Part shown: piece by piece, positions 1-41,698 of the stretch
How the letters are laid out: every line of letters begins with the position of its first letter
Position numbering within the stretch: position 1 is the first letter of the stretch
Source of the DNA: a virus
Length of the DNA: 41,698 bases
Virus record (IMG/VR): IMGVR_UViG_3300045988_115336
Coordinates: 1 to 41,698 of that record
Strand: one strand, 5' to 3'
Position numbers and translations under genes: made by a program
The notes under the pieces: model-generated
The model's input: the letters and a program-made list of their open reading frames with translations, nothing else
The model's database searches: none
Told to the model about the DNA's origin: nothing

Positions 1-55
1 AAACCATCCTAAATATATAAGAAAAACTGTAAAATGTGATTATTGTGGAAAAAAA
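1..55. repeat. Terminal overlap: bases 1-55 are identical to 41644-41698, indicating a circular or circularly permuted contig
   Basis: Direct comparison of both ends shows an exact 55/55 match. An ORF reads through the junction without a stop. Confidence 0.95.
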
Positions 56-520
56 ATAAAGATTAAAAATTACAAATTAGAAGATAATAAAAAACACTAT
101 TGTAGTAGAGAGTGCCAATATAGAGATTTTACAGGTAGGAAAAATACAAAAGAATATAAACATATGATGAGGGAAATAACACCAAGAGGAGAAAATAGTC
201 CACATTGGAAATTTGAAAAAACTGATGAAGAACGATTAATAGGAAGAGCTACACCTGAAGACCACGAATGGAGGGTAAGAGTTCTCGAAAGAGATAATTA
301 TACTTGTCAAGTTTGTGGTAAAAGAGGTGGGGATTTATGTGTTCATCATATTAATGGTTATCATTGGGATAAAGAACATAGACATGACATAAATAACGGA
401 ATTACTCTTTGTAAACATCACCATAAAGAATTTCATAAAATTTATGGAAATAAAAACAATACTAAAGAACAATTTGATGAATATATTAATAAAATACATG
501 TTAATACCGAGGTAAACTAA
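2..520 (+). CDS. Intron-encoded HNH endonuclease, C-terminal part (same ORF as 41417..41698; about 248 aa on the circle)
   Basis: The frame is open from base 2 and continuous with the ORF running off the window end. It has an HNH motif (CQVCG...HHINGY...NGITLC..HH) and resembles the 277-aa ORF at 5569-6402. Confidence 0.85.
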   Translation, partial: NHPKYIRKTVKCDYCGKKIKIKNYKLEDNKKHYCSRECQYRDFTGRKNTKEYKHMMREITPRGENSPHWKFEKTDEERLIGRATPEDHEWRVRVLERDNYTCQVCGKRGGDLCVHHINGYHWDKEHRHDINNGITLCKHHHKEFHKIYGNKNNTKEQFDEYINKIHVNTEVN

Positions 521-712
521 GAAGTTAAAAAGTCTTAGTCACCGTAACGCATAGGAATTGAACCTATGCTTTTTTATTGAAAAAAGTATAGAATAAAATA
601 TTCCCACGAGTGGTTAACACCTTAGCAAGTAAAGTTGAAGGTGAAAATATATGCTGAACTTATAGGAAACTATAAGAACTATAGGATAAAAAGCCTATAG
701 GATAACAAATTG

Positions 713-1421
713 AGAACTAACAGACGAAGCAGTATTATCAGGATATGGTAATCCTGTAGGTGAAACAAATAACCAAATAGCAAAATCAATAGCTTCTAAA
801 GTAGATAACGATGCAATAGATGTTTTATTTAATGCACAATTAATTTATGATGGCTCAGGCGGAATTATAAATTATGACAGAATAGTTGACGCAATAGATG
901 TATTTGATGAAGAATTAAATACAGAAAAAGCGATGTTTGTAAATCCCAAACAAGTTACACAATTAAGAAAAGATGCTAATTTTATATCTGCAGACAAATA
1001 TACTGGTCAAGTAGTTATGAATGGAGAAATAGGTAAAATAGCTAATTGCAGAATTGTAGCAACTAAAAAAGCTAAATTAGTGGATGAATGGTACTCTTTC
1101 TGCGAAAGTGGAACAAATAGTGCAGTAGAAGTAACATCTAGCAACTTAGCAACAATACAAGCTACATTGCCAAATGCAAAAGAAGGCGATTATGTATTAA
1201 AATCAACTACTGCAGTATACTTTAATCCAATTATAAAACTTAATAATGATGCTGAAACAGAAGAAGATACTGCTGCTTTAACTGTATACTTAAAAAGAGA
1301 TACAAATGTAGAAACAGATAGAGTATCTTTAGCAAGAAAAACTGATATATCTGCTGACAAACACTATACTGCAGTCTTATCAAATGCAGCTAAAGTTGTT
1401 TTAGCTAAATTTAAAAAATAA
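713..1421 (+). CDS. Major capsid protein, exon 3 (HK97-fold family)
   Basis: The frame is open from 714. It encodes ELTDEAVLSGYGNPVGE..., a conserved capsid motif, with no start codon or RBS of its own before Met at 933. Confidence 0.85.
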
Positions 1422-1436
1422 TAGGACGTGATTTAA

Positions 1437-1685
1437 ATGTCTGATATAGAAAAACTAAAACTAATTCTAAGGGAGAGTGATTCTCCCTTTTTTACTGATG
1501 AACAACTTCAATTTTATTTAGAGCAAAATGACAATGATATAAATAAAACTGCTTATGAATGCCTTCTAGCTAAAGCAGAAGATGATAGTATTGCCTTACC
1601 AGGTGGATTATCATTACCTAATAACAAAGATTACTGGGTAAGACTTGCTAAAAAATACAGACCGAATGGAAGTAAAATTTTATGA
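1437..1685 (+). CDS. Head-tail connector-like protein or hypothetical protein
   Basis: ORF directly after the capsid gene. The call rests on synteny only. Confidence 0.5.
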   Translation: MSDIEKLKLILRESDSPFFTDEQLQFYLEQNDNDINKTAYECLLAKAEDDSIALPGGLSLPNNKDYWVRLAKKYRPNGSKIL

Positions 1686-2053
1686 TAAATAAAGAAAAAA
1701 TTAAAGCAAAAGTTAAAAAAGCAATAAAGAAGCTTCCTTCTCGAGCAGTAGTTAAGCGAGCTTATACCAACGACTTTGGAGAAAAGTCAGACTTATTAGA
1801 ATTAGTATGCGAGCTAGAAGGCTTATATCATGAAGGTAGTAATCTTTCTATATCCTTGCAAGATAAAGGAGAGGTAAAGACTGATAAAGGTTTATATTTT
1901 CTAATTGCTTATGATGAGACTGCTAAGCTCATACAAAAAGATGATTACATCTATATAGAAGGCTATAAATATCAAATTAAGGACCTTGGAAACATAAATA
2001 AAATGGATATTTATATGGATATGAAGCTTCAAGAGGTGAGTTACGTTGAGTAG
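1682..2053 (+). CDS. Head closure or head-tail adaptor-like hypothetical protein
   Basis: ATGA overlap with the upstream ORF; position in the morphogenesis module. Confidence 0.5.
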   Translation: MINKEKIKAKVKKAIKKLPSRAVVKRAYTNDFGEKSDLLELVCELEGLYHEGSNLSISLQDKGEVKTDKGLYFLIAYDETAKLIQKDDYIYIEGYKYQIKDLGNINKMDIYMDMKLQEVSYVE

Positions 2054-2477
2054 TGGATTTAATTTTGATGCTAGTCAAATTTTGGGAAACTTGTCAGCTC
2101 AACCAGCTAGATTTAAAGCTAGTATGAGTGCTTATGCTTCTAGTAGTGCAATAAAACTACAAAACTATGCTAGGCAAAATAAACCATGGAAAGACCATAC
2201 ACACGATGCTAGAAATAGACTTAGCGCTGACTGGGAATGGCGAGGCAATAAAATAGTAATAGCACTATCACATGGAGTTGACTATGGGATATATCTAGAA
2301 AAAGGAACATCACCGCATACTATAACAGGAAGCCCTTGGTTGTATTGGCAAGGCGCTAGTCATCCTGTTAAAAAAGTTAATCATCCAGGTACAAATCCTT
2401 ATCCAATTATAATGCCAGCTATCGAACATGTAGGTCCACAAATAATGGCTGGATTAACTGTATTATTAAGTAGGTGA
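2046..2477 (+). CDS. HK97 gp10-like head-tail joining protein
   Basis: TTG start overlapping the upstream stop. The sequence pattern (KDHTHDARNRL...GVDYGIYLE) and position fit the family. Confidence 0.55.
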   Translation: MSSGFNFDASQILGNLSAQPARFKASMSAYASSSAIKLQNYARQNKPWKDHTHDARNRLSADWEWRGNKIVIALSHGVDYGIYLEKGTSPHTITGSPWLYWQGASHPVKKVNHPGTNPYPIIMPAIEHVGPQIMAGLTVLLSR

Positions 2478-2481
2478 TCTA

Positions 2482-2829
2482 ATGTTTAAGGATTTATATA
2501 AATTTCTTAAAACTGCTGGACTAACTGTATTTTCTTTAGGGCAACAAGATAAAATTTGTACTACTCCATTTGTACTTTTTTATAACGCTGGGATAGAGGA
2601 TACAACAAGTAAAAATCTAAAAAAAGAGAGCATAGAGTTGTGGGTATTTTATCCGTTTAACGAGTATTCCAAGGTTGGTGGATATATAAAACGAGTTGAA
2701 GATACAGTAACTAAATTTGGCAAATTAAGAAAAGATTATGATAAATATGCTATTGAAATAGATAACGATATGAAAGCTTATTATACTAAGCTTACGTATT
2801 ACAGATATGTACAAAGGAGGTTGAGATAA
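2482..2829 (+). CDS. Tail completion or neck protein (hypothetical)
   Basis: Synteny, just upstream of the major tail gene. Confidence 0.45.
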   Translation: MFKDLYKFLKTAGLTVFSLGQQDKICTTPFVLFYNAGIEDTTSKNLKKESIELWVFYPFNEYSKVGGYIKRVEDTVTKFGKLRKDYDKYAIEIDNDMKAYYTKLTYYRYVQRRLR

Positions 2830-3389
2830 TGGCAACAGAGGTAACACTTAACCAACATGCACTTTCAGATGTGGCATGTGTAGAAATAGTTACAGAAGAT
2901 GAAAAAAGTTATACATTTGAAACTGCTTCAGAAGTAGGGATAGAAGAAGTGCTAGACGAAGGCGATGAACAAACTTTAAAAATAAAAAATGTATTATATG
3001 CGAATAGAAAAGCAGAAGATACATTATTAGGACACGATTTAACATTTACAGATAATCTTATGTGTCCTGAATTATTGGAGTTATTCCAAGGTGGTACGTT
3101 GACACCAGGGGAAGGTGGTAAATTCACATATACACCTCCAGCAATAGGGACAAAAGCAACTAAAAAGAAATTTACATGCAATATATATACTTGCGAAGTA
3201 TCAACAGATGGAGATACTGGAAAATATATAAAAGTATCTTATCCAAGTTGTGAGGGAACTAGCGTACCTTTTACGTTTAAAGATGGGGAATATTACACTA
3301 ATGAATATGTAATAAAATCTAGACCAGCTAAAAATGCAGCGCCTTATACAGCTTCTTTAGTAGATGCATTACCGACAACTGCTGTATAA
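2829..3389 (+). CDS. Major tail protein
   Basis: 186 aa. It lies immediately before the chaperone pair and tape measure, and is followed by an attenuator-type hairpin. Confidence 0.65.
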   Translation: MATEVTLNQHALSDVACVEIVTEDEKSYTFETASEVGIEEVLDEGDEQTLKIKNVLYANRKAEDTLLGHDLTFTDNLMCPELLELFQGGTLTPGEGGKFTYTPPAIGTKATKKKFTCNIYTCEVSTDGDTGKYIKVSYPSCEGTSVPFTFKDGEYYTNEYVIKSRPAKNAAPYTASLVDALPTTAV

Positions 3390-3411
3390 TAAAATATAAC
3401 AAATAGATTTT

Positions 3412-3445
3412 AGCCTTCCTAATTAACTTTAGGAGGGCTTTTATT
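3412..3445 (+). terminator. Rho-independent terminator or attenuator after the major tail gene
   Basis: AGCCTTCCTAA / TTAGGAGGGCT forms an 11-bp stem with one G.U pair and a 6-nt loop, followed by TTTATT. Confidence 0.6.
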
Positions 3446-3462
3446 ATGAAAGGAAATAGATA

Positions 3463-3912
3463 ATGGAAAATTTACAAGTAACAAGTTTAGAACAGTTAAA
3501 AAAAGTAAAACAAACCGATATAGTTAATTTAGGAAAATTTGAAGATGGAACAGAGTTTATAGCAGAGCTAAAAAGACCAGATGTGATGGCTTTAGCAGTT
3601 GAAGGTAAAATACCTAATACCCTTTTAACAGAAGTAACTAAGCTATTTAACGGCAAAAATAAACTAGCTAGTAAGGTATTGGAAAATAACGGAGATGCTT
3701 TTATACAGTTAGGGCAATTAATGGATATTTTAGCTAAAGCATCTTTAGTAAATCCGACAATGAAACAGTTGGATGAAATAAATGTGACTCTGACTCAAGA
3801 AATGAAAACAGCAATAATGATGTATTTCCAAAGTGGGGTTGAAGGATTAAAAAACTTTCGTAAAGAGCAAGAACGTATTGCGAATAATCAACCAAGCGCT
3901 GAAATTCAATAG
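3463..3912 (+). CDS. Tail assembly chaperone (gpG analogue)
   Basis: 149-aa acidic protein directly upstream of the tape measure. The next ORF overlaps it in another frame. Confidence 0.65.
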   Translation: MENLQVTSLEQLKKVKQTDIVNLGKFEDGTEFIAELKRPDVMALAVEGKIPNTLLTEVTKLFNGKNKLASKVLENNGDAFIQLGQLMDILAKASLVNPTMKQLDEINVTLTQEMKTAIMMYFQSGVEGLKNFRKEQERIANNQPSAEIQ

Positions 3913-4102
3913 ATTGCCTAGTGAAATTTTAAGGATAAAAGACGAATATGTGGCTTTTTGTTTTGATGAAGCTTGCTATTACATAATCAATCAAATGGAA
4001 AATAAGAAGAAACCTCATTTCTTTGATGAAGTAAGTGAAGATAAAAATAAGTATTATCTAAATGATTTCCTTCGAAAAGAAGCATTGAAAGGAGGATTTT
4101 AG
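3878..4102 (+). CDS. Tail chaperone extension (gpT analogue), probably made as a frameshift fusion
   Basis: This frame is open from 3851. There is only a TTG with no convincing RBS, and it overlaps the chaperone ORF by 62 nt. Confidence 0.45.
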   Translation: MRIINQALKFNRLPSEILRIKDEYVAFCFDEACYYIINQMENKKKPHFFDEVSEDKNKYYLNDFLRKEALKGGF

Positions 4103-4152
4103 AAGATAAATGTCGAATAATACAATTAAGTTAAAAGGAGGTCATTATCTAT

Positions 4153-4938
4153 ATGAGAGAAATTTGGAAAAATATAAAAGGGTACGAAGGAAAATATATG
4201 GTAAGTACAGATGGAAGAGTGAAAAGTATCAATTATAAAAATTCAAGTAGCCCTAACATATTAAAACAAGGCTTAGATAAATATGGATATAAACAATTAA
4301 CTCTTTATTCAAATGGGAGTAAGAAAACATTTAAAGTACATAGACTAGTAGCAGAAACATTTTTAGAAAATCCTAAAAATTTACCTCAAATTAATCATAA
4401 AGATGAAAACAAACAAAATAACAAAGTAGAAAATTTAGAATTTTGCTCAGCTTCATACAATATAAATTATGGAACTAGAAATAAAAAAACATCGGAAAAG
4501 TTAAAAGTAATAAGAAAAACTACAAGCCCTGTAAGTGGAGAAAATAATCCTATGTATGGCAAGCATCATACAGATGAGACCAAAAGGAAAATAAGTGAAG
4601 CACGCAAGGGTAAATACGCAGGGAAAAACAACCCTATGTATGGCAAACATAGGAGTGATGAAGTTAAAGAAAAACTCAGTAAAGCAAATAAAGGCAAGAA
4701 ATTACCAAAAGAAACTAAAAAGAAAATAAGCGAAGCTAATAAAGGGGAAAAACATCCTCAAGCTAAAAAAGTTATCTGCATAACAACAGGAGAAATATTT
4801 AATTATATAAAAGAGGCAACACAAAAATATAATATAGATAATTCAAGTATTACAAAATGCTGTAAAGGGAAAAGAAAATCAAGTGGCAAACATCCTATAA
4901 CAGGTGAAAAACTTGAATGGGGTTATTATGTTGAATAA
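4153..4938 (+). CDS. Free-standing HNH homing endonuclease (NUMOD4-like N-terminus, HNH_3-like core, repeated NUMOD-type helices)
   Basis: WKNIKGYEGKYMVSTDGRV, HRLVAETF...INHKDENKQNN, and repeats of GxNNPMYGKH..E.K.K.S. It has an AGGAGG RBS. Confidence 0.8.
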   Translation: MREIWKNIKGYEGKYMVSTDGRVKSINYKNSSSPNILKQGLDKYGYKQLTLYSNGSKKTFKVHRLVAETFLENPKNLPQINHKDENKQNNKVENLEFCSASYNINYGTRNKKTSEKLKVIRKTTSPVSGENNPMYGKHHTDETKRKISEARKGKYAGKNNPMYGKHRSDEVKEKLSKANKGKKLPKETKKKISEANKGEKHPQAKKVICITTGEIFNYIKEATQKYNIDNSSITKCCKGKRKSSGKHPITGEKLEWGYYVE

Positions 4939-4960
4939 AATAAAATATTAAATTATATTA

Positions 4961-4985
4961 ACAGGGGTTAAGCCCTGTTTTTTTA
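4961..4985 (+). terminator. Rho-independent terminator after the HNH gene
   Basis: ACAGGG gttaag CCCTGT followed by TTTTTTT. Confidence 0.7.
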
Positions 4986-5018
4986 TTGAATAAATTTGAT
5001 GGGGAGGTGAAAAATCCG

Positions 5019-5063
5019 ATGAGTGTAAATTTAGGTACAGCTATAGGATATCTCTCGAGCTAG
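5019..5063 (+). CDS. Tape measure N-terminal segment in a different frame (14 codons, then TAG)
   Basis: Strong RBS (GGGGAGGTGA, with GGAGG 7 nt upstream of the ATG). It encodes MSVNLGTAIGYL, a typical tape measure N-terminus. The continuation ELDSSRW is in the frame reached by a net +2/-1 shift at CUCUC 5052-5056. Confidence 0.5.
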   Translation: MSVNLGTAIGYLSS

Positions 5064-5107
5064 ATTCTAGCAGATGGACTAATAGTTATACTACAGCTAG
5101 ACAACAA

Positions 5108-5368
5108 ATGCAAACATTAGCTGACAGTTCGCAAAGTATGGGGAGTAGGTTTCAAGCTGCAGGTTCTATGCTTACAAGTGCGGGTTCTACATTAACCACA
5201 CATGTAACATTACCATTAGTCGGCATTGGGGCTGCTTCGGTAAAAACTGCTGCTGATTTTGAAAGTAGTATGAGTAATGTACAGGCTTTATCTGGTGCAA
5301 CTGGGGGAGAATTACAACAATTATCTGATTTAGCAAAAGAAATGGGAGCAAGTACACAATTTAGTGCT
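5108..5368 (+). CDS. Tape measure protein, exon 1 (frame open from 5000; first ATG at 5108 has no RBS)
   Basis: It encodes ...KEMGASTQFSA, the conserved tape measure core. The frame then reads into the intron and stops at 5387-5389. Confidence 0.8.
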
Positions 5369-5568
5369 AAAAAAAGATTGGCACACTAAATAGAAATATT
5401 TAGAAAAAATAAGCGAGCAATATCGGTAAAACACGTAACTGATTATTAAAATATGATATAATATAGTTAGGGATAGTTAAGGAAGTCGCGAGCCTTAATG
5501 AAAAGAAAGTTATCCGAGCTTTCTTCCCTGTTGATTAATCGGATGGATACTATCGGAGGTGTTTAAAA

Positions 5569-6402
5569 ATGAATTATAAAATTTGTTCAAAATGTAAAGA
5601 ATTAAAACCTTTAGATGCTTTTGAAAAAAGTAATTCTTGTAAAGATGGGCATAGAGGAACTTGTAAACAATGTAGACAAGAACAAAAAAATAAAAAACAT
5701 CAATTACAGTGTGAAGTATGTGGGGAAAAATTTACAAGTTCTAGAAAAGAAGCTAAATATTGCAGTGAAAAATGCCAACATTTAGCACGTAGAAATAGAG
5801 TAAAAGTGAAATGTTCATATTGTGGGAAAGAGCTAGAAGTTATAAAGTCAAAAGCAGACAGTCAAGAATATTTTTATTGTAATCAACAATGTAGAACAGA
5901 ACATTTAAAAACAATAATGAAAGGTACAAATAATCCTAACTTCAACAAAGTAAAATATAATTGTGATGGATGCAATAAAGAAATTTATATAAATCCTTAT
6001 AAAATAAAATCTCAAAAACATATATTTTGTTCTGAGGAATGTTACATAAAAAATATAGGTAAATTTTACAAAGGTGAAAATAATTCTAATTGGAATAAAA
6101 ATCTAACCTCAGAAGAAAGAGAATTAAAAAGAAGATATCCTAAATATTATGAATGGAGAAACAAAGTGTATGAGAGAGATAATTACACTTGCCAAATTTG
6201 TGGAAGTAGTAAGAGTGGAACATTAATAGCGCATCATTTAAATGGATATAACTGGGATATAGAGCATAGGACAGATATTGATAATGGAATAACTTTATGT
6301 ACTAGATGCCATAATGAATTTCATAATAAATTTGGATGCGGGAATAATACAAAAGAACAATTTGAACAATTTTTAAATATTAAATTACAAGTGTCTTTAT
6401 AA
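5569..6402 (+). CDS. Intron-encoded HNH endonuclease with N-terminal Cys4 zinc-ribbon-like modules
   Basis: GGAGGTG RBS. Repeated CxxC...CxxxC modules and a C-terminal HNH motif (CQICG...HHLNGY...NGITLC..CH). Confidence 0.85.
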   Translation: MNYKICSKCKELKPLDAFEKSNSCKDGHRGTCKQCRQEQKNKKHQLQCEVCGEKFTSSRKEAKYCSEKCQHLARRNRVKVKCSYCGKELEVIKSKADSQEYFYCNQQCRTEHLKTIMKGTNNPNFNKVKYNCDGCNKEIYINPYKIKSQKHIFCSEECYIKNIGKFYKGENNSNWNKNLTSEERELKRRYPKYYEWRNKVYERDNYTCQICGSSKSGTLIAHHLNGYNWDIEHRTDIDNGITLCTRCHNEFHNKFGCGNNTKEQFEQFLNIKLQVSL

Positions 6403-6414
6403 GACACTTTTTTT
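6391..6414 (+). terminator. Terminator-like hairpin at the end of the intron ORF
   Basis: GTGTCTT tat AAGACAC followed by TTTTTTT, overlapping the HNH stop codon. Confidence 0.45.
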
Positions 6415-6645
6415 ATACAAATAATCAGATGTCAATACCGAGATAACTTTATAGATTGCGAAAGGCTATAAAGTATCGTAGAGCGTAGATAGTGAATAAA
6501 TATAATCTATCCAAGAGTGTTCGCCACCTTACCATTAAGTTGAAGGTGAAAATGTACGCCAAACTGGGTTTGAAATGACAAACCGATGAAAATGAGGGAA
6601 ACCTCCAGAGGTTAGGATAAAAAGCCTAACGATAATAACGATTTG

Positions 6646-6783
6646 AGTCAATGTGCAGATGCTCTTAGCTACATGGCATTAGCTGGTTGGGACACTCAAC
6701 AATCAATGGATGCACTTCCAGGGGTATTAAACCTTGCTGCTGCATCGGGTATGGATTTAGCAAATGCCAGCGACGCGGTGACT
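6646..6783 (+). CDS. Tape measure protein, exon 2 (46 codons)
   Basis: An open 138-nt frame encodes SQCADALSYMALAGWDTQQSMDALPGVLNLAAASGMDLANASDAVT, a conserved tape measure core. It has no start codon. Confidence 0.8.
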
Positions 6784-7208
6784 AAAAAATATTGGTCGGT
6801 TACTTGGAAACAAGTAGCATAAAGCATCGAGGAAAAACGGGGAAGGTTAAACTTTGTTTAAAGATATCGTTACCCTTGAAAATACTAATTATATATCAAA
6901 TTAAGGAATTTTTAAACAAGCAAATTAATCCCGTGACAAACTAAGAAATTAAAAAATCTTAGTCGTTGTAGAGCGTAGGTATTGAACCTATGCTTTTTAT
7001 TTTTAAAAAGTGTAGAATATAATATACCCACGAGTCCTCGACACGATTATATATAGGATAATCTGAAAACCTAACGTAAAACGAGGGTGAAAAGGTACGC
7101 CAAACTAGGTATGAAATGACATACCGATGAGATAAGGAATTGCACAACTTATCAAATGAGGGAAACTTCTAGAGGTTGAGATAAAAAGCTCAACGTTAAT
7201 AACAAATG
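6784..7208 (+). mobile_element. Group-I-type intron TMP-i2 (425 nt, ORF-less)
   Basis: The 5' splice site follows U6783, and UGACU pairs with GGUCG at 6794-6798. The intron ends ...TAATAACAAATG. Joining the exons gives SDAVT|DILSAFG. Its core is homologous to TMP-i1 and MCP-i2. Confidence 0.8.
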
Positions 7209-9953
7209 GATATTTTAAGTGCATTTGGGATGCAAGCAAGTGATGCAGGAATGGCAGCAGACCAATTTGCATATGCACAAGCTAACGCAAATACAAGTGC
7301 AGACCAATTAACAGAAGCGATGGCTAACTGTGGTGTTAATGCTAATGGATTTGGACAAGATTTAACACAAACGAATGCAGTATTGATGGCCTTATCTAAT
7401 GAAATGCTAAAAGGTGCACCAGCTGGTACAGCATTATCTGCGGTATTTAGAGATATGGGTAATGCAATGGAAAATGGTTCTATTCAAATAGGCAAGACAA
7501 AAGTAAAGATTACTGATGCCAATGGGGACTTCCTAGATATGACAGATATCTTAAAAGGAGTAGAAGAAGCTACAGACGGCATGAGTGAATCAGAGCGACA
7601 AGCTGCTCTATCTTCTACTTTTACAGCAGATAGTATAAAAGCTATGGGAATACTTTTAAATGAAGGTAGTGACAAAGTTGCTGGATATGCAGATCAACTA
7701 GAAAATTGTGGTGGTAGTGCTGAAAAAATGGCCGAAGTTATGAATGATAACCTTAATGGTCAAATAACTGCATTAAAATCAGCTTTAGAAGGTGCTGCAA
7801 TATCTATTGGTGAAGCATTATTGCCAATGATAAAAGGATTAGTAAGTGTGTTACAAGGCGCTTTAACTTGGTTTAATGGACTTAATAGCGGTGTTAAAAC
7901 AACTATAGTCACAGTAGGATTAGTAGTTGCAGCTATAGGGCCATTATTATTAATTCTAGGCTCTTTAGCAAGTGCAATAGGAAACTTAATAGAGCTGAGG
8001 GCATTGATGACTGAGTCTAGTGTGTTAAGTAGTGCGATAAGTAGAGTATCAGGACTATTTACTAGTTTAAGAAATGTGATTATAGGTTCGGTAATACCGG
8101 CTATACAATCATTATGGGCATTTATGCTAGCTAATCCAATAACTATAGTAATAGCAGCAATAGCAGCATTAGTTGCTGGATTTATATATCTTTGGAATAA
8201 CTGTGAAAGTTTTAGAAATTTCTGGCTTAATCTATGGGATAACATAGTTGAAGCAGTTGGCAAAGCTCCAGCAAGTGTTCAAGCTGCTTTTAATTCTATT
8301 ATGAATGTATTTAATGGAATAAAAACTTTTTTGGGTGACTTAGTTGGTGGAATAAAAACATTACTAGGAGACCTATTTAGTGGCAACTTCGGTAAATTAT
8401 CAGAAGATGTTCAAAAGCTAGGGAAACAATTACAAAAAGATTTTCAAAATATAATAGTGAGTTTAAGAAAATCTTTATTAGATGGAACAAATGCATTGAA
8501 AGATGCTTTTAGTAACGGATTAGCAACATTATTAGATCCTATAATAAATTGGGGTTATAGTGTTAATGGTTATTTTGGCGATGCTTTTACAGATTTATAC
8601 GGAACAATAGAAGATACTTTCAGTTTGATAGTAGACTATATAAGAGATTCAATATCTATTATGATTAGTATTTTTACTGGAGACTGGCAAGGGGCTTTGC
8701 AAGGTGTACAAAACTTATTTTCTAATTTAGGCAATAATATAATGACTATACTATCAGATTTATGGAACTTTATATCAGAAATATTTATGGGTATAGGACA
8801 AGTAATAGTCGATAAATTGTCTGAAGTAGGAACTAATATATCAAATTGGTTTACAAATACTTATAATTCATTTATACAATGGTGTACAAACCTTATAACA
8901 GGTATAGGACAATGGTTTAATGAATTGCCTTCTAGAATAGGATATGCATTAGGTTTAGCACTTGGAACAATAACAAGTTGGGTAGTAAATACATATAATT
9001 ATTTTGCAACTAATATACCACTTTGGATAGAGTCTATAGGACAATGGTTCTCTCAGTTGCCTTCTAGAATAGGTCAATGGCTAACAAATACATACAACAA
9101 TGTAGTTAGCTGGGGAAGTAACATGTTATCAAAAGCACAAGAGACTGGCTCAAATTTTGTTAATAATATGATTAGTTTTATACAAAATTTACCGAGCAAT
9201 GTAGCAAGCTGGTTATCTCAAACTTATAACAAAGCAGTTAACTGGGCTTCACAAATGGCATCAAAAGCACGTGAAGCTGGCTCAAACTTTATAAAAAATG
9301 TTATAAGTGCAATACAAAACTTGCCAAGTAAAGTATGGAGTTTATTGTCTCAAGCAATAAGTAAAGCTGCTAATTTTGTATCTCAATTCGGTCAAAAAGC
9401 TACTCAAGCTGGTAGAACATTTACAACAAATATAGTAAATGGAGTTAAGAGCATTCCAAGTAAAATGGTAAGTATAGGTAGCAATATAGTAAAAGGTATA
9501 TGGTCAGGTATTAGTGGGGCTGGAAGTTGGTTAAGAAGTCAAATTAGTAACTTTGCAAGTAATATTGTAAAAGGATTTAAATCCTCATTCAAAATTAACT
9601 CACCTTCTAAGATAATGAGAGATATAATCGGTAAAGGTATTGTAGAAGGTATAGGAGTTGGTATAGACAACGAAGAAGATAGTTTATTGACAAAAGCAGA
9701 TAAACTAGCAGGTAATGTAGTTGACACAATGAATGGTAATATTGCTACTACAAATTTATTTGACACTGCTAAGAGCTTAACAGATAGTATGGCGATAGCT
9801 AATCAAACTAATAGTAGTCAAGAAAATAACACAAATAGATTTGCTAGCTTATTACATATAGAAAACTTAACTATAAACGATGATAAGGACATAGAAACTC
9901 TAGCGAATGATTTAGCGTTTTATTTAAAAAGAAAAAACGTATTAACAGTATAA
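7209..9953 (+). CDS. Tape measure protein, exon 3
   Basis: 914 codons: DILSAFGMQASDA..., a hydrophobic central segment and long repeat-rich helices. The annotated ATG at 7206 lies inside the intron 3' end and has no RBS. Confidence 0.85.
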   Translation, partial: DILSAFGMQASDAGMAADQFAYAQANANTSADQLTEAMANCGVNANGFGQDLTQTNAVLMALSNEMLKGAPAGTALSAVFRDMGNAMENGSIQIGKTKVKITDANGDFLDMTDILKGVEEATDGMSESERQAALSSTFTADSIKAMGILLNEGSDKVAGYADQLENCGGSAEKMAEVMNDNLNGQITALKSALEGAAISIGEALLPMIKGLVSVLQGALTWFNGLNSGVKTTIVTVGLVVAAIGPLLLILGSLASAIGNLIELRALMTESSVLSSAISRVSGLFTSLRNVIIGSVIPAIQSLWAFMLANPITIVIAAIAALVAGFIYLWNNCESFRNFWLNLWDNIVEAVGKAPASVQAAFNSIMNVFNGIKTFLGDLVGGIKTLLGDLFSGNFGKLSEDVQKLGKQLQKDFQNIIVSLRKSLLDGTNALKDAFSNGLATLLDPIINWGYSVNGYFGDAFTDLYGTIEDTFSLIVDYIRDSISIMISIFTGDWQGALQGVQNLFSNLGNNIMTILSDLWNFISEIFMGIGQVIVDKLSEVGTNISNWFTNTYNSFIQWCTNLITGIGQWFNELPSRIGYALGLALGTITSWVVNTYNYFATNIPLWIESIGQWFSQLPSRIGQWLTNTYNNVVSWGSNMLSKAQETGSNFVNNMISFIQNLPSNVASWLSQTYNKAVNWASQMASKAREAGSNFIKNVISAIQNLPSKVWSLLSQAISKAANFVSQFGQKATQAGRTFTTNIVNGVKSIPSKMVSIGSNIVKGIWSGISGAGSWLRSQISNFASNIVKGFKSSFKINSPSKIMRDIIGKGIVEGIGVGIDNEEDSLLTKADKLAGNVVDTMNGNIATTNLFDTAKSLTDSMAIANQTNSSQENNTNRFASLLHIENLTINDDKDIETLANDLAFYLKRKNVLTV

Positions 9954-9965
9954 GGGGGTGTAGAA

Positions 9966-10724
9966 ATGGAATTTATAGAATACAGAGATCCAATAGTTTT
10001 ATATTTGGACGACAAACCTAGTACAGATTACGGAATAAAGGTGTATGAAAGTAATATCCTTTCTGCACCATCTAAAAAGTTAGAGTTTGTTGAAATAGAA
10101 GGAAGAGACGGAGCGTTAACAGTAGACAATGGATATGAAGATTTTATATTAAAATTAAGTTGTGTACTTGTAAACGAGCATGACGAGATTGAAACTACTC
10201 CAGCATTAGCAAGAAGAGCAAAGAAATTTCTTCTTAACGGAACAAATAGAAAAATACAATTAAGCGAGGATATGGATTACTATCTGTTAGGGACTTACAA
10301 TTCTGATATTGACATAGAAGAAGCAATTGAAAACTTTGGATTGTTTCAGGCACAATTTAGATGTAAACCTTATAGATTTTCAAATAAAAGCAAAACAGTA
10401 GAAATAATTACTAAAAATACTATAATAAAAAATGATGAATATAAAACTAAACCTGTTATCGATGTGTATGCAACAGGAGATATAACTCTTAATATAAATA
10501 ATCAAGAAGTGATTTTAAAAGCCTTAGAAGGGCATATACAACTTGATTGTGATTTAATGAATGCAACTACTGTTAATTCGCTTGGAAAAACAGTAAATGC
10601 AAATCATAAAATGTATAGTGATTTTCCAATATTAGAAGAAGGTAATAATAATATAACTTGGTCCTTAGGAAGTGGAGCAAGTTTTACTAAAATAAAAATA
10701 GATTATAGAATGGCGGTGATATAG
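9966..10724 (+). CDS. Distal tail protein (Dit-like)
   Basis: 252 aa, directly after the tape measure; GGGGGTG RBS; synteny. Confidence 0.65.
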   Translation: MEFIEYRDPIVLYLDDKPSTDYGIKVYESNILSAPSKKLEFVEIEGRDGALTVDNGYEDFILKLSCVLVNEHDEIETTPALARRAKKFLLNGTNRKIQLSEDMDYYLLGTYNSDIDIEEAIENFGLFQAQFRCKPYRFSNKSKTVEIITKNTIIKNDEYKTKPVIDVYATGDITLNINNQEVILKALEGHIQLDCDLMNATTVNSLGKTVNANHKMYSDFPILEEGNNNITWSLGSGASFTKIKIDYRMAVI

Positions 10725-13700
10725 TGATACCAAGAATTTATGATAATAGTTTTACAACGTATGAAAGCAATGGATTAGGTTTATTGGTAGATACTATATC
10801 TTGCCAAGTTGAAGAAGAATCAAACGGGGATTTTGAGTTAACACTTGTATATCCTTCCGATGGTTCTTTTTTTTATGCATTAAAACAAGATAATCTTATA
10901 AAAGCTGATGCATCTGACAGTCTAAAAGGGCAACTTTTTAGGATAGATACTATAAGCAAACCTTTAAATGGGCAAGTAACAGTATATGCAAAACATATTT
11001 CATTTGATTTAGCTAAAAACTCTTTAAACGAAGATATAAACGAAAGGAATATAAATTGTGAAAATGCTGGTAAGCATATGCTTCAAAAATCTGATGCTGA
11101 CAGTAGATTTTCTATTGAAAGTAACATAGAAATGCTGGGTAACTATAGCATGGATAGAAAAACAGATTGTTTATCTGCTATAGCTGGAACAAGAGGTTCT
11201 CTTATAGATACATTTGGTAATGGGCCTAAGCTTCTTAGAGATAACTTTACAATATCCGTACTTAATAGAAGGGGTAAAGATGATAACACTCTTATAGCTT
11301 ATAAGAAGAATATTACAGGATTTACATTAGAAGAGGATTACTCAGAAATAATTAATGTTATAAAACCTTATGCAACAGTTACAGATGAAGAGGGTAACGA
11401 ATCTCCTATATACATTGACGAAATAGGAGTAAAATCATCTAGATATGTAGAAGGCGATATAGTAAAAAGTCAATGGATAGATTTTTCTGATAAATTTGAT
11501 GAAGATGAAACTCCAACAAAAGAAAAATTAAAGAATCTAGCTGAAAAATATTTCAACGATAATAGCTGTGACCTTCCTAAAATGACTTATAAAATAGAAT
11601 TTCAACCACTTAGTCAAACTGAAGAATATAAGGAAGATGGATTGGATGAGTTGGAGCATATAGGCATGGATGACAGTGTCTATATAGCTAACAGTAAATA
11701 CAAAATAAGAGACCAAGCTAGAGTTATAAAAACAACTTATAACGTATTAGCAGATAAATATATATCTATAGAGTTAGGTGATCCAAAGACAACATTAGGC
11801 TCAATTATAAATAAATCTAATAACGATACTGTAACAAAAGATGAAGTAAAAGAGATTATAAAAAACAATAAAAAAGATTATCCTAATACATTGCCAGCAA
11901 TACCCGTTATAACTATAGATAGAGCTGGATTTAAGACAGTTTCTCTTAGTTGGGAGTATGAGAATAAGCCTTATTATTCTTATGAGGTATATGCAAGCCA
12001 AGAGCAAGGATTTACACCTAATGTTTTCGACTTAATTTTTAAAGGTCAAGCAAGTGCTTTTTTACATGAGGTTGAATGCTCACAAACTTGGTACTACAAA
12101 GTAAGGGCTGTAAATACTTATGGAAATGCTACAGATTTTTCAAAAGAAGTTAGCGCTACAACTTATAAAATCCAAGATGGGACAGAAATATTTGAAAATG
12201 CTGCAATTAAAGAAGCATTAATTGAAAGTTTAAATGCTGACAAAATTACTGCTGGAAAAGTCAAAGGTACTTATATTGATGCTAGAAATCTTACTGTAAC
12301 AGATGGAAACGGAGATACAACATTATCAGTGAGTTCCGATGGGGAAATAAGCATAAAAGAAGGATTAATACAATTAAATCAAGATGGAATAGCAGTAAAC
12401 CACACCAACCAAGAGAATACAGAAATTGCTAAGACAGTAATGGATGAAGAAGGATTTCGTATATTAGATAGAAATGGAAATGAATTAGCAGATATAGGTT
12501 CTCAAGGATCACACTTTGCAAATTTATCTGTAGATGGTGATTTTAGGCACTATCCTACAGCACAAATTATAGACCGCCAACCTAATTGGAACGCAGATTA
12601 TTATGTGGCAAAAATTGCAACTGGAGATGGCACAGGCAGGAATGAAGAAAACAAAGCAGACAGTCTACAAACTGTATTTGGATATATGAAATCTCAAGGA
12701 TGTATGTTTTTTAACAAGTTGACTATAAATATAGAGGCAGGTGTTAGAATAAGAGAAAAGATAGTCCTTAGAGACTTTCACGGAACACTTATGCAAATAA
12801 GTTTAGGCAAAGATGCCGTACTAAGACTTAAAGAGGGAAGTGCTATAGAAGATAATTATTGTAGAATACAATTCTACGGAGATACAAATACAAATATACT
12901 AGACGATGATACAACATCTGAAAAAATAAACAAGTTACCATGCATAGAAGTGGAGGGTAATAATGGAATAAGACTTGCAAGTAGTTCTTATGTTCAATTT
13001 GGTTGGATGAGACTAAGAGGAAAAGATAATAACAGCTATTTTGCAAATTTATACACAGGAGCTAATTTACATGTGGTATCCTGTGATATTTCAAATGTAA
13101 AAGCTCCAGCGTATGTAGACTCTACATCTAGGTTTACAATATCTTATTGTAGAGGGAATGTAGAAAAATTAGCTTATGCAGTAGGTGGAGCTATGATATC
13201 GAAATCAGTTCAGGTTCCAAAACATATAAATGATAGTGAAATATATTATCCGGCAGTTGACCTATCTGGTGGGTTAGCAGGGCAACTTATACAATATGAC
13301 ACTCTGTTCCAAGATACATACAGTAATGATACTGATACAAATACAATGAGAATCTTTCCTGCAATTAAACAATATACAGAAAGAGAAGGAGAAGGAACAG
13401 ATGACACGGCTAATCTTCTTAATCTTGTAGGACAAGGAAAGTTCAGCGAAGAATACAAATCTCTACATGGCTACGCAATATTTGCAGAAATGGTTAGCAA
13501 AGATACTATAAAAGCTGATACACTTCCCGAATTTGCTGAATCTAGAGAAAGTTATAAAATTTATATTAGAATGACGAGAGCTGATAATAATACTACTGCT
13601 CCAATACCAAGAGCTCGATTCCAACTAGAAAATGGTGAATATACTGCTTTCTATAAATTAGACCCATTAACAAGTCCAATAAATGGAGATGGTTCGGGAC

Positions 13701-16237
13701 AAATTACAGATTATAATGCAACTGAGGATAGAGAATTACCCGCAGAATTAGCAGATAAATTAGTTAAATTCGGGATTTATAGTATAGAATTCCAAGGAGA
13801 TACCGTAGAAGAATATCTAATAGTAGACAATATCCGATTAGTAATAAAAGGTGTAGCGAAAAAAGGAGATAGTGGGAGCATAGACACTACAGAAGTGAAA
13901 GCAATAGGTAAAATATTAGCTAATGCCCTTAATGTAAGAAAAACTCCTGGGATAAATGGTGAATATGCTGGATTACTTGTAAATGGGGATACAGTAGAAA
14001 TAGTAGGAGTTGACCCAGATACTGGATGGTACAAGATAAAATACAATGGTGAATATGCTTATATAACAAATAAATCTGAATATGTAGAAATAATCTCTGG
14101 TGATCCAAATGGTTCAACTACAGTTCAAAAAGTAGAAGTATTGGCAGAAAATCTTAATGTAAGAAGTGGACCAGGTACAAGTAATAGTTCTATAGGTATA
14201 GTACAAAAAGGATTTGTTGCAGATATATTAGAAACAGATAGTACCACAGGCTGGTACAAAATAAAATACAATGGTGAATATGGATGGATTACAAATAATA
14301 CAACTTATGTAAAAGTAACTACTGGAACAGCTACAGTAAGCCCAGAGTTGTATGACGGAGCAAAAGTGGCAGGATTTGCCGAAACTTATTATAACGCAAG
14401 AAATAATTATACATCTGCGAAATCTTGGGACAATGGATTTACTTACGGAGAAACTACTCCTTGTAGTAGCACAGCAAGTGGTGCTATGGGAGCAAATTAT
14501 AGTATATGGGAAAAGTCTGCCCAAGGGAATTACTGGAAGATGATTGATGATTCTACATTATTATTACTATGTCTTATGGGTTATTCTTATTCAGATTCTC
14601 CATATGCAAATCTCGTTAATTTCAACAATTATAGAGCTAATATAATGGCGAAGAATAGTGAATATACAGGAGCTATAGTTCCTACAAGTGGAACAACACT
14701 TGCGAGAACTTGTGCAGAAATTGCAAAATTCTTTTCAGATAGAGGACAAACAATTACTGTAAAAACTGATTATAGCAATATTCAAAAAGGGGATTTGATA
14801 TTCTACGCGGGTAAGACTAGCAGTGGCAATTATATCTATCCAAATAGATGGAAATGTATATCCAACGGTGCTATATGTATAGGTCAAGATACAGATGGAA
14901 ATGCTCAACTTATTACAGCTATGAGTAACCCTGGAGAGAAACACACAGATGGTTGGTTTGTGGGACTAAAAAAAGACCTTGTAAAAGACTATAATACTAA
15001 CACAATAGTATTAGTGATACGACCAAGTACAAAAGTAACAAGTGGTGGTTCTTCTAGTGGAGGAATTACTGTATCGAATATGCGTCAAACAATATGTGAT
15101 ACAGCAATGAAAATAGTCAATATGGGTACTAATCATACAGCATGGTACTCCCAATATTGGAGAACAACAAGTCTTAACAGTATGGTTACAATAAAGGGCA
15201 GAAGTGAAACAGTAGGTGGAACAACATACTATCAACCAAGTTGGGTTCAGGTAGGTGTGACATACGGGTTTGACTGTTCATCATTGGTAGGTTGCTGTTA
15301 CGAAAAAGCTGGTATGGGCTATATGAAAGGCTTAACTTGTAGTATGGGAACACTGCAGGCTACAGCTAAACAACATGGTGCAACATTTTGGAGATATGCA
15401 GATAGTGGATTCTCAAGAGCTAAGGCAGGAGACATTATTATGTTTGCGAATAACGGATACACCGTAACGACAAGCAATATGGCAACGGTAAAAACTCATC
15501 ACACCGCTATATACATGGGCAACGGATATATTGCTGAGGCGAGTGGCTACAAGAAAGGCATTATTTACAGCAAGTATAATCTTAGCAAACAAGCCTTCTT
15601 TATAAGATTGCCTGAGTTAGACAAAGCGGATAGCGCAAGTTCTACAGGAGGGACAACTGTGAAAGAGGAATATGTTAACTGCTTTAATGAAAAAGGAACG
15701 ATAGACGGCAAGAATTATATATACAGATTACACGATGCTAGATGTACTTGTTATGCAGCCGCAGAAAGTAACACAATAGGAGCAAGTGGACTTGGTACAC
15801 ATATGGGTAAAACAGTAGCGAGCCTTAATATTCCATATGGGACAAAAATATATATACCAGGTCTAAAGGGGCAAACTTGGACTAATGCCAATGGAACAAA
15901 AGTAACTCTAGATGGAGTTTTTACCGTTACAGATACGGGAGTCGGAATGTTTGATTTTGATATTGTAGCTGGTAGTACAGCAAGTGCATGTACAAGTAAC
16001 TATAAGAATCCTGGTAGATACGAGGTATATGTTTTAGAATGGGGGACAAGTACTAAGAGTACATGGAGTTATACTGATTCTTATGCATGGGCATATAAAG
16101 CAGGAACACTCACAAAATATAAAGCAGCATTTAAGAATTATATAACTAATGGAGGAGTTCTTATGAACTGTCTTAAATTCTACAATGATGATGCAAATAT
16201 AAGAAGTAGTACTTATTGGAATATATTAAATAGTTAG
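10724..16237 (+). CDS. Tail-associated lysin or Tal-like protein (1837 aa): prophage-tail endopeptidase N-terminus, FN3-like domain, two SH3-like repeats, NlpC/P60 domain, C-terminal 3D-like domain
   Basis: N-terminus IPRIYDN...ESNGLG. Two copies of TGWYKIKYNGEY. FDCSSLVGCCYEKAG...HHTAIYMG matches the NlpC/P60 Cys/His pattern. The C-terminus has ...FTVTDTGVGMFDFDIV. Confidence 0.75.
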   Translation: MIPRIYDNSFTTYESNGLGLLVDTISCQVEEESNGDFELTLVYPSDGSFFYALKQDNLIKADASDSLKGQLFRIDTISKPLNGQVTVYAKHISFDLAKNSLNEDINERNINCENAGKHMLQKSDADSRFSIESNIEMLGNYSMDRKTDCLSAIAGTRGSLIDTFGNGPKLLRDNFTISVLNRRGKDDNTLIAYKKNITGFTLEEDYSEIINVIKPYATVTDEEGNESPIYIDEIGVKSSRYVEGDIVKSQWIDFSDKFDEDETPTKEKLKNLAEKYFNDNSCDLPKMTYKIEFQPLSQTEEYKEDGLDELEHIGMDDSVYIANSKYKIRDQARVIKTTYNVLADKYISIELGDPKTTLGSIINKSNNDTVTKDEVKEIIKNNKKDYPNTLPAIPVITIDRAGFKTVSLSWEYENKPYYSYEVYASQEQGFTPNVFDLIFKGQASAFLHEVECSQTWYYKVRAVNTYGNATDFSKEVSATTYKIQDGTEIFENAAIKEALIESLNADKITAGKVKGTYIDARNLTVTDGNGDTTLSVSSDGEISIKEGLIQLNQDGIAVNHTNQENTEIAKTVMDEEGFRILDRNGNELADIGSQGSHFANLSVDGDFRHYPTAQIIDRQPNWNADYYVAKIATGDGTGRNEENKADSLQTVFGYMKSQGCMFFNKLTINIEAGVRIREKIVLRDFHGTLMQISLGKDAVLRLKEGSAIEDNYCRIQFYGDTNTNILDDDTTSEKINKLPCIEVEGNNGIRLASSSYVQFGWMRLRGKDNNSYFANLYTGANLHVVSCDISNVKAPAYVDSTSRFTISYCRGNVEKLAYAVGGAMISKSVQVPKHINDSEIYYPAVDLSGGLAGQLIQYDTLFQDTYSNDTDTNTMRIFPAIKQYTEREGEGTDDTANLLNLVGQGKFSEEYKSLHGYAIFAEMVSKDTIKADTLPEFAESRESYKIYIRMTRADNNTTAPIPRARFQLENGEYTAFYKLDPLTSPINGDGSGQITDYNATEDRELPAELADKLVKFGIYSIEFQGDTVEEYLIVDNIRLVIKGVAKKGDSGSIDTTEVKAIGKILANALNVRKTPGINGEYAGLLVNGDTVEIVGVDPDTGWYKIKYNGEYAYITNKSEYVEIISGDPNGSTTVQKVEVLAENLNVRSGPGTSNSSIGIVQKGFVADILETDSTTGWYKIKYNGEYGWITNNTTYVKVTTGTATVSPELYDGAKVAGFAETYYNARNNYTSAKSWDNGFTYGETTPCSSTASGAMGANYSIWEKSAQGNYWKMIDDSTLLLLCLMGYSYSDSPYANLVNFNNYRANIMAKNSEYTGAIVPTSGTTLARTCAEIAKFFSDRGQTITVKTDYSNIQKGDLIFYAGKTSSGNYIYPNRWKCISNGAICIGQDTDGNAQLITAMSNPGEKHTDGWFVGLKKDLVKDYNTNTIVLVIRPSTKVTSGGSSSGGITVSNMRQTICDTAMKIVNMGTNHTAWYSQYWRTTSLNSMVTIKGRSETVGGTTYYQPSWVQVGVTYGFDCSSLVGCCYEKAGMGYMKGLTCSMGTLQATAKQHGATFWRYADSGFSRAKAGDIIMFANNGYTVTTSNMATVKTHHTAIYMGNGYIAEASGYKKGIIYSKYNLSKQAFFIRLPELDKADSASSTGGTTVKEEYVNCFNEKGTIDGKNYIYRLHDARCTCYAAAESNTIGASGLGTHMGKTVASLNIPYGTKIYIPGLKGQTWTNANGTKVTLDGVFTVTDTGVGMFDFDIVAGSTASACTSNYKNPGRYEVYVLEWGTSTKSTWSYTDSYAWAYKAGTLTKYKAAFKNYITNGGVLMNCLKFYNDDANIRSSTYWNILNS

Positions 16238-16252
16238 GAGGGGTAGTAAATT

Positions 16253-18376
16253 TTGAGAGATTATGATATAGAAAGTGATCTAAAGCAGGAGAAATTTCAA
16301 AGCATAAAATTAGTGCAGGGAGACAGGGGCAATAAAATTAAAATAAATGTGTATGAAGATGGGCAACCAGTTAAACTTACTGGTTGCTCTATTACTGCCA
16401 AATATAAAAGAGCAGACGGAGAGGTAGTAGACGGAACAGTAGAAAATAAAACAGATAATTATTTTTACGCTGTTATGAATAGTAATATAACGAAAGTAGC
16501 AGGAACTTTAAAAATGTTATTTAGCATTGAAAAAGATGATGTCAAAGTTAGTACTTTCCTATTGTTTGCAGATGTAAGAGAAGGCATAGGAGAAAATACA
16601 GGAAGCTCAGGAGGGGATACAGAAGTAACAGTAGATCTAGAAGATTACCAAAAGAAAATGGACAATGGATTAGAAACAAAAAATAAATACATTGTTGGAG
16701 CTATTAATGAGGTAAATTCGCAATGTAAAGATATTGCGAATGAAAAACTTGATAAAAATACAACTGATATTTCAATATATCAAATTAACAAGAATTTAGG
16801 CAAATTTGACCAAACTTATATGACAGATGAATTTTTACAACAAATCGCAGGCAATGCGCCCATAAATGCCGTAGTTGGAGATAATACAATCTCAAAAGAT
16901 AAACTAATGAATGATTGTGTTGATTATAACAATTTAACATTTATTAAAAAATCAATTATGAATCTTTTTAATAAAAATTCTATTTCAAATGAAGGTTATA
17001 TTTTAGAAAAAAATAAATTAGTTGAAAATACAAATGGTTGTATCAGTGGCTATATACCAGTAAAAGGCAATACAATTTATACTTATTCTAGCGGTTGGAG
17101 TGGAGCTTGGTTCGATAGTGAAAAGACTTATATATCAGATAAACCTTATGGTGAATCAACTTTTACATCACCTGCAAATGCGAAATTTTATAAACAAAAT
17201 ATTAATATGCTTAATATAGATACAGTAATGCTTGTTGAAGGAAATGTATTACCACAAAATTATGTCAGTTTTGGCGAATATAGTATTGAGTTTGCAACTA
17301 AATTTAGTGAAAAAATTAAAGACAGTATAAATAATAATATTGCACCGAATAAAACAACTTTTCTGAAAATTGAAGATGATAACAACTTATTTGATAAAAC
17401 TAAAACAACCGATAATTATATAATTGAAACTAATGGTACTCTTGTAGCTAGTGATGTTGGTTGTATAAGTGATTTCATTCCTGTAGAGAGTGGTAAAACT
17501 TATTACTTTACAAATAATTGGAATGGTGCATGGTACGATGTTAATAAAGAATATATTTCATTAAAGGAATACGGGACTACTAATGGGGTTGCACCTTCGA
17601 GAGCAAAATTTTTAAGAATGTCTCTAAACATGAATTTAAAAGATACTTATATGATAATGAGTAGAACATTGCCGACATCATATGTTCCTTATTCTTTAGA
17701 AGGAAGTATAAATTTTTCAACTGAAAAGTATGCTAAAAATATTTCCGAACAATTAAAAAGAGTAGATAATAAATTAAAAGACAAAAAGTGGTGCGTAATA
17801 GGAGATAGTACAAGCGATAGTTCGAGTGAAGGTGTAAGGAAGTATCATAGTTATATCGCTGAGGAAACTGGGATAATTGTTATTGATAAAGCAAAAGCTG
17901 GTACTGGATTCATAAAAACTTACAATGCCAGTGAAAATATATGCGATAGAATAGACACTTTAACAGGAAATGAAGGATATGATTATATTACAATTTTAGC
18001 AGGTATAAATGATAGTGGAAGTTTTACTATAGGTCAATGTGGTGACACTACAAAAGATACTGTCTGTGGGGCAATTCATTATTGTTGTGAACAACTAACT
18101 AAAAAGTTCCCATTCGCAAAAATAGCACTTATAACTCCAACAAACACTACTTATAGATATGATTATAATAATAATATTAGAAAAATTGCAGATGAAATGA
18201 TAAAAATAGGTAAGAGGTTTTCTATAAAAGTTTATGATTTAAATGGAGAAAGTGGACTTTTCGTGTGGAATAAAACTTTCACCGATAAATATTTTCACGA
18301 CCAAACTCATCCAAACTCTTTAGCACACCAAAAACTAATAGCTCCGAAAATTTTGAAATTTTTAGAGAATTTATAG
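16253..18376 (+). CDS. Baseplate upper protein / receptor-binding protein: BppU-like N-terminus, two tandem paralogous domains, C-terminal SGNH/GDSL hydrolase
   Basis: TTG start after AGGAGGGG. N-terminus LVQGDRGNKIKI. An internal duplication (NLFNK...GCISGYIPV / NLFDK...GCISDFIPV). The C-terminus has GDSTSD...GINDSG...DQTHPN. Confidence 0.7.
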   Translation: MRDYDIESDLKQEKFQSIKLVQGDRGNKIKINVYEDGQPVKLTGCSITAKYKRADGEVVDGTVENKTDNYFYAVMNSNITKVAGTLKMLFSIEKDDVKVSTFLLFADVREGIGENTGSSGGDTEVTVDLEDYQKKMDNGLETKNKYIVGAINEVNSQCKDIANEKLDKNTTDISIYQINKNLGKFDQTYMTDEFLQQIAGNAPINAVVGDNTISKDKLMNDCVDYNNLTFIKKSIMNLFNKNSISNEGYILEKNKLVENTNGCISGYIPVKGNTIYTYSSGWSGAWFDSEKTYISDKPYGESTFTSPANAKFYKQNINMLNIDTVMLVEGNVLPQNYVSFGEYSIEFATKFSEKIKDSINNNIAPNKTTFLKIEDDNNLFDKTKTTDNYIIETNGTLVASDVGCISDFIPVESGKTYYFTNNWNGAWYDVNKEYISLKEYGTTNGVAPSRAKFLRMSLNMNLKDTYMIMSRTLPTSYVPYSLEGSINFSTEKYAKNISEQLKRVDNKLKDKKWCVIGDSTSDSSSEGVRKYHSYIAEETGIIVIDKAKAGTGFIKTYNASENICDRIDTLTGNEGYDYITILAGINDSGSFTIGQCGDTTKDTVCGAIHYCCEQLTKKFPFAKIALITPTNTTYRYDYNNNIRKIADEMIKIGKRFSIKVYDLNGESGLFVWNKTFTDKYFHDQTHPNSLAHQKLIAPKILKFLENL

Positions 18377-18408
18377 TTCGCAATTTAAAAAGATTGCGAA
18401 CTTAAATT
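18376..18408 (+). terminator. Hairpin after the receptor-binding protein gene
   Basis: GTTCGCAAT ttaaaaag ATTGCGAAC is a perfect 9-bp stem; the T tract is weak. Confidence 0.45.
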
Positions 18409-18473
18409 TCCCTATTTTATTGCAAAATCTAACTTTTTTCTATACTATTTATGGTAGAAAGGGGTTGAAAATA

Positions 18474-18704
18474 ATGGATAAAAATTTAAAAGTTGTTTTC
18501 TGGAAAGGGACAACGCCTACAATGTTTGAAGTCGAAGTTAAATACACTAGTGAGGATGTAGAAAAACTTTTCGGTATAACTTATAATGAAGATTTATATG
18601 GATTATTATATTGCGATGAAATTACAGATGGTGAATTTGCATGTAAACTAAAAAAGACTTTCGACTATAAAAATAAGAAAATCATATTAGAAATTGGAAA
18701 CTAA
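18474..18704 (+). CDS. Hypothetical protein (76 aa)
   Basis: An internal ATG with a GAAAGGGG RBS is preferred over the upstream start at 18420. Confidence 0.5.
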   Translation: MDKNLKVVFWKGTTPTMFEVEVKYTSEDVEKLFGITYNEDLYGLLYCDEITDGEFACKLKKTFDYKNKKIILEIGN

Positions 18705-18726
18705 AAAAGTCAATAAGCAAGATCAT

Positions 18727-18760
18727 AAAGAGCAGTTATTAATTTAGCTGCTCTTTTTAT
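18727..18760 (+). terminator. Rho-independent terminator
   Basis: AAAGAGCAG / CTGCTCTTT 9-bp stem followed by a T-rich tail. Confidence 0.6.
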
Positions 18761-18778
18761 ATAAGAAAGGAGTTTTGC

Positions 18779-19012
18779 ATGAATGATGAATGGTTGAAAG
18801 ATACATTAAAAAGACACGATGAAAGACTGCAAAGGCATTCTGAAAGAATAGACAAACTAGAAAATACACAGGCAGAAATGGCAGTAAAAATAGAAAATCT
18901 ATGCAATACAATAGACAAATTAGCAATCAACTTAAACAAACTAACTTATGCAATTATAACAGCATTGGTTAGTTTTTTCTTTTATGCAATTCAAAATAAT
19001 TTATTTAAATAG
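18779..19012 (+). CDS. xhlA: XhlA-like protein (coiled coil plus C-terminal transmembrane segment)
   Basis: The architecture and its position before the holin fit the family. The N-terminal half is coiled-coil-like, and the C-terminus is hydrophobic (LTYAIITALVSFFFYAI). Confidence 0.6.
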   Translation: MNDEWLKDTLKRHDERLQRHSERIDKLENTQAEMAVKIENLCNTIDKLAINLNKLTYAIITALVSFFFYAIQNNLFK

Positions 19013-19025
19013 GAGGTAATAAATT

Positions 19026-19223
19026 ATGAAATTTAATTTAAAAGAACAAATAAAAAACAAAAGTTTTTGGTTATCTGTAACAGCATTATTAGTGTTAACA
19101 GCTCAACAATTTGGATTAGATTTTTTACCTAATAACTTCCAAGATTCTGTTAATTCAGCTTTAACTATATTAGTAGGTATGGGTATAATTACAGACTTTA
19201 AAACTGATGGATTTGGAGAATAA
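19026..19223 (+). CDS. Holin (phi LC3-like family)
   Basis: 65 aa. KNKSFW followed by two hydrophobic segments and GIITD...G, immediately upstream of the endolysin. Confidence 0.7.
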   Translation: MKFNLKEQIKNKSFWLSVTALLVLTAQQFGLDFLPNNFQDSVNSALTILVGMGIITDFKTDGFGE

Positions 19224-19325
19224 AAAGGTATAAACATAAGGCAAATAATTTACAAGGTGCTTAGAAAGCTAACTAGGAGGTCGGGTTTTAAGTACCTTTT
19301 ATAATTTAGAAAGGATTTTGATAAA

Positions 19326-20195
19326 ATGAAAACACAAAATGGATTTACACTATTAGAAAGTGAAAAAGAATTTAAAGAGTGGTTAGATAAACAATATCCA
19401 ACTAGAAAAATAACTAGATTACAAGTACACCATATGGGATTGCCCGATTATTCAACTTGGAATAATACGGATAAAAGAGTTTATGGCGATAATAGAGAAT
19501 TAGGAAGAACAATGGCATTGGATTCTTATGGAAAAACTACGTGGGGGAGTTCTGATGGTTATGGACATTATATAGCACAACACTTCAATATTTTCCCTAA
19601 TGGAAAAGTAACAACAGGAAGAAATCTTAATTCAACTCCAATAGGTATAAAAGGTTGGAATGCTAATGCGATATGTATTGAAATATATGGCAACTTCGAT
19701 ATAGGTCAAGATACAATGACAGAAGAACAAAAGAAAGCTGTTATATTTGTATTTGCATTATTAGCAAAAAAATTTAATCTTCCTATAAATTCTACTTATA
19801 TAAGACCTCATGCTTGGTTTACTAGTGGTGGTACTTGTTTATGGGATTATTATTCAAATAAATCTAGAAAAACTTGTCCAGGTACTAATTTTATGGGATT
19901 CGGGAACACAAGAAAAGCATTTGAAAACAACTTCTATCCATTACTTAAAAAATATAAATATGGATCTAATAATACAACTACTACAGCTAAAACATTATAC
20001 GTAAAAATAAAAGAGGATATAAATATGCATAGTCGCCCAGACTTTACTTCTGCGAGTGTAATAGGAGTTATAAAAAAAGGCGGGGTATATACTGTAGTAG
20101 AAAAAATAGAGAGAACAGATACAGATATGTATAAGTTAAAATCAGGAGTATATATAACAGCATCTCCGAAATATGTAGAAGTTTTCGAAAGATAG
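19326..20195 (+). CDS. Endolysin: N-acetylmuramoyl-L-alanine amidase (Amidase_2/PGRP-like) with a C-terminal SH3-like binding domain
   Basis: VHHMG...ICIEIYGNFD...KTCPGTNF pattern, and its position after the holin. Confidence 0.75.
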   Translation: MKTQNGFTLLESEKEFKEWLDKQYPTRKITRLQVHHMGLPDYSTWNNTDKRVYGDNRELGRTMALDSYGKTTWGSSDGYGHYIAQHFNIFPNGKVTTGRNLNSTPIGIKGWNANAICIEIYGNFDIGQDTMTEEQKKAVIFVFALLAKKFNLPINSTYIRPHAWFTSGGTCLWDYYSNKSRKTCPGTNFMGFGNTRKAFENNFYPLLKKYKYGSNNTTTTAKTLYVKIKEDINMHSRPDFTSASVIGVIKKGGVYTVVEKIERTDTDMYKLKSGVYITASPKYVEVFER

Positions 20196-20244
20196 GTATA
20201 AATATATAACAGAGTGCCTATAATCCTAAAAAGGAGGTAGGTGC

Positions 20245-20328
20245 ATGAATAAAATTATCTTAGAAGTAGCAGGGCGCATTGCATACTTTGGTATTGGTGT
20301 ATTGTGTGCTATGTTGTTCATAGTATAA
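20245..20328 (+). CDS. Small hydrophobic peptide (27 aa)
   Basis: AAAGGAGG RBS 7 nt upstream. It encodes MNKIILEVAGRIAYFGIGVLCAMLFIV. Too short for the ORF track. Confidence 0.4.
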   Translation: MNKIILEVAGRIAYFGIGVLCAMLFIV

Positions 20329-20366
20329 AATAAGGCTAGGGAAGTTATTTTCCTTAGCTTATTTTA

Positions 20367-20412
20367 TGTATAGCATTAACGAACCTATTCATATGCACAT
20401 CAATGCTATACA
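20367..20412. repeat. 46-bp dyad: perfect 11-bp inverted repeats (TGTATAGCATT / AATGCTATACA) around a 24-bp spacer; attP candidate
   Basis: Read directly from the sequence. It lies 6 bp from the integrase stop codon. Confidence 0.45.
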
Positions 20413-20418
20413 TAATAA

Positions 20419-21945
20419 TTATATATTTAGTGTTATTTCTAACTCGAAGTAATCCTCATTGCTGCCTTTTTTACTTTTTTTCTTTTTAGCATAAGTTATT
20501 TCTTTTATAATGCTTTTTAACAATTCGTTTTTTCCTTCTATACTAAGAATATTATAATTTTTTAATACATTTTCTAATTTAGGTATTAGTTTTTTTATTT
20601 TTATAACTTTATCGCTACCAAATTCTTTTTCTAATACTTTTTTATTTTCTTCTAGTATTTTGATTTTATCTTTTATTTTACTGGTCCTATCTTTATAAAC
20701 TTCTATAGTATATACATCTTGTTCTAAAAATGTACAGCATTTTTCAAATTGCTTATTTAGTTTCTCAATTTCTTTTTCAATTCTTTTTAGATCATTGTCT
20801 ACATTTCTTTTTTCTTTTATCGTTTCTTGCTCATAATTATCTACATAATATTCATAATCAGATAACATATTTGATAATGCTTGTAAAATATGTTCTTCAA
20901 CTCTATTTAGATAAGAACCTATATTTTTACATCCAGTAGTAGAACAATATAAGAAATCACCTTGAGAACATCTTCTTTTTACCATGATTCTATTACATTC
21001 AGAGCATCTTATTAGCCCAGCAAGTGGATTACTAAGTGGCAAATCAAAGTTAGATTTATGTTGCTTTCTAGAATTTAATATATCTTGTACCTTTTCAAAT
21101 TTGTGCAAAGGTATAATTGCTTCATGCAGTCCTTTATAATATTCAACATCTTTATTTACTGGTCTAGATTTTTTTACATTACCTTTTGCATCTATATATT
21201 TCTTATATTTTCTTTCTCCATGTTTGAGATATCCAGCTACTACATTGCTTGTTAATATATTTTTTACTGAGTTGTAACTCCATACACGACCACTTCTAGT
21301 AGGATAGCCTCCTTGATTAAGCCTTTTCGCTATTATGCTAGCACCAATATTATCTTCCAGAAACCATTTAAATATTAATTTTACTATATGTGCTTCTTCT
21401 TCGTTGATTGTAAGTTTAAAGCCATTTTCTCCCTCTAATTTCTCCTTGTTATAGCCATAAGGAAGAATAGAGCCTATGTATTTACCTTGTTTTACGGATT
21501 GTTCACGACCTCGTTGCATACGTTTCGTGATAGTTTTATATTCCCTTCTAGACATGAACAGTCCGAAGTCGACCATTTCTTCATCGAACTCATTGTTTGC
21601 AAGGTCATAAGTCTTACTTGGTGTAATTATTTTACATTCCGCAGCAGTAAAGGTACTAGATACAATTTCTTGGTCTATCTTACTACCTCTACATAACCTT
21701 GATAATTCAGTGCAAAAAACACCTTCATATAATCCCTCAGATACTTTTTCTAGTAGGTCCTGCATCTTTGGACGGATAGAAATACTATCTCCAGTTTCTA
21801 TTTCTCGAAATATATTTTCTTCTTCTATCTGTATTTTTAACTTGTCAGCCAATTCCGTTAGCATATTGTAATGATTTTTTAGAACCTTTTCTAATGGAAT
21901 ATCCTTATCATCAGCACGGCTTTTCCTTAAATACATTGCATACAT
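20419..21945 (-). CDS. Large serine recombinase (integrase)
   Basis: N-terminus YLRKSRAD (catalytic Ser context), a resolvase/recombinase-like core, a Cys-rich zinc ribbon (CSECNR...CSTTGC) and a C-terminal coiled coil. Confidence 0.85.
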   Translation of the reverse strand: MYAMYLRKSRADDKDIPLEKVLKNHYNMLTELADKLKIQIEEENIFREIETGDSISIRPKMQDLLEKVSEGLYEGVFCTELSRLCRGSKIDQEIVSSTFTAAECKIITPSKTYDLANNEFDEEMVDFGLFMSRREYKTITKRMQRGREQSVKQGKYIGSILPYGYNKEKLEGENGFKLTINEEEAHIVKLIFKWFLEDNIGASIIAKRLNQGGYPTRSGRVWSYNSVKNILTSNVVAGYLKHGERKYKKYIDAKGNVKKSRPVNKDVEYYKGLHEAIIPLHKFEKVQDILNSRKQHKSNFDLPLSNPLAGLIRCSECNRIMVKRRCSQGDFLYCSTTGCKNIGSYLNRVEEHILQALSNMLSDYEYYVDNYEQETIKEKRNVDNDLKRIEKEIEKLNKQFEKCCTFLEQDVYTIEVYKDRTSKIKDKIKILEENKKVLEKEFGSDKVIKIKKLIPKLENVLKNYNILSIEGKNELLKSIIKEITYAKKKKSKKGSNEDYFELEITLNI

Positions 21946-22010
21946 CTTATTTCCTCCTAATTAAAAAGAGCAGCTGGTAAAACTGCCCTGATGTTTATCT
22001 ATATTATTTA

Positions 22011-22436
22011 TTATTTTAAACTTTGGTGTATATATACATCATTTGCATATGTATTTACTATCTCATTAGCAACTATGTTACCATCTTTTATGCCTTGGAT
22101 AGTTTTATTATCTAATGTAAATGATACGACTTTTTCTTCTTTACCATTATCCATATCTGCAACAGCCCAGTAATCTATTTTATCATACTTATCGCAACCT
22201 TGATTTTTTATAAGATCTTCTACATTATAACCATTTTGGTCGATAGTTAACTTGTTAGTAGTAGAAGGTTTAATTTTAACTTTTATAACTAATCCGTTAT
22301 CATCTGTTTCATTTGATTCTAGATACTCGCCATGTAAAATAGTATATTCTCCCTTATCATTAGAGCCACTGCTGGAGCAACCTGCTACTCCAATACACAT
22401 AATAATACATAGCATTATACTTAATATTTTCTTCAT
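22011..22436 (-). CDS. Prophage lipoprotein (141 aa)
   Basis: AAGGAGAG RBS before the internal Met. The signal peptide ends in the lipobox IGVAGC|SSS. Confidence 0.7.
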   Translation of the reverse strand: MKKILSIMLCIIMCIGVAGCSSSGSNDKGEYTILHGEYLESNETDDNGLVIKVKIKPSTTNKLTIDQNGYNVEDLIKNQGCDKYDKIDYWAVADMDNGKEEKVVSFTLDNKTIQGIKDGNIVANEIVNTYANDVYIHQSLK

Positions 22437-22455
22437 AACTCCCCACTCTCCTTTT

Positions 22456-22566
22456 TTATTTTGCATTAAATCCCGCATTAAATCCAGCTTTAAAACCAGG
22501 CATACCAGCTATAATTATTACTAAAACTACTATAACTAATACCGCAATAATTGCTTTCTTTTTCAT
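22456..22566 (-). CDS. Small single-pass membrane peptide (36 aa)
   Basis: AAGGGGTGA RBS. It encodes MKKKAIIAVLVIVVLVIIIAGMPGFKAGFNAGFNAK. Not in the ORF track because it is under 60 aa. Confidence 0.5.
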   Translation of the reverse strand: MKKKAIIAVLVIVVLVIIIAGMPGFKAGFNAGFNAK

Positions 22567-22826
22567 AATATCACCCCTTAATATTTTTTCTTAAATTGTA
22601 GCAGAAAGCCATATTTATAGCATTACTTTCCAATATAATTTGATAAAAAATTAATTTTTCCCCTATATACATGTAAAATATTCTGAAACACTTTTTTGAC
22701 TTAATGTTTAGTAGTATAATAACATTATAAATATTTCGAAAAAATAATATATATAACTTATAACTTGGTGTATAATATATATAAAGAATAAAATAGAACA
22801 TTTGTTTGCGTTAAGGGGGAATCTAT

Positions 22827-22943
22827 TTGGAAGAAAAGAGTGTATCACTAAAAAACAAAGAAGAGATATTATTAGTAGACGATGAAATATTAGAAGATAT
22901 AATAAAAAAAATGCAAAAACAAGTAGAAAATAAAACTGTGTAA
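22827..22943 (+). CDS. Small acidic hypothetical protein (38 aa, TTG start)
   Basis: AAGGGGGA RBS 6 nt upstream, followed by a hairpin. Weak call. Confidence 0.3.
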   Translation: MEEKSVSLKNKEEILLVDDEILEDIIKKMQKQVENKTV

Positions 22944-22945
22944 AA

Positions 22946-22975
22946 AAGAGGGGCTTAGAATTAAGTCCCTCTTTT
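22946..22975. terminator. Hairpin between convergent genes
   Basis: AGAGGGGCTTA gaat TAAGTCCCTCT (one mismatch) followed by TTTTC. It overlaps the 3' end of the repressor gene. Confidence 0.45.
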
Positions 22976-23299
22976 CATGCTTATTACAAGCCTTATTATG
23001 TTATCAAATTCTTCATCAGATAGCTGGTCTGCCAGTCTAAGCGCTTGTTTTTGCTTTTCTGTTAGATCTTCAATAGGTTTTTTATTTTCATTAATACCTA
23101 GCAAATAATCAACTGTAACATCAAAGAATTTTGCTAGTTTAAATAGAGTATCTGAATCACATTTTCTTCTATTGTTTTCCCAGTTATTGACAGTCTGTTT
23201 ACTCACATTTAGGGCTTTGCCTAAATCTTCTTGCGTAATATCTTTTTCCAGTCGCAATTCCCTCAATATATCTCCTTGTGTTTTACTCATATTTTTCAT
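22961..23299 (-). CDS. cI-like repressor (XRE-family HTH)
   Basis: HTH segment ITQEDLGKALNVSKQTVNNWE; divergent from the cro-like gene. Confidence 0.8.
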   Translation of the reverse strand: MKNMSKTQGDILRELRLEKDITQEDLGKALNVSKQTVNNWENNRRKCDSDTLFKLAKFFDVTVDYLLGINENKKPIEDLTEKQKQALRLADQLSDEEFDNIIRLVISMKRGT

Positions 23300-23448
23300 T
23301 CCTTCCAGTCATTTCCTTCTTATATAATATTCTACTTTATGAATACTATTCCCTCTAAATTATAAAGTAATTATAACATATTTGATTATACGAATAATTG
23401 TTATTTCAAGAAAATATAACAACGCGAAAACTTTTTTTGAAAATACTG

Positions 23449-23477
23449 TTGACAAGTACACGAAACGTATATATAAT
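23449..23477 (+). promoter_or_regulatory. Early rightward promoter (consensus sigma-A type)
   Basis: TTGACA (23449-54), a 17-nt spacer, then TATAAT (23472-77), 33 nt upstream of the cro-like start. Confidence 0.7.
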
Positions 23478-23509
23478 GAAAGTATAAATTAAATCAAGGA
23501 GGTGCAAGA

Positions 23510-23752
23510 ATGAACTTGATGAATTTAAAAATATACAGAAATGTATATGGTTACACTCAAGAAGATTTAGCAAAAGTATTAGGAGTAACTAAAACAAGTT
23601 ACGCAAATAAAGAAACAGGAAGGAGAAAAATAACATTAACCGAAGCTAAGACGATGGCTGATTTATTTGACGTCAGCATAGAAGAACTTTTTTTTAGCCA
23701 CGAAGTCCACATAAAGGATACTCAATCAAGAAAAGTATGCAGTAATTTATAA
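23510..23752 (+). CDS. Cro-like XRE-family HTH regulator
   Basis: YTQEDLAKVLGVTKTSYANKE HTH; AAGGAGGTG RBS. Confidence 0.75.
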   Translation: MNLMNLKIYRNVYGYTQEDLAKVLGVTKTSYANKETGRRKITLTEAKTMADLFDVSIEELFFSHEVHIKDTQSRKVCSNL

Positions 23753-23768
23753 TCAAGGGGGAAATAAC

Positions 23769-24539
23769 ATGGATTACATAAAAGAAATGAATAACTTAGT
23801 AGCAAGTATAGAAGTGAAAGAATACGAAGGACAACCAGTAGTTAGTAGCAGAGAGGTTGCTACTAATTTCAACAAAAGACATTCAGATGTATTGAAAACT
23901 ATAGAAGATAAAATAGAGGTTAACGGAATTTTGCGCTCACCTAAATATTTCATTAAAACTACTTATACTGATAAATCAAACAGACAATCAAAAGAATATC
24001 TTATGACTAGAGATGGATTTTCATTTTTAGTAATGGGCTTTACTGGAGCTAAAGCAGATGAATGGAAACTTAAATATATAGAAGCATTCAACAAAATGGA
24101 AGAAAAAATAAAAAACATAAATCCGTATGCTGGGATGAGTAAAGAATTACAAGCAATATTTGCAATAGATAAAAAACAGCAGCAAATAGAGCAAGATGTA
24201 AAAACAGTTACAGAAGATCTAAAAGATTTTAAAAATAATGCACCATTATTTAGCATAGAGTGTGAAACCTTGCAGAAAGCATTAAGAGGTAAAGTGATAA
24301 AAGAAATGGGTGGTAAAAATGCTCTAGCTTATAAAGATAAATCTATTAGAACAAAGATGTATATAGATGCACAGAATCAGTTAAAAAGAGAGTTTGATGT
24401 ATTAAGTTATAAAGCTATAAAACGTTGCCAGTTAGACGATGCTTTAAAAGTTATAGAAGCCTATAAGCCACCAACTGTTTACAAGGAAGTTATAGACGCA
24501 GTTAACAGACAAATGTTATTAGAAGATACAATTTTATAA
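23769..24539 (+). CDS. Rha-family phage regulatory or antirepressor-like protein
   Basis: N-terminus PVVSSREVATNFNKRHSDVLKTIE, typical of Rha/pRha proteins. Confidence 0.65.
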   Translation: MDYIKEMNNLVASIEVKEYEGQPVVSSREVATNFNKRHSDVLKTIEDKIEVNGILRSPKYFIKTTYTDKSNRQSKEYLMTRDGFSFLVMGFTGAKADEWKLKYIEAFNKMEEKIKNINPYAGMSKELQAIFAIDKKQQQIEQDVKTVTEDLKDFKNNAPLFSIECETLQKALRGKVIKEMGGKNALAYKDKSIRTKMYIDAQNQLKREFDVLSYKAIKRCQLDDALKVIEAYKPPTVYKEVIDAVNRQMLLEDTIL

Positions 24540-24558
24540 TACAAAGGGGGTAATCATT

Positions 24559-24762
24559 ATGGCAGTATACAAAAAAACAGAACATTTCTTTAGAAAAGAG
24601 GTTGAAGAAGTAGCAGATATATTAAGAAACAGAGGATACAAAGAAGAGTGGAGCATCATAACTCCATTTCAATTAGAGATAAAAATGTATCACAAATTGA
24701 AAAATAAATTTGCGATGTTGAGAAAACAAGGTAACAACACAGTAGTTGATTATAGCAGATAG
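24559..24762 (+). CDS. Hypothetical protein
   Basis: ORF with a GGGGG RBS in the early operon. Confidence 0.45.
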   Translation: MAVYKKTEHFFRKEVEEVADILRNRGYKEEWSIITPFQLEIKMYHKLKNKFAMLRKQGNNTVVDYSR

Positions 24763-24774
24763 GAGGGAGGTAAG

Positions 24775-24855
24775 ATGGCAAAATACATAGCAGTAAGTAT
24801 AGTTTTTTCAGTAGGCTTTTTCCTAGGAGCATGGTGGAAAAGTATACACGAATAG
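24775..24855 (+). CDS. Small hydrophobic peptide (26 aa)
   Basis: GGAGGGAGG RBS. It encodes MAKYIAVSIVFSVGFFLGAWWKSIHE. Confidence 0.35.
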   Translation: MAKYIAVSIVFSVGFFLGAWWKSIHE

Positions 24856-24894
24856 GACAAATTTTAGGTAACATATTTTATTAGGGGGTGCAAT

Positions 24895-25077
24895 ATGAAA
24901 GAAAAAATATATCAAAATGGAGGGGTTAAGATAACTGTAAAAAGTCCATTAACACCTTCTAGAGAGAACTTAGAAGCAGTCTACAACGTATGCAACAAGT
25001 TATTTAAAGACAGAAAAGACGAAGAAATATTTTATCAACTAGGGGAATGTAAAAGAAGAAATATGAAAGCTGTATAA
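24895..25077 (+). CDS. Hypothetical protein
   Basis: ORF with a GGGGGTG RBS. Confidence 0.45.
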   Translation: MKEKIYQNGGVKITVKSPLTPSRENLEAVYNVCNKLFKDRKDEEIFYQLGECKRRNMKAV

Positions 25078-25092
25078 AGGAGGGAATAACAA

Positions 25093-25368
25093 ATGACAAA
25101 TCAAGAGTTCAGAGTAAAAGCTTTAGGACTATTCGCTAAGGCAGAATACATCAACGATAATCTAGAATTTGCAAAAATAGGAATGGACCTATCTTTACAA
25201 GTTAACAAAGGTGAAAGCTATTATGCTTTAACAATTTCAATCGAAGAATACAACAAAAAAGTACATTATATAGTGCTTACAAGCGCTGGTTATAATGTAG
25301 CAACAAATCTACACGACATTTCAGACTTGCTAGACAACTATATCGAAGGAATCAAGGAGGTGATATAA
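25093..25368 (+). CDS. Hypothetical protein
   Basis: ORF with an AGGAGGG RBS. Confidence 0.5.
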   Translation: MTNQEFRVKALGLFAKAEYINDNLEFAKIGMDLSLQVNKGESYYALTISIEEYNKKVHYIVLTSAGYNVATNLHDISDLLDNYIEGIKEVI

Positions 25369-25569
25369 ATGACAATGATATGCACACCAGAATACCTAGA
25401 TAGAGCAGCAAAAGAAAATCCAGATATGACTTTTCTTGAATACATGGCAATGTTACAAGTTAGAAGAATAACAGAAGCACAAGAAGAAATGACATTAGAA
25501 GATGTAAAAGAATTTGCACAAATGGAACAAGATTACCGAGACTTAGTTTACGATATGACACACCAATAA
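25369..25569 (+). CDS. Hypothetical protein
   Basis: ORF abutting the upstream stop, with an AGGAGGTG RBS. Confidence 0.5.
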   Translation: MTMICTPEYLDRAAKENPDMTFLEYMAMLQVRRITEAQEEMTLEDVKEFAQMEQDYRDLVYDMTHQ

Positions 25570-25670
25570 AAATTCAATAAAAAATAAGCTCTCTAGAGTA
25601 CCAGTCTAGGGAGCTAACATAACCATACATATTATAAAGTACTTATATTATATCACGAAAGGGGATAAAT

Positions 25671-25976
25671 ATGAAGTTTAATTTACAAGCAGAGGGAGTA
25701 AAACAATCCGACATAAAAACACTAGAACAAAGATTATTCCTAGTTAGATTATACAGAAATGAAAGCGACCCAGAAGGTCGATTAGGTTTCATAGAAGGAG
25801 CAGAATTTGCTTTAAATAACAGAAAAAACATGACAATAGGAGATTTTAAAAGACATTACATAAAAACATATGAAAAAATAGGACAAGTAAAACATGACAG
25901 TTATGAAAGCAGTTTATTATATGCTTTACGACTTAATATAGAAGAATTAGAGATAAATAAGGAAGGTGAATTTTAA
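25671..25976 (+). CDS. Hypothetical protein
   Basis: ORF with an AAAGGGG RBS. Confidence 0.5.
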   Translation: MKFNLQAEGVKQSDIKTLEQRLFLVRLYRNESDPEGRLGFIEGAEFALNNRKNMTIGDFKRHYIKTYEKIGQVKHDSYESSLLYALRLNIEELEINKEGEF

Positions 25977-26173
25977 TGGCAGATATTAAGGGGAGAGATT
26001 GTTGTCGAGGATGCCCTTATTACAGTGAGGGCTGGACTGATTATGGACCATATAACGATTGTAGTTTATTAGGACAAGAATATTTCACACCAGATGGATG
26101 CGAGTTTGTAAATGAAGATGGCAGTGTAAATAAAAAGGAATTAAAAAAATTCAGCAAAGAGATGTATGAATAA
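25976..26173 (+). CDS. Small Cys-rich hypothetical protein
   Basis: Start overlaps the upstream stop. Contains CCRGC...C...C. Confidence 0.45.
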   Translation: MADIKGRDCCRGCPYYSEGWTDYGPYNDCSLLGQEYFTPDGCEFVNEDGSVNKKELKKFSKEMYE

Positions 26174-26193
26174 AAATAAGGAAGGTGAATAAC

Positions 26194-27072
26194 ATGACTA
26201 AAGCAGTACAAGCAAATGATAATGCATTAGCATTAGCTAGTTTTACATTAGAAGGTGGACAAGTTTTAAATGCTGATACAGTTAGAAATTATTTAGTAAG
26301 AGGAAATGGGAATGTAACAGATCAAGAAGTTTTATTTTTCTTGGAGTTATGCAAATCAAGACATTTAAATCCATTGCAAAACGATGCTTATATAATTAAA
26401 TTCGGAAGTCAACCAGCTAACATAATAGTTGGGAAAGATGTGTTTGTTAAAAGAGCAGACCAACATCCGCAATTCGAGGGAATGAGAGCAGGAATATTAG
26501 TAGAAAGAAATAACGAAATGATAGAAATAGAAGGAACTGCAAAACTAAAAAAAGACATAATAGTTGGTGGCTGGTGTGAAGTATATAGAAAAGATAGAAA
26601 GATGCCTATCAAGTCTACAGTAGCTTTTGAAGAATATTCAAAAGGACAAGCTACATGGAAACAAATGCCTGGAGTTATGATAAGAAAATGTGCTATGGTA
26701 TCAGCCTTAAGAGAGGCATTTCCAACAGATTTTCAAGGTATGTATGATAGCGCAGAAATACAAAGTGTACCTGATAAATTACCTACTAAAGAAGTAGTAA
26801 TAGGTAAAGCAACAAGTGAGCAAAAGAGAAAGTTATTAGCAATGGCAGAAGTAAAAGGATTATATAGTCACGAAGATGCTAAAGATACATCAAAGCTTGA
26901 ATATTTCTGCAGCAGTAACGGATATGACCTAAAAGACTTAAAATTCGAAGAAGTGGACGAGCTATTACAACTACTAACAAACTATGAACCAGCACAAGAT
27001 GTAGATTATACAGAAGAACCTATAGAAGAAGATAGCGGACAAATAGAAGGACAGCAAGTAATGGATATGTAG
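26194..27072 (+). CDS. recT: RecT-family single-strand annealing recombinase
   Basis: LNPLQNDAYII...WKQMPGVMIRKCAMVSALREAFP. The ATG after AAGGAAGGTGA is preferred over the GTG at 26185. Confidence 0.8.
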   Translation: MTKAVQANDNALALASFTLEGGQVLNADTVRNYLVRGNGNVTDQEVLFFLELCKSRHLNPLQNDAYIIKFGSQPANIIVGKDVFVKRADQHPQFEGMRAGILVERNNEMIEIEGTAKLKKDIIVGGWCEVYRKDRKMPIKSTVAFEEYSKGQATWKQMPGVMIRKCAMVSALREAFPTDFQGMYDSAEIQSVPDKLPTKEVVIGKATSEQKRKLLAMAEVKGLYSHEDAKDTSKLEYFCSSNGYDLKDLKFEEVDELLQLLTNYEPAQDVDYTEEPIEEDSGQIEGQQVMDM

Positions 27073-27128
27073 CTAGGTTGGGGAGCAATCCCCTTCCTAG
27101 AAAAGTAAAGAAATAAGGAGGCTTGGTA

Positions 27129-28034
27129 ATGAGCGATAATCAGAAATATTATTATTTAAAATTAGTAGATAATTTCTTTGACAGGGACGAAATGATAATG
27201 CTTGAAAGTATGCCAGATGGTTATTTATATTCAAACATACTTTTAAAACTTTATCTTAGAAGTCTAAAGAATACAGGAAAATTAATGTTTAACGATAGAA
27301 TACCATACAATCCAACAATGCTTGCTAATATTACTAGGCATCCAGTAGCAGTAGTAGAAAAAGCAGTTGATATATTTGAACAACTAGGATTAGTAGAAAT
27401 ATTAGACAATGGAGCTATCTATATGTTAGATATTCAGGACTTTATCGGAAAAAGTTCTACAGAAGCAGACAGAAAAAGAAATTACAGAAGAAGAATTGAC
27501 GAAGAAAAACAACAATTATTAGAAGGGAAAGGACAAATGTCCCAACAAATGTCCGAAACAAAAGGACAAATGTCCGAAACAAAAGGACAAATGTCCGACC
27601 AAATCTCCACCATAATTAGAGATAGAGATAGAGATAGAGATAGAGATAGAGATATACATACAGATATAGATAGTAAGTCGGTAGGTAAGTTTGCTAATCT
27701 CTATGAAAAGAATATCGGACTAATAAATGGAGTAACATCAGAATGGCTTATAGATATAAGTAATCAAATAGATTATCCGCTTTTTAAAAGAGCAATAGAA
27801 ATATGTACAGAAAGAGGTAAAACAAATCTAGGCTATTTGAAAGGGATAATAAACAACTGGAGCAATAAAAACATACACACCATGGAACAATTACAGGCAT
27901 ACAAATTACAGCAAGGACAAGACAAACCTAAACAACAATCAGAAACAGGTAAATTTGATTCTATTAAATTGAAAAATGATGAGGAACTAAGTATAGAAGA
28001 AATGGAAAGACAAATGAAAGAATGGGGGTATTGA
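27129..28034 (+). CDS. Replisome organizer / DnaD-like replication initiation protein
   Basis: N-terminus YYYLKL..NFFD...ML (phage replisome organizer pattern). The C-terminus has a DnaD/DnaB_2-like segment (GYLKGIINNW). AAGGAGG RBS 7 nt before the ATG. Confidence 0.7.
   Translation: MSDNQKYYYLKLVDNFFDRDEMIMLESMPDGYLYSNILLKLYLRSLKNTGKLMFNDRIPYNPTMLANITRHPVAVVEKAVDIFEQLGLVEILDNGAIYMLDIQDFIGKSSTEADRKRNYRRRIDEEKQQLLEGKGQMSQQMSETKGQMSETKGQMSDQISTIIRDRDRDRDRDRDIHTDIDSKSVGKFANLYEKNIGLINGVTSEWLIDISNQIDYPLFKRAIEICTERGKTNLGYLKGIINNWSNKNIHTMEQLQAYKLQQGQDKPKQQSETGKFDSIKLKNDEELSIEEMERQMKEWGY
27528..27596. repeat. Iteron-like direct repeats inside the DnaD-like gene: four copies of ACAAATGTCC, including two perfect 21-bp tandem units
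   Basis: GAAACAAAAGGACAAATGTCC occurs at 27555-75 and 27576-96, with related copies ending at 27542 and 27554. Confidence 0.85.
27618..27653. repeat. (AGAGAT)x6 hexanucleotide microsatellite encoding (RD)6
   Basis: Six perfect tandem units read directly from the sequence. Confidence 0.95.
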
Positions 28035-28035
28035 T

Positions 28036-28785
28036 GTGGACCAAGATCTAATAAGAATCTTAGATAGAATAAAACTAAATTGCAAAGTAGAAGAAATTCA
28101 ATACGACTGCCTTATATGTGAAGATAAAGGTTACATATTTGAAACAGATAAAGATGGCTACGAAGTGGCAATACCTTGTAAATGTTTAGCAAAGAAACAA
28201 AGTATCGAAAAAATGGAACGTAGTGGCCTTACAGAAGCTTTTAAGCAAAAAACGATTAATTCCTTTGTGGCTGACAAAGAATGGCAGAAAATGGCGAAAT
28301 TTAAAGTTACAAAGTACATTAATGATTTCTTAAAAGAAGGAACAAACTCAGGACTTATATTAAGCGGACAACCTGGTTCGGGAAAAACACACTTAGGAAT
28401 TGGAACAATGTTAGAACTTATTGATAACAATATAGGCTGCGTATATAGGGAATATCTAAGTATGGTAACTAATTTAAAACAAGTTGGCATGAACGAGGAA
28501 GAATATATAAGGGAGATGGAAAAGTATATAAACCCTCCAATATTGTTTTTAGATGACTTCCTAAAAGGAGAAGTTACACAGGCAGATTTAAAACATATAT
28601 ACAAAGTAATAAATACTAGATACCTAAAGGGAAAACCAATAATTATATCAACGGAGAAAAGTATAAAAGAGATATTAGAGTTCGACGAAGCGATAGGAAG
28701 TAGACTTATAGAGCAAGCAAAAGGCAATATAGTAAACTTTCCTAGAGATTTTAGCAACAATTATAGACTAAGAGGAATTATATAA
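28036..28785 (+). CDS. DnaC/IstB-like AAA+ helicase loader
   Basis: Walker A (GQPGSGKTH), Walker B (ILFLDDF) and an N-terminal Cys cluster. Confidence 0.75.
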   Translation: MDQDLIRILDRIKLNCKVEEIQYDCLICEDKGYIFETDKDGYEVAIPCKCLAKKQSIEKMERSGLTEAFKQKTINSFVADKEWQKMAKFKVTKYINDFLKEGTNSGLILSGQPGSGKTHLGIGTMLELIDNNIGCVYREYLSMVTNLKQVGMNEEEYIREMEKYINPPILFLDDFLKGEVTQADLKHIYKVINTRYLKGKPIIISTEKSIKEILEFDEAIGSRLIEQAKGNIVNFPRDFSNNYRLRGII

Positions 28786-28792
28786 AACAAAA

Positions 28793-28817
28793 GATAGAAG
28801 GTGATTAACCTTCTATC
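28793..28817. terminator. Hairpin between convergent genes
   Basis: GATAGAAGG tgattaa CCTTCTATC is a perfect 9-bp stem, followed by GATTTT. Confidence 0.5.
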
Positions 28818-28942
28818 GATTTTAAAAAGTCTTTCAGTATTTTGTTTATTTGACTACTAACAGTCCTATCTTCTTCGGATGCATATTGTTTTAGTTTTTC
28901 TAAAACTTCTTCATCTAAAGTTATAGCAATTTTCTTTTTCAT
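28805..28942 (-). CDS. Ribbon-helix-helix (CopG-like) small DNA-binding protein (45 aa)
   Basis: AGAGGTGA RBS. MKKKIAITLDEEVLEKLKQYASEEDRTVSSQINKIL has the beta-strand plus two-helix RHH pattern. Not in the ORF track. Confidence 0.6.
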   Translation of the reverse strand: MKKKIAITLDEEVLEKLKQYASEEDRTVSSQINKILKDFLKSIEG

Positions 28943-28961
28943 GTTATCACCTCTTAGTGGT

Positions 28962-28970
28962 ATTATATCA
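28962..28970 (-). promoter_or_regulatory. Extended -10 promoter for the RHH gene
   Basis: The minus strand reads TGATATAAT (TGnTATAAT), about 20 nt upstream of the RBS. Confidence 0.45.
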
Positions 28971-29000
28971 TGATTTTATATGAAAATAAATCCAAAATGC

Positions 29001-29031
29001 TTGATAAAGTATGATAAAGTATGATAAAATA
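29001..29031 (+). promoter_or_regulatory. Three tandem 10-bp repeats (TGATAAAGTA x2, TGATAAAATA) overlapping a candidate promoter (TTGATA, 18 nt, TGaTAAAAT)
   Basis: Read directly from the sequence. They lie in the divergent region between the RHH gene and the HNH gene. Confidence 0.5.
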
Positions 29032-29051
29032 ATACTAAAGAAGGTGATATT

Positions 29052-29419
29052 ATGAACGAAATTTGGAGAAAGATAGAAGAATTTAAAAACTACGAAGTTA
29101 GTAACTTAGGGAATGTAAGAAGTTTAAATTATAGACGAACTGGAGAAACTAAAATACTCAAACTAGGTAAAGATAAAAATGGATATTTATATATTTGTTT
29201 ATGGGAAAATGGTAAGCAATATTTTAAAACAGTACATAGATTAGTAGCAACTGCATTTATATCAAATCCACAGGGAAAACCTCAAATCAATCATATAAAT
29301 GGAGATAAAGAAAATAACAGAGTATCAAATCTAGAATGGTGTACAGGAAAAGAAAATTGCCAACACGCATACAATACAGGACTGCACGTAATAACAAAGG
29401 AAACTAGAAAAAAATTAAG
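29052..29419 (+). pseudogene. HNH homing endonuclease (paralogue of 4153-4938), 5' part, disrupted by an IS
   Basis: NUMOD4-like WRKIEEFKNYEVSNLGNVRS and HRLVATAF...INHINGDKENN. The frame runs into the IS and stops at 29433-35. Confidence 0.85.
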
Positions 29420-29564
29420 GGGTATGAAACTATAACTGTGGATTAATAAGAAAACGTACTTTGACAAGTGAATATGAAATTTATTACTTAAAATAACTTT
29501 AACTGTGGACTATATAACTTTGAATGTGGTATAATAAGGTAAATATATTTTAAGGAGGGATACT

Positions 29565-29819
29565 ATGGATAAATTAGAATTTCTAAGCGATGAATATTTG
29601 ATGGAAAAATATGAATTTACAAAAAATGCTTTTAAAGAAATAACAAATAAAATCAGGAGTATAATTAATCAACCAGAGATACATTTGTTATTTAAAATAG
29701 CTGCAGATAAAGAATTAAATCATTATTCCTATATGTATGAAAGCGTTAAAACTAAAAGATTAAAGAAAAAATATAAAAATAAATTCGACAAAAGATTAAA
29801 TGAAATAAAGGAAAAATAG
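29565..29819 (+). CDS. IS-internal accessory ORF (84 aa, hypothetical)
   Basis: AAGGAGGG RBS; upstream of the transposase and within the IS boundaries. Confidence 0.5.
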   Translation: MDKLEFLSDEYLMEKYEFTKNAFKEITNKIRSIINQPEIHLLFKIAADKELNHYSYMYESVKTKRLKKKYKNKFDKRLNEIKEK

Positions 29820-29824
29820 ACAAC

Positions 29825-31138
29825 ATGAATATACTAAATTTACCAGAATTTGAAGTTTTAGACACAATACAAGATGACCATGATATGACGGTAATAGTAA
29901 AACCAGTTAAAGAGCCTGTGGCTTGCCCAGAATGTGGTGGAGTTGAATATTATAAGCATGGCAAATCTAAACGATTTGTAAGGGATTTAAATAGCTTTGG
30001 GAAACGTGTAGGGATTGAAATACATACACACAGATATAAATGTCGATATTGCGATACTACATTTAGTCAGCATTATAAAAGTATCGACGATAGAGATAAA
30101 ATCACTATTCGTTTAAGGGAGCAAATAGAAAAAGAATCCCTTAAAAAACCATTTGCTAATATAGCAGAGGAATATAGTGTTTCTCCTACTACAGTAAAGC
30201 GAATATTTAATGCCTACATAGAAAGGCTAGAAAAGGATATGACCTTCCTTACTCCAGTTATATTAGGAATAGACGAGGCACATCTTAATAAAAGCATGAG
30301 AGCCGTTTACACCGATATAATTGGACGTAAGGTATTGGATATCCAGCCAAGCCGTAAGAAATCTGATGTAAAGGCTTTTCTAGGCAAATTGCCTAACAAG
30401 GAGAACATAGAAGTAGTAACTATAGATATGTGGAGATACTACAAAGAGGCAGTCTATGAGGAGTTGCCAAAAGCTCAGGTAATAGTTGACAGATTCCATG
30501 TAATACAATTAGTTAATAATGCTTTAGAAGGTGAGAGAAAGTCATTTAAAGGTTCTCTAGACAGAAAGCAAAGGTCTAAGCTGTTAAAGGATAGATTCTT
30601 GCTATTAAGGAATAAGGAAGATTTAGAACCTAAACAGATTTGGGATATGCAGCTAATGTTTCTAGATTTTCCACAGTTAAAGTTAGCCTATGAGTTAAAA
30701 GAACAATTTAGGGATATCTATAAACATGATAATCGAGAAGATGCTTTAAAGGCTTATGAGGACTGGAAAAAAGCAGTTCCAAAGGATATGAAATACTACC
30801 AAGATGTAATCAAAACAGTTGATAACTGGCAGTATGAGATATTTAATTACTTTACATGTAGAATTACAAATGCTTATACAGAGAGTTTAAACAACTTGAT
30901 TAAGAACATCGAGAAAGCTGGTAGAGGTTACTCTTTCGAGGTGCTTAGAGCAAAGGTATTATTCGGCACATCAGCTACTAGAAAACCTAAATATACAAGA
31001 GCAAATACAAGTAACAAAACATATACATTTACTACGGCATTTAGTTGGAATGATTTCGTAGGAAGTACAAAATTAACAGAAGGTTTTGGGGTAGATATTC
31101 CACAACTACTAGAGGTATTAGAGAGTGATAAATTTTAA
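29825..31138 (+). CDS. ISL3-family transposase
   Basis: N-terminal zinc finger (CPECGG...YKCRYC), an HTH segment and a DDE region (GIDE...DMW...RITNAYTESLN). Confidence 0.85.
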   Translation: MNILNLPEFEVLDTIQDDHDMTVIVKPVKEPVACPECGGVEYYKHGKSKRFVRDLNSFGKRVGIEIHTHRYKCRYCDTTFSQHYKSIDDRDKITIRLREQIEKESLKKPFANIAEEYSVSPTTVKRIFNAYIERLEKDMTFLTPVILGIDEAHLNKSMRAVYTDIIGRKVLDIQPSRKKSDVKAFLGKLPNKENIEVVTIDMWRYYKEAVYEELPKAQVIVDRFHVIQLVNNALEGERKSFKGSLDRKQRSKLLKDRFLLLRNKEDLEPKQIWDMQLMFLDFPQLKLAYELKEQFRDIYKHDNREDALKAYEDWKKAVPKDMKYYQDVIKTVDNWQYEIFNYFTCRITNAYTESLNNLIKNIEKAGRGYSFEVLRAKVLFGTSATRKPKYTRANTSNKTYTFTTAFSWNDFVGSTKLTEGFGVDIPQLLEVLESDKF

Positions 31139-31186
31139 TTCACTCTCTTTTCTTTTCCACAATTAAAGTTATATACCCAAATTAAG

Positions 31187-31487
31187 TAAAGCAAATAAAG
31201 GTAAACAGTTAACAGAAGAAACTAAAAAGAAAATAAGTAAAACACTTAAAGGCAAAATGACAGGAGAAAAAAATCCGATGTATGGTATGTCAGGGGAAAA
31301 ACATCCACGAGCTAGAAAAATTAAATGTATTGCAACTGGAGAGATATTTAATTATATAAGAGAAGCTGCGAAAAAATATAATATCGACAGCTCAAGTATA
31401 TCGGCATGTTGCAGAGGGAAACAAAAATCAGCTGGTAAGCATCCGATAACAGGCGAAAAGCTAGTATGGGAATATGCAGAAAAATAA
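31187..31487 (+). pseudogene. HNH homing endonuclease, 3' part (continuation of 29052-29419 once the IS and one TSD copy are removed)
   Basis: SKANKGKQLTEETKKKIS...CIATGEIFNYIREAAKKYNIDSSSISACCRGK parallels the C-terminus of 4153-4938. The restored ORF is 669 nt, in frame. Confidence 0.85.
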
Positions 31488-31508
31488 TTTTACAAAAGGG
31501 GGATAATC

Positions 31509-32057
31509 ATGGCAAATAAACCAATAACAGATTTAGAAAAATGTAAGATAAAAGAATTGTACGAAAAAGGTTATAGTATCCTACGAATAGCAAACGAAAT
31601 AGGCAGAAGTGACGGTACTGTTAAAAAATATGTACAGGAAATGAAACTTGTAAAACCTGCTAAACCTACTATAGTAGGTGAAAGATACGGAAGATTAACT
31701 GTGTTAGAACTAGATCATGTGGAAAAAAGCAGAAGATATTGGAAATGCAGTTGTAGCTGTGGAGGGACTACAGTAGTAAGAGAAGGCAATTTAAAAAACG
31801 GCATAACTAAAAGTTGTGGATGTTTAAGAAAAGAACATGTAGAACGTCAGAAACTTGATATAAAACCAGTTGAACCAAAGAATAACCAAGGTGGTGTATA
31901 TTATTTCCAACCAGGTGACATAGTCTTAAAAGGCAATTATGAAGTAGAAGGATATAAAAGAGGAGGAGAAGTAAAAGAATTCAAAATGTCGCCTGAGGAA
32001 TTAAAGAAATACCTAAAAGAGCTTGAAACGAAAGAAGTAAAAAGAAGGGGAGAATAG
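31509..32057 (+). CDS. HTH DNA-binding protein with a Cys-cluster domain (hypothetical)
   Basis: N-terminal HTH (GYSILRIANEIGRSDGTVKKYV), then YGRLTVLE...WKCSCSCGG...SCGC. Confidence 0.5.
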   Translation: MANKPITDLEKCKIKELYEKGYSILRIANEIGRSDGTVKKYVQEMKLVKPAKPTIVGERYGRLTVLELDHVEKSRRYWKCSCSCGGTTVVREGNLKNGITKSCGCLRKEHVERQKLDIKPVEPKNNQGGVYYFQPGDIVLKGNYEVEGYKRGGEVKEFKMSPEELKKYLKELETKEVKRRGE

Positions 32058-32058
32058 T

Positions 32059-32481
32059 ATGGAACAAAATTTAATTATAGCTAAAAATATAAAAACTGGG
32101 GAAACGTTAGAATTTGCAAGCCAAAAAGAAGCAGCGGATTATCTTACAGATGTATATGGCAAAAAAATATACATAAGCAGTGTGGCTGCGATTATAAAAC
32201 AAGACGTGCCATACAAAAAGACATGGGAAATTAATTATATTAAAGAAAATAGCAATGTAAAAGTATGCGAATGCTGTAAAAAGGAATACAAAACAAATAG
32301 AAAAAAACAAAGATTTTGCAGTTTTGAGTGTAGAGAAAATTACTATAATGCACAAAGAGTAGCAAAAAATCCAAAAACATCAAGATGTAAGATCGAAAAA
32401 AAGAAAGAGAAAGAACTAATACATAAGTTATATGTAATGCTAACACCATACAGAACAAAGGAAGCTAAGGAAGATGCGTAG
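32059..32481 (+). CDS. Hypothetical protein: endonuclease-associated DNA-binding-like N-terminus plus one Cys4 module like those of the intron HNH ORFs
   Basis: NIKTGETLEFASQKEAADYL..., and CECCKKEYKTNRKKQRFCSFEC resembles CQCCNKEY...YCSKEC at 41417 onward. Confidence 0.5.
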   Translation: MEQNLIIAKNIKTGETLEFASQKEAADYLTDVYGKKIYISSVAAIIKQDVPYKKTWEINYIKENSNVKVCECCKKEYKTNRKKQRFCSFECRENYYNAQRVAKNPKTSRCKIEKKKEKELIHKLYVMLTPYRTKEAKEDA

Positions 32482-32692
32482 AGGTAAATCAGTAGTAGCA
32501 GAAAATATCAAGACAGGAGAAATACTAGAGTTTCCAAGTCAATACGCATTAGCTAATTACTTTATGGATTTATATTTCATAGAAATATCAAGCAAAAATG
32601 TAGGTCGAATGGTGGGACAGAAGAAACCATACAGAAAAACTTGGATAGTACGTTTTAAGGGGGCAGAAGATGGAAAGATACACACTAAATAA
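32474..32692 (+). CDS. Paralogue of the N-terminal domain of 32059-32481 (hypothetical)
   Basis: NIKTGEILEFPSQYALANYF...KPYRKTW aligns with the upstream protein. Confidence 0.45.
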   Translation: MRRGKSVVAENIKTGEILEFPSQYALANYFMDLYFIEISSKNVGRMVGQKKPYRKTWIVRFKGAEDGKIHTK

Positions 32693-33122
32693 AAATGCAG
32701 AAGGGTATACAGATTTAACGGCGCTAGAAGGAATTAAGAGAGCAGATAAAGGCAAAACAAATAAACCTAAGACAACAGAAGCGCAAGAGCAAAAGAGCCT
32801 TATAGAGTGGGCAAAATGGCAAGAAAAGAAATATCCAGAGTTAAAACTTTTATACCATTGTCCTAATGGTGGAACTAGAAATAAAATGGAAGCTGCAAAT
32901 TTAAAAAGACAAGGTGTAAAAGCTGGAGTGCCAGATTTATTCCTACCAGTTCCTAGAGGAAATTCTCATGGCCTATTTCTTGAAATGAAGGTAGGTAGAA
33001 ATAAATGCACAGATAATCAAAAGAAATGGATTAGGGCATTAATGGAGCAAGGATATGAAGTAAAAGTGTGTTATAGCGCAGAAGAGGCTATTCAGATCAT
33101 TAAGAGATATTTGGGAATATAG
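32670..33122 (+). CDS. VRR-NUC domain nuclease
   Basis: EQKSLIEWAK...GVPDLFL...GLFLEMKVG...T..QK.W pattern. Confidence 0.7.
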   Translation: MERYTLNKNAEGYTDLTALEGIKRADKGKTNKPKTTEAQEQKSLIEWAKWQEKKYPELKLLYHCPNGGTRNKMEAANLKRQGVKAGVPDLFLPVPRGNSHGLFLEMKVGRNKCTDNQKKWIRALMEQGYEVKVCYSAEEAIQIIKRYLGI

Positions 33123-33131
33123 GAGGTTGAA

Positions 33132-33257
33132 ATGATATTAGCAAGATACAAAGAATTAGTCGAACTGGCTAAGAAATACATAGAAAAGGGATATAGTGAG
33201 CTAGAAGCGATTAAATTAGCTGAAAAGGAATTGGAGGAAGAACAATGGAAGAAATAA
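33132..33257 (+). CDS. Small hypothetical protein (41 aa)
   Basis: AGGAGG RBS; open frame. Confidence 0.4.
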   Translation: MILARYKELVELAKKYIEKGYSELEAIKLAEKELEEEQWKK

Positions 33258-33391
33258 AACAAGCACTAGAAATATTAAAAAGAGAATGTACTAAACAAGA
33301 CGATTGTGAAGGTTGTGTAGTTCACAAATTATTAGGACAAGGTTGCCAAGATACAGAAAAATTCCCAGAAGAATGGGAAGTAAACCACTAG
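33245..33391 (+). CDS. Small Cys-containing hypothetical protein (48 aa)
   Basis: GGAGGAAG upstream; overlaps the previous ORF by 13 nt. Confidence 0.4.
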   Translation: MEEIKQALEILKRECTKQDDCEGCVVHKLLGQGCQDTEKFPEEWEVNH

Positions 33392-33399
33392 GAGGAGAA

Positions 33400-33474
33400 A
33401 TGGATAGAGTAATAGGAGATATAATTATTCTAGTTGTAATAGGATTATGGATAGCTAGTAGATTATTTGTATAG
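33400..33474 (+). CDS. Small hydrophobic peptide (24 aa)
   Basis: TAGGAGGAG RBS. It encodes MDRVIGDIIILVVIGLWIASRLFV. Confidence 0.35.
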   Translation: MDRVIGDIIILVVIGLWIASRLFV

Positions 33475-33482
33475 GAGGGAAT

Positions 33483-33674
33483 ATGGAAACTGGAAAATGC
33501 AAAATAAGAAAGAATGTATCTAAAAAAATAAATCAACTCAATTTTGGACGTGGCAAAAAATTTGAGTATCAGTATATAACAAATAACAGAATTAGAATAT
33601 TCAAAAAAGGAATACAACTAATTATGGATGAAAAAGATTTTTCAAAGTATTTTGAAAAAATAGGAGGAAGATAA
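33483..33674 (+). CDS. Hypothetical basic protein
   Basis: TAGGAGGG RBS. Confidence 0.45.
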   Translation: METGKCKIRKNVSKKINQLNFGRGKKFEYQYITNNRIRIFKKGIQLIMDEKDFSKYFEKIGGR

Positions 33675-34348
33675 TGTTTACGTTAAAAGATTTTAAAGTA
33701 AGATTAGTTAATGGAGAAGAAGTAAAAAACTTTGTAAAAAGACATGGAGAATTTAGTAAAGTGTGTTATGATACTCCAAAAGAAAAAGCAGAAAAAGTAG
33801 GAGAACATTGCTTAGAAAGTGGACATCTAAGTGGAAGTAGACACTTATATATGGTATTTGAATTAGAAAATGTACCTCGCAGCCTAATTGATCAGTTGGT
33901 TCGCCATGAACAAGGAGTAGTAAAAAACGTGCAATCTCTTAGATATTGCAACAAAGAAGGAAAAGTAAGTCTATATGCAGCACCGGAAATAGCAAACGAT
34001 ATATATTTCTCAAATGCTTTACACAATTATGAAGCTCAGGTACAAGCTAATTATGATTATTTTCAAAATAATATGAAAGCTGAAGGCTGTAATAATGAAC
34101 AGGCTAACGAAATAGCCAGAACAATACTACCAATAGGAATAAGTACAAAATGTAGTTTTGCAGTAAATTTAGAAGGATTAATTCATCTTGCTAATGTTAG
34201 ACTTTGCAATAGAGCAGAGCTTCCAATTAGAACAATAGTAAAAGAAATGGTAAGACAAGTTGTAGAAGTAGAACCACGTTACAAACCTTATCTAGTGTCA
34301 CAATGTAAGAAACTTGGATATTGCCCAGAAGGTAAGGATTGCAAATAA
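33674..34348 (+). CDS. thyX: ThyX-like flavin-dependent thymidylate synthase
   Basis: GHLSGSRHLYMVFELENVPRSLIDQLVRHE....QSLRY resembles the ThyX core. The canonical RHR is RHE here, and the spacing differs by one residue. Confidence 0.6.
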   Translation: MFTLKDFKVRLVNGEEVKNFVKRHGEFSKVCYDTPKEKAEKVGEHCLESGHLSGSRHLYMVFELENVPRSLIDQLVRHEQGVVKNVQSLRYCNKEGKVSLYAAPEIANDIYFSNALHNYEAQVQANYDYFQNNMKAEGCNNEQANEIARTILPIGISTKCSFAVNLEGLIHLANVRLCNRAELPIRTIVKEMVRQVVEVEPRYKPYLVSQCKKLGYCPEGKDCK

Positions 34349-34370
34349 TATAATATAGGGGGATAATCGA

Positions 34371-34820
34371 ATGGCTAAAACAATAGATAAAACATTTTCC
34401 GACGCAGAAGGAAAACTATATAACTACAATAGCACAAAAATCGAACTAAACAGCCTTAAAATAGACTTAGAGTATTTAGAAATAGACTATAAGGGATGCA
34501 AAGCTATTAGCTATGCTGACGAAAGAACAGGAGAAACATACAACATAAGTAATACAGTAGAGAGTGAAGTATTAGCCAAAGAAAGACAGATAAAAGATCT
34601 AGAGAGTAAAATAAATAAAAAAGAAAGACAGATTAGAAAAATAGAAAATGCATTAGAACTACTAAAGGAAGAAGAAAAAAGATTAGTTAGCTTTAGATAT
34701 TTCTCAAATAGAAAAAAAGCACCAAGTTGGTTAGATGTAGGAGAGGAAATAGGTTATTCGGATAAAAAATGCAGAGCTATGAGGAATGATATTATTAACA
34801 GAATAAAAACGCTTATATAA
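34371..34820 (+). CDS. Late-gene transcriptional activator (ArpU/RinA-like, sigma-70 region-4-like C-terminus)
   Basis: It is the last gene before the terS leader. The C-terminus LVSFRYF....SWLDVGEEIGYSDKKCRAMRNDII is HTH-like. Confidence 0.55.
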   Translation: MAKTIDKTFSDAEGKLYNYNSTKIELNSLKIDLEYLEIDYKGCKAISYADERTGETYNISNTVESEVLAKERQIKDLESKINKKERQIRKIENALELLKEEEKRLVSFRYFSNRKKAPSWLDVGEEIGYSDKKCRAMRNDIINRIKTLI

Positions 34821-34831
34821 TTACAAATTTA

Positions 34832-34864
34832 CCGTAAAAGTTCCGCAAAAGTTCCGTAAAAATT
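34832..34864. repeat. Three tandem 11-bp repeats, CCG(T/C)AAAA(G/A)TT
   Basis: CCGTAAAAGTT CCGCAAAAGTT CCGTAAAAATT, read directly from the sequence. Confidence 0.85.
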
Positions 34865-34941
34865 CCTTTTTTATACGGAAAACTATAGTATATTTATAGT
34901 ATGGGAAACTAAAAAATCCCTTATTTCTTTAAAGTATTTCC

Positions 34942-35043
34942 CTAGAAGCCTGGTAAACTTCTAGATTTTGAATTGGTTTGAAACTAGTAACAACGAAAAG
35001 TACATTCCTCCGGGCATGAGGGAAGCCTGCTAATAATTCCCTC
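34942..35043 (+). promoter_or_regulatory. Two 7-bp stem-loops sharing a loop motif (GCCTGnTAA) in the terS leader
   Basis: CTAGAAG cctggtaaa CTTCTAG (34942-64) and GAGGGAA gcctgctaataa TTCCCTC (35018-43). Confidence 0.5.
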
Positions 35044-35125
35044 TTAAAAAAGATATTAATTATGCAACCGCATAACTAATTTATAAATTTTCATATTTAA
35101 AATCTTCCCTTAAGTTATTGTAGAG

Positions 35126-35147
35126 AGAACCCTTCGGGGTTCTTTTT
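35126..35147 (+). terminator. Rho-independent terminator immediately upstream of terS
   Basis: GAACCC ttcg GGGTTC followed by TTTTT. Confidence 0.75.
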
Positions 35148-35179
35148 GTTGTGTAAAAATATAGAAAGGAGTGGTATTA

Positions 35180-35683
35180 ATGGCTAAATTAACAGCTAAA
35201 CAAAAGAAGTTTGTAGAAGAATACTTGATAGACCTTAATGCCACTCAAGCGGCTATTAGGGCTGGATATAGTCCGGATACAGCAAAAGAAATTGGCTGCG
35301 AAAACTTAACGAAACCTAACATAAAAGCTGAAATAGACAAAGCTATAGCAGAGAGAAGTCGAAGGACGGGTATTAATCAAGATAGAGTTTTAAGGGAATT
35401 AGCAAAGATAGCATTTGTAAATCCTGGAGATGTCATAAATTTTGATGAAGCTACAGTAAAAAGTGATGCAAAGGAAGATGATTTAGCAGCTATAGCAAGT
35501 GTAAAAATAAAAAACATACCAACAGAAGATGGTGAAATAACAGAAAGGGAAATAAAATTATGCGACAAGCTAAAAGCATTAGATTTACTCGGTAAACATC
35601 TAGGCATATATGACAAACATGAAGCAAAGGATAGAAATTTAACAATAACAATAAATAAGGCAAGTGAAAAAAATGGAAATTAA
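35180..35683 (+). CDS. terS: Terminase small subunit
   Basis: [14 protein letters not shown]...[12 protein letters not shown] matches the Terminase_2/P27-type N-terminus. The ATG after AAGGAG is preferred over the GTG at 35171. Confidence 0.85.
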
Positions 35684-36947
35684 TATAACTTGCAATGATC
35701 ACTTTGAAGATTTTGTTTTAGATTGGAACTATAAATTTTATTTTCTTGTTGGCGGTTATGGTAGTTCTAAAAGTTATCATGTGGCCCAAAAGCTGCATCT
35801 GAAATTATTGCAAGAAAAGAGATTGGCATTAGTTGTAAGAGAAGTGTATGACACTATACGAGATAGCTGCTTTTCACTTTTACAAGACGTAGCAGTGGAT
35901 ATGGGCATATACGATATGCTTAAATTTAAGACATCACCAATGCAAGTAACGTATCCTAATGGGAGTAAGATAATTTTTAAAGGTATGGATAAGCCAGCTA
36001 AATTAAAATCTATCAATGGAGTATCTATTATATGGGTTGAAGAATGTTCCGAGGTTAAATATGAAGGATTTAAAGAACTTTTAGGGCGTTTAAGACATCC
36101 TACACTTAGTAATCACATTATACTTAGTGAAAATCCCATAGAAAAGGCTAACTGGACCTATAAGCATTTTTTTATTGATGAAGAGAATGATAAAAAAATA
36201 CTTGATGATGAAAAACTTTATATCGAAAGGATTATAAAAACTAATAATACATATTATCATCATTCTATTTGTGACGATAATTATTTTCTACCTCAGGACT
36301 ATATAAAAGAACTTGATAACATGAAAGAATATGACCCGGATTTATATAGAGTAGCTCGCCAAGGAAGATTTGGCATAAATGGAACCAAAGTATTGCCGCA
36401 ATTTGAAATGATGGACCACGATTTAGTTATGGCTAAAGTAGGTTCTATACCTTCTAGATTTTATAGAGCTGGTATGGACTTTGGATTTGAAACTTCATAC
36501 AATGCATTAGTTAGAATTGCTATAGATGATGTGAATAAAGATTTGTATATTTACTGGGAATATTATAAAAATCATATGACAGATGATAAGACTGCTAAAG
36601 AAATAGATGAATTTAGAGTAAATAGAGAGTTAATAAGAGCAGATAGCGCTGAGCCTAAGACAATTAAATTTTATCAACAAGAAGGTTTTAAAATGATACC
36701 GGCTAAAAAATATCAAGGTTCTAGGCTCCAAAACACTAAAAAAGTAAAAAGATTTAAACATATATATTGCTCAACTAAATGTGTAAATGTAAAAAAAGAA
36801 TTAAAGGATCTAACATATAAGCAAAACGAAAAAGGTGAAAATATATATGATGAATTTAATATAGACCCTCATACTTTTAGTGCTATTTGGTATGCACTAG
36901 ATGGTTATGAGGTAGCAGATTATAAAAGACATTATCACAGCAGATAG
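35664..36947 (+). CDS. terL: Terminase large subunit (PBSX-like family)
   Basis: The Walker-A-like segment VGGYGSSKS, its size and its position. Confidence 0.85.
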
Positions 36948-36962
36948 AAAGGAGGTTATAAG

Positions 36963-38384
36963 ATGCTTAATAGTTATCAAGAGTTTGTTACAGCAGAACT
37001 TACTGGATTATATGGCTCGGCAGTATTGCAAGAAATGAATCATATACTAAGACTATATGACATATACGAAGGCCGAGAAAACTTTATAGATAAGACAGAA
37101 GAAAAAGACTATACACAGACAGAAAAGAAAACAAATCTGATTAAGAAGCTTATAAAAGAAGAATCTAGATTTTTATTCGGTAAGACTCCAGAGTTATACA
37201 TTCAGCCTAAAAATGATACAGAAGTTGACAAAGATAAAGCCGAAGAAATAAATCTTTACTTAGGCAAGATACTAAAAGATAATTTATTCTCGGAGAAGCT
37301 TGTAAAAGGAGCTAGAGATTGTTTTATAGGTAAAAGAACTGCTATTAAATTATATGCTAATCAAGATACGAAAGAGATTAGAATAATGTTTTTACCTAGT
37401 TTAGAGTTTATATATGAAAGCGACGAAGAAAATCCTAACGAACTTAAAAAGATAATATTCTTCTATCAGACTAACAAGGAAGTTGAAAGAGATAAGCAAC
37501 GTATTTGGAAACAAAAGTATGAAATGATAGATGGAAGATGTATTCTTAATGAAGGGATATATAACGGTAATGGGGTATTAATAGAGCCTATAAATGTAGA
37601 TGTAGATTTACAATTAAGTGGTATTCCTTGCTATGTAATTATCAATGATGGATTAAGTGGAGACCCGTTCGGAGAATCTGATGTAAAAGAGTTACTAGAC
37701 AATCAAATCCAATACAACAGGCTATCGAGTGAAGATGTAGACACACTTAGAAAAGGTATGGATAGGATAATCTATGGAGTAGATATAGACCCAGAGGCAT
37801 CGGAAAACTTCAAGCTAAAGCCTGGAGCTTATTGGGATGTACCGACAGACCCTACAGCAGAAGGTAAACAAGCTACACTAGGTACAATACCAACAGACTT
37901 TGGTTATGGAGATAAAATAGAAAACTCTCTAAAACGTATCAAGTCAGATATGTACGAGATGTTAAATATTCCAATGTTATCAAATGATGAATTAAAAGGC
38001 ATGATGACATCAGGCAAAACTATGAAGGCGCTATACTGGCAACTTATTACTAGATGTGAAGAAAAGATGATGGCATGGCGACCTGCTTTAGAATGGCTAA
38101 TAAGAGCAATACTTGAAATTACAGAAGTATATCAAATAGAAAAATTACCGCAGCTTGATTACACTGTTACAGTAGAAAATAACTATCCTTTACAGGAAGA
38201 TGAAGACGAAGAAAAGACATTAGACTTGCAACAAGTAAATGCACAGGCTATGTCTAGAAAAACATTTATTAAGAAATGGCAAGGTGTTACAGATGATGTG
38301 GCCGATGCTGAAATAAGACAAATAGCACTAGAACGAGAAATGCTAGAAGAAAGCTATGTAGGAATGAGTGGTTCAGTTGAATAA
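36963..38384 (+). CDS. Portal protein (SPP1 gp6-like)
   Basis: 473 aa, directly after terL; family-like sequence. Confidence 0.8.
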   Translation: MLNSYQEFVTAELTGLYGSAVLQEMNHILRLYDIYEGRENFIDKTEEKDYTQTEKKTNLIKKLIKEESRFLFGKTPELYIQPKNDTEVDKDKAEEINLYLGKILKDNLFSEKLVKGARDCFIGKRTAIKLYANQDTKEIRIMFLPSLEFIYESDEENPNELKKIIFFYQTNKEVERDKQRIWKQKYEMIDGRCILNEGIYNGNGVLIEPINVDVDLQLSGIPCYVIINDGLSGDPFGESDVKELLDNQIQYNRLSSEDVDTLRKGMDRIIYGVDIDPEASENFKLKPGAYWDVPTDPTAEGKQATLGTIPTDFGYGDKIENSLKRIKSDMYEMLNIPMLSNDELKGMMTSGKTMKALYWQLITRCEEKMMAWRPALEWLIRAILEITEVYQIEKLPQLDYTVTVENNYPLQEDEDEEKTLDLQQVNAQAMSRKTFIKKWQGVTDDVADAEIRQIALEREMLEESYVGMSGSVE

Positions 38385-39270
38385 TAATTTTTTTAGACAA
38401 AAGAATAAAACTGAAAAAGAGATGACTAGAGAAATAAAAAAAGCATATAAGAGAGTAGCGAATAATCTAATTAAAAGATTGGCTCTAGTTAATCCAGATA
38501 CGATGACATATGACTATTTAAGACAAACTGCTAAGTATCTAGAAAAGGAATATAAGAAGCTTAATAAAAGACTTAATAAAGATATTGAAAAGGCTATTAC
38601 AAATACCGTAGAAGGCTACACACAAAGCCAAGTGGAGTTTTACAGTGATTTATGTAAACCTCTTTCTAGTAGCTTTGAAGATATGTTTAGCAAAGTGAAT
38701 AAACAAGTTTTAGACAATGTTATTACAGGGAAAATGTATGGAGATAACATAAAGCTTTCTGAAAGACTTTGGAGCAATCATAAAAGAACTGTAAAGAACA
38801 TAAACGATATACTCACAGATGGATTTATTAGTGGGAAAGGTAGTAAAGAGATAGCGAAAGACTTAGAGGTTTATTGTAATCCAGATTATAAAAAAGAATA
38901 CGATAAATTTACTATTCATCCTAAGAGTAAAAATAAGATTGAATTTAATAGTTATAGACTAGCAAATACATATATAAATCATGCGTACCAAGAGGCAACA
39001 AGGCAAAGTGCTAAGCATAATCCATTTGTAGAAAAAGTTGAATGGCTAAGCGGAACAGACGATAATGTATGCGATTTATGTAAAGAACGAAATGGAAAGA
39101 AATTTGATAAAAATAAAGTACCTTTAGACCACATATTAGGTAGGTGTACACTATTACCAGTTATAGAAGATGATTTAGAAGATATAGCTAGAGAGTTAAA
39201 AGACTGGGCTAATGGTGGTAAAAATGAAAAACTTGATAAATGGTTTAAAACATGGGAGGTTAAAAGATGA
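38368..39270 (+). CDS. Minor head protein (Mu F / SPP1 gp7-like)
   Basis: Follows the portal gene. The C-terminus has CDLC...G motifs. Confidence 0.7.
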   Translation: MVQLNNNFFRQKNKTEKEMTREIKKAYKRVANNLIKRLALVNPDTMTYDYLRQTAKYLEKEYKKLNKRLNKDIEKAITNTVEGYTQSQVEFYSDLCKPLSSSFEDMFSKVNKQVLDNVITGKMYGDNIKLSERLWSNHKRTVKNINDILTDGFISGKGSKEIAKDLEVYCNPDYKKEYDKFTIHPKSKNKIEFNSYRLANTYINHAYQEATRQSAKHNPFVEKVEWLSGTDDNVCDLCKERNGKKFDKNKVPLDHILGRCTLLPVIEDDLEDIARELKDWANGGKNEKLDKWFKTWEVKR

Positions 39271-39365
39271 TACCAGAATACTGGAATAGAGAAAGTTTTA
39301 GTAATTATGTTAGAAGAATGCAAGGAATAAGTAAAAAGACTAAATGGAAAAGAAATAGAAGATAG
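39267..39365 (+). CDS. Small basic peptide (32 aa), ATGA-coupled to the upstream gene
   Basis: Start overlaps the MuF stop codon (ATGA). Weak call. Confidence 0.3.
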   Translation: MIPEYWNRESFSNYVRRMQGISKKTKWKRNRR

Positions 39366-39374
39366 GAGGACTTT

Positions 39375-39725
39375 ATGAACGAACAACAATTTTTAGATTG
39401 GTGTAAAGATGAAATTGTAAAATATACTAATAATCACTTAGATAAATCAGACAATAAGCAAATAACAAAAGATGATGTGTTTATGGTTTGGTGTACTAAA
39501 GTTTTACAAAATAACAAAGCATTATTAAGTACAACTTTATTTGACGGAATGTATTATGAATGTACATACAACGGGGATAAAAAAGAAATGTACATAGATG
39601 CTTATAAAAAATGGGAGAATTACAAAGTTGAGAAACCTCAATCCGATGAAGAAACAGAAATAAAGTTTAAAGTAAATGACAAGGTTAAAGGAAATATAAT
39701 AAAAAAGTTTACTAAAGTTATGTAA
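39375..39725 (+). CDS. Hypothetical protein
   Basis: TAGGAGGA RBS. Confidence 0.55.
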   Translation: MNEQQFLDWCKDEIVKYTNNHLDKSDNKQITKDDVFMVWCTKVLQNNKALLSTTLFDGMYYECTYNGDKKEMYIDAYKKWENYKVEKPQSDEETEIKFKVNDKVKGNIIKKFTKVM

Positions 39726-39734
39726 GGGGGAAAT

Positions 39735-39881
39735 ATGAGAGATTTATTACTTAAAATAGGAGTGAAAATGGGCTGGGTTACAAGTCCAAGTATCTTATTT
39801 AACTTAGCAACATATGGTGAGAATTCACCATATTATAAAAGATACTATAAGAAGTATAAGAAAAGAATGAATAAGAGATAA
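39735..39881 (+). CDS. Small hypothetical protein (48 aa)
   Basis: AAGGGGGA RBS. Confidence 0.35.
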   Translation: MRDLLLKIGVKMGWVTSPSILFNLATYGENSPYYKRYYKKYKKRMNKR

Positions 39882-39899
39882 GGAAGAGATAGTATTTTT

Positions 39900-40004
39900 A
39901 TGGATGATAAATCAATAAAGGAATTAATAAAAATATTAGAAAAAATAAGTAATAGACTATGGTGGATAGCACTTTGGTTAGCACTTACATATTTTGGCCT
40001 GTAA
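39900..40004 (+). CDS. Small hypothetical protein with a hydrophobic C-terminus (34 aa)
   Basis: AGGAAGAG upstream. Weak call. Confidence 0.3.
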   Translation: MDDKSIKELIKILEKISNRLWWIALWLALTYFGL

Positions 40005-40107
40005 AGCCTTATTTTTATGTCTTTTTTTAGTTTACAGACGTAAAAGAATAAACTAAAAACTATATTCAAGATGCAGACTTGTAAAAAGTGTAGATATAGG
40101 AGGATAT

Positions 40108-40719
40108 ATGAATTTTAACGATATACTAAAATCACAAAATTTAACAGATGAACAAATAAATAACATTACTGCAAAGATGAAAGAAGAAAAAATATATACT
40201 ACATCTTTAGAAAATGCAGACGAACGATATACGAAATTAAAAGGCCAAAAAGCTGATTTAGATGAGCAGATAAAAACAGCAAATACAACTATAGAAGATT
40301 TGAAGAAAAATAATAAAGATAACGAAGCTTTGCAAAAGGCAATACAAGAACATGAAACGACTATAGAAAATCTAAAAAAAGAATCGGCTCAAAAGGATTT
40401 TAATTACGCATTAGATAGTGCATTAAAAGATAATAAATGCAAGAATGCTAAAGCATTAAAAGCTTTACTAGATTTAGATAATATAAAATTTAATGAAGGT
40501 AAATTAGAAGGCTTAGAAGGGCAATTAACTGCATTGAAGGAAAGCGATGGATATTTATTTGATACATCAAATCCAGCTCCAGGTAATACTGGTGGAACAG
40601 GCAATCATCCAAGAGTTGGCGATGGAGCAATAACAAAAGAACAATTTAATAAAATGACTTATAAAGAAAGAGTAGATTTATTCAATTCTAATAAAGAACT
40701 GTATGATCAATTAAAATAA
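40108..40719 (+). CDS. Scaffolding protein (GP20/DUF4355-like)
   Basis: Coiled-coil-rich, 203 aa, immediately upstream of the capsid gene; TAGGAGGA RBS. Confidence 0.75.
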   Translation: MNFNDILKSQNLTDEQINNITAKMKEEKIYTTSLENADERYTKLKGQKADLDEQIKTANTTIEDLKKNNKDNEALQKAIQEHETTIENLKKESAQKDFNYALDSALKDNKCKNAKALKALLDLDNIKFNEGKLEGLEGQLTALKESDGYLFDTSNPAPGNTGGTGNHPRVGDGAITKEQFNKMTYKERVDLFNSNKELYDQLK

Positions 40720-40734
40720 TAGGAAGGTGATAAT

Positions 40735-40894
40735 ATGTCAACAACAAAAATTGCAGATTTAATAAATCCAGAAGTAATGGCAGATATGATTTCAGCCAAA
40801 ATAGAAAAAAAATTAGTGGTTACACCATTTGCTAAAATAGATACTACATTAGTAGGGCAACCAGGAAATACTATAACAGTTCCACAATATGCGT
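40735..40894 (+). CDS. Major capsid protein, exon 1
   Basis: AGGAAGGTGA RBS. It encodes MSTTKIADLINPEVMADMI...GQPGNTITVPQYA, a conserved capsid N-terminus, and the frame hits TAA right after this point. Confidence 0.85.
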
Positions 40895-41172
40895 AAAAAT
40901 ATGCGCCTTTACATAGTGATATGTATTGCAAACCCTTTTAATTGCTGGAAACTCCTAAAGAGTTCATCTCACTTTAGGACAATCAGCAGCGAAGATTCAT
41001 TAAATATATATTTAATGAATAACGTTCAACGACTAGCCGAAAGGCGTACACCCAAGTGGGTGGAAATGGAGGGCAACTCAAGGAGTTGATGATATAGTCT
41101 AATCTATATAGTAATATATAGCAGTTCATAAGAGAACGATACAAGATTAACGACCTTGTATGAATGTAAATG
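40895..41172 (+). mobile_element. Group I intron MCP-i1 (278 nt, ORF-less)
   Basis: GCGU/GCGC forms P1 with a U.G pair. ACGACUA ... AUAGUC forms a P7-like pair. There are several hairpins, GNRA loops and a terminal G. Joining the exons gives PQYA|YIGDAVDVAEG. Confidence 0.85.
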
Positions 41173-41275
41173 ATATAGGAGATGCAGTAGATGTAGCAGA
41201 AGGTGTTGCAGCAGAAACAGTAAAATTAACTACTACTTCAACAACTGCTACAGTAAAAAAAGCTATGAAAGCGGT
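41173..41275 (+). CDS. Major capsid protein, exon 2
   Basis: It encodes (Y)IGDAVDVAEGVAAETVKLTTTSTTATVKKAMKAV. It has no start codon, and the frame is restored only by splicing on both sides. Confidence 0.8.
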
Positions 41276-41698
41276 AAATTAATTCTGCCGTCTTCTTTAG
41301 AAATAAAGAAGTAATAAATTAACCAAAATCGGTAAAGGCTAAATATTTTATTATTTATGAAATTGAATTAACGGACTAAGCACTCAATATGTTATAATAT
41401 TATTGAGGTGATTAAGTTGAAAAAAATATGTCAATGTTGTAATAAAGAGTATAATGCAAAACGAAGTTCTTCAAAATATTGTTCTAAAGAATGTCAAATA
41501 AAAGCTAGAACGAAAAAAGTTAAAGTACAATGTAGCTATTGTAAAAAAGAAATAGAACGTAAAGCTTGTCATATGAAATACGAAAAGCACTTCTGTAATA
41601 ATGAATGTAGAGGTAAATGGATGAGTGAAAATTTAGTAGCAGAAAACCATCCTAAATATATAAGAAAAACTGTAAAATGTGATTATTGTGGAAAAAAA
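41276..41698 (+). mobile_element. 5' portion of group-I-type intron MCP-i2 (continues at base 56 on the circle)
   Basis: The 5' splice site follows U41275, and GCGGU pairs with GCCGU at 41287-91. It contains the start of the HNH ORF. Confidence 0.8.
41417..41698 (+). CDS. Intron-encoded HNH endonuclease, N-terminal part (runs off the window; continues at 56..520)
   Basis: TTG start 6 nt after GAGGTG. MKKICQCCNKEY... has Cys4 modules homologous to 5569-6402. There is no stop codon before the window end. Confidence 0.8.
   Translation, partial: MKKICQCCNKEYNAKRSSSKYCSKECQIKARTKKVKVQCSYCKKEIERKACHMKYEKHFCNNECRGKWMSENLVAENHPKYIRKTVKCDYCGKK

Follow-up and report, generated by a model that had tools for sequence, protein, structure and literature searches.

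The tape measure gene and its two interruptions

The window analysed here, a 41,698 nucleotide stretch of viral DNA, belongs to a 31% GC, Clostridia-like phage. The parts of the tape measure locus described below lie on its plus strand. The tape measure gene is divided into three exons. Exon 1 (5019–5368) is preceded by a ribosome binding site, GGGGAGGTG, at 5001–5009 and has an ATG at 5019, with the first ATG in the exon frame at 5108. Exon 2 (6646–6783) comprises 46 codons, SQCADAL through SDAVT, and exon 3 (7209–9953) extends from DILSAFG through the stop codon. The first intervening element, TMP-i1 (5369–6645, 1277 nt), contains an HNH homing endonuclease gene, and the second, TMP-i2 (6784–7208), is a related group I intron that has no endonuclease gene. 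The locus is best annotated as one three-exon tape measure gene plus one intron-encoded HNH gene, not as three gene fragments.

The exon boundaries of the original prediction hold. Exon 1 ends with ...KEMGASTQFSA at 5368, and its frame continues for only six codons into the insert (KKRLAH) before reaching a stop. The element ends in ...GATAATAACGATTTG, of which G6645 is the last nucleotide, and exon 2 resumes with SQCADALSYMALAGWD at 6646, where there is no Shine-Dalgarno sequence and only a mechanical "start", the TTG at 6643. Intron-free alleles give the splice-site position independently: in the related Logan contigs L004 and L005, nucleotide 5368 is joined directly to 6646, so that exactly 5369–6645 is missing and exons 1 and 2 are contiguous, and the L004 flanks are 91–98% identical to the window around the insert. 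A third contig, L006, has the insert in a form that is 98.5% identical. TMP-i2 is exactly absent from L005 and L006, in which exon 2 runs directly into exon 3, and all four combinations of presence and absence of the two introns are found among the relatives. P0002, an uninterrupted homologue with 89% identity, has FSASQCADAL at the first site, which is the junction that had been proposed, and DAVTDILSAFG across the second. The placement of the boundaries at 5369 and 6645 is far beyond chance. A megablast search of GenBank phages with 25 kb turned up only short intron-like matches and no close relative, and a scan with the 5' end of TMP-i1 (GCTAAAAAAAGATTGGCACAC) against genomes and IMG/VR gave nothing in IMG/VR and one chance 21-mer in a Virgibacillus MAG.

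Removal of both introns restores a protein that matches 1–200 of the 201 positions of PF10145 without a break (E 1e-43) and profile positions 3–278 of TIGR01760 (E 1e-49); the PF10145 match of exon 3 alone begins only at profile position 63. This continuous match after splicing, together with the alignment to uninterrupted homologues, bears out the assignment to the TP901 family of tape measure proteins. The spliced length that had been given, about 1047 amino acids, is correct only if the intron at 6784–7208 is also removed and if the count starts at the ATG at 5108. That correct splicing is essential for a functional virion, as was also suggested, is an inference, and in the present assembly the start codon does not share the frame of exon 1 (see below).

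Structure and family of the introns

TMP-i1 can be drawn as a group I intron in which all of the expected helices form. P1 is as originally predicted, with GUGCU (5364–5368) paired to GGCAC (5380–5384) at 5/5 positions and the U5368·G5380 pair at the splice site. Within the same guide region (5364–5384), and adjacent to the P1 strand, GAUU (5376–5379) pairs at 4/4 positions with AGUC (6646–6649), the four bases that open exon 2, to make P10. The P2 hairpin (5386–5403; CUAAAUA-GAAA-UAUUUAG, 7/7 paired) is closed by a GAAA tetraloop. The 5' strands of the core occupy 5413–5447 and consist of P3 (5413–5419; 7/7 paired with 6518–6524), J3/4 (AUA), P4 (5423–5428; 6/6 with 6436–6441), P5 (5433–5434; 2/2 with 6431–6432) and P5a (5439–5447; 9/9 with 6420–6428). 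The 3' catalytic half (6420–6645) includes the P5a', P5' and P4' strands, P6 (6446–6474), P7 (6483–6487/6555–6559), P7.1 (6488–6511), P3', P8 (6525–6548), P9.0 (6562–6563/6643–6644), P9 (6567–6584), P9.1 (6594–6605), P9.2 (6611–6630) and the terminal G6645, which is positioned by P9.0 (2/2 paired). The helix order P3-P4-P5-P6-P7-P3'-P8-P7' gives the P3/P7 pseudoknot. By an explicit pairing check, P1, P10, P2 through P9.2 and P9.0 are all 100% paired and the terminal G is present. The P10 and P9.0 pairings were not part of the original prediction. Subgroup IA2 is defined by P7.1 plus P7.2; TMP-i1 has one covarying hairpin there, P7.1, and no separate P7.2 was identified, so we describe its subgroup only as "IA-type".

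The second intron, TMP-i2, matches the profile of the same family with an E value of 2.5e-34. Its helices are perfectly paired in those positions that were scored (P8 was outside the scoring), except for P9.0, where one of two pairs forms, and it has a P2 hairpin, UACUUG-GAAA-CAAGUA at 6801–6816, that is analogous to the P2 of TMP-i1. The two sister introns lie 138 nt apart, and almost all of their helices differ through compensatory changes. TMP-i2 equals the second intron of L004 minus 858 nt, and it retains the last 12 codons of an endonuclease gene at 6906–6944; loss of that gene by the 858 nt deletion fits the gain-and-loss cycle of homing elements. With its four presence/absence combinations, a clean 858 nt deletion and two sister introns, the locus is a compact natural series on the spread and decay of homing elements.

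We examined the RNA family to which TMP-i1 belongs by means of an nhmmer profile and by counting pairs explicitly (alignment A5). At least 118 stretches in IMG/VR match the family, and about 18% of the unique copies there sit in tape measure cores. A profile built from IMG/VR members only matches TMP-i1 at 6427–6643 (E 2e-57) and also recognizes the terminase (E 3e-18) and tape measure (E 7e-9) introns of the Lactobacillus delbrueckii phage JCL1032. Among 16 independent IMG/VR members, 95.4% of the paired cells are complementary, as against 33–45% when the partners are slid, 41 of 60 pairs change on both sides, and none of 500 shuffles reaches these figures. Pairing in P3 and P7 is 100% across the family, with compensatory changes, which confirms the P3/P7 pseudoknot, and the two P9.0 pairs both change on both sides, with 84% of their cells paired. 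Long-range pairing was also tested for P3, with the J3/4-P4 motif taken as the anchor. Of 74 members, 44 match their own P3' at 7/7 positions, with 27 distinct sequences and in some cases across about 1 kb; the cross-member control gives 2.85%. An unrestricted search for P3/P4 partners was dropped, as G·U-tolerant 13-mers arise by chance within 1.8 kb. Many members have ORFs of about 0.8–1.1 kb at the P5a position, and those that lack an ORF have a short loop there.

A cmsearch with Rfam model RF00028, which had been put forward as a check, matches neither tape measure intron, either at the gathering threshold of 50 bits over the whole window or at E ≤ 10 on 4900–7400 and 6770–7225. The model does find a different intron of the same genome (40885–41121). 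In control scans it misses the JCL1032 terminase intron and, in 20 loci, all of the family copies, and it finds other introns. The negative result is for this reason uninformative about TMP-i1, and it is a matter of model coverage and not of what kind of element this is. An abundant phage intron family thus goes unseen by RF00028, a gap that a dedicated covariance model would fix, and because of this blindness split structural genes in Firmicutes phages are likely often mis-annotated.

The original reading, that an HNH-carrying group I intron lies in a TP901-type tape measure gene, is thus supported by the intron-free alleles, the restored PF10145 and TIGR01760 matches, the RNA structure and its covariation, and it is also backed by the family profile that matches both JCL1032 introns. 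We judge it very probable (roughly 0.9) that 5369–6645 is a mobile, self-splicing group I (IA-type) intron with an HNH gene, and that it interrupts a TP901-type tape measure gene within its conserved N-terminal core. The catalytic activity of the intron, guanosine-initiated self-splicing, is predicted from the fold and has indirect support from its homology to the JCL1032 introns, which reportedly splice themselves.

The endonuclease cassette and proposed splicing and homing

The endonuclease gene lies in a 972 nt insertion (5448–6419) between the two strands of P5a, wholly within the peripheral terminal loop of that helix, and leaves the ribozyme core undisrupted. The gene itself (5569–6402) encodes 277 amino acids and is preceded by the Shine-Dalgarno sequence GGAGGTG at 5555–5561, 7 nt upstream of its ATG, in agreement with the original description. 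The protein has N-terminal CxxC repeats and an HNH motif at residues 208–254 that matches PF01844 (E 5e-6, above the curated cut-off). It also matches phrog_1271 "HNH endonuclease" (E 1e-28) and the HNH endonuclease of PDB entry 5h0m (E 5.6e-5), and it is 37–45% identical to the HNH genes of the second L004 intron and of the capsid intron of this same genome.

Upstream of the gene is an extended -10-like promoter element, TGATATAAT (5454–5462), which was not listed by a generic sigma-70 scan; TGnTATAAT is kept at the same position in about 14 related cassettes. It is followed by a structured 5' leader (5469–5546) that is drawn as a three-way junction, with a closing stem AGGGA/UCCCU, a hairpin H1 (5477–5498) whose loop, AAGUCGCGAG, is invariant, and a second hairpin H2 (5504–5524) whose loop, UUAUCCGA, pairs with UCGGAUGG at 5539–5546 in a pseudoknot. 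Compensatory changes occur in H1 and in this loop-linker pairing. The leader is detected by nhmmer at E values of 1e-19 to 1e-39 in the related cassettes with the exact search motif and more weakly (2e-10 and 5e-5) in two diverged copies, and it has no match in Rfam. It always lies between the TGnTATAAT and the Shine-Dalgarno sequence plus ATG of an intron ORF, and in a terminase intron of a Clostridium perfringens phage the same leader stands before an ORF that is unrelated. A role of the H2 loop as an anti-Shine-Dalgarno element is unsupported, since it forms a mean of 5.9 bp with its own Shine-Dalgarno region, no better than the 5.1 bp with those of other sequences. Because the leader is also found before an unrelated ORF it could be portable, and since the intron family is invisible to RF00028 its members are probably under-annotated in phage genomes; taken together, the proposal that the leader is a portable cis-regulator of homing-endonuclease expression and that such introns are being overlooked is a tentative one, to which we give rather less than even odds. 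At the 3' end, a terminator-like hairpin, AAGUGUCUU-UAU-AAGACACUU plus U7 (6389–6416), overlaps the HNH stop codon. Similar hairpins with U-runs lie 3' of the ORF in four family loci (L001, L021, L103 and L107), though not every member has one. Located as it is inside the intron and upstream of the 3' catalytic half, this hairpin could truncate the pre-mRNA. The roles of promoter, leader and terminator are putative, as is the specificity of the endonuclease.

By the proposed mechanism, the transcribed RNA would fold into the group I core, and the guide 5'-GAUU/GGCAC-3' (5376–5384) would bring the two exons together, with the last bases of exon 1 in P1 and the first of exon 2 in P10. P7 would bind an external guanosine, which would attack after U5368 and then be replaced by the terminal G6645, which would be placed by the P9.0 pairing of AA (6562–6563) with UU (6643–6644). 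The free 3'-OH of U5368 would attack after G6645, joining ...FSA in frame to SQCADAL...; production of the full protein would also require removal of the intron at 6784–7208. The P5a loop would act as an independent cassette, made up of the promoter-like TGATATAAT, the leader, the Shine-Dalgarno sequence, the HNH gene and the terminator-like hairpin. If it behaves like other HNH enzymes encoded in introns, the HNH product would cut or nick intron-free tape measure alleles during mixed infection, and repair from the intron-bearing copy would spread the intron (homing). Indirect evidence for such homing comes from the presence/absence polymorphism of the intron, with exact boundaries, among close relatives, and from a putative intron-free target site, AATTTAGTGCG/AGTCAATGTGC, in L005.

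Alternative readings and known relatives

As assembled, a 2 nt TC insertion in a (TC)3 run at 5051–5056 puts the ATG at 5019, with its strong ribosome binding site, in a different frame from the remainder of exon 1. At this site the relatives read MSVNLGTAVGYLELNSDRW, and the window reads MSVNLGTAIGYLSS followed by a stop in one frame, with SLELDSSRW in the following one. L004, L005, P0006 and P0049 all read GYLEL... and lack the extra 2 nt. The frame of the ATG at 5019 ends at a stop at 5061–5063, the exon 1 frame has no start before the ATG at 5108, and the latter has no ribosome binding site. A programmed -1 frameshift at A_AAU_UUA (5027–5033) was considered as the cause and rejected, because homology to the relatives stays in the ATG frame as far as GYL and switches only at the TC insertion. 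With its start codon out of frame, the tape measure gene may be inactive in this genome, and one could argue that the intron is real but interrupts a non-functional gene, the TC indel marking either a defective variant or an assembly error; splicing would in that case fail to restore a working virion. The frame analysis, the indel's absence from the four relatives and the origin of the window as a circular, short-read-style assembly with a 55 nt terminal overlap all lend something to this idea. We nevertheless regard it as unlikely: the remainder of the gene is intact across more than 1000 codons, the helices of both introns are essentially perfect, and a lone 2 nt indel could be an artefact of assembly or of the population. 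It is in any case compatible with the intron interpretation.

The terminator-like hairpin with its U7 and the 972 nt insertion in P5a might instead suggest an intron that is decayed, that needs a host or phage protein as cofactor, or whose transcript is cut short internally. This seems improbable, given that every core helix is perfectly paired (P1, P10 and P9.0 included), that the L006 copy is 98.5% identical, that many family members have ORFs of similar size at the same position, and that the endonuclease ORF is intact. More radically, there might be no splicing at all, a free-standing endonuclease gene having split the tape measure gene into separately translated pieces, a situation known from some phage genes. 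Such elements are indeed active in this genome, as is indicated by a free-standing HNH_3/NUMOD endonuclease gene just upstream (4153–4938). We consider this very improbable, however, as the 46 codons of exon 2 have neither start codon nor ribosome binding site and the boundaries obey the U...G rule with P1 and P10 paired. Moreover, the approximately 440 nt of non-coding flanks fold as a covarying group I core and are homologous to the terminase and tape measure introns of JCL1032, which are described as self-splicing (Riipinen & Alatossava 2004, as cited in PMC6669764). An intein or a group II intron has in its favour only that a conserved gene is interrupted, and is scarcely credible: the RNA has a group I structure, Pfam finds no reverse transcriptase domain and there is no match to a group II RNA family. 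An intein is impossible since the host frame stops six codons in and the HNH ORF, with its own ribosome binding site and ATG, is translated apart from the host protein. The intein, group II and split-gene readings were all rejected, the first two being refuted by the frame analysis and the RNA structure.

As a group I intron, TMP-i1 is well supported and ordinary in kind, and it changes nothing that is known about such introns. Tape measure genes of other Gram-positive phages have been documented to carry group I introns, namely those of phage JCL1032 and of Bacillus cereus-group prophages. In JCL1032 (EU409559) the terminase large subunit and tape measure genes are both annotated as joined CDSs; its introns belong to the same RNA family as TMP-i1, and one of them is also in the PF10145 core of the tape measure gene. 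As read from its sequence, the JCL1032 terminase intron has the same layout, with P3, J3/4 AAA, P4 UCGGUR, P6 with a GAUUGCGAAAGGC loop, P7 and P7.1, followed by CCAMGAG, P3', P8, P7' and P9.x. The JCL1032 tape measure intron differs in its site (approximately ...ANRG/..., about 70 codons downstream of the second intron site) and in P7, which is GACUA/UAGUC there and GCGUA/UACGC here. Unlike TMP-i1, the matched JCL1032 introns are short and have no large ORF in P5a, and the host phage is different. In the Bacillus cereus-group prophages, the introns TMP-IVS1, IVS2 and IVS3, of subgroups IA1/IA2, occupy different sites in one tape measure gene (Tourasse & Kolstø 2008, PMC2504315). Compared with these by description only, the introns here are alike in their site-adapted P1 guides, in the absence of a complete endonuclease gene from some copies and in their variable presence, and differ in residing in a 31% GC Clostridia-like phage and not in Bacillus.

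Three self-splicing group I introns lie close together in a single gene, orf142, of Staphylococcus phage Twort, where exon skipping is reported in the title of the paper (Landthaler & Shub 1999, as cited in PMC6669764). The likeness is in the arrangement of several introns within one phage gene only, and the gene and the type of phage are different. Skipping of exon 2 is conceivable here, because it is an in-frame 138 nt, but the P10 sequence of TMP-i1 does not match exon 3. The T4 td intron is a group I (IA2) intron with the I-TevI gene in a peripheral loop, where it has its own promoter and a translation-controlling RNA structure. It differs from TMP-i1 in that I-TevI is a GIY-YIG and not an HNH enzyme, its ORF is in P6a and not P5a, and the leader structures are unrelated. 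The gyrA gene of Bacillus phages AR9/PBS1 (KU878088) is annotated as a three-part joined CDS; its introns differ from those described here in the sequence of the 5' half of the core (the P3–P6 region) and have no ORF, but their 3' domain, comprising P9, P9.1 and P9.2, shares 84% identity across about 95 nt.

Layout of the tape measure gene

The frame of the tape measure gene is broken at 5368 and again at 6783, so the gene consists of three exons (the first ending at 5368, the others at 6646–6783 and 7209–9953) and two intervening sequences. Exon 1 ends, as originally predicted, with ...KEMGASTQFSA at position 5368, after which the frame reads KKRLAH and a stop; coding restarts at 6646 as SQCADALSYMALAGWD..., where an RBS is absent. 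The second break follows ...SDAVT at 6783, and coding restarts at 7209. The conceptually spliced N-terminus was used as the query in a homologue search, and the uninterrupted homologue P0002 (89% identical) has ...TQFSASQCADAL... at the first junction, the expected FSA/SQCADAL-type junction in intact form, and ...SDAVTDILSAFG... at the second.

The contigs of the closest relatives form a natural deletion series for the two inserts. L004 lacks the first, its equivalents of 5368 and 6646 being joined directly, and retains the second, which there carries a 291-aa HNH gene; in L006 the first is present (98.5% identity), and 6783 runs straight on into 7209; L005 has neither. This series fixes the insert limits at 5369–6645 (intron 1) and 6784–7208 (intron 2). 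When both are spliced out, the protein gives one PF10145 match over positions 1–200 of 201 (E 1e-43), that of exon 3 alone starting only at profile position 63, and it matches TIGR01760 'tape_meas_TP901' (E 1e-49), the family proposed for it.

In the (TC)3 run at 5051–5056 the window carries a TC that is absent from L004, L005 and the protein homologues, which puts ATG 5019 and its strong RBS (5001–5009) out of frame with the remainder of exon 1; the indel is a genuine mutation that inactivates the gene or else arose in assembly. Separating the tape measure gene from the tail chaperone genes is a free-standing 261-aa endonuclease gene (4153–4938; domains HNH_3, NUMOD3 and NUMOD4) with its own terminator-like hairpin at 4960–4979.

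Group I structure and the RF00028 negative

The Rfam group I intron model RF00028, named in the original prediction as a check, gave no hit in the two tape measure inserts, even when the cut-off was relaxed to E≤10, and the structure was therefore tested directly. In intron 1, the predicted P1 (5364–5368 with 5380–5384) forms with its U·G at the splice site, and P10 pairs 5376–5379 with 6646–6649, so that the guide sequence GAUU|GGCAC contacts both exons. P2 (5386–5403) has a GAAA loop and is followed by P3 (5413–5419 with 6518–6524), P4 (5423–5428 with 6436–6441), P5/P5a (5433–5447 with 6420–6432), P6 (6446–6474), P7 (6483–6487 with 6555–6559), P7.1 (6488–6511), P8 (6525–6548), P9, P9.1 and P9.2 (6567–6630), P9.0 (6562–6563 with 6643–6644) and the terminal G at 6645. 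All of the helices are perfectly paired in this copy. Intron 2, separated from intron 1 by the 138 nt of exon 2, belongs to the same group I family and has UGACU and GGUCG as its P1 and AUAUU and GAUAU as its P10; the 3' halves of the two introns have 73% mean column identity, and their hairpins differ by compensatory changes. From these models we infer that both tape measure introns would be spliced. A terminator-like alternative hairpin in intron 2 (6970–6996) overlaps the 5' strand of P7.

An alignment of 16 compact, ORF-less family members was scored on the group I structure, including the P3/P7 pseudoknot. Paired cells reached 95.4%, against 33–45% with the partners slid, two-sided changes were present in 41 of 60 pairs, and the observed pairing values were attained by none of 500 shuffles; P3 and P7 are 100% paired across the 16 members, and P9.0 likewise covaries. 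In an alignment-independent test of the long-range P3 helix, whose strands lie more than 1 kb apart in some members, the 7 nt preceding the J3/4-P4 motif were compared with each member's own P3', and complementarity was perfect in 44 of 74 members (27 distinct sequences), against 2.85% in the cross-member control.

A family profile made solely from IMG/VR members matches intron 1 over 6427–6643 (E 2e-57), intron 2 (E 2.5e-34), and the terminase (E 3e-18) and tape measure (E 7e-9) introns of Lactobacillus phage JCL1032. EU409559 annotates both JCL1032 genes as joined CDSs, and their introns are reported to be self-splicing (Riipinen & Alatossava 2004, as cited in PMC6669764). At E≤10, RF00028 gives no match to the JCL1032 terminase intron either, and over 20 IMG/VR loci it missed all family copies, its sole two matches being neighbouring introns of another type. 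The RF00028 negative thus reflects a gap in the coverage of the model and does not count against a group I intron.

The endonuclease cassette

The P5a loop of intron 1 houses an endonuclease cassette (5448–6419), in which ORF 5569–6402 encodes the predicted 277-aa HNH protein (PF01844, E 5e-6; phrog_1271, E 1e-28; PDB 5h0m), with the predicted RBS GGAGGTG at 5555–5561, 7 nt from its ATG. This protein is 37% identical to the HNH protein of L004 intron 2 and 45% identical to that of a third family intron in the same genome. The cassette opens with TGATATAAT from 5454 onward, followed by a conserved structured leader (5469–5546), all upstream of the HNH gene. The leader is a three-way junction with a covarying loop-to-linker pseudoknot, compensatory changes being found in one hairpin and in the pairing of the loop of its second hairpin, H2, with the downstream linker. 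No Rfam family matches the leader; copies of it are present at about 14 distinct IMG/VR loci and in the terminase intron of Clostridium perfringens phage vB_CpeS-1181, there in front of an unrelated ORF. A role of the H2 loop in masking the Shine-Dalgarno sequence found no support in a control. A hairpin resembling an intrinsic terminator, with a U7 run (6389–6416), overlaps the HNH stop codon, within intron 1 and upstream of its 3' catalytic half; of the family members with an ORF, several though not all have a comparable hairpin after it.

Intron 2 of the window is L004 intron 2 less 858 nt, a deletion that took a promoter-like element and almost all of the HNH ORF, leaving its last 12 codons (6906–6944).

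In vB_CpeS-1181 (MW478292) the annotation splits the terminase large subunit into two CDSs and places a 'hypothetical protein' in the gap (1538–2707). That gap is an intron that shares about 80% identity with intron 1 in its ribozyme parts and leader; its ORF has no similarity to the intron 1 HNH protein, which suggests that ORFs are swapped behind one leader.

Relatives and other introns of the genome

Related 3' cores were found by blastn in the split terminase gene of vB_CpeS-1181, the gyrA introns of Bacillus phage AR9, the split tape measure gene of Caldibacillus phage CBP1, and JCL1032; the P9.1 motif ATGAGGGAAACNTCNAGAG matches at least 118 IMG/VR stretches. Among the matches listed, tape measure core coding follows 18 of 100 unique family copies, at no fewer than 8 distinct tape measure sites, the intron 2 site being occupied by 7 copies and the intron 1 site in the window and L006 only. 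In B. cereus-group prophages, group I introns of subgroups IA1 and IA2 occupy three tape measure gene sites; some are related introns at different sites, with their P1 adapted, and some copies lack a complete endonuclease gene (Tourasse & Kolstø 2008, PMC2504315). With these and the JCL1032 precedents, group I introns in tape measure genes were already known, and the window's intron is a further example of this kind. The CBP1 tape measure region (MF595878) is annotated as several CDSs ('hypothetical protein', 'TMP repeat containing protein'), and the family profile matches an inter-CDS gap there (~2888–3143, E 6e-35), which is by this match probably an unannotated tape measure intron.

The major capsid gene of the window (starting at 40735) contains a group I intron of a type that RF00028 does detect (40885–41121; 112.8 bits), and is also split by the third family intron, which runs from 41283–41698 on into 1–713 across the window ends. 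Its P3, J3/4 and P4 (TTAACCA-AAA-TCGGTA) lie at 41319–41334, its HNH ORF runs from ~41418 to 520, and its 3' core is at 495–660 (profile E 3e-21), with the end at ~713. With the tape measure pair, two structural genes of this ~41.6 kb genome contain between them four group I introns or more. Positions 1–55 are identical to 41644–41698, and the window appears to be a complete assembly closed into a circle of ~41,643 bp. Two IMG/VR loci, L072 (9127–9955) and L075 (3839–4290), have a family intron about 150–500 nt from one of the RF00028-detectable type, suggesting that other phage genes also carry several introns of mixed type.

What the first reader, a model, noticed from the sequence alone, without database searches (positions are those of the whole stretch)
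6403..7208. Three of the four introns are one family, with compensatory base changes that support a conserved RNA fold
The regions 521-712, 6403-6645 and 6930-7208 align.

The penultimate hairpin keeps an invariant loop (ATAAAAAG), but its arms covary:
- CTATAGG/CCTATAG (679-700)
- GTTAGG/CCTAAC (6611-30)
- GTTGAG/CTCAAC (7175-94)

Another helix shows a T:A to A:T swap: GGTTTG-aaatga-CAAACC (6567-84) versus GGTATG-aaatga-CATACC (7108-25). Hairpins upstream also covary: GCATAGG...CCTATGC in MCP-i2 and GCGTAGG...CCTATGC in TMP-i2, with a CTAAGA...TCTTAG stem in both.

Single-stranded blocks such as GGTGAAAAnGTACGCCAAACT and the 3' tail GATAA(T)AAC..TTG are conserved. I could not assign P3-P9 confidently by eye, and no obvious GACUA/UAGUC P7 is visible. 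The subgroup, or even the exact ribozyme class, is therefore uncertain and may be divergent.
Basis: seen in the sequence. Interest (0 to 1): 0.8.

Follow-up and report, generated by a model that had tools for sequence, protein, structure and literature searches.

The report
Rfam-invisible group I phage introns
Three of the four introns that split this phage's capsid and tape-measure genes are ordinary self-splicing group I introns of the Twort-like IA2 type, which the standard Rfam model misses because two base pairs of the catalytic helix P7 are changed.

Summary

The ribozyme class is not uncertain. These are group I introns:
- MCP-i2: 41276, across the contig wrap, to 712.
- TMP-i1: 5369-6645.
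- TMP-i2: 6784-7208.

Each has a P1 helix with a U.G wobble at the 5' splice site and a terminal G. Each also has P2 to P9 with the P3/P7 pseudoknot.

It covaries perfectly (60 A-U, 29 G-C, no mismatch). It keeps the bulge and the G-C pair of the guanosine site.

On 104 distinct relatives, 96.9% of cells are paired and 28 of 29 pairs show compensatory changes. A model of the family matches the crystallised Twort group I introns (E about 1e-7). Rfam RF00028 finds none of them.

Two introns carry related HNH homing endonuclease genes in the P5 loop. Joined exons align without a break to uninterrupted homologues.

Related IA1/IA2 introns in prophage tape-measure and terminase genes were described in 2008, so this is a new member of a known kind. 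Interest is low to moderate.

The parts
41276..41416 (+). MCP-i2, 5' ribozyme segment. The 5' splice site follows T41275. P1 is exon GCGGT 41271-41275 with guide GCCGT 41287-41291. P2 is 41292-41311 with a GAAA loop. The P3 5' strand is TTAACC 41319-41324. J3/4 is AAAA. The P4 5' strand is TCGGT 41329-41333.
   Evidence: Pairings checked. The exon junction gives ...KAMKAV|ELTDEAVLSG. The joined MCP aligns in one piece to uninterrupted capsid genes.
41417..41698 (+). First part of the HNH homing endonuclease ORF of MCP-i2 (TTG start, 248 aa), sitting in the P5 loop. It continues at window 56-520, because the last 55 nt of the window repeat the first 55.
   Evidence: Translation. Pfam HNH_2 at E 1.9e-5. 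It is 43% identical to the TMP-i1 ORF product.
1..520 (+). Rest of the MCP-i2 HNH ORF. Bases 1-55 duplicate 41644-41698. The stop codon at 518-520 lies inside P6, so the ORF reads through the P4 3' strand and into P6.
   Evidence: 55-nt overlap, open frame.
506..712 (+). MCP-i2, 3' ribozyme segment.
- P4 3' strand: ACCGA 506-510.
- P6: 511-543.
- J6/7: 544-548.
- P7: GCATA 549-553 with TATGC 650-654, plus A547-T655 and bulged C548.
- P7.1: 554-558 with 600-604.
- P7.2: 564-591.
- P3 3' strand: GGTTAA 612-617.
- P8: 618-623 with 638-643.
- P9: 660-675, GAAA loop.
- Last hairpin: 679-700.
- Terminal G: 712.
   Evidence: Family model R1 scores 101.3 bits at 544-714. Pairings checked.
5369..5568 (+). 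TMP-i1, 5' ribozyme segment. The 5' splice site follows T5368. P1 is exon GTGCT 5364-5368 with guide GGCAC 5380-5384. P2 is 5386-5403 with a GAAA loop. The P3 5' strand is GCGAGC 5413-5418. The P4 5' strand is TCGGT 5423-5427.
   Evidence: The junction reads ...STQFSA|SQCADALSY in frame.
5569..6402 (+). HNH homing endonuclease ORF of TMP-i1 (277 aa) in the P5 loop, followed by a terminator-like hairpin at 6389-6409.
   Evidence: Pfam HNH at E 5.1e-6. Terminator scan.
6403..6645 (+). TMP-i1, 3' segment.
- P4 3' strand: ACCGA 6437-6441.
- P6: 6442-6477.
- P7: GCGTA 6483-6487 with TACGC 6555-6559, plus G6481-C6560 and bulged A6482.
- P7.1: 6488-6492 with 6507-6511, 14-nt loop TGAATAAATATAAT.
- P3 3' strand: GTTCGC 6519-6524.
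- P8: 6525-6530 with 6543-6548.
- P9 three-way region, including 6567-6584.
- Last hairpin: 6611-6630.
- Terminal G: 6645.
   Evidence: R1 scores 100.4 bits at 6478-6644. Pairings checked.
6784..7208 (+). TMP-i2, which has no ORF.
- P1: exon GACT 6780-6783 with guide GGTC 6794-6797.
- P2: 6800-6817, GAAA loop.
- P3: TCGAGG 6827-6832 with CCTCGA 7036-7041.
- P4: ACGGG 6837-6841 with CCCGT 6930-6934.
- P5: long extension at 6842-6929.
- P6: 6935-6967.
- P7: GCGTA 6973-6977 with TACGC 7096-7100, plus G6971-C7101.
- P7.1: 6978-6982 with 7024-7028.
- P7.2: 6988-7015.
- P8: 7042-7089.
- P9 region, including 7108-7125.
- Last hairpin: 7175-7194.
- Terminal G: 7208.
   Evidence: R1 scores 51.4 bits at 6968-7208. 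Pairings checked. The junction reads ...ASDAVT|DILSAFG. A 253-aa stretch spanning both TMP junctions matches exactly 253 codons of the FP_Lagaffe tape-measure gene in one piece.

Best explanation
The three elements are mobile group I self-splicing introns of one family, of the IA2-like kind exemplified by the Staphylococcus phage Twort introns. They are inserted in the major capsid gene (MCP-i2) and twice in the tape-measure gene (TMP-i1 and TMP-i2).

**Inferred mechanism (from established group I chemistry)**
- The transcript folds into the group I core.
- An internal guide sequence pairs with the last 4-5 exon bases, with a U.G wobble at the cleavage site (P1).
- Free guanosine docks on the invariant G-C pair of P7 and attacks the 5' splice site.
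- The terminal G then takes its place and the exons are joined. This restores intact capsid and tape-measure reading frames.

**What differs from textbook members**
- P7 is GCRUA/UAYGC rather than GACUA/UAGUC.
- The pair next to the G-binding G-C is C-G instead of A-U.
- The pair after that is A-U or G-C instead of C-G.

**Mobility**
Two copies carry related HNH homing endonuclease genes in the loop of P5, which would spread the intron at the DNA level. TMP-i2 has no endonuclease gene (it has lost one or never had one). The three copies have different guide sequences suited to their own insertion sites.

**Shown here:** homology, the fold (by covariation), splice-site geometry, exon continuity, and HNH domains.

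**Inferred, not shown:** actual guanosine-dependent self-splicing and homing.
For: **Splice sites and exons**
- Every copy has U at -1, G as its last base, and a 4-5 bp P1 with U.G.
- Joined exons are in frame.
- They align as single unbroken pieces to uninterrupted capsid and tape-measure genes.

**Fold**
- On 18 full-length copies without an ORF, the complete P2-P9 scheme including the P3/P7 pseudoknot is 95.6% paired. 42 of 57 pairs have double changes, including 6 of 6 P3 pairs. No shuffle of 500 reaches this.
- RNAalifold, given no structure, recovers P3, P4, P5, P6, P7.1 and P9.
- The minimum-energy fold of the compact phiCD211 copy gives the same helices, z = -4.3.
- On 104 distinct 3' domains, 96.9% of cells pair and 28 of 29 pairs covary.

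**P7**
- The R/Y pair is 60 A-U and 29 G-C with no mismatch in 89 unique copies.
- The pair across the bulge switches A-U (58) and G-C (35).

**Link to proven ribozymes**
- Model R1 matches Twort introns I2 and I3 at E 1.3e-7 and 4.8e-8 (about 1e-6).
- P7, P9, the last hairpin and the 3' tail all align in register.
- Rfam recognises those Twort introns as RF00028 at 97-101 bits.

**Endonucleases**
- Both ORFs have HNH domains and are 43% identical.

**Literature**
- IA1/IA2 group I introns in tape-measure, terminase and tail-tube genes of Bacillus cereus-group prophages are described in PMC2504315.
- That paper reports sequence relatives of those introns in phages JCL1032 and c-st, two phages in which this family also has matches.
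Against: - Rfam RF00028 gives no match to any of the three, even at E<=10 on a 471-nt slice. It finds none of 24 R1 matches (family copies, plus a few weaker matches that may be other intron types) in 17 other loci.
- The canonical R and S sequences are absent.
- Two of the four base-triple layers described around the guanosine site in Tetrahymena (PMC9943679) would rest on different base pairs here. The effect of this on catalysis is untested.
- In MCP-i2 and TMP-i2 the 5' strand of P7 can instead pair with the 5' arm of P7.2. This forms a terminator-like hairpin followed by a run of U and could compete with the active fold.
- No splicing was observed directly.
- The tape-measure gene also has a 2-nt frame break near its start (about 5052-5056). 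The contig may therefore be defective or carry an assembly error.
Confidence: 0.88

Rival explanations
1. They descend from group I introns but are no longer autonomous ribozymes. On this view they are decayed copies, or need a protein cofactor such as the HNH protein or a host factor acting as a maturase. The altered P7 would reflect loss or change of the guanosine site.
For: P7 departs from the near-universal GACUA/UAGUC. Rfam gives no hit. A competing terminator-like hairpin exists in two copies. The frame break at the tape-measure start hints at a possibly defective genome (from the sequence).
Against: The variant P7 is shared by more than 100 copies in many phages. It is kept by perfect covariation with an invariant G-C and a bulge. 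That is the signature of selection for function, not decay. The whole core covaries. The host genes (capsid, tape measure, terminase) are essential, so non-splicing copies would be lethal.
Confidence: 0.07
2. A new ribozyme or intron class that only resembles group I superficially. This is the open possibility the first reader left.
For: No Rfam family matches. No canonical P7 sequence is present.
Against: The topology matches group I helix by helix, including the pseudoknot, the bulged P7, the U.G in P1 and the terminal G. The family model aligns significantly and in register with the Twort group I introns. There are no group II features: the introns begin AAA rather than GUGYG, and there is no domain V match.
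Confidence: 0.02
3. They are not introns at all. Homing-endonuclease cassettes split the genes, and the pieces are translated separately. The ATG at 7206, at the end of TMP-i2, might suggest this.
For: ORF 7206-9953 starts with an ATG that overlaps the last bases of TMP-i2.
Against: No ribosome-binding site precedes 7206, exon 2 (6646) or exon 3 of the capsid gene (713) (seen in the sequence). A 46-codon tape-measure fragment and capsid fragments would be useless on their own. A conserved, covarying RNA fold would have no reason to exist. TMP-i2 and many relatives carry no endonuclease gene.
Confidence: 0.02

Closest known systems
Staphylococcus phage Twort orf142 group I introns I2 and I3 (subgroup IA2; I2 is the crystallised Twort ribozyme, recalled as PDB 1Y0Q)
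   Same: - The order of helices is the same.
- L2 is GNRA and L9 is GAAA.
- There is an insertion (P7.1/P7.2) between P7 and the 3' strand of P3.
- J6/7 plus a bulged C sits before the G-C of P7.
- P9, the last hairpin and the 3' tail (GUAACAUAAUUG against GAUAACAAAUUG) are near-identical.
- Model R1 aligns them at E about 1e-7.
   Different: - P7 is GACUA/UAGUC in Twort and GCRUA/UAYGC here.
- The P4 and J3/4 sequences differ (AAUUCAGGGAAC against AAAAUCGGUGAAGG).
- Here P7.1 closes a conserved 14-nt loop, UGAAUAAAUAUAAU.
- Twort's introns score 64-101 bits with RF00028. These score nothing.
Group I introns (IA1/IA2) in tape-measure, terminase and tail-tube genes of Bacillus cereus-group prophages (Tourasse and Kolsto 2008, PMC2504315)
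   Same: - The host genes and the biology are the same.
- Related introns sit at different sites of one tape-measure gene, each with its own guide sequence.
- Some have endonuclease genes and some do not.
- That paper lists JCL1032 (tape-measure gene) and c-st as relatives. This family also hits both.
   Different: I could not fetch those Bacillus introns, so it is not shown that they carry the same P7 variant. The host here is a different low-GC phage from a metagenome.
Rfam RF00028 (Intron_gpI), including the fourth intron of this window at 40885-41121
   Same: Both are group I introns. They occur in the same capsid gene of the same phage (112.8 bits).
   Different: RF00028 treats the two P7 strands as conserved single-stranded sequence (alignment). 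A likely consequence, not tested directly, is that a family with a compensated P7 change, together with its different P4 sequence, falls below detection. R1 in turn does not hit 40885-41121.
Cluster J mycobacteriophage introns in capsid and tail genes (PMC3706429, title and abstract only)
   Same: Introns that interrupt phage capsid and tail genes; the paper's text also mentions group I introns, tape measure and HNH (term counts only).
   Different: The hosts are unrelated, and no sequence relationship was tested here.

Membership tests
Group I self-splicing intron | P1 helix: the last exon bases pair with an internal guide sequence, with a U.G wobble at the 5' splice site. | tested here: met
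   GCGGU/GCCGU (MCP-i2), GUGCU/GGCAC (TMP-i1) and GACU/GGUC (TMP-i2) are all fully paired, with the exon U opposite G. The junctions are fixed by reading frame and by uninterrupted homologues.
Group I self-splicing intron | The last intron base is a guanosine (omega G). | tested here: met
   G712, G6645 and G7208 directly precede the in-frame 3' exons.
Group I self-splicing intron | Conserved core P3-P9 with the P4-P6 and P3-P8 domains, and the P3/P7 pseudoknot. | tested here: met
   95.6% of cells are paired and 42 of 57 pairs have double changes. All 6 P3 pairs covary, and P7 is 100% paired while crossing P3. On 104 distinct 3' domains pairing is 96.9%. RNAalifold finds P3, P4, P5, P6, P7.1 and P9 unaided.
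Group I self-splicing intron | Guanosine-binding site: a conserved G-C pair in P7 next to a bulged nucleotide. | tested here: met
   G-C occurs in 96 of 100 cells. A bulged C or A lies on the 5' strand. The pair across the bulge covaries, A-U 58 and G-C 35. Whether it binds guanosine was not tested.
Group I self-splicing intron | Canonical R/S core sequences (GACUA ... UAGUC), i.e. an A-U then a C-G pair after the G-binding pair. | tested here: not met
   P7 is GCRUA/UAYGC: C-G in 87 cells, then A-U in 65 or G-C in 27. This is a sequence consensus and not part of the mechanism's definition.
Group I self-splicing intron | Guanosine-dependent self-splicing in vitro. | not testable with these tools
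   Needs transcription and splicing assays.
Group I self-splicing intron | Detectable homology to an experimentally proven group I ribozyme. | tested here: met
   R1 hits Twort I3 at 37.7 bits (E 4.8e-8) and I2 at 35.8 bits (E 1.3e-7), with P7, P9, the last hairpin and the tail in register.
Rfam RF00028 Intron_gpI | Score at or above the 50-bit gathering threshold. | tested here: not met
   There is no RF00028 match at gathering, at E<=10 over 1-8000, or at E<=10 over 6760-7230. None of 24 R1 matches (family copies, plus a few weaker matches that may be other intron types) in 17 loci is found.
Group I subgroup IA2 (definition from memory of Michel and Westhof 1990 and the Twort structure paper) | Extra hairpins P7.1/P7.2 between P7 and the 3' strand of P3. 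No P5abc. P2 is present. The 3' domain has P9 plus further hairpins. | tested here: met
   P7.1 is 100% paired, with 4 of 5 pairs covarying. P7.2 is present in MCP-i2 and TMP-i2. P5 is a simple hairpin or carries the ORF. P9 and the last hairpin covary. The subgroup label itself was not checked against subgroup-specific models.
Group II intron | 5' GUGYG, 3' AY, a six-domain structure and the catalytic domain V. | tested here: not met
   The introns start AAA and end in G. They are 260-425 nt without the ORF. There are no group II Rfam matches.
HNH homing endonuclease (intron-encoded) | An HNH nuclease domain encoded inside the intron. | tested here: met
   Pfam HNH_2 at 1.9e-5 for the MCP-i2 ORF, and Pfam HNH at 5.1e-6 for the TMP-i1 ORF. 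Cleavage activity was not tested.

The most novel reading that the evidence does not exclude
The compensated P7 (C-G and R-Y in place of A-U and C-G next to the G-binding pair) may define a distinct, large phage lineage of group I ribozymes. The base-triple sandwich around guanosine would then be built differently, with possible consequences for cofactor affinity or specificity.

In the sub-lineage represented by MCP-i2 and TMP-i2, the inserted P7.2 arm can sequester the 5' strand of P7 in a terminator-like hairpin. That could act as a co-transcriptional switch between termination or misfolding and splicing.
Probability: 0.1. Interest if true: 0.5.

Novelty: new member of a known kind. Interest (0 to 1): 0.27.

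Why it matters
**Annotation**
- A large family of phage and prophage group I introns escapes the standard Rfam model.
- It has at least 104 distinct copies in the IMG/VR loci fetched, matches in 105 isolated-phage records, and copies in prophages of Bacillota and cyanobacteria.
- Capsid, tape-measure, terminase and gyrase genes are therefore routinely annotated as fragments, 'hypothetical proteins' or 'terminators'.
- A dedicated covariance model would repair many gene calls.

**RNA biology**
- The family is a natural experiment. Two of the four layers around the guanosine-binding site are swapped yet strictly maintained.

**This phage**
- Its two key structural genes need four splicing events before virions can be made.
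- Related introns with different guide sequences have spread within one genome.

Tried and rejected
- **Rfam.** Scans at gathering and at E<=10 gave only chance-level hits to unrelated families over the three elements (whole window, 1-8000, 6760-7230). The only related signal was a terminator-like match (L20 leader).
- **New ribozyme class.** Considered and rejected once P1, P3, P7 and the pseudoknot were located and shown to covary, and once the Twort introns matched the family model.
Rejected as the conserved pairing. In relatives the insert varies (for example CCTAGGC, CCTTGC, ACTGAT). It always pairs with its own 3' arm, while GCRTA always matches TAYGC downstream.
- **Separate translation of gene pieces.** Rejected, because there are no ribosome-binding sites and the fragments would be senseless.
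- **The AR9 genome paper.** I tried to read it for its intron description, but it is not held.
- **Pattern scan of bacterial genomes.** Most of the 120 returned stretches were chance matches. The family model found 31 matches among the 100 stretches it searched.
- **The canonical intron at 40885-41121.** R1 does not detect it, so it is not a member of this family.

Full report
**Context.** The window is a low-GC phage contig whose last 55 nt repeat its first 55, so it is circular or terminally redundant. The major capsid gene (MCP) starts at 40736 and continues at 713 across the wrap. The tape-measure gene (TMP) runs from about 5019 to 9953. Rfam at its curated threshold finds one RNA in the whole window. 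This is a canonical group I intron at 40885-41121 in the capsid gene, at 112.8 bits. That is the fourth intron and is not part of this finding.

**Checking the observation.** The three regions align with 68% mean column identity. No Rfam family, including RF00028, matches them at E<=10, whether 8 kb or only 471 nt is searched.

**Exon boundaries.** Reading frames and homology fix the junctions.
- The MCP-i2 intron runs from 41276 across the wrap to 712.
- TMP-i1 runs 5369-6645.
- TMP-i2 runs 6784-7208.
- The joined sequences read ...KAMKAV|ELTDEAVLSG...STQFSA|SQCADALSY and ...ASDAVT|DILSAFG.
- The joined capsid protein aligns in one piece over its whole length to uninterrupted capsid genes; 262 records cover at least 80% of it.
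- A 253-aa stretch spanning both tape-measure junctions matches exactly 253 codons of the Faecalibacterium phage FP_Lagaffe gene in one piece.
- In all three introns the base before the intron is U and the last intron base is G.

**Anatomy.** A compact 280-nt copy without an ORF, in the tape-measure gene of Clostridium phage phiCD211 (L003, about 2418-2697, unannotated), served as a guide. With it I could assign a complete group I scheme to all three copies and verify each helix by script.
- P1 pairs the exon end with a guide sequence and has a U.G wobble: GCGGU/GCCGU, GUGCU/GGCAC and GACU/GGUC.
- P2 is a 7-8 bp hairpin with a GAAA loop.
- P3 is TTAACC/GGTTAA, GCGAGC/GTTCGC and TCGAGG/CCTCGA.
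- J3/4 is AAAA or AAUA.
- P4 is UCGGU/ACCGA, or ACGGG/CCCGU in TMP-i2.
- P5 carries the HNH ORF in its loop in MCP-i2 and TMP-i1, and is a long hairpin in TMP-i2.
- J6/7 follows, then P7, which is GCAUA/UAUGC in MCP-i2 and GCGUA/UACGC in both TMP introns. A further pair lies across a bulged C or A.
- P7.1 closes the conserved loop UGAAUAAAUAUAAU. In MCP-i2 and TMP-i2 a 12-bp hairpin, P7.2, is inserted in that loop.
- The 3' strand of P3, then P8, J8/7 (AAAAUR) and the 3' strand of P7 follow.
- P9 follows.
- The last hairpin has the invariant loop AUAAAAAG, and the tail is GAUAAC...UUG.
- P3 and P7 cross, which is the group I pseudoknot.

**Relatives and statistics.**
About 108 of 123 occurrences carry further family motifs.
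- In 89 unique copies the variable P7 pair is A-U 60 times and G-C 29 times, with no mismatch.
- A 138-position covariance model of the 3' domain (R1) finds 118 copies at E<=1e-4 in 100 sources.
- On the 104 distinct copies, 96.9% of cells are paired against 70.3% in shuffles. 28 of 29 pairs carry double changes. Sliding the partners gives 33-50% pairing. That alignment was fitted to the model, so it leans towards the structure. The MAFFT alignment of 25 seeds gives 94.9% pairing and 20 of 29 pairs.
- On a MAFFT alignment of 18 full-length copies without an ORF, the whole scheme including the pseudoknot is 95.6% paired, with 42 of 57 pairs covarying.
- RNAalifold, given no structure, predicts P3, P4, P5, P6, P7.1 and P9.
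- The minimum-energy fold of the phiCD211 copy gives the same helices at z = -4.3.

**Link to proven group I ribozymes.**
- R1 matches Twort introns I3 and I2 at 37.7 and 35.8 bits, E 4.8e-8 and 1.3e-7 in that 2.4-kb record, and about 1e-6 in a 59-kb search. E-values from this shortened calibration are rough.
- The alignment puts GCAACGACUA on GUAACGCRUA, and AUAUAGUCUGAAC on AUAUAYGCYGAAC. It continues in register through P9, the last hairpin and the 3' tail to the terminal G.
- I2 is, from memory, the crystallised Twort ribozyme. My recalled sequence of it matched the Twort genome at 98.6%.
- RF00028 recognises the Twort introns at 64-101 bits.
- So the family is homologous to bona fide IA2 introns. 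Its P7 keeps the geometry: a pair across a bulged nucleotide, then the G-C pair. The next two pairs are changed from A-U, C-G to C-G, R-Y.
- In Tetrahymena those two pairs carry two of the four base-triple layers that sandwich the bound guanosine (PMC9943679).
- RF00028 models the P7 strands as conserved unpaired sequence (visible). That plausibly explains why it misses the family. It found none of 24 R1 matches (family copies, plus a few weaker matches that may be other intron types) in 17 loci.

- The hairpin GCATAGG...CCTATGC looks like an intrinsic terminator. It is flagged at 549-569 and 6970-6996, and is annotated as a terminator in phage 6ec.
- Its 5' arm, however, is the 5' strand of P7 plus the start of P7.1. 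Its 3' arm is the 5' arm of P7.2.
- The difference between MCP-i2 and TMP-i2 there is one-sided (A-U to G.U). The true partner, TAYGC downstream, changes with it.
- In relatives the P7.2 arm varies freely and pairs with its own 3' arm.
- It may still be a competing or transient structure. That is the only unusual lead left.

**Mobility.**
- The ORFs at 41417 (across the wrap) to 520 and at 5569-6402 encode HNH nucleases with cysteine-rich N-terminal repeats. They are 43% identical.
- The MCP-i2 ORF reads through the 3' strand of P4 into P6.
- TMP-i2 and many relatives lack an ORF.
- The three copies have different guide sequences. This is as described for related introns at different sites of Bacillus cereus-group prophage tape-measure genes (PMC2504315).

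**Distribution.**
- The MCP-i2 3' domain has BLAST matches in 105 isolated-phage records. Hosts include Staphylococcus, Bacillus, Clostridium/Clostridioides, Streptococcus and Lactobacillus (JCL1032). Most matches lie under no annotation or under 'hypothetical protein'.
- There are two copies in the AR9 gyrase gene, whose coding sequence is annotated as joined from three pieces.
- The family model found 31 matches among 100 of the bacterial-genome stretches returned by the pattern scan. These come from Bacillota, Dolichospermum and another cyanobacterium, Gastranaerophilales and others.

**Verdict.** The interpretation as one family with a conserved fold is right. The class is group I, IA2-like. 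Group I introns with HNH genes in phage capsid, tape-measure and terminase genes are well documented (PMC2504315; PMC3706429, title and abstract only). This is therefore a new member of a known kind. It has a modest twist, a compensated P7 that hides the family from Rfam, and one untested lead, the competing terminator-like hairpin. Self-splicing itself is inferred and not shown.

Noticed in passing
window 40885-41121 (the intron probably extends to about 41160): This is the fourth intron (MCP-i1), a canonical group I intron at 112.8 bits with RF00028 and with GACUA/UAGUC. The family model R1 does not detect it, so the capsid gene holds two different kinds of group I intron.
   Followed up: partly
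window 5019-5110: The tape-measure gene starts at ATG 5019, preceded by GGGGAGGTG. After MSVNLGTAIGYL the frame breaks. The rest of the protein (LELDSSRW...) is in another frame from about 5054. This is as if CTCTC at 5052-5056 holds two extra bases. It could be an assembly error, a real frameshift in a defective phage, or recoding.
   Followed up: no
window 1-55 and 41644-41698: The first 55 nt are repeated exactly at the end, so the contig is circular or terminally redundant (41643 unique bases). MCP-i2 and its HNH ORF run across this junction.
   Followed up: yes
window 4153-4938: A free-standing, I-HmuI-like HNH endonuclease gene (NUMOD4, HNH_3, four NUMOD3 motifs) lies between the tail genes and the tape-measure gene. 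It is followed by a strong terminator-like hairpin at 4960-4979. This is the third homing-type nuclease in 7 kb.
   Followed up: partly
window 549-569 and 6970-6996: Terminator-like hairpins followed by U runs sit inside MCP-i2 and TMP-i2. They are formed by the 5' strand of P7 and the 5' arm of P7.2. They are mutually exclusive with P7, P7.1 and P7.2. The equivalent site is annotated as a rho-independent terminator in Staphylococcus phage 6ec.
   Followed up: partly
L003 (Clostridium phage phiCD211) 2418-2697 and 2731-2996: The phiCD211 tape-measure gene holds an unannotated compact copy of this family. It is directly followed, after a roughly 33-nt exon, by a second intron that the record annotates as Intron_gpI. 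My Rfam 15 scan did not report that second intron at E<=1. The related contig L015 has an RF00028 hit of 103.7 bits at the corresponding place.
   Followed up: partly
L001 (Bacillus phage AR9) 2389-2574 and 2843-3028: Two copies of the family, of the three-way-P9 type seen in the TMP introns, lie in the AR9 DNA gyrase/topoisomerase II gene. Its coding sequence is annotated as joined from three pieces.
   Followed up: partly
L131 (Dolichospermum MAG), L159 (Lachnospiraceae MAG), L183, L160, L191: The family also occurs in bacterial assemblies, presumably in prophages, though the flanking genes were not examined. There are up to three copies per 8-kb stretch. Hosts include cyanobacteria and one MAG labelled Gammaproteobacteria, so it is not confined to Bacillota phages.
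   Followed up: no
P6 loops of relatives (for example L042, L061, L017, L065) and window 6455-6466: The P6 extension very often ends in the motif AUUGCGAAAGGC, a GAAA tetraloop on a G-C/C-G stem. It is present in TMP-i1 (attgcgaaaggc) but replaced by an A-rich loop in MCP-i2 and TMP-i2. It may be a tertiary contact module.
   Followed up: no

Follow-up and report, generated by a model that had tools for sequence, protein, structure and literature searches.

What interrupts the tape measure protein (TMP) gene of a phage at positions 6784–7208 of the 41,698-nt stretch of DNA that we analysed (the window), and does the interruption still allow a single protein to be made? An earlier note, made from the letters alone, had read this segment as an ORF-less intron (TMP-i2, hereafter i2) lying 138 nt downstream of a first one (TMP-i1, hereafter i1). 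Inspection of the sequence revealed a TMP gene on the plus strand that is split into three exons: exon 1 (5019–5368; C-terminal residues ...STQFSA, last base T5368), exon 2 (6646–6783; 138 nt) and exon 3 (7209–9953; DILSAFGMQ... through the stop). Exons 1 and 2 are separated by i1 (5369–6645), a plus-strand group I intron of 1,277 nt with a P1 of GUGCU/GGCAC, a terminal G6645 and an ORF (5569–6402) for a 277-aa HNH endonuclease with a Pfam HNH match, and exons 2 and 3 are separated by i2 (6784–7208), a group I intron of 425 nt on the same strand, in which, as the note had stated, there is no long ORF. The sequence also agrees with its description of exon 2 as a 46-codon island (SQCADAL...ANASDAVT) and of a DILSAFG continuation from 7209. 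A Shine-Dalgarno-like GGAGGTG precedes the TMP start at 5019 and likewise the i1 ORF start at 5569. The spliced TMP protein gave a single PhageMin_Tail match in Pfam (residues 103–301), which runs across both junctions (117/118 and 163/164) and takes in exon 2 entirely, and it aligned as one tblastn piece to tape measure proteins in 740 phage records with at least 80% coverage. For annotation, the full tape measure product would be exons 1, 2 and 3 joined together.

The boundaries of i2 could be read directly from sister phages. Two IMG/VR scans, one for a conserved intron motif and one for the back-translated sequence of the spliced junction, brought up three phages closely related to that of the window (L011, L013 and L014). 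L014, a 34-kb contig that is 91–98.5% identical to the window, lacks both i1 and i2; since it aligns gap-free to window positions 5019–5369, 6646–6783 and 7209–11059, with exon 2 contiguous with exons 1 and 3, the junctions 5368/6646 and 6783/7209 are exact. L013 also lacks i2 and joins 6783 to 7209, and in both of these intron-less alleles the host frame is restored at the DNA level on i2 removal. The third relative, L011 (a 40.6-kb contig, 95–99.6% identical to the window), has i2 at the same site and lacks i1, with 5368 and 6646 joined exactly; L011 and L014 come from one metagenome, IMG 3300045988. The search of related phages for intron-minus alleles that had been proposed as a check therefore found two of them, and i2 stands as an intron with the boundaries first assigned to it. 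At its 3' end i2 reads ...TAATAACAAATG, and its last base, as previously recognised, is G7208, the terminal G (omega G) of the 3' splice site on the plus strand, which is also the last base of a spurious ATG at 7206–7208. This ATG is preceded by AGCTCAACGTTAATAACAA, where we saw no Shine-Dalgarno-like run, and at the i2 site the intron-less L014 reads GTGACT/GATATT with no ATG, in agreement with the view that the ATG belongs to the intron 3' end and has no ribosome-binding site. A 915-aa ORF can be called from 7206 only because the intron happens to end in these three bases.

What kind of intron is i2? The Rfam model RF00028 matched a further intron of the window (40885–41121; 112.8 bits, E = 1e-28), but it gave no match in window 5200–7400, which holds i1 and i2, at E up to 10, nor on seven related loci at E up to 0.01; i2 obtained no score and lies below the gathering threshold of 50 bits. 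Because Rfam gave no group I match, we built a covariance model from independent sequences. The retrieval motif GTAGAGCGTAG-N(20–50)-CCANGAGT delivered an intron family of at least 119 viral loci in IMG/VR. When 24 diverse phage members, none from the window, were aligned, RNAalifold recovered P3, P4, P5, P6, P7.1, P8, P9 and P9.1, with compensatory changes in 40 of 51 pairs. The covariance model (R1), which covers the P3-to-P7' core in 156 positions and was trained solely on 24 introns from other phages, leaving the window out, matched i2 over all 156 model positions (6825–7104; 70.6 bits, E = 4.3e-17), the 3' core of i1 (6415–6563; 106 bits, E = 1.5e-26), the intron of L013 (81 bits, E = 7e-20) and a further window intron at 472–658 (53.5 bits, E = 1.5e-12). 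That i1 and i2 are related, as the earlier note had proposed, is borne out by their homologous 3' parts and by their match to the same covariance model. For covariation, 99 distinct sequences of the family were scored, after the P7 pseudoknot had been entered manually. Paired cells amounted to 94.0% compared to 72.0% in shuffles, changes on both sides were present in 37 of 43 pairs, and the covariation score was 0.571 compared to 0.177 for shuffled alignments (reached by none of 500), while slid controls stayed at or below 0.10. P7 was 100% paired with 3 of its 6 pairs compensatory, the retrieval pattern having fixed its 5' strand. In the 3' domain (P9 three-way junction and P9.1), counted on 12 sequences, 100% of cells were paired and 13 pairs were compensatory.

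The i2 region, which folds with a z-score of −5.3, carries the helices of this family in full on the plus strand. The last bases of exon 2, UGACU (6779–6783), pair with the guide GGUCG (6794–6798) to form P1, a pairing that the earlier note had picked out and that we confirmed, with a U6783·G6794 wobble at the 5' splice site; the GGUCG guide is common to i2 and to the same-site intron of another phage locus, L004. P10 is formed by the other half of the guide, AAAAUAUU (6786–6793), and the first 8 nt of exon 3, GAUAUUUU (7209–7216), and it shows a compensating change, in that L004 has G in the exon and C in the guide where the window has A and U. Together P1 and P10 make 13 contiguous bp across the ligated exons, which was reached by 29 of 20,000 shuffles of the intron 5' end. 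P2 (6801–6816) is a hairpin, UACUUG-GAAA-CAAGUA, whose counterpart in L004 is UAUGGA-GAAA-UCUAUA, with four pairs changed yet kept. P3 joins UCGAGGA (6827–6833) to UCCUCGA (7035–7041); all seven of its pairs are changed on both sides in the family, and compensating changes are found here too between i2 and the L004 intron. An alternative P3 (AAAGCAU/AUGCUUU) was dropped, as the family alignment supports UCGAGGA/UCCUCGA. P4 (6837–6842 with 6929–6934; ACGGGG/UCCCGU) encloses P5 and its extension (6845–6926), P5 being weak in i2 as aligned to the model (G·U, G·U, U-A). P6/P6a (6935–6967) consists of outer pairs GAC...GUU and a hairpin ACUAAGA/UCUUAGU, and 11 of 11 family pairs in P6 are compensatory.

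P7, the predicted guanosine-binding helix, forms the pseudoknot with P3 and pairs G[A]GCGUA (6971 and 6973–6977, with bulged A6972) with UACGCC (7096–7101). The order G6971, bulged A6972 and then the pair G6973-C7100 is compatible with a guanosine-binding site, for which a G-C pair beside a bulged nucleotide is expected, and that pair is invariant in 98 of 98 family members; other parts of the helix vary, reading GAGUG/UACUC in L013 and GCAUA/UAUGC in an intron of the window's capsid gene. P7.1 (element 6978–7028) pairs GGUAU (6978–6982) with AUACC (7024–7028), contains an internal 11-bp hairpin (6988–7015) and is compensatory in 5 of 5 pairs across the family, which supports it over the hairpin GCGUAGGU/ACCUAUGC that was considered and dropped. 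P8 (7042–7089) is made of CAC/GUG and CCU/AGG with an inserted hairpin at 7045–7063, as judged by eye against L004, L025, L035 and L112. The P9 region (7105–7194) comprises a three-way junction and P9.1: P9 (7105–7107 with 7170–7172), P9a (7108–7125), a hairpin specific to i2 (7131–7153), a hairpin with a GAAA tetraloop (7158–7169) and the P9.1 hairpin (7175–7194).

The defining features of a group I intron are its topology, the U·G pair at the 5' splice site, the terminal G and the P3/P7 pseudoknot. The group I assignment of i2 rests on topology, covariation, splice-site features and precise absence from the sister alleles, and not on a curated model. A group II intron was ruled out, as we saw no GUGYG 5' end and no domain V-like element, and the terminal G and P1–P10 fit group I. 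Subgroup IA is recognised by extra helices, P7.1 and P7.2 or P7.1a, that stand between P7 and P3' (PMC3984707). P7.1 of i2 lies in that position, and this one element is our basis for calling i2 subgroup IA-like.

The silence of RF00028 on i2 shows a gap in the coverage of that model, and the topology evidence still holds. The P7 of this family is GCGUA/UACGC rather than GACUA/UAGUC, and hence RF00028 finds the intron at 40885–41121 but not i1, i2 or the relatives tested. Since the model is silent at the TMP region and at seven related loci, automated pipelines are likely to overlook such introns and to fragment the host genes. Reading the flanking translations, we placed family members in tape measure genes and also in terminase, capsid and ribonucleotide-reductase-like genes. 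The family core GTAGAGCGTAG...CCAAGAGT...ATGTACGCC had matches in crAss-like, Clostridium perfringens and Staphylococcus phages, and further matches were seen in C. difficile phiCD211-like phages and a cyanophage; the tables of hits list them either in DNA without annotation or under ordinary CDS names. The TMP region of Caldibacillus phage CBP1 (L132, MF595878.1, 23427–26119) is broken up in its annotation into three CDS, two of them called 'TMP repeat containing protein' and one 'hypothetical protein'. By blastn, the intron core matches DNA that lies between these three CDS and reaches into them, which suggests that this published genome has unannotated TMP introns. As for the window phage itself, a blastn search of INPHARED with exon 3 turned up no near relative, and the exact i2-specific pattern found no match in genome contigs. 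A broader intron pattern found 15 bacterial or MAG loci there, which have the intron core alone in common and include no close relative of the window phage, and a literature search found no introns in phiCP39-O.

Did i2 ever carry an endonuclease gene? The copy in L011 is 1,283 nt long, compared to 425 nt in the window, and contains an ORF for a 294-aa HNH protein (L011 2214–3098) that sits in the terminal loop of the P5 extension, its end entering P5', P4' and P6. Over the first 112 and the last 314 nt the two copies are 100% identical, and their sole difference is one 858-bp deletion. On the plus strand the two sides of the deletion meet at 6895, a position that falls in the terminal loop of the P5 extension, and they share 1 nt of microhomology (A6895). 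Although i2 has no intact endonuclease ORF, the last 15 codons remain, QIKEFLNKQINPVTN plus stop (6897–6944, plus strand), overlapping P5', P4' and P6 and homologous to the C-terminus of the i1 endonuclease. From the retained C-terminus and parsimony we infer that the ORF was lost by deletion rather than gained, so that the loss of an endonuclease ORF suggested in the earlier note finds its counterpart in an ORF-bearing sister copy. Since only these 15 codons are left, i2 is unable to mobilise itself in this genome. Judged from this comparison, i2 appears to be a ribozyme that was disarmed recently and is still intact, standing at the step of the homing cycle where the ORF has been lost.

One could instead regard i2 as a decaying remnant that no longer splices, in which case the TMP would be broken, either made as separate fragments with exon 3 starting at ATG 7206 or belonging to a defective phage. 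The missing endonuclease ORF and the 915-aa ORF that ORF callers give from 7206 are in keeping with this idea, as is a lesion in exon 1. There the window has a 2-nt insertion at about 5053–5059 (segment 5053–5063, codons 11–13), reading TATCTCTCGAGCTAG where L011 and L014 both have TATTTAGAGTTAG; it throws the first 13 codons out of frame and gives rise to a TAG at 5061, and beyond the indel exon 1 continues in the −1 frame, where the first in-frame ATG is at 5108. In these two sister phages exon 1 is uninterrupted (MS(L/M)NLG(S/T)AIGYLELDSS...). The indel may be a real frameshift lesion, a repair scar near the adjacent free-standing endonuclease gene (described below) or an error of sequencing or assembly; accordingly, a defective TMP copy in the window and a faulty assembly at this point are both conceivable. 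This matters for whether the TMP copy is functional and is irrelevant to the identity of i2. The intron itself argues against decay: outside the deletion it is identical, base by base, to the ORF-bearing copy of L011, its core helices are all intact, and the deletion lies in a terminal loop, a place that normally tolerates ORFs. Moreover, the ATG at 7206 has no ribosome-binding site and no counterpart in the intron-less allele, and exon 2 has no credible start of its own. We therefore consider a splicing-dead i2 improbable and take i2 to be an intact intron that has lost its endonuclease gene.

How did i2 come to this site? The window and L011 are identical from 6694 to 7246, a tract that spans i2 and reaches into both flanking exons. 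Beyond it, the first 500 nt of exon 3 hold 65 mismatches between the two, so that an intron 100% identical to the L011 copy is set beside an exon 3 that is 87–94% identical, while L011 (intron-plus) and L014 (intron-minus) differ at 1 of 1,400 exon 3 positions. An identical intron inside a diverged gene is the signature of recent homing with short co-conversion tracts, and the identical patch points to an independent lateral homing of i2.

The earlier note had placed the two introns in a scenario of repeated homing or ectopic transposition, followed by loss of the endonuclease ORF in one copy. Taken as a copying of i1 within the TMP gene, by ectopic transposition or reverse splicing, with ORF loss thereafter, this would account for two introns of one family standing 138 nt apart, with a common P9 architecture and with HNH proteins of one family encoded, now or formerly, by both. 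The degree of likeness speaks against it. The cores of i1 and i2 are 63% identical (122 core columns), whereas i1 is 89% identical to the intron of L065 and 82% to that of L002; the nearest relative of i2 in the set is the capsid intron of the window, at 70%. Likewise, the endonuclease of i1 and that of the L011 copy of i2 are 37% identical, and L011 has i2 without i1. Same-site relatives of i2, with 3' exons that start D-G-L-T-A-L-G and a 51%-identical HNH protein, are present in unrelated TMP genes (L004, L009 and L112). We thus hold a derivation of i2 from i1 to be very unlikely; of the scenario, the ORF loss is borne out and the copying from i1 is not. A better account is that i1 and i2 each arrived on its own, as separate site-specific lineages of one large family of phage introns, and that no duplication within the gene took place.

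Neighbouring insertions of this kind are found elsewhere. In L112 (minus strand) twin introns at 2512–2681 and 2879–3102 occupy the i2 site and a second site about 37 codons downstream by our own count, and since this is the TMP gene of an unrelated phage, twin introns with a short exon island recur in TMP genes. L013 (reverse complement, 202–566) carries a third, ORF-less intron of the family 25 nt downstream of the i1 site (ADALG-Y/MALAGW, codon phase 1). Across this clade, some 165 nt of TMP coding sequence hold three or more intron sites.

That the ORF-less state is an artefact of a collapsed or chimeric metagenomic contig is extremely unlikely: the window is apparently a metagenomic contig, L011 and L014 come from IMG 3300045988, and the deletion is perfectly clean with identical flanks, but the 65 mismatches per 500 nt in exon 3 show that the window is a genome of its own rather than L011 reads joined wrongly, and a junction with just 1 nt of microhomology offers no repeat for an assembler to collapse.

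The window holds further introns and a further endonuclease gene. Its first 712 nt contain an intron of the same family in an apparent major capsid gene, cut by the window start, with the 3' end of an HNH ORF that stops at 520, a ribozyme core at 472–658, a predicted terminal G at 712 and a downstream exon that reads ELTDEAVLSGYGNP...; its P7, GCAUA/UAUGC, is compensatory relative to the family consensus. At the other end, the classical group I intron at 40885–41121 follows an ORF (40735–40884) that resembles a major capsid N-terminus (MSTTKIADLINPEV...). If the contig is circular, two introns of two types would lie in the capsid gene, and the genome would carry four or more group I introns. 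A free-standing homing-endonuclease gene (4153–4938; 261 aa; Pfam NUMOD4, HNH_3 and three NUMOD3 motifs) lies within segment 4096–5018, which separates the tail-chaperone region from the TMP start, and exactly this segment is missing from both L011 and L014.

Taken together, we read i2 as a group I, subgroup IA-like intron in the TMP gene that lost its HNH ORF after lateral entry, a reading to which, judging from sequence comparison, we give a probability of about 0.9. Its predicted splicing steps can be derived from its anatomy and from what is established of group I chemistry. Within the intron, the guide AAAAUAUU-GGUCG (6786–6798) would form P1 with the final 5 nt of exon 2 and P10 with the opening 8 nt of exon 3, free guanosine would dock in P7 (G[A]GCGUA/UACGCC) and attack after U6783, and G7208 would then occupy the guanosine site as exon 2 is joined to exon 3. 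This ligation, together with the removal of i1, would restore ...ASDAVT-DILSAFG... in a single tape measure protein. As to its history, the comparison indicates that i2 once had an HNH homing endonuclease gene, set in the loop at the tip of its P5 extension, that it entered this diverged TMP allele laterally as a short identical patch, and that a single deletion after entry took 858 bp of the endonuclease gene.

A tentative extension, which we regard as possible and somewhat doubtful, is that the disarmed i2 is still mobile as a hitch-hiker with i1. A break at the i1 site of an intron-less phage would be repaired from the window allele, and a co-conversion tract of more than 138 nt from i1 would carry i2 along, so that the twin introns would spread as one unit with a single endonuclease as the driver. 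The free-standing HNH/NUMOD endonuclease (4153–4938) just upstream of the TMP gene could be another such driver. If true, hitch-hiking would account for the persistence of ORF-less introns in phage tape measure genes.

ORF-less TMP introns as such have been described from other phages before, and i2 is a thoroughly documented case of them; our findings on i2 leave current knowledge of group I introns unchanged. What the case adds is an unusually clean natural series and an abundant family unseen by RF00028 at the loci tested. The window and its three sister contigs form a natural series at one locus, with a third intron at a neighbouring site, that could be used to study homing in uncultured phages.

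The closest parallel is found in prophages of the Bacillus cereus group, in which group I introns occupy three TMP sites (TMP-IVS1, -IVS2 and -IVS3; Tourasse and Kolsto, 2008; PMC2504315). Two of them are related IA2 introns that differ mainly in P1 and the guide, IA1 introns occupy a third site, some copies have no complete endonuclease gene, and the introns are patchily distributed among related phages (PMC2504315). In common with these, the TMP introns described here are several group I introns of class IA at different sites in a conserved part of the TMP gene, with related introns that differ mainly in the P1/guide region, copies with an incomplete endonuclease, and both intron-plus and intron-minus alleles among related phages. 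The two cases also differ. The window is from a low-GC metagenomic phage of another lineage; i1 and i2 are 63% identical in the core, as against 80% overall for IVS1 and IVS2; and the ORF loss is seen here as a single 858-bp deletion relative to an otherwise identical ORF-bearing copy.

A broader comparison is offered by the phage subgroup IA introns that carry HNH or other homing endonucleases, as in T4 td, nrdB and sunY, the SPO1 DNA polymerase gene, Twort orf142 and the LL-H terminase gene (Hausner et al., 2014; PMC3984707), and phage genes with several group I introns are classical (PMC3984707). Shared with these introns are the U·G pair at the 5' splice site, the terminal G, the P3–P9 core in which P7.1 stands between P7 and P3', the placement of an endonuclease ORF in a peripheral loop, a location in the most conserved stretch of an essential gene and, in some phages, several introns per gene. 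Unlike theirs, the P7 here is GCGUA/UACGC and not GACUA/UAGUC. Finally, the likewise classical homing cycle, in which an intron invades and its endonuclease then degenerates and is lost (Goddard and Burt, 1999, as cited in PMC3984707), has its empty site, its intron with ORF and its intron minus ORF represented at this one locus (L014, L011, L013 and the window). Set against the cycle in the outline given by that citation, i2 shows no difference in kind and provides an unusually clean snapshot of it.

Follow-up and report, generated by a model that had tools for sequence, protein, structure and literature searches.

Members of the ISL3 family of insertion sequences (ISs) end in imperfect terminal inverted repeats (IRs) of about 15–40 bp (ISfinder range). 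ISL3, IS31831, IS1411, and ISPst9 combine a DDE_Tnp_ISL3 domain with a zinc ribbon and HTH, ~23-bp IRs, an 8-bp duplication, and A/T-rich targets, all of which recur in the element described here. The family also includes a "transporter IS" (tIS), a term that we take to mean, following ISfinder usage, an IS with passenger genes: ISPpu12 holds passenger ORFs and the transposase gene between its IRs, and the present IS fits the same description with an 84-aa ORF between its left IR and the transposase gene. Small IR elements polymorphic among phages, comparable to the mini-elements reported below, are known as mycobacteriophage mobile elements (MPMEs). The closest isolate relative of the present IS lies in Clostridioides difficile phage phiCD211 and its kin (phiCDIF1296T and LIBA6276) and thus in an isolated and sequenced phage. 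Its transposase is 63% identical, a passenger ORF ("exodeoxyribonuclease X") directly precedes the transposase gene, and the repeat/−10 region is homologous, but its terminal repeats are unrecognizable by eye and its cargo is different. The records annotate only a "transposase," and the C. difficile phage literature mentions "multiple transposases" (PMC5786514).

ISL3 elements form circles (bioRxiv 10.1101/2023.06.07.543989). Among phages, vMITEs are small IR elements polymorphic between genomes (bioRxiv 10.1101/2024.01.18.576219), and integron gene cassettes place exchangeable promoterless ORFs behind a fixed promoter (PMC9892861). A phage survey found 92% of phages to be without IS elements, and the conclusion drawn from such surveys is that ISs are poorly tolerated by phages, which make weak vectors for them (PMC3429520).

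An ISL3 element in a siphophage genome

The window, a stretch of 41,698 nucleotides comprising the whole of IMG/VR record IMGVR_UViG_3300045988_115336, contains phage genes and represents a circularly assembled temperate siphophage of ~41.6 kb, gut-type in character and with Clostridia-like relatives. The genome is taken to be circular because the termini of the window overlap by 55 bp and equal-length contigs from other samples appear in other rotations. We infer from the circular assembly alone that the IS-bearing genome is packaged, the sequences being metagenome assemblies and not virion DNA. A search of GenBank phages for near-identical DNA gave nothing at the insertion locus and matched the remainder of the window in short patches only. 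A permissive Rfam scan of positions 1–1200 gave no RNA family for the conserved stretch 503–713.

A sequence-only reading of the window had proposed an ISL3-family IS with intact ends, an 8-bp target duplication, a TGgTATAAT promoter-like site, an 84-aa ORF, and a 437-aa ISL3-type transposase, and each of these stands at the expected place (Table 1). The left and right IRs agree at 19 of 23 positions, and the left one is the same in 19 aligned family members, the sole exception being a copy whose left end has an internal deletion (contig L073). The DDE domain, the zinc ribbon and HTH, the imperfect IRs, and the 8-bp duplication together place the element in the ISL3 family. The transposase matches Pfam DDE_Tnp_ISL3 (PF01610) at 6.8e-63 over profile positions 1–239 of 240 and, in its N-terminal part, Zn_ribbon_ISL3 (PF14690) at 4.5e-12 and HTH_Tnp_ISL3 (PF13542) at 1.8e-09. 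Zinc-ribbon cysteines C34, C37, C73, and C76 are invariant in its homologues, and acidic residues D150, D201, D222, E338, and E353 are conserved among 14 diverse ones; judged by this conservation, they are candidate zinc and catalytic residues. The nearest annotated proteins are 63% identical, the nearest with a named source being a C. difficile "ISL3 family transposase."

Table 1. Features of the insertion locus, in window coordinates
Feature	Position	Strand	Remarks
5′ part of homing-endonuclease gene	29052–29419	+	Codons 1–122; NUMOD4 + HNH_3
Left target-site duplication	29412–29419		8 bp, AAATTAAG
IS element	29420–31178		1,759 bp; intact ISL3-family insertion sequence
Left terminal inverted repeat (IRL)	29420–29442	+	GGGTATGAAACTATAACTGTGGA
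Subterminal direct repeat 1 of inner IR motif	29493–29509	+	ATAACTTTAACTGTGGA
Promoter-like site	29506–29535	+	TGGACT, 18 nt, then TG-extended TATAAT; 10/12 matches; TGG-TATAAT at 29527–29535
Subterminal direct repeat 2 of inner IR motif	29514–29529	+	ATAACTTTGAATGTGG; adjoins −10 box
Cargo slot, 84-aa passenger ORF	29565–29819	+	RBS AAGGAGG at 29552–29558
Transposase gene	29825–31138	+	437 aa
Internal IRR-like sequence	30667–30685	+	TTTTCCACAGTTAAAGTTA; within transposase gene
Right terminal inverted repeat (IRR)	31156–31178	−	+ strand reads TCCACAATTAAAGTTATATACCC; reverse complement GGGTATATAACTTTAATTGTGGA
Right target-site duplication	31179–31186		8 bp, AAATTAAG
3′ part of homing-endonuclease gene	31187–31487	+	NUMOD3-type repeats, I-HmuI-like C-terminal DNA-binding region; stop 31485–31487

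Subterminal AA(C/T)TGTGG repeats had also been listed, of which those at 29434(+), 29501(+), and 31157(−) are exact and the one at 29522 (GAATGTGG) is one base off; its equivalent in relatives is AATTGTGG or AACTGTGG in some and deviates in others, too. A further exact copy lies at 30671(−), and the remaining 39.9 kb of the window contain only two more. The direct repeats at 29493–29529 are putative additional transposase-binding sites. The promoter-like site is kept across family members, whose sequences begin to diverge 2–20 nt past the −10 box. The internal IRR-like sequence is a recombination and deletion point in three other contigs (L073 and L015/L016), and we considered it as an alternative end of the element. 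The L015/L016 deletion junction, however, stops 7 nt before the equivalent terminus is reached, and that deletion is therefore more simply ascribed to a 5-bp microhomology (AGTTA).

Distribution and cargo of the family

An exact-match search with the 23-nt IR pattern gave 61 stretches in 48 IMG/VR contigs and at least 80 stretches in metagenomes. The first loci examined held 32 complete elements, and the final count reached 42 unique sites, nearly all in phage DNA, with the phage contigs coming from gut, bioreactor, and fermentation metagenomes. Across these sites the ends are near-identical and the transposase gene is 92–96% identical; perfect 8-bp duplications, 94% A+T in composition, flank the element at 28 of the 42. 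To suggest that the IS could travel between hosts in the phage was therefore an understatement, as close relatives reside in dozens of different phage genomes. Flanking ORFs with PHROG matches encode endolysin, portal, terminase, and anti-repressor proteins. In pairs of filled and empty sites, the difference amounts to one IS and 8 bp, with flanks that overlap by exactly 8 bp, and these pairs, together with transposase-less mini-elements carrying cargo, show that the family is mobile. For one other copy of 1,759 bp (L024), we searched for an empty site and found none.

Family members share one layout, in which a near-invariant 116-bp left end with the promoter is followed by a hypervariable cargo slot and then by the transposase gene; these two neighbors bound the cargo, and no other bounding repeat is seen. 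More than 20 unrelated ORF sets occupy the slot in elements that are otherwise 92–96% identical, with matches to Tad2-like (1.2e-26), YopX, Nuc_deoxyri_tr2, PAPS_reduct, HTH_3, and HTH_17 families. Acidic proteins of 105–178 aa are also among the cargo products. The identity of the cargo is dispensable for movement, since relatives with unrelated cargo have perfect duplications. In transposase-less derivatives of 535–843 bp, several of them with perfect duplications, the cargo is kept, and each retains the promoter and an ORF of 84–156 aa. These mini-elements behave like MITEs in having IRs and 8-bp duplications and no transposase, but they are coding and so fall outside that class. They are nonautonomous, as are vMITEs, from which they differ in having arisen by deletion from an ISL3 partner that is known and autonomous, and in carrying a promoter and protein-coding cargo.

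The slot likewise sets the family apart from its described relatives. Compared with other ISL3-family members, the present IS has an additional promoter-proximal passenger position upstream of the transposase gene and a mainly phage habitat; compared with known tISs, that position is a single, sharply bounded one just downstream of a conserved promoter, and the family has derivatives that lost the transposase gene and retained the cargo. As in integron cassettes, a fixed promoter precedes exchangeable ORFs, but the element has neither an integrase nor attC sites, its only enzyme is the DDE transposase, and DDE transposition moves it as a whole. The best explanation for cargo exchange is that IS copies undergo homologous recombination with one another. 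The mechanism is ordinary, and what appears to be undescribed is the phage-borne, cargo-swapping ISL3 lineage: a full-text literature search found no description of one, an absence that is not proof of novelty.

The 84-aa ORF in the window is a deletion-fusion, in which codons 1–12 of an acidic 105-aa ORF are joined to a basic 76–85-aa ORF, both of which relatives carry separately, and it may be functionless. Its predicted fold has four helices (pLDDT 87.5) and no match in PDB or BFVD (E > 1), and the sequence has no Pfam match. Homologues form only eight clusters, and the three examined lie in phage-like contigs, one of them adjacent to a transposase gene and one free-standing.

The family and its cargo slot may be real and the restriction to phages an artefact of sampling, if poorly sampled chromosomes or plasmids of gut and digester Clostridia carry the IS equally often. 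The genome collection holds one genome per species and the census demanded an exact 23-nt match, the metagenome count is a lower bound, and some metagenome flanks encode ABC-transporter, permease, and SLH proteins, so that the habitat of the family is not limited strictly to phages. Against this, the commonest Pfam flanks in the unfiltered metagenome loci are phage families (HNH_3, amidases, portal, scaffold, Mu-F, and DNA pol A), the identified cargo (Tad2-like, YopX, and PAPS reductase) belongs to families common in phages, 15 elements are co-oriented with the flanking phage genes and only two opposed, and the closest isolate relative is itself in a phage. We consider such an artefact unlikely.

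A one-off accident, in which an IS of the host chromosome recently hopped into a prophage and became a dead-end passenger with no special tie to phages, is more doubtful still. The rarity of IS elements in phages (PMC3429520), the perfect duplication, and the single copy in the window would all agree with it. It does not account for matching ends and transposase genes at 42 sites that are spread over dozens of phage contigs, nor for the sole match among 185,579 species genomes being at a locus that is itself phage-like; moreover, the insertion is present in each contig of the lineage that we read, and comparison of the copies shows strong purifying selection on the transposase (dN/dS 0.03–0.09 at dS up to 0.45).

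The insertion site in the phage lineage

The insertion was found in all 22–24 contigs read for each of two neighboring proteins. The sequence-only reading had called it recent and proposed looking for the uninterrupted allele in related phages. That search came back empty: the exact 29-mer across the expected empty site (…AGAAAAAAATTAAGTAAAGC…) had no match in viral contigs and none in metagenome contigs, and a protein set of 5.8 billion clusters held no such allele, its full-length relatives reaching no higher than 62% identity. A preinsertion phage could therefore not be demonstrated. The duplication is indeed perfect, but recency holds only in a relative sense, as the flanks are near-perfect among relatives and every contig read has the IS. 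Divergence among lineage relatives (4–7%) is limited to the interior of the IS, with flanks 100% and the transposase gene 96% identical, and one contig (L018) has a different cargo at the same insertion site.

Two deletions were found in these relatives, both beginning precisely at the IRR end. The first (31179–31624, 446 bp) joins this end to 31625 in five contigs (L003, L004, L007, L014, and L018) and the second (31179–32426, 1,248 bp) joins it to 32427 in two (L005 and L006). They could in principle have arisen without the transposase, but this is countered by the coincidence of two independent deletions at exactly the IRR boundary. Two-copy intermediates, with IRL joined to 31632 or 32434, were absent from all fetched loci, and intramolecular transposition and recombination between two copies are therefore indistinguishable as the source. 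Circle or tandem junctions (IRR, 0–12 nt, IRL) were likewise absent from viral contigs and fetched loci. The present copy thus shows no direct sign of activity in the form of a second copy in the window, an empty site, a two-copy intermediate, or a circle junction.

It is highly improbable that the join between IS and phage is a chimera and the deletion variants misjoins at the repeat. Repeats of 1.8 kb exceed the k-mer size, one contig (L155) consists of the IS alone at ~35x coverage, and several terminate within the IS (L017 and L019). Still, the junctions on both sides are found again and again, identical in SPAdes (ENA), Logan, and scaffolded assemblies across many runs and no fewer than five ENA assemblies, each deletion junction was seen again in two to four independent runs, and neither a duplication nor an in-frame restoration is expected from chimeras.

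The interrupted gene encodes an endonuclease with the NUMOD4/HNH_3/NUMOD3 architecture of I-HmuI-like free-standing HNH homing endonucleases. As proposed, removal of the IS and one copy of the duplication joins the two parts into an in-frame ORF of 669 nt (222 aa plus stop), whose product is a paralogue of the protein encoded at 4153–4938: the two are 45% identical, and the restored junction KKLSKANKGK parallels EKLSKANKGK. The paralogue has the full set of NUMOD4, HNH_3, NUMOD3-type, and C-terminal NUMOD-like domains, and full-length homologues have PF07460, PF07463, and PF13392; in the 3′ part of the interrupted gene, the I-HmuI_NUMOD-like match is below the curated cutoff. The alternative, raised by the sequence-only reading as a possible refutation, that the halves are naturally separate genes with the element between them is hardly credible. 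In its favor, a stop at 29435 closes the upstream part, and a 69-aa downstream ORF is reported by gene callers, but the restored single protein aligns at 97–100% coverage to its paralogue and to more than 100 contiguous single-chain homologues (180–266 aa, the best 60–62% identical), the split falls within a NUMOD3-type repeat, and no homologue was seen with its two parts apart and no mobile element between them.

The 5′ part now runs into the IS to give a 127-aa product, which by its domain content would keep the catalytic domain. The DNA-binding repeats are lost, and the enzyme is therefore probably inactive in homing. The IS was rightly said to have hit a selfish gene, at an A/T-rich stretch of lysine codons, but this is not the rule for the family: most insertions of relatives are intergenic, and the genic ones lie in a GIY-YIG-like endonuclease gene and a TnpB gene. 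Insertion into a selfish gene looks like survivorship and not targeting.

Proposed mechanism and implications

We are confident that the element is an intact, probably transposition-competent tIS-type ISL3 IS in an endonuclease gene of a temperate siphophage, and that it works broadly as follows. Its conserved left end would consist of the left repeat, two further copies of the inner motif, and the promoter, which would transcribe the passenger ORF together with the transposase gene in a single unit and would be autoregulated by transposase bound to the repeat adjoining the −10 box. Movement would follow the scheme supposed for other ISL3 elements, copy-out/paste-in through a circle with 8-bp staggered cuts. 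In phages, insertions would survive only in intergenic DNA or in dispensable selfish genes, which would account for an endonuclease as the target here. The 116-bp left end and the transposase gene would provide homology arms between copies, allowing coresident copies to recombine, swap cargo, and seed deletions.

More tentatively, and with somewhat less than even confidence, we suggest that this phage-adapted ISL3 lineage is a self-mobile, promoter-equipped gene shuttle, the content of its slot being exchanged so that accessory and counter-defense genes hop from phage to phage. The promoter-bearing left end and the transposase gene would then act as homology arms around the slot, and Tad2-like sponges, DNA-modification enzymes, and YopX could spread during coinfection or lysogeny, traveling either with the transposase or as cargo-only mini-elements mobilized in trans.

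The one insertion seen in the window is, by itself, nothing out of the ordinary for an IS. The family offers more: its conserved 116-bp left end gives a means of mining metagenomes for new phage accessory genes, and as a natural tool for cargo delivery into Clostridia phages the element is a candidate. Contrary to the conclusion of the surveys, we find an IS lineage that purifying selection maintains, that occurs throughout one phage lineage and in dozens of further ones, and whose promoter-driven, hot-swappable cargo position holds phage-typical families, including a Thoeris anti-defense (Tad2-like) domain protein. If confirmed, it would provide a concrete and testable path for the acquisition and exchange of accessory "moron" and anti-defense genes by phages, and would illustrate how deletions and mosaicism in phage genomes can stem from a portable patch of homology. 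If the shuttle reading is true, this IS would have its main reservoir and vector in phages, and not an accidental dead end.

An ISL3-family element within a homing-endonuclease gene

The sequence-only reading had proposed that an ISL3-family insertion sequence (IS) with inverted repeats and an 8-bp target duplication interrupts a homing-endonuclease gene of this phage. The finding is real and was correctly read: all of the features described, including the TATAAT promoter-like site, the 84-aa ORF and the 437-aa transposase, were found in the sequence, the one amendment concerning the subterminal repeats. The motif AAYTGTGG is exact at 29434 and 29501 and, on the opposite strand, at 30671 and 31157, with two further copies across the other 39.9 kb, while the copy claimed at 29522 (GAATGTGG) is one base off; some relatives have AATTGTGG or AACTGTGG at the equivalent position and others are deviant there too. 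The 437-aa ORF matches Pfam DDE_Tnp_ISL3 across the entire profile (6.8e-63) as well as the ISL3 zinc ribbon and HTH, and the element is an ISL3-family IS on every count tested, structurally a "transporter IS."

Features of the window and structural variants of its lineage (window coordinates)
Feature	Position	Description
Target duplication	29412-29419 and 31179-31186	AAATTAAG, two identical copies
IS element	29420-31178	1,759 bp between duplication copies
Terminal inverted repeats (IRL, IRR)	29420-29442 and 31156-31178	23 bp, GGGTATGAAACTATAACTGTGGA and GGGTATATAACTTTAATTGTGGA (reverse complement), 19/23 positions matching
Promoter-like site	29506-29535	TGGACT, 18-nt spacer, TG-extended TATAAT
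Passenger ORF	29565-29819	84 aa
Transposase ORF	29825-31138	437 aa
Deletion variant	IRR end to 31625	446 bp lost; contigs L003, L004, L007, L014, L018
Deletion variant	IRR end to 32427	1,248 bp lost; contigs L005, L006
Deletion variant	30686-31206	5-bp microhomology; contigs L015, L016
Capsid first exon	starts 40735	
Group I intron	40885-41121	Rfam RF00028, 112.8 bits, full model
Short capsid exon	~41160-41282	
HNH_2 ORF	164-520	within second stretch interrupting capsid gene
Remaining capsid ORF	~714-1421	

Removing the IS with one copy of the duplication, by joining 29052-29419 to 31187-31487, restores an in-frame ORF of 669 nt, as had been claimed. The encoded protein of 222 aa shares 45% identity with the paralogue at 4153-4938, which also has the NUMOD3-type repeat in which the join (KKL/SKANKGK) sits. 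The alternative that the two halves are naturally separate genes fails: more than 100 single-chain NUMOD4/HNH_3/NUMOD3 proteins, 180-266 aa long, align with the restored protein at 97-100% coverage, the top full-length homologues being only 60-62% identical. The truncated 127-aa product, found unchanged on at least 22 contigs, keeps NUMOD4 and HNH_3 and has lost the DNA-binding repeats.

The insertion had also been called recent, which holds only insofar as nothing in a young, near-clonal lineage has diverged. All lineage contigs that we read carry the IS, as the gene is interrupted in each of the 24 contigs read that encode an identical neighboring DnaC-like protein, and neither IMG/VR nor 241 million JGI metagenome records contain the exact 29-mer across the empty site. 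That an endonuclease gene was hit is best explained by survivorship, given a gene-dense genome, together with lysine codons rich in A, and not by a preference for selfish genes, since the sites among the relatives at which an ORF is restored are a GIY-YIG-like endonuclease, TnpB and, in loci L059 and L061, two small ORFs of unassigned function, and the rest are intergenic. Taken singly, the insertion is an ordinary IS event, and its interest lies in the family context.

The host phage and variation within its lineage

The evidence throughout comes from metagenome assemblies, the window itself being contig NODE_106 of ENA ERZ1689671 (41,698 bp). Positions 1-55 are identical to 41644-41698, an overlap that we attribute to circular assembly by SPAdes and that leaves 41,643 bp of unique genome, and equal-sized contigs rotated differently come from other samples (ERZ1689671, ERZ1690048). 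The genes include those for terminase, portal, Mu-F-like and scaffold proteins, RecT and a DnaC-like loader, along with a serine-recombinase integrase and repressor-like HTH proteins. Together, the overlap, the rotated contigs and the gene content are evidence that the phage genome (~41.6 kb) is circular or circularly permuted. The large terminase shares 66% identity with its counterpart in Clostridium perfringens phage phiCp-D, and no close relative was found among 50,697 GenBank phage records.

The major capsid gene is apparently split across the circular junction (40735-41698 and 1-1421), and the phage carries in total introns, four HNH-type ORFs and one IS. The noncoding stretch 503-713 could represent the 3' portion of a second intron. 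It shares 81-85% identity with sequence adjoining "homing endonuclease" genes of Staphylococcus and Mammaliicoccus phages, and other phages have shorter patches nearly identical to it; a permissive Rfam scan gave no RNA family at 1-1200.

Structural variants were counted among contigs with an identical transposase. Two independent deletions start from the last base of IRR and leave the left IS junction intact, the classic footprint of IS-adjacent deletion; the shorter takes the 3' endonuclease fragment and the beginning of the next gene. They could have arisen via intramolecular transposition or via a second insertion and later recombination of the two copies, and no two-copy intermediate was found among the fetched loci. 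The third variant removes the transposase C terminus, IRR and one duplication copy, and freezes the element. The transposase gene itself contains, at 30667-30685, a copy of the inner IRR sequence (TTTTCCACAGTTAAAGTTA); the third deletion begins immediately after it, and the right end in another locus (L073) resembles a fusion of this internal site with the true IRR. The 182-aa HTH_38 gene directly downstream of the IS (31509-32057) looks dispensable or decaying, since it is truncated or frameshifted in relatives (126, 133, 145 and 44+138 aa) and partly or entirely removed by the IS-adjacent deletions.

Sequence patches are confined to the IS. Four contigs (L012, L015, L016 and L019) have a transposase gene only ~96% identical to that of the window, with flanks, IS left end, 84-aa ORF and IRR 100% identical. 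In L018, at the same site and with the same flanks, the IS interior is 87-96% identical and the cargo consists of two ORFs (105 and 85 aa) where the window has one. Exchange with diverged IS copies, by recombination or gene conversion, best accounts for this patchwork.

A family with a variable cargo slot

The degenerate inverted-repeat pattern GGGTATRWAACTWTAAYTGTGGA retrieved 61 stretches on 48 IMG/VR viral contigs, at least 80 stretches in JGI/ENA metagenome records (human gut, bioreactor, fermentation and sediment samples) and a single stretch in 596 Gb of genomes representing 185,579 species by one genome each. The lone genome match lies in a phage-like region that encodes primase, an HU-like protein and a DNA polymerase I with an apparent intein. 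Among 141 ORFs flanking the IMG/VR loci, endolysins, portal, large terminase and anti-repressors are the most frequent PHROG families; among 145 flanking the unfiltered metagenome loci, Pfam matches are most often to HNH_3, amidases, DNA polymerase A, scaffold, portal and Mu-F, with only a few ABC-transporter, permease and SLH proteins. As sampled by exact matches to this pattern, the family lives mainly in phages. The lone genome match (L081 2269-2733, Clostridia MAG JBKUYM010000009.1) is a solo left end, with IRL fused to the promoter region, that would drive a 128-aa ORF, has neither transposase gene nor IRR and adjoins the 1,094-aa, apparently intein-bearing polymerase; it may be a fossilized, domesticated cargo cassette.

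Complete elements occupy 42 unique insertion sites, 28 of which have perfect 8-bp duplications (94% A+T), and the IS has the orientation of the neighboring genes in 15 of 17 clear cases. For two relatives, empty sites exist in other viral contigs with flanks overlapping by exactly 8 bp, which establishes insertion polymorphism. One relative (L048 4898-6906, L051 2785-4793) sits inside a phage gene for a 380-aa TnpB (IS605 OrfB-like), intact in three other viral contigs, a case of mobile elements nested in mobile elements; the IS-bearing phage-like contig L010 has a TnpB gene nearby (1457-2584). Some single viral contigs hold two or three family copies or ends (L027 and IMG/VR contigs 159441, 160785 and 150001), and one phage genome can therefore be in a multicopy state; in L027, a 735-bp YopX mini-element (65-799) and a 2,271-bp Tad2-like element (2597-4867) lie <5 kb apart. 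Another contig (L155 1-2641, ERZ808278 NODE_7189) consists of one complete IS and nothing more, at high coverage (~35), consistent with an assembler-collapsed multicopy repeat or an abundant excised form.

Alignments of 19 different elements gave the family anatomy. The first ~116 bp, comprising IRL, two extra copies of the inner inverted-repeat motif and the -10 box, are near-invariant; full divergence sets in 2-20 nt past the -10, and the members reconverge at the transposase start and stay conserved through to IRR. The slot between holds more than 20 unrelated ORF sets, with recognizable domains in a two-domain Tad2-like protein (PF11195, 1.2e-26), YopX, a nucleoside 2-deoxyribosyltransferase-like protein, PAPS-reductase-like proteins and XRE-type and excisionase-type HTH proteins; several acidic slot proteins match no known family. 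In the window, the 84-aa ORF fuses the first 12 codons of a 105-aa ORF to a 76-85-aa ORF, the two being separate in relatives. Only 8 of 5.8 billion clusters belong to its family, and its confidently predicted four-helix model gave no known structural match. Across 22 distinct copies, the transposase gene differs from that of the window by dS of 0.17-0.45 at dN/dS of 0.03-0.09, and the candidate catalytic D/D/E residues and four zinc cysteines are conserved. Elements of 535-843 bp keep promoter and cargo and have lost most of the transposase gene; several of them have perfect duplications, which indicates mobilization in trans. One such 633-bp mini-element (L141/L158) is 97-98% identical to the element of the window minus its positions 456-1573.

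Proposed working and known systems

The ends, duplication, domains, mobility of relatives, variable cargo, IS-bounded deletions and IS-confined patches are demonstrated; the most likely working of the element is as follows. The conserved promoter would cotranscribe cargo ORF and transposase gene, which are 5 nt apart in the window; no terminator-like site was found. The transposase would bind the inverted and subterminal repeats and, at the repeat adjoining the -10, could autoregulate the promoter. Movement may be copy-out/paste-in via a circular intermediate, the route reported for other members of ISL3 (bioRxiv 10.1101/2023.06.07.543989), with putative 8-bp staggered cuts in A/T-rich target DNA.

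ISL3 transposase genes occur in 60 GenBank phage records, the closest (63%) being those of C. difficile phages phiCD211, phiCDIF1296T and LIBA6276, where, as in the window, the transposase gene, annotated only as such, follows a passenger ORF and a homologous repeat/-10 region. In phiCD211 (L082 1560-3811; NC_029048.2 ~62380-64632), "Exodeoxyribonuclease X" and tnpA form the same promoter-cargo-transposase unit, which carries no IS annotation in the record. In the literature searched we found no description of an IS lineage that combines a predominantly phage-borne habitat, a sharply bounded, promoter-driven, hypervariable cargo slot and cargo-only derivatives. Phages have been judged poor IS vectors (PMC3429520), and a predominantly phage-borne ISL3 lineage contrasts with that conclusion.

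Follow-up and report, generated by a model that had tools for sequence, protein, structure and literature searches.

The major capsid gene of the phage genome described here is, we are confident, interrupted by a group I intron of 278 nt that would be spliced out by joining position 40894 to position 41173 to give a full-length capsid protein, and that belongs to the lineage of the phage Tuc2009 capsid intron, its open reading frame (ORF) having been lost. The stretch of DNA analysed (41,698 nt, hereafter the window) is a circular contig whose last 55 bases repeat the first 55 (direct repeat 1-55 and 41644-41698), which sets the genome at approximately 41,643 bp. The contig is cut within an HNH ORF carried by a second intron, so that the capsid gene wraps around the window ends. 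Judging by its gene order, which is typical of such phages, the host genome is an approximately 41.6-kb circular, temperate siphovirus-like genome. The relevant features are as follows.

20419-21945, minus strand: serine recombinase
35664-36947: terminase
36963-38384: SPP1-type portal protein
Between the portal and scaffold genes in the gene order: Mu-F-like head protein
40108-40719: scaffold protein (PF06810)
40721-40730, plus strand: Shine-Dalgarno sequence AGGAAGGTGA of the capsid gene, upstream of ATG 40735, read from the sequence
40735-40894, plus strand: capsid exon 1, 53 codons and the first base of Tyr54
40895-41172, plus strand: intron 1, 278 nt, no ORF, starting AAAAATATGCGCC and ending ...GTAAATG, preceded by GCGT at 40891-40894
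41173-41275, plus strand: capsid exon 2, 103 nt, beginning ATATAGGAGATGC
41276-41698, plus strand: 5′ part of intron 2, with the HNH ORF starting at TTG 41417
56-712, plus strand: 3′ part of intron 2, with the HNH ORF ending at 520, a conserved structured core at about 498-712, and G712 as its end
713-1421, plus strand: capsid exon 3, E-L-T-D-E-A-V-L-S-G-Y-G ... to the stop codon
Past the window origin, after the capsid gene: head-tail and tail genes

The interrupted gene is the only major capsid gene of the genome. A megablast search of the capsid region against isolated phages returned no match, so the source phage is no sequenced isolate; the nearest uninterrupted capsid genes were found in Clostridia MAGs, and the phage itself is an uncultivated gut phage. 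Directly upstream of the scaffold gene, a stretch seen in contig L115 (L115:124-194, about 40025-40094 in the window) scored 31.8 bits (E 0.003) with the Rfam GP20-b model, below its threshold of 36.2, and the window itself had no gathering-level match to this model. We take the GP20-b motif to be associated with the PF06810 scaffold gene family.

As the earlier note had observed, the capsid gene opens with a strong ribosome-binding site, AGGAAGGTGA before ATG 40735, and stops abruptly: the unspliced ORF (40735-40896) ends ...TVPQYA after 53 codons, followed by TAA at 40894-40896. The conserved continuation IGDAVDVAEG resumes at 41175, beyond an insert of 278 nt as the note had said; its further statement that no start codon precedes this continuation has to be amended, since an in-frame ATG is present at 41160, within helix P9.2 of intron 1. 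This ATG opens a 40-aa ORF (MNVNDIGDAVDV..., 41160-41282) that runs into exon 2, lacks a Shine-Dalgarno sequence and would miss the conserved Tyr. It looks incidental, but gene callers would list it as a piece of the capsid gene.

Intron 1 matches the Rfam group I intron model RF00028 (Intron_gpI) over positions 40885-41121 and model positions 1-253 with 112.8 bits (E 1e-28), well over the gathering score of 50; this was one of the checks proposed in the earlier note. A 100% identical copy of the intron in contig L117 gave the same 112.8 bits when a 601-nt sub-range (L117:4400-5000) was searched. Scans of the whole loci L117, L084, L109 and L115 for RF00028, in gathering and E-value modes, yielded no match, even for the identical copy; these negatives on long stretches are speed-filter artefacts that leave the bit score unaffected and were not used as evidence. 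The MFE z-score of the intron is −5.56, with none of 200 shuffled sequences folding as well, and the unconstrained MFE fold recovers P3, P4, P5, P6, P7.1, P7.2, P8, P9.1 and P9.2. Searching viral contigs with a 23-nt core pattern brought up 90 stretches, and an alignment of 25 distinct relatives was used to assess covariation. The assignment of P7, P7.1, P7.2, P8 and P9 places 96.9% of the cells of this alignment in standard pairs and includes 15 pairs with compensatory changes, compared with at most 41% paired for control structures slid by 1-3 columns. P7, including its bulged C, is invariant across the 25 introns, and the invariance of P7 and P7.1 comes partly from how the sequences were selected, making it uninformative on covariation either way. 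By blastn, 60-89% of intron 1 is 70-80% identical to intron regions of T4-like, Staphylococcus and Bacillus phages. Introns of this type are common in T-even phages and in those that infect low-GC Gram-positive bacteria; the present one probably belongs to subgroup IA2, a label that we infer from the presence of P7.1 and P7.2. The only ORFs of at least 25 aa inside it are one of 66 aa starting in exon 1 and one of 53 aa in antisense, neither encoding an endonuclease; the former was judged non-conserved because it is shortened to 40 aa in contig L109.

The structural elements of intron 1 are listed below, all on the plus strand.

40891-40906: P1 hairpin, exon GCGU(A) at 40891-40895 with internal guide (U)GCGC at 40902-40906 (Rfam alignment and sequence)
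40911-40924: P2 hairpin, ACAU/AUGU (Rfam alignment and sequence)
40933-40938: P3, 5′ strand CCCUUU, pairing with 41068-41073 (Rfam alignment and MFE fold)
40943-40948 (UGCUGG) with 40983-40988 (UCAGCA): P4, enclosing P5; P4/P5 are the classical P and Q elements
40953-40960 with 40972-40979: P5, inside P4
40989-40991 with 41023-41025: P6
40995-41020: P6a hairpin, whose loop at about 41007-41010 is the site of the endonuclease ORF in sibling contigs and Tuc2009
41029-41035 (ACGACUA): P7, 5′ strand (R element), made of A, bulged C and GACUA, pairing with 41095-41100
41036-41045: P7.1, GCC-GAAA-GGC
41049-41062: P7.2, CACCC-AAGU-GGGUG, all 5 pairs with compensatory changes
41068-41073: P3, 3′ strand
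41074-41088: P8 hairpin, compensatory changes in 5 of 5 counted pairs
41095-41100 (UAGUCU): P7, 3′ strand (S element)
41104-41121: P9, GUAA loop, compensatory changes in 5 of 7 pairs
41124-41137: P9.1, nearly identical in Tuc2009
41139-41161: P9.2
41172: terminal guanosine, followed by the 3′ splice site

The classical core elements are readable in the sequence as AAUUGCUGGAAA (40940), AAUCAGCAGC (40981), GUUCAACGACUAG (41024) and GAUAUAGUCU (41091). P3 contains two non-standard pairs in the Rfam alignment. The region 41122-41172, which lies beyond the end of the Rfam model, is occupied by the P9.1 and P9.2 hairpins and finishes at G41172. P1 is short, with four exon pairs (GCGU 40891-40894 with GCGC 40903-40906) and one more, and places the wobble U40894·G40903 at the 5′ splice site, as originally proposed. 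The P7-like helix suggested at the time, ACGACUA with AUAGUC, is found within 2 nt of where it had been placed (41029-41035 and 41094-41099), and the GNRA/GAAA loops that had been noticed are located in P7.1 (GAAA) and P9 (GUAA). The P10 guide AUAU (40899-40902), directly 5′ of the P1 guide, pairs with AUAU at 41173-41176 of exon 2. P10 in the window thus consists of four A-U pairs (AAUAU-GCGC), compared with six in most sibling copies and seven in Tuc2009, and this allele, with its weaker P10, may splice less accurately.

Besides the window, intron 1 occurs at the same site in nine IMG/VR contigs and four further metagenome contigs; two other metagenome matches, L317 and L320, lie in unrelated contexts and were set aside as chance. 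In seven of these contigs (L105, L109, L115, L122, L319, L322 and L323) the intron is 1236-1237 nt long and bears a 302-aa ORF with its own ribosome-binding site. In the copy read in detail (L109:1447-2682), the P6a loop contains the ORF, and the 3′ strand of this hairpin overlaps the ORF's stop codon. Compared over its full length with Tuc2009 orf38, the L109 ORF shows 47% identity (E 1e-103). The 302-aa ORF falls into PHROG families named as homing or intron-encoded nucleases, Pfam giving only a treble-clef zinc-finger domain; a sequence search of the PDB with the L109 ORF returned just a chance rubredoxin-like match (E 0.36). The L109 intron is the window intron with 958 nt added: the two have a prefix of 116 nt and a suffix of 166 nt in common, which overlap by 4 nt (TATA), and they differ nowhere else. 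The simplest reading of these sequences is that the window copy would be a recent ORF-loss derivative produced by a clean 958-nt deletion; loss is preferred because the distant Tuc2009 relative has its ORF at the same place. The earlier description of a compact, ORF-less intron therefore holds for the window, and comparison adds that this form probably derives from an ORF-bearing one. Having lost its endonuclease ORF, intron 1 would no longer be able to home on its own.

This loss, together with the reduction of P10 to four pairs relative to the siblings, could also be taken to mean that intron 1 is a dead relic that no longer splices, in which case the capsid gene would be a pseudogene of a defective prophage. 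We regard this as very improbable. The core helices are all intact and the RF00028 score is high. The reading frame stays open through the three capsid exons, whose DNA sequences are 93-100% identical among at least 13 contigs from different samples, which is unexpected for a decaying gene. Moreover, the window contig assembles as a circle with a full set of virion genes, and several of the contigs come from a viral-contig collection. The reading of intron 1 as a standard group I ribozyme, whose removal capsid synthesis would require, is in our view a strong inference from the sequence.

Joining 40894 to 41173 yields TAT-ATA-GGA (Y-I-G) and rebuilds the Tyr54 codon, which intron 1 splits as T|AT. 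No other join can yield Y-I-G, since ATATAGG directly follows the intron's terminal G. The insertion point falls within the most conserved N-terminal motif of the protein, in which Y52, Y54, I55, G56, A58 and D60 are invariant in the alignment to named phage capsids. The joined protein, with TVPQYAYIGDAVDVAEG (...TVPQYA-YIGDAVD...) as its predicted junction peptide, aligns without a gap across the junction to the capsids of Latilactobacillus phage TMW 1.2272 P1, Staphylococcus phage X2 and Listeria phage A500. The comparison with close uninterrupted homologues that the earlier note had called for thus bears out the rebuilt Tyr codon and motif and fixes the end of the element at G41172. The 323-aa length that it gave for the spliced protein is also correct, with the qualification that a second splice is needed: since the unspliced RNA stops at the TAA after 53 codons, the full-length protein requires both the splicing of intron 1 and the removal of the intron located 103 nt downstream (junction 41275|713, junction peptide KAVELTDEAV), exon 3 lying at 713-1421. 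The resulting protein matches phrog_544 (major head protein) over residues 2-322 (E 4e-76) and the uninterrupted L020 and L034 as single gap-free 322-aa matches with 79% identity, and 103 of 120 related loci give one single match spanning the whole protein. In a tblastn search of phages with the 88-aa spliced N-terminus, all matches ended at residue 54-55, which raised the suspicion of introns everywhere; direct alignment shows these homologues to be uninterrupted, and the match ends are due to the low-complexity filter.

A group I intron with other splice sites, for instance a 3′ site after G41121, where the Rfam match ends and the base is also a G, is scarcely credible. Joining 40894 to 41122 would give T-CAGTTCATAAGAGAACGATACAAGATTAA, which reaches a stop codon without the conserved YIGDA, and the gap-free alignment with homologues is obtained only for 40894|41173. 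In addition, positions 41122-41172 form P9.1 and P9.2, which are present in Tuc2009 as well, and P10 pairs with 41173-41176. Equally far-fetched is that the interruption, for which a bare gene interruption is the sole argument, reflects no RNA intron at all but an intein (excluded by the in-frame TAA immediately after exon 1), another mobile element (neither transposase genes nor terminal repeats are found) or an assembly chimera (the insert has identical boundaries in many independent assemblies), given the covariance-model and covariation evidence for a ribozyme.

For the splicing of the group I intron proposed here we assume standard group I chemistry, with two-step transesterification and a guanosine-binding role of P7. 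The internal guide 5′-AUAU-GCGC-3′ (40899-40906) would first pair with the 5′ exon end GCGU, so that the site of cleavage is marked by U40894·G40903. The attack after U40894 would come from an external guanosine docked in P7 at the G41031-C41099 pair beside the bulged C41030. The terminal G41172 would then take the same guanosine site while the guide pairs with AUAU of exon 2 to form P10, and the exons would be ligated, 40894 to 41173. Capsid production would then depend on splicing.

Intron 2 is 1080 nt long in total, preceded by U41275 and ending in G712, and contains an HNH ORF of 248 aa. Contigs L105, L109, L115 and L122 join window position 41275 directly to 713 and hence lack intron 2 precisely; the same exon 2-exon 3 join is found in L318 (L109 again), L319, L322 and L323. 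An 823-nt version of intron 2 is present in five contigs, L117 (4986-5808), L142, L125, L108 and L321. The L117 copy carries an ORF (L117:5098-5553, 151 aa) whose motifs point to the GIY-YIG type; in length and alignment boundaries, the remaining four copies agree with that of L117. Conservation between the 823-nt and 1080-nt versions covers the first 57 nt and the last 231 nt, and the difference between HNH and GIY-YIG amounts to a swap of endonuclease genes inside one ribozyme. RF00028 gave no match to intron 2, whether split across the window ends or contiguous in L084. By eye, the following helices can be assigned: P1 (GCGGU/GCCGU), P10 (AGAA/UUCU, directly 5′ of the P1 guide), P3 (UUAACC/GGUUAA), P4 (UCGGU/ACCGA, around the ORF) and P7 (GCAUA/UAUGC), as well as P8, P9 and P9.1, which are also predicted by RNAalifold. 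For 18 intron 2 relatives, RNAalifold predicts 42 pairs, and compensatory changes are seen in 30; in place of the GCAUA/UAUGC of the other relatives, L248 carries the canonical GACUA/UAGUC. Non-coding stretches of Streptococcus, Clostridioides and Staphylococcus phages match the last ~230 nt of intron 2 at 80-85% identity. On these observations we read intron 2 as a probable divergent group I intron that is widespread among the phages of these three genera.

The states of the two introns are associated. Among the 14 contigs, half (the window, L084, L108, L117, L125, L142 and L321) combine the ORF-less intron 1 with intron 2, the other half (the seven with the ORF-bearing intron 1) have no intron 2, and neither mixed combination occurs. 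Some contigs of opposite states are up to 99-100% identical to each other in exon 1, in exon 3 and over the 600 nt that follow, the backbones being mosaic, and a P1-loop variant occurs in both states. We tentatively raise the rather unlikely scenario that the two introns form one linked mobile unit, in which the intron 2 endonuclease would cut intron-2-less alleles and repair would co-convert the ORF-less intron 1, which could then dispense with an endonuclease of its own. If true, one intron would here be spreading naturally by way of its neighbour's endonuclease, or being ousted by it. A single ancestral event combined with linkage, in a small sample where one phage may be represented by more than one contig, may instead lie behind the association.

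For annotation, gene callers would give three capsid fragments and an endonuclease at this locus; once the two introns are recognised, a normal 323-aa major head protein emerges. The near-identical contigs constitute a natural series for the gain, loss and exchange of homing endonuclease genes in phage introns, which spans intron 1 with and without its ORF, the presence and absence of intron 2, and the replacement of HNH by GIY-YIG. The Tuc2009-type capsid intron is not limited to dairy lactococcal phages and circulates in human-gut phages with Clostridia capsid relatives. The current understanding of group I introns is unchanged by these findings.

Among known phage introns, those of T4-like nrdB and td, of Staphylococcus Twort/K-like phages and of Bacillus phages share with the window the core architecture, the P/Q/R/S elements and P7.1/P7.2, differing in that they reside in other host genes (nucleotide metabolism, polymerase, lysin) and in that many carry endonuclease genes. 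These introns self-splice by the guanosine-initiated mechanism. The primary paper on Tuc2009 is that of Seegers et al. (2004). Our comparison with this phage draws on its GenBank annotation, on an alignment of the sequences, and on what PMC3706429 and PMC2504315 cite. In GenBank (NC_002703, 20218-21530), the Tuc2009 major head protein is split into orf37 and orf39, with orf38, annotated as an endonuclease, between them, and a note reads "linked with orf37 after excision of group I intron"; in AF109874.2, the label "group I intron" spans orf38. The Tuc2009 intron sits at the same site of a homologous capsid gene, after the first base of the Tyr codon (T|AT) in Y-I-G-D-A-x-D-V-A-E-G. It is 1313 nt long, compared with 278 nt and no ORF in the window, and its ribozyme is ~75-80% identical to ours (106 of 143 positions in the 5′ part and 161 of 196 in the 3′ part). 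As in the sibling contigs, the P6a loop harbours its ORF, and the ORF's stop codon and the 3′ strand overlap. The segment from the ORF end to P7.2 is longer and different in Tuc2009. Exon 1 ends ...GGAGCT and exon 2 starts ATATTGGGGATGCAGCTGATGTTGCAGAAGG in Tuc2009, as opposed to ...GCGT and ATATAGGAGATGC in the window. Exon and guide sequences differ compensatorily between the two phages: with the same layout, the P10 guide directly 5′ of the P1 guide, Tuc2009 CCAAUAU-GGUUCC pairs with AUAUUGG (7 bp) and GGAGCU (6 bp), and CUAUAU-GCGC of the siblings pairs with AUAUAG and GCGU, so that the guides covary with the exons. Unlike the window gene, the Tuc2009 capsid gene has no second intron.

Other phages offer more distant parallels. 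Pope et al. (2013, PMC3706429) used RT-PCR and N-terminal sequencing to show that the capsid-gene intron of mycobacteriophage LittleE is spliced; like that of the window, this intron interrupts the major capsid gene of a temperate siphovirus, with a U at the exon end and a G at the intron end (PMC3706429). The 265-bp intron in a BAKA tail gene is an ORF-less relative of an ORF-bearing intron (Pope et al. 2013, PMC3706429). LittleE and BAKA differ from the window in their unrelated sequence and capsid family and their high-GC host, and the LittleE endonuclease is on the opposite strand. Compact group I introns are also found in the tape-measure, terminase and tail-tube genes of Bacillus cereus group prophages (Tourasse and Kolsto 2008, PMC2504315), which are other genes in other hosts than those considered here; the Tuc2009 head-protein intron is among the BLAST relatives of these introns (PMC2504315) and is also given by Pope et al. 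(PMC3706429). An intron in a major capsid gene is already established biology, to which the present element adds no new kind; as judged by its sequence, intron 1 of the window is an ORF-less new member of the lineage already annotated at the Tuc2009 capsid site.

Follow-up and report, generated by a model that had tools for sequence, protein, structure and literature searches.

The major capsid gene of this virus is interrupted twice, and the second interruption lies across the two ends of the record, which raises the question of what separates the capsid exons and how a continuous capsid protein could be made from them. The window, by which we mean the whole 41,698 nt stretch that was analysed (IMG/VR virus record IMGVR_UViG_3300045988_115336), is a circular assembly that was opened inside this second interruption, here designated MCP-i2. 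Bases 1-55 are identical to 41644-41698, leaving a circle of 41,643 bp, so that what MCP-i2 crosses is only the point of linearisation; counted on the circle, it comprises 368 + 712 = 1,080 nt (41276-41643 plus 1-712; Table 1). Joining the three capsid exons (40735-40894, 41173-41275 and 713-1421) yields a CDS of 972 nt (323 aa), in which the exon 2/exon 3 joint forms a Val codon from GT + A and the product reads ...KKAMKAV/ELTDEAV.... The spliced 323 aa product matches Pfam Phage_capsid_4 and, in protein alignments, shows no gap at either junction against the uninterrupted capsids of MT835521, Streptococcus phage Javan226 and Enterococcus phage EC55P1.

An earlier note on this DNA had proposed an exon 2 of 103 nt followed by an intron of ~1080 nt and an exon 3 from position 713, a joint of 41275 to 713 that restores GTA (Val) in an in-frame CDS of 972 nt, and a capsid gene split into three exons by MCP-i1 and MCP-i2, the latter spanning the contig junction. 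The coordinates all held and recomputing the CDS gave the same reading frame; intron-less relatives agree with the three exons, as does the alignment of the spliced protein, which the note had suggested as a check; and the position of MCP-i2 across the contig ends is borne out both by the 55-base end repeat and by a related contig (L018) that carries the intron in one piece.

The boundaries of MCP-i2 could be read from relatives with and without it. Intron-less alleles were sought among viral contigs with a degenerate pattern for AMKAVELTDEA, with which the exon 2/exon 3 junction was found uninterrupted in at least 119 contigs. Contigs L180, L169, L176 and L190 share 92-94% of their nucleotides with the window in the 180 nt that surround the site, with 100% identity of the encoded protein, and they read ...AAAGCAGT followed directly by AGAACTTACAG..., i.e., exons 2 and 3 are contiguous at T/A; the intron-less site of L180 is GCAATGAAAGCAGT followed directly by AGAACTTACAGATGAAGCTGTGTTAAGT. 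The layouts of the contigs, obtained by BLAST of the separate exon and intron parts, show exons 1, 2 and 3 in succession, with neither capsid intron, in L155 and L135; exon 1, intron 1 with an ORF insert of roughly 950 nt, and then exons 2 and 3 in the four contigs just mentioned; and exon 1, intron 1, exon 2, intron 2 and exon 3 in L018, L117 and L093, the last of these contigs being cut within exon 1. In L018 the second intron includes the HNH gene, and intron and ORF are contiguous and 100% identical to those of the window; L117 and L093 have a different ORF inside it. MCP-i2 is a discrete, polymorphic insertion between T41275 and A713. The comparison leaves one ambiguous base, A41276 versus A713, which is settled by the group I rule of a U before the 5′ splice site and a G at the intron end. 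Silent differences from L180 amount to seven in the first 40 nt of exon 3 (17.5%), compared with about 5% elsewhere, and exon base G41273, which completes P1 in the window, is A in the intron-less allele; both the cluster beside the site and G41273 are consistent with co-conversion. The capsid locus offers a clean natural series of homing-endonuclease turnover among near-identical capsid genes, with no intron, with intron 1 only (including its ORF), or with both introns, intron 2 then carrying an HNH or a GIY-YIG gene in a 100% identical ribozyme.

Table 1. Positions in the window of the capsid exons, the introns, the endonuclease gene and the structural elements assigned to MCP-i2.
Feature	Position	Strand	Remarks
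TMP-i1	about 5372-6645		HNH ORF 5569-6402
TMP-i2	6785-7208		without ORF
Capsid exon 1	40735-40894		
MCP-i1	40895-41172		Rfam RF00028, 112.8 bits
Capsid exon 2	41173-41275	+	103 nt; last 5 nt, GCGGU (41271-41275), are the exon strand of P1; gap-free protein alignment
MCP-i2, 5′ part	41276-41698	+	41644-41698 is the assembly duplicate of 1-55
MCP-i2, 3′ part	1-712	+	omega-G is base 712
Capsid exon 3	713-1421	+	starts AGAACT
P1	41271-75 / 41287-91	+	GCGGU/GCCGU, 5 bp; U41275·G41287 wobble at 5′ splice site; MFE fold, z = -4.0
P10	41283-41286 / 713-716	+	UUCU/AGAA (first exon 3 bases), 4 bp; read from sequence
Internal guide sequence	41287-41291	+	GCCGU (3′ strand of P1); directly 5′ of P2, as in other family members
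P2	41292-41311	+	8-bp hairpin CUUCUUUA/UAAAGAAG, GAAA tetraloop; folded together with P1, z = -4.0
P3, 5′ strand	41319-41324	+	UUAACC; pairs with 612-617; 6/6 pairs covary, 92.7% paired
J3/4	41325-41328	+	AAAA, in 91/99 family members
P4, 5′ strand	41329-41334	+	UCGGUA; pairs with 505-510; 96% paired, compensatory change at 4 pairs
P5, 5′ strand	41337-41339	+	GGC; weak 3-bp pairing with GUU 500-502; loop holds endonuclease gene; assigned by analogy with ORF-less members (GGC-6 nt-GCU)
HNH ORF, first part	41417-41643	+	TTG start, six bases after GAGGUG (41405-41410)
HNH ORF, second part	1-520	+	stop UAA 518-520, in P6a
P5 3′, J5/4, P4 3′	500-510	+	GUU 500-502, AA, UACCGA 505-510
P6, P6a	511-543	+	P6 GGU 511-513 / ACC 541-543, 99.5% paired, 2/3 pairs covary; P6a 516-522 / 533-539
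P7, 5′ strand	547-553	+	A(C)GCAUA; A547, bulged C548, G549-C654 at guanosine-binding pair position
P7.1	554-604	+	GGAAU 554-558 / AUUCC 600-604; 5/5 pairs covary, 99.1% paired
P7.1a	564-575 / 580-591	+	inserted hairpin; P7.1/P7.1a in MFE fold, z = -3.6
Junction P7.1 to P3′	605-611	+	CACGAGU; near-invariant, conservation partly due to the search pattern itself
P3, 3′ strand	612-617	+	GGUUAA
P8	618-643 (618-623 / 638-643)	+	hairpin CACCUU/AAGGUG; covariation, folding
J8/7, P7 3′ strand	644-655	+	AAAAUA 644-649, UAUGCU 650-655
P9	660-675	+	hairpin, GAAA tetraloop in MCP-i2, loop varies among members; folding
P9.1	679-700	+	hairpin, conserved loop AUAAAAAG; 6/6 pairs covary, 98.2% paired
3′ tail	701-712	+	GAUAACAAAUUG, ending in omega-G; family consensus GATAAC(A)n..G

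The structural elements of a group I ribozyme can be followed along the whole of MCP-i2 (Table 1). P1, with its U·G wobble, falls at the boundary that was fixed independently by the intron-less alleles; this pairing had been put forward from the outset, and it is present and part of the minimum-free-energy fold. The element ends in a G (G712), with P10 in place, and by inspection the same P10 arrangement is found in TMP-i1, TMP-i2 and MissB1. P7 has its bulge beside a G-C pair, where guanosine binding is predicted, and P8, P9 and P9.1 were recovered by single-sequence folding (z = -4.4). The 3′ end had also been described as nearly identical to those of both tape measure introns, which overstates the resemblance: the ends GATAATAACGATTTG and GTTAATAACAAATG are similar only, and the 3′-end 12-mer GATAACAAATTG is unique in the window, where allowing up to two mismatches gave 14 occurrences versus 11.5 expected by chance. 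The homology of MCP-i2 to the tape-measure introns is real and is seen in longer repeats (501-620 versus 6925-7044, 80%).

An alternative hairpin at 549-569, which together with a U-run spans 549-575, resembles an intrinsic terminator.

The window holds three paralogues of this ribozyme, MCP-i2, TMP-i1 and TMP-i2, and many more exist in other phages. A blastn search with the 3′ half of MCP-i2 gave matches in about 110 phage records in GenBank, from phages of Staphylococcus, Bacillus, Clostridioides, Streptococcus and others, with tape-measure and terminase genes among the insertion sites; likewise, one exact pattern retrieved at least 118 stretches from IMG/VR, with 106 distinct cores. Full-length MAFFT alignment of the three window introns was uninformative, being dominated by the ORFs, and anchor-based parsing was used instead. 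The helix order of the family is P1, P10, P2, P3, J3/4, P4 enclosing a small P5, P6, P6a, J6/7, P7, P7.1 (with or without P7.1a), CACGAGU, P3′, P8, J8/7, P7′, P9, P9.1 and the tail GAUAAC...G, and the topology P3[P4-P5, P6]P7-P7.1-P3′-P8-P7′ is that of the group I pseudoknot (P3/P7). A hairpin in the P2 position occurs in 60 of 70 family members, in most of them with a GNRA loop.

Covariation was evaluated in 66 distinct members, using fixed-length segments cut at sequence anchors, which MAFFT left ungapped. The set took in the two window copies and otherwise only those members whose 5′ half lies close by, and a few mislocated rows were retained to avoid selecting on the result; the anchors fix some invariant columns, whereas the variable helix columns were not chosen for pairing. 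Over 39 core pairs, 95.1% of the cells were paired, as compared to 72.8% after shuffling (none of 500 shuffles reached the observed value) and to 34-45% when the partners were slid. Compensatory changes were found at 30 of the 39 core pairs, in 605 cells, and every pair covaries in P3, P7.1 and P9.1. P7 is paired in 100% of the 66 members, and its pattern X(N)GCAUA/UAUGCY occurs in 112/112 sequences, where the first pair (X-Y) is always A-U or G-C and an internal pair switches from A-U to G-C in step. Locating the 5′ half by motif is unreliable in ORF-containing members, in which only 3.46 of the 6 pairs of P3 were formed. An automated strict search recovered P1 in 25 of 60 members versus 4.2 expected, and many of the rest have, by eye, an ORF in the P1 loop; we regard this result as supportive, although incomplete. 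The family has a conserved P3-P8/P4-P6 core with the P3/P7 pseudoknot and shows purifying selection on every core helix.

The earlier note had suggested cmsearch with the Rfam model as a check on the intron, and here a negative result would mislead, since MCP-i2 is not detected. Using both the gathering threshold and a permissive E-value, RF00028 gave no match to MCP-i2 at the window ends or to the contiguous copy in L018, nor to the ORF-less TMP-i2 or the copies of MissB1, Javan355, 6ec, phiCD211 and BE02; in the whole Rfam search, which covered the window ends, TMP-i2, five homologous loci and L018, only MCP-i1 and a tRNA were detected. We read this miss as limited sensitivity of the model rather than as non-membership. 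With positions 497-712 as the query, blastn matched the tape-measure intron of Lactobacillus phage JCL1032 (78% over 108 nt, E = 3e-11), and this intron is recognised by RF00028 with 59.4 bits (E = 1.5e-14). The RF00028 alignment of JCL1032 proceeds through P1, P2, P3, P4-P6, P7, an unaligned insert, P3′, P8, J8/7-P7′ and P9, which is the order derived for MCP-i2, with the unaligned insert where P7.1 was placed. The P7 and J8/7 sequences are GCAUA/UAUGC and AAAAUA in the MCP-i2 family versus the canonical GACUA/UAGUC and AUGAUA in JCL1032, and these non-canonical elements are probably the reason why RF00028 misses the family. P1/P10, the P2-P9 core, the terminal G, the covariation and the RF00028-recognised homologue uphold the original proposal that MCP-i2 is a group I intron. 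The covarying P7.1 (all five pairs), with its optional P7.1a, lies exactly between P7 and P3′, the region in which subgroup IA introns have extra helices, and homology chained through the literature hints at subgroup IA1 (PMC2504315). The family is widespread in phages and often missed by current annotation.

Other kinds of element were also considered. A non-group-I element, raised briefly by the Rfam blanks, was rejected by the covariation test and the JCL1032 bridge; a group II intron, an intein and a translational bypass were dropped as well, since the element is too short and does not begin with GUGYG, contains stops in frame and, at 1,080 nt, far exceeds the length of a bypass.

The tape-measure intron of JCL1032 (Lactobacillus delbrueckii phage, EU409559, where the CDS is annotated as a join) is among the known introns closest to MCP-i2. 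In addition to the homologous 3′ half, with 62% identity over the ORF-deleted intron, both have the CACGAGU junction, P8, the GAAA loop of P9, the P9.1 loop and the GAUAAC...G tail, as well as the same helix order, a peripheral insert between P7 and P3′, and a site in a late structural gene. Unlike MCP-i2, the JCL1032 intron has canonical P7 and J8/7 sequences and is found by RF00028, resides in another host gene with another guide sequence, and has a P5 loop without an endonuclease gene. The introns of JCL1032 are cited as proven self-splicing (Riipinen and Alatossava, 2004, as given in reference 64 of PMC6669764). Additionally, the tape-measure intron of JCL1032 was reported as a BLAST relative of the terminase intron term-IVS1 of a B. 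cereus prophage, which was in turn described as homologous to the IA1 introns TMP-IVS3 (Tourasse and Kolstø, 2008; PMC2504315). These IA1 introns of Bacillus cereus-group prophages (TMP-IVS3a/b and term-IVS1) interrupt phage tape-measure and terminase genes, as the family described here does, and the paper on them also reports that homologous ribozymes may carry endonuclease genes of unrelated families, HNH or GIY-YIG, as do the window and L117; they are linked to MCP-i2 only by the chain through JCL1032 and were compared by their description (PMC2504315).

The endonuclease gene of MCP-i2, which the earlier note had traced as a 248-aa HNH ORF from 41417 wrapping to 520, has a total of 747 nt, and its product indeed matches Pfam HNH_2 (24.9 bits with a cut-off of 21, residues 178-222) and PHROG 1271 'HNH endonuclease' (E = 3.4e-28). 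It contains the HNH catalytic motif CVHHING...NNGITLCKHHHKEFH and is 43% identical to the HNH protein of TMP-i1. The ORF is situated in the P5 loop, and the proposed overlap of its 3′ end with the ribozyme core also stands, as conserved helices of the ribozyme include its last 21 nt and the final codons (..NTEVN and the stop) are encoded by P5′, P4′, P6 and P6a. A hairpin masking the ribosome-binding site of the endonuclease gene was indistinguishable from shuffled sequence (z = -1.3). The ribozyme of L117 and L093 does not differ from that of MCP-i2 in its initial 58 nt and final 211 nt, with the segment 41334-501 replaced by a GIY-YIG/NUMOD gene in the P5 loop. This exchange of HNH and GIY-YIG genes in an identical ribozyme is a clean cassette swap, and the sharing of the ribozyme by the GIY-YIG variant and by ORF-less members shows that the fold does not require the ORF, which sits in a peripheral loop. 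TEVN and a stop codon also close the GIY-YIG ORF of the Javan355 intron, which is unrelated.

We consider it very probable that MCP-i2 is a mobile, self-splicing group I intron, presumably of IA type and 1,080 nt long, that occupies a site between U41275 and A713 in the gene for the major capsid protein. From its anatomy we infer that, in the late pre-mRNA, the guide GCCGU (41287-91) would pair with the exon end GCGGU to form P1, placing the U·G wobble at the 5′ splice site; G549-C654 of P7 would bind a free guanosine, which would then attack after U41275, and the released exon 2 would attack after G712 while P10 (UUCU/AGAA) holds exon 3. Ligation would restore ...KKAMKAV/ELTDEAV... and the 323-aa capsid protein. 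The activity and target of the endonuclease are predicted likewise: during mixed infection, the HNH product would presumably cleave or nick capsid alleles that lack the intron, close to where it inserts, and homing would follow when the recipient, repaired from the intron-bearing genome, acquires the intron along with adjoining exon bases.

The terminator-like hairpin and U-run recur in several family members, and a more elaborate scheme can be built on them. MCP-i2 would belong to a large lineage of IA-type ribozymes that is unseen by curated models and has a rewired P7 and J8/7, where the hairpin (P7.1a, or an alternative of the MCP-i2 type using one P7.1a strand) followed by the U-run could determine whether transcription stops downstream of the endonuclease gene or the catalytic core folds. 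We consider this scheme unlikely; if true, it would couple the expression of a selfish gene to the splicing of an essential late gene.

Some observations count against the reading of MCP-i2 as a competent self-splicing intron, namely the RF00028 blank, with its non-canonical P7 and J8/7, the weak P5 interrupted by a loop of roughly 1.1 kb, and a terminator-like site inside an intron of an essential late gene. They would fit a group I-derived element that is no longer efficient at self-splicing and either needs a protein cofactor, such as a host factor or a maturase-like activity, or splices partially. However, the virus cannot do without its capsid protein and requires hundreds of copies of it, independent contigs share the intron at 100% identity, selection acts throughout the core of the family as described above, and ORF-less members keep the same core, all of which leaves a loss of efficiency quite improbable.

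Still less credible is a capsid gene truly split by a free-standing HNH cassette, with its fragments translated separately and no RNA splicing, even though such genes are entered as separate CDSs together with an HNH gene in the GenBank records of the relatives 6ec, Javan355 and BE02. Exon 2 has just 34 codons, and exon 3 lacks a start codon in the vicinity of 713, the first ATG in its frame being at 933; moreover, the non-coding flanks, about 330 nt in all, form group I helices that covary, the boundaries fit both the U...G rule and P1/P10, and ORF-less copies (MissB1 and TMP-i2) interrupt genes in the same way. An assembly artefact, by which the intron and HNH gene were wrongly joined to the capsid exons at circularisation, could be suspected in a feature that spans contig ends with a 55-nt terminal repeat typical of an assembler k-mer overlap, but it is scarcely conceivable, as the independent assemblies L018, L117 and L093 carry the same junctions internally.

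As a mobile group I intron, MCP-i2 is a selfish element of a sort that is ordinary among phages of Gram-positive bacteria. In phage Twort, the introns are ribozymes of the IA type whose peripheral helices are situated between P7 and P3. As in the window, several group I introns occur there in one gene and in several genes of one genome; the ribozyme lineage is different from that of MCP-i2, and MCP-i1 has a canonical IA2-like core (Rfam, 112.8 bits). Three group I introns in one gene of Twort are attributed to Landthaler and Shub (1999), as cited in PMC6669764. Group I or group I-like introns are also found in the major capsid genes of lactococcal phage Tuc2009 and mycobacteriophage LittleE, and the LittleE intron carries a homing endonuclease gene and its splicing was demonstrated (PMC3706429); these phages are unrelated to that of the window, whose capsid gene differs in having two introns and a middle exon of 103 nt. 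Homologous ribozymes with unrelated HNH and GIY-YIG genes were also known (PMC2504315), so that introns in capsid, tape-measure and terminase genes, several introns per phage gene and endonuclease swaps have all been described (PMC3706429; PMC2504315). The current understanding of group I introns is unchanged, and what our analysis adds is modest: a family that escapes Rfam and turns up very often in phage contigs, and a locus where the natural series of states, with respect to both intron and endonuclease, is complete. In practice, pipelines based on Rfam will miss the whole MCP-i2 family, and with both introns unrecognised the capsid gene, here and in related phages, appears in annotations as three pieces and an 'HNH endonuclease'. 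Among the GenBank relatives, tape-measure and terminase genes are annotated as split in 6ec, Javan355, MissB1 and BE02.

The ribozyme of MCP-i2, the second intron of the capsid gene, was found in two related viral contigs (L117, 4989–5811, and L093, 455–1277) with 100% identity and at the same capsid insertion site, and in both of them a GIY-YIG/NUMOD endonuclease replaces the HNH endonuclease in the P5 loop; the exchanged cassette corresponds to window positions 41334–501, running through the contig junction. The HNH ORF of MCP-i2 and the unrelated GIY-YIG ORF of Javan355 (L006, 1292–2032) both traverse P4′ and P6 and share a UAA stop codon in P6a (window 518–520), and hence the two proteins have an identical C-terminal TEVN. 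Many other members of the MCP-i2 family, among them L033, L079, L081 and L121, contain in their 5′ regions an ORF that extends to the guide sequence GCCGU, which places the putative endonuclease gene of these members in the P1 loop and not in the P5 loop.

Positions 1–55 of the window are an exact 55-nt terminal duplication of 41644–41698; the window is a circularised assembly, and its opening point lies within the HNH gene.

Further downstream in MCP-i2, positions 549–575 can form an alternative hairpin (GCAUAGG..CCUAUGC) followed by U6, which is by score a predicted intrinsic terminator. Its pairing competes with P7 and P7.1. Terminator-like hairpins, clearer than that of the window, occur in the same P7.1a insert of L052 and L087. 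In the annotation of 6ec and phiCDIF1296T, a "terminator" feature lies beneath the homologous match.

The first capsid intron, MCP-i1 (window 40895–41172), is recognised by Rfam as a group I intron, is of the canonical type and lacks an ORF in the window. In relatives without MCP-i2, a 302-aa ORF lies inside MCP-i1 (L180, 996–2227); its product contains a treble-clef zinc finger (DUF4379/CapR), and Pfam revealed no nuclease domain in it.

Two introns paralogous to MCP-i2, neither with a match in Rfam, interrupt the tape-measure gene of the window. TMP-i1 pairs through GUGCU/GGCAC (P1) and GAUU/AGUC (P10), and the ORF-less TMP-i2 through UGACU/GGUCG (P1) and AAUAUU/GAUAUU (P10).

Introns and endonuclease genes of the window and of phiCD211 (L008)
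Feature	Record	Coordinates	Location	Remarks
TMP-i1	window	5372–6645	tape-measure gene	paralogous, MCP-i2 family
HNH ORF of TMP-i1	window	5569–6402		277 aa
TMP-i2	window	6785–7208	tape-measure gene	paralogous, MCP-i2 family
Endonuclease gene, NUMOD4/HNH_3/NUMOD3 (I-HmuI-like)	window	4153–4938		261 aa
MCP-i2-family member	phiCD211	1945–2223	tape-measure region	
Intron_gpI (depositors' annotation)	phiCD211	2247–2512		only ~23 nt after the family member

The 3′ part of the I-HmuI-like gene shows 77–80% identity to a stretch of ~300 nt at window 31179–31475, apparently a gene remnant. The depositors' Intron_gpI of phiCD211 was not recovered with Rfam 15 at E ≤ 0.1; together with the preceding family member, it may represent one of two tandem introns separated by a tiny exon.
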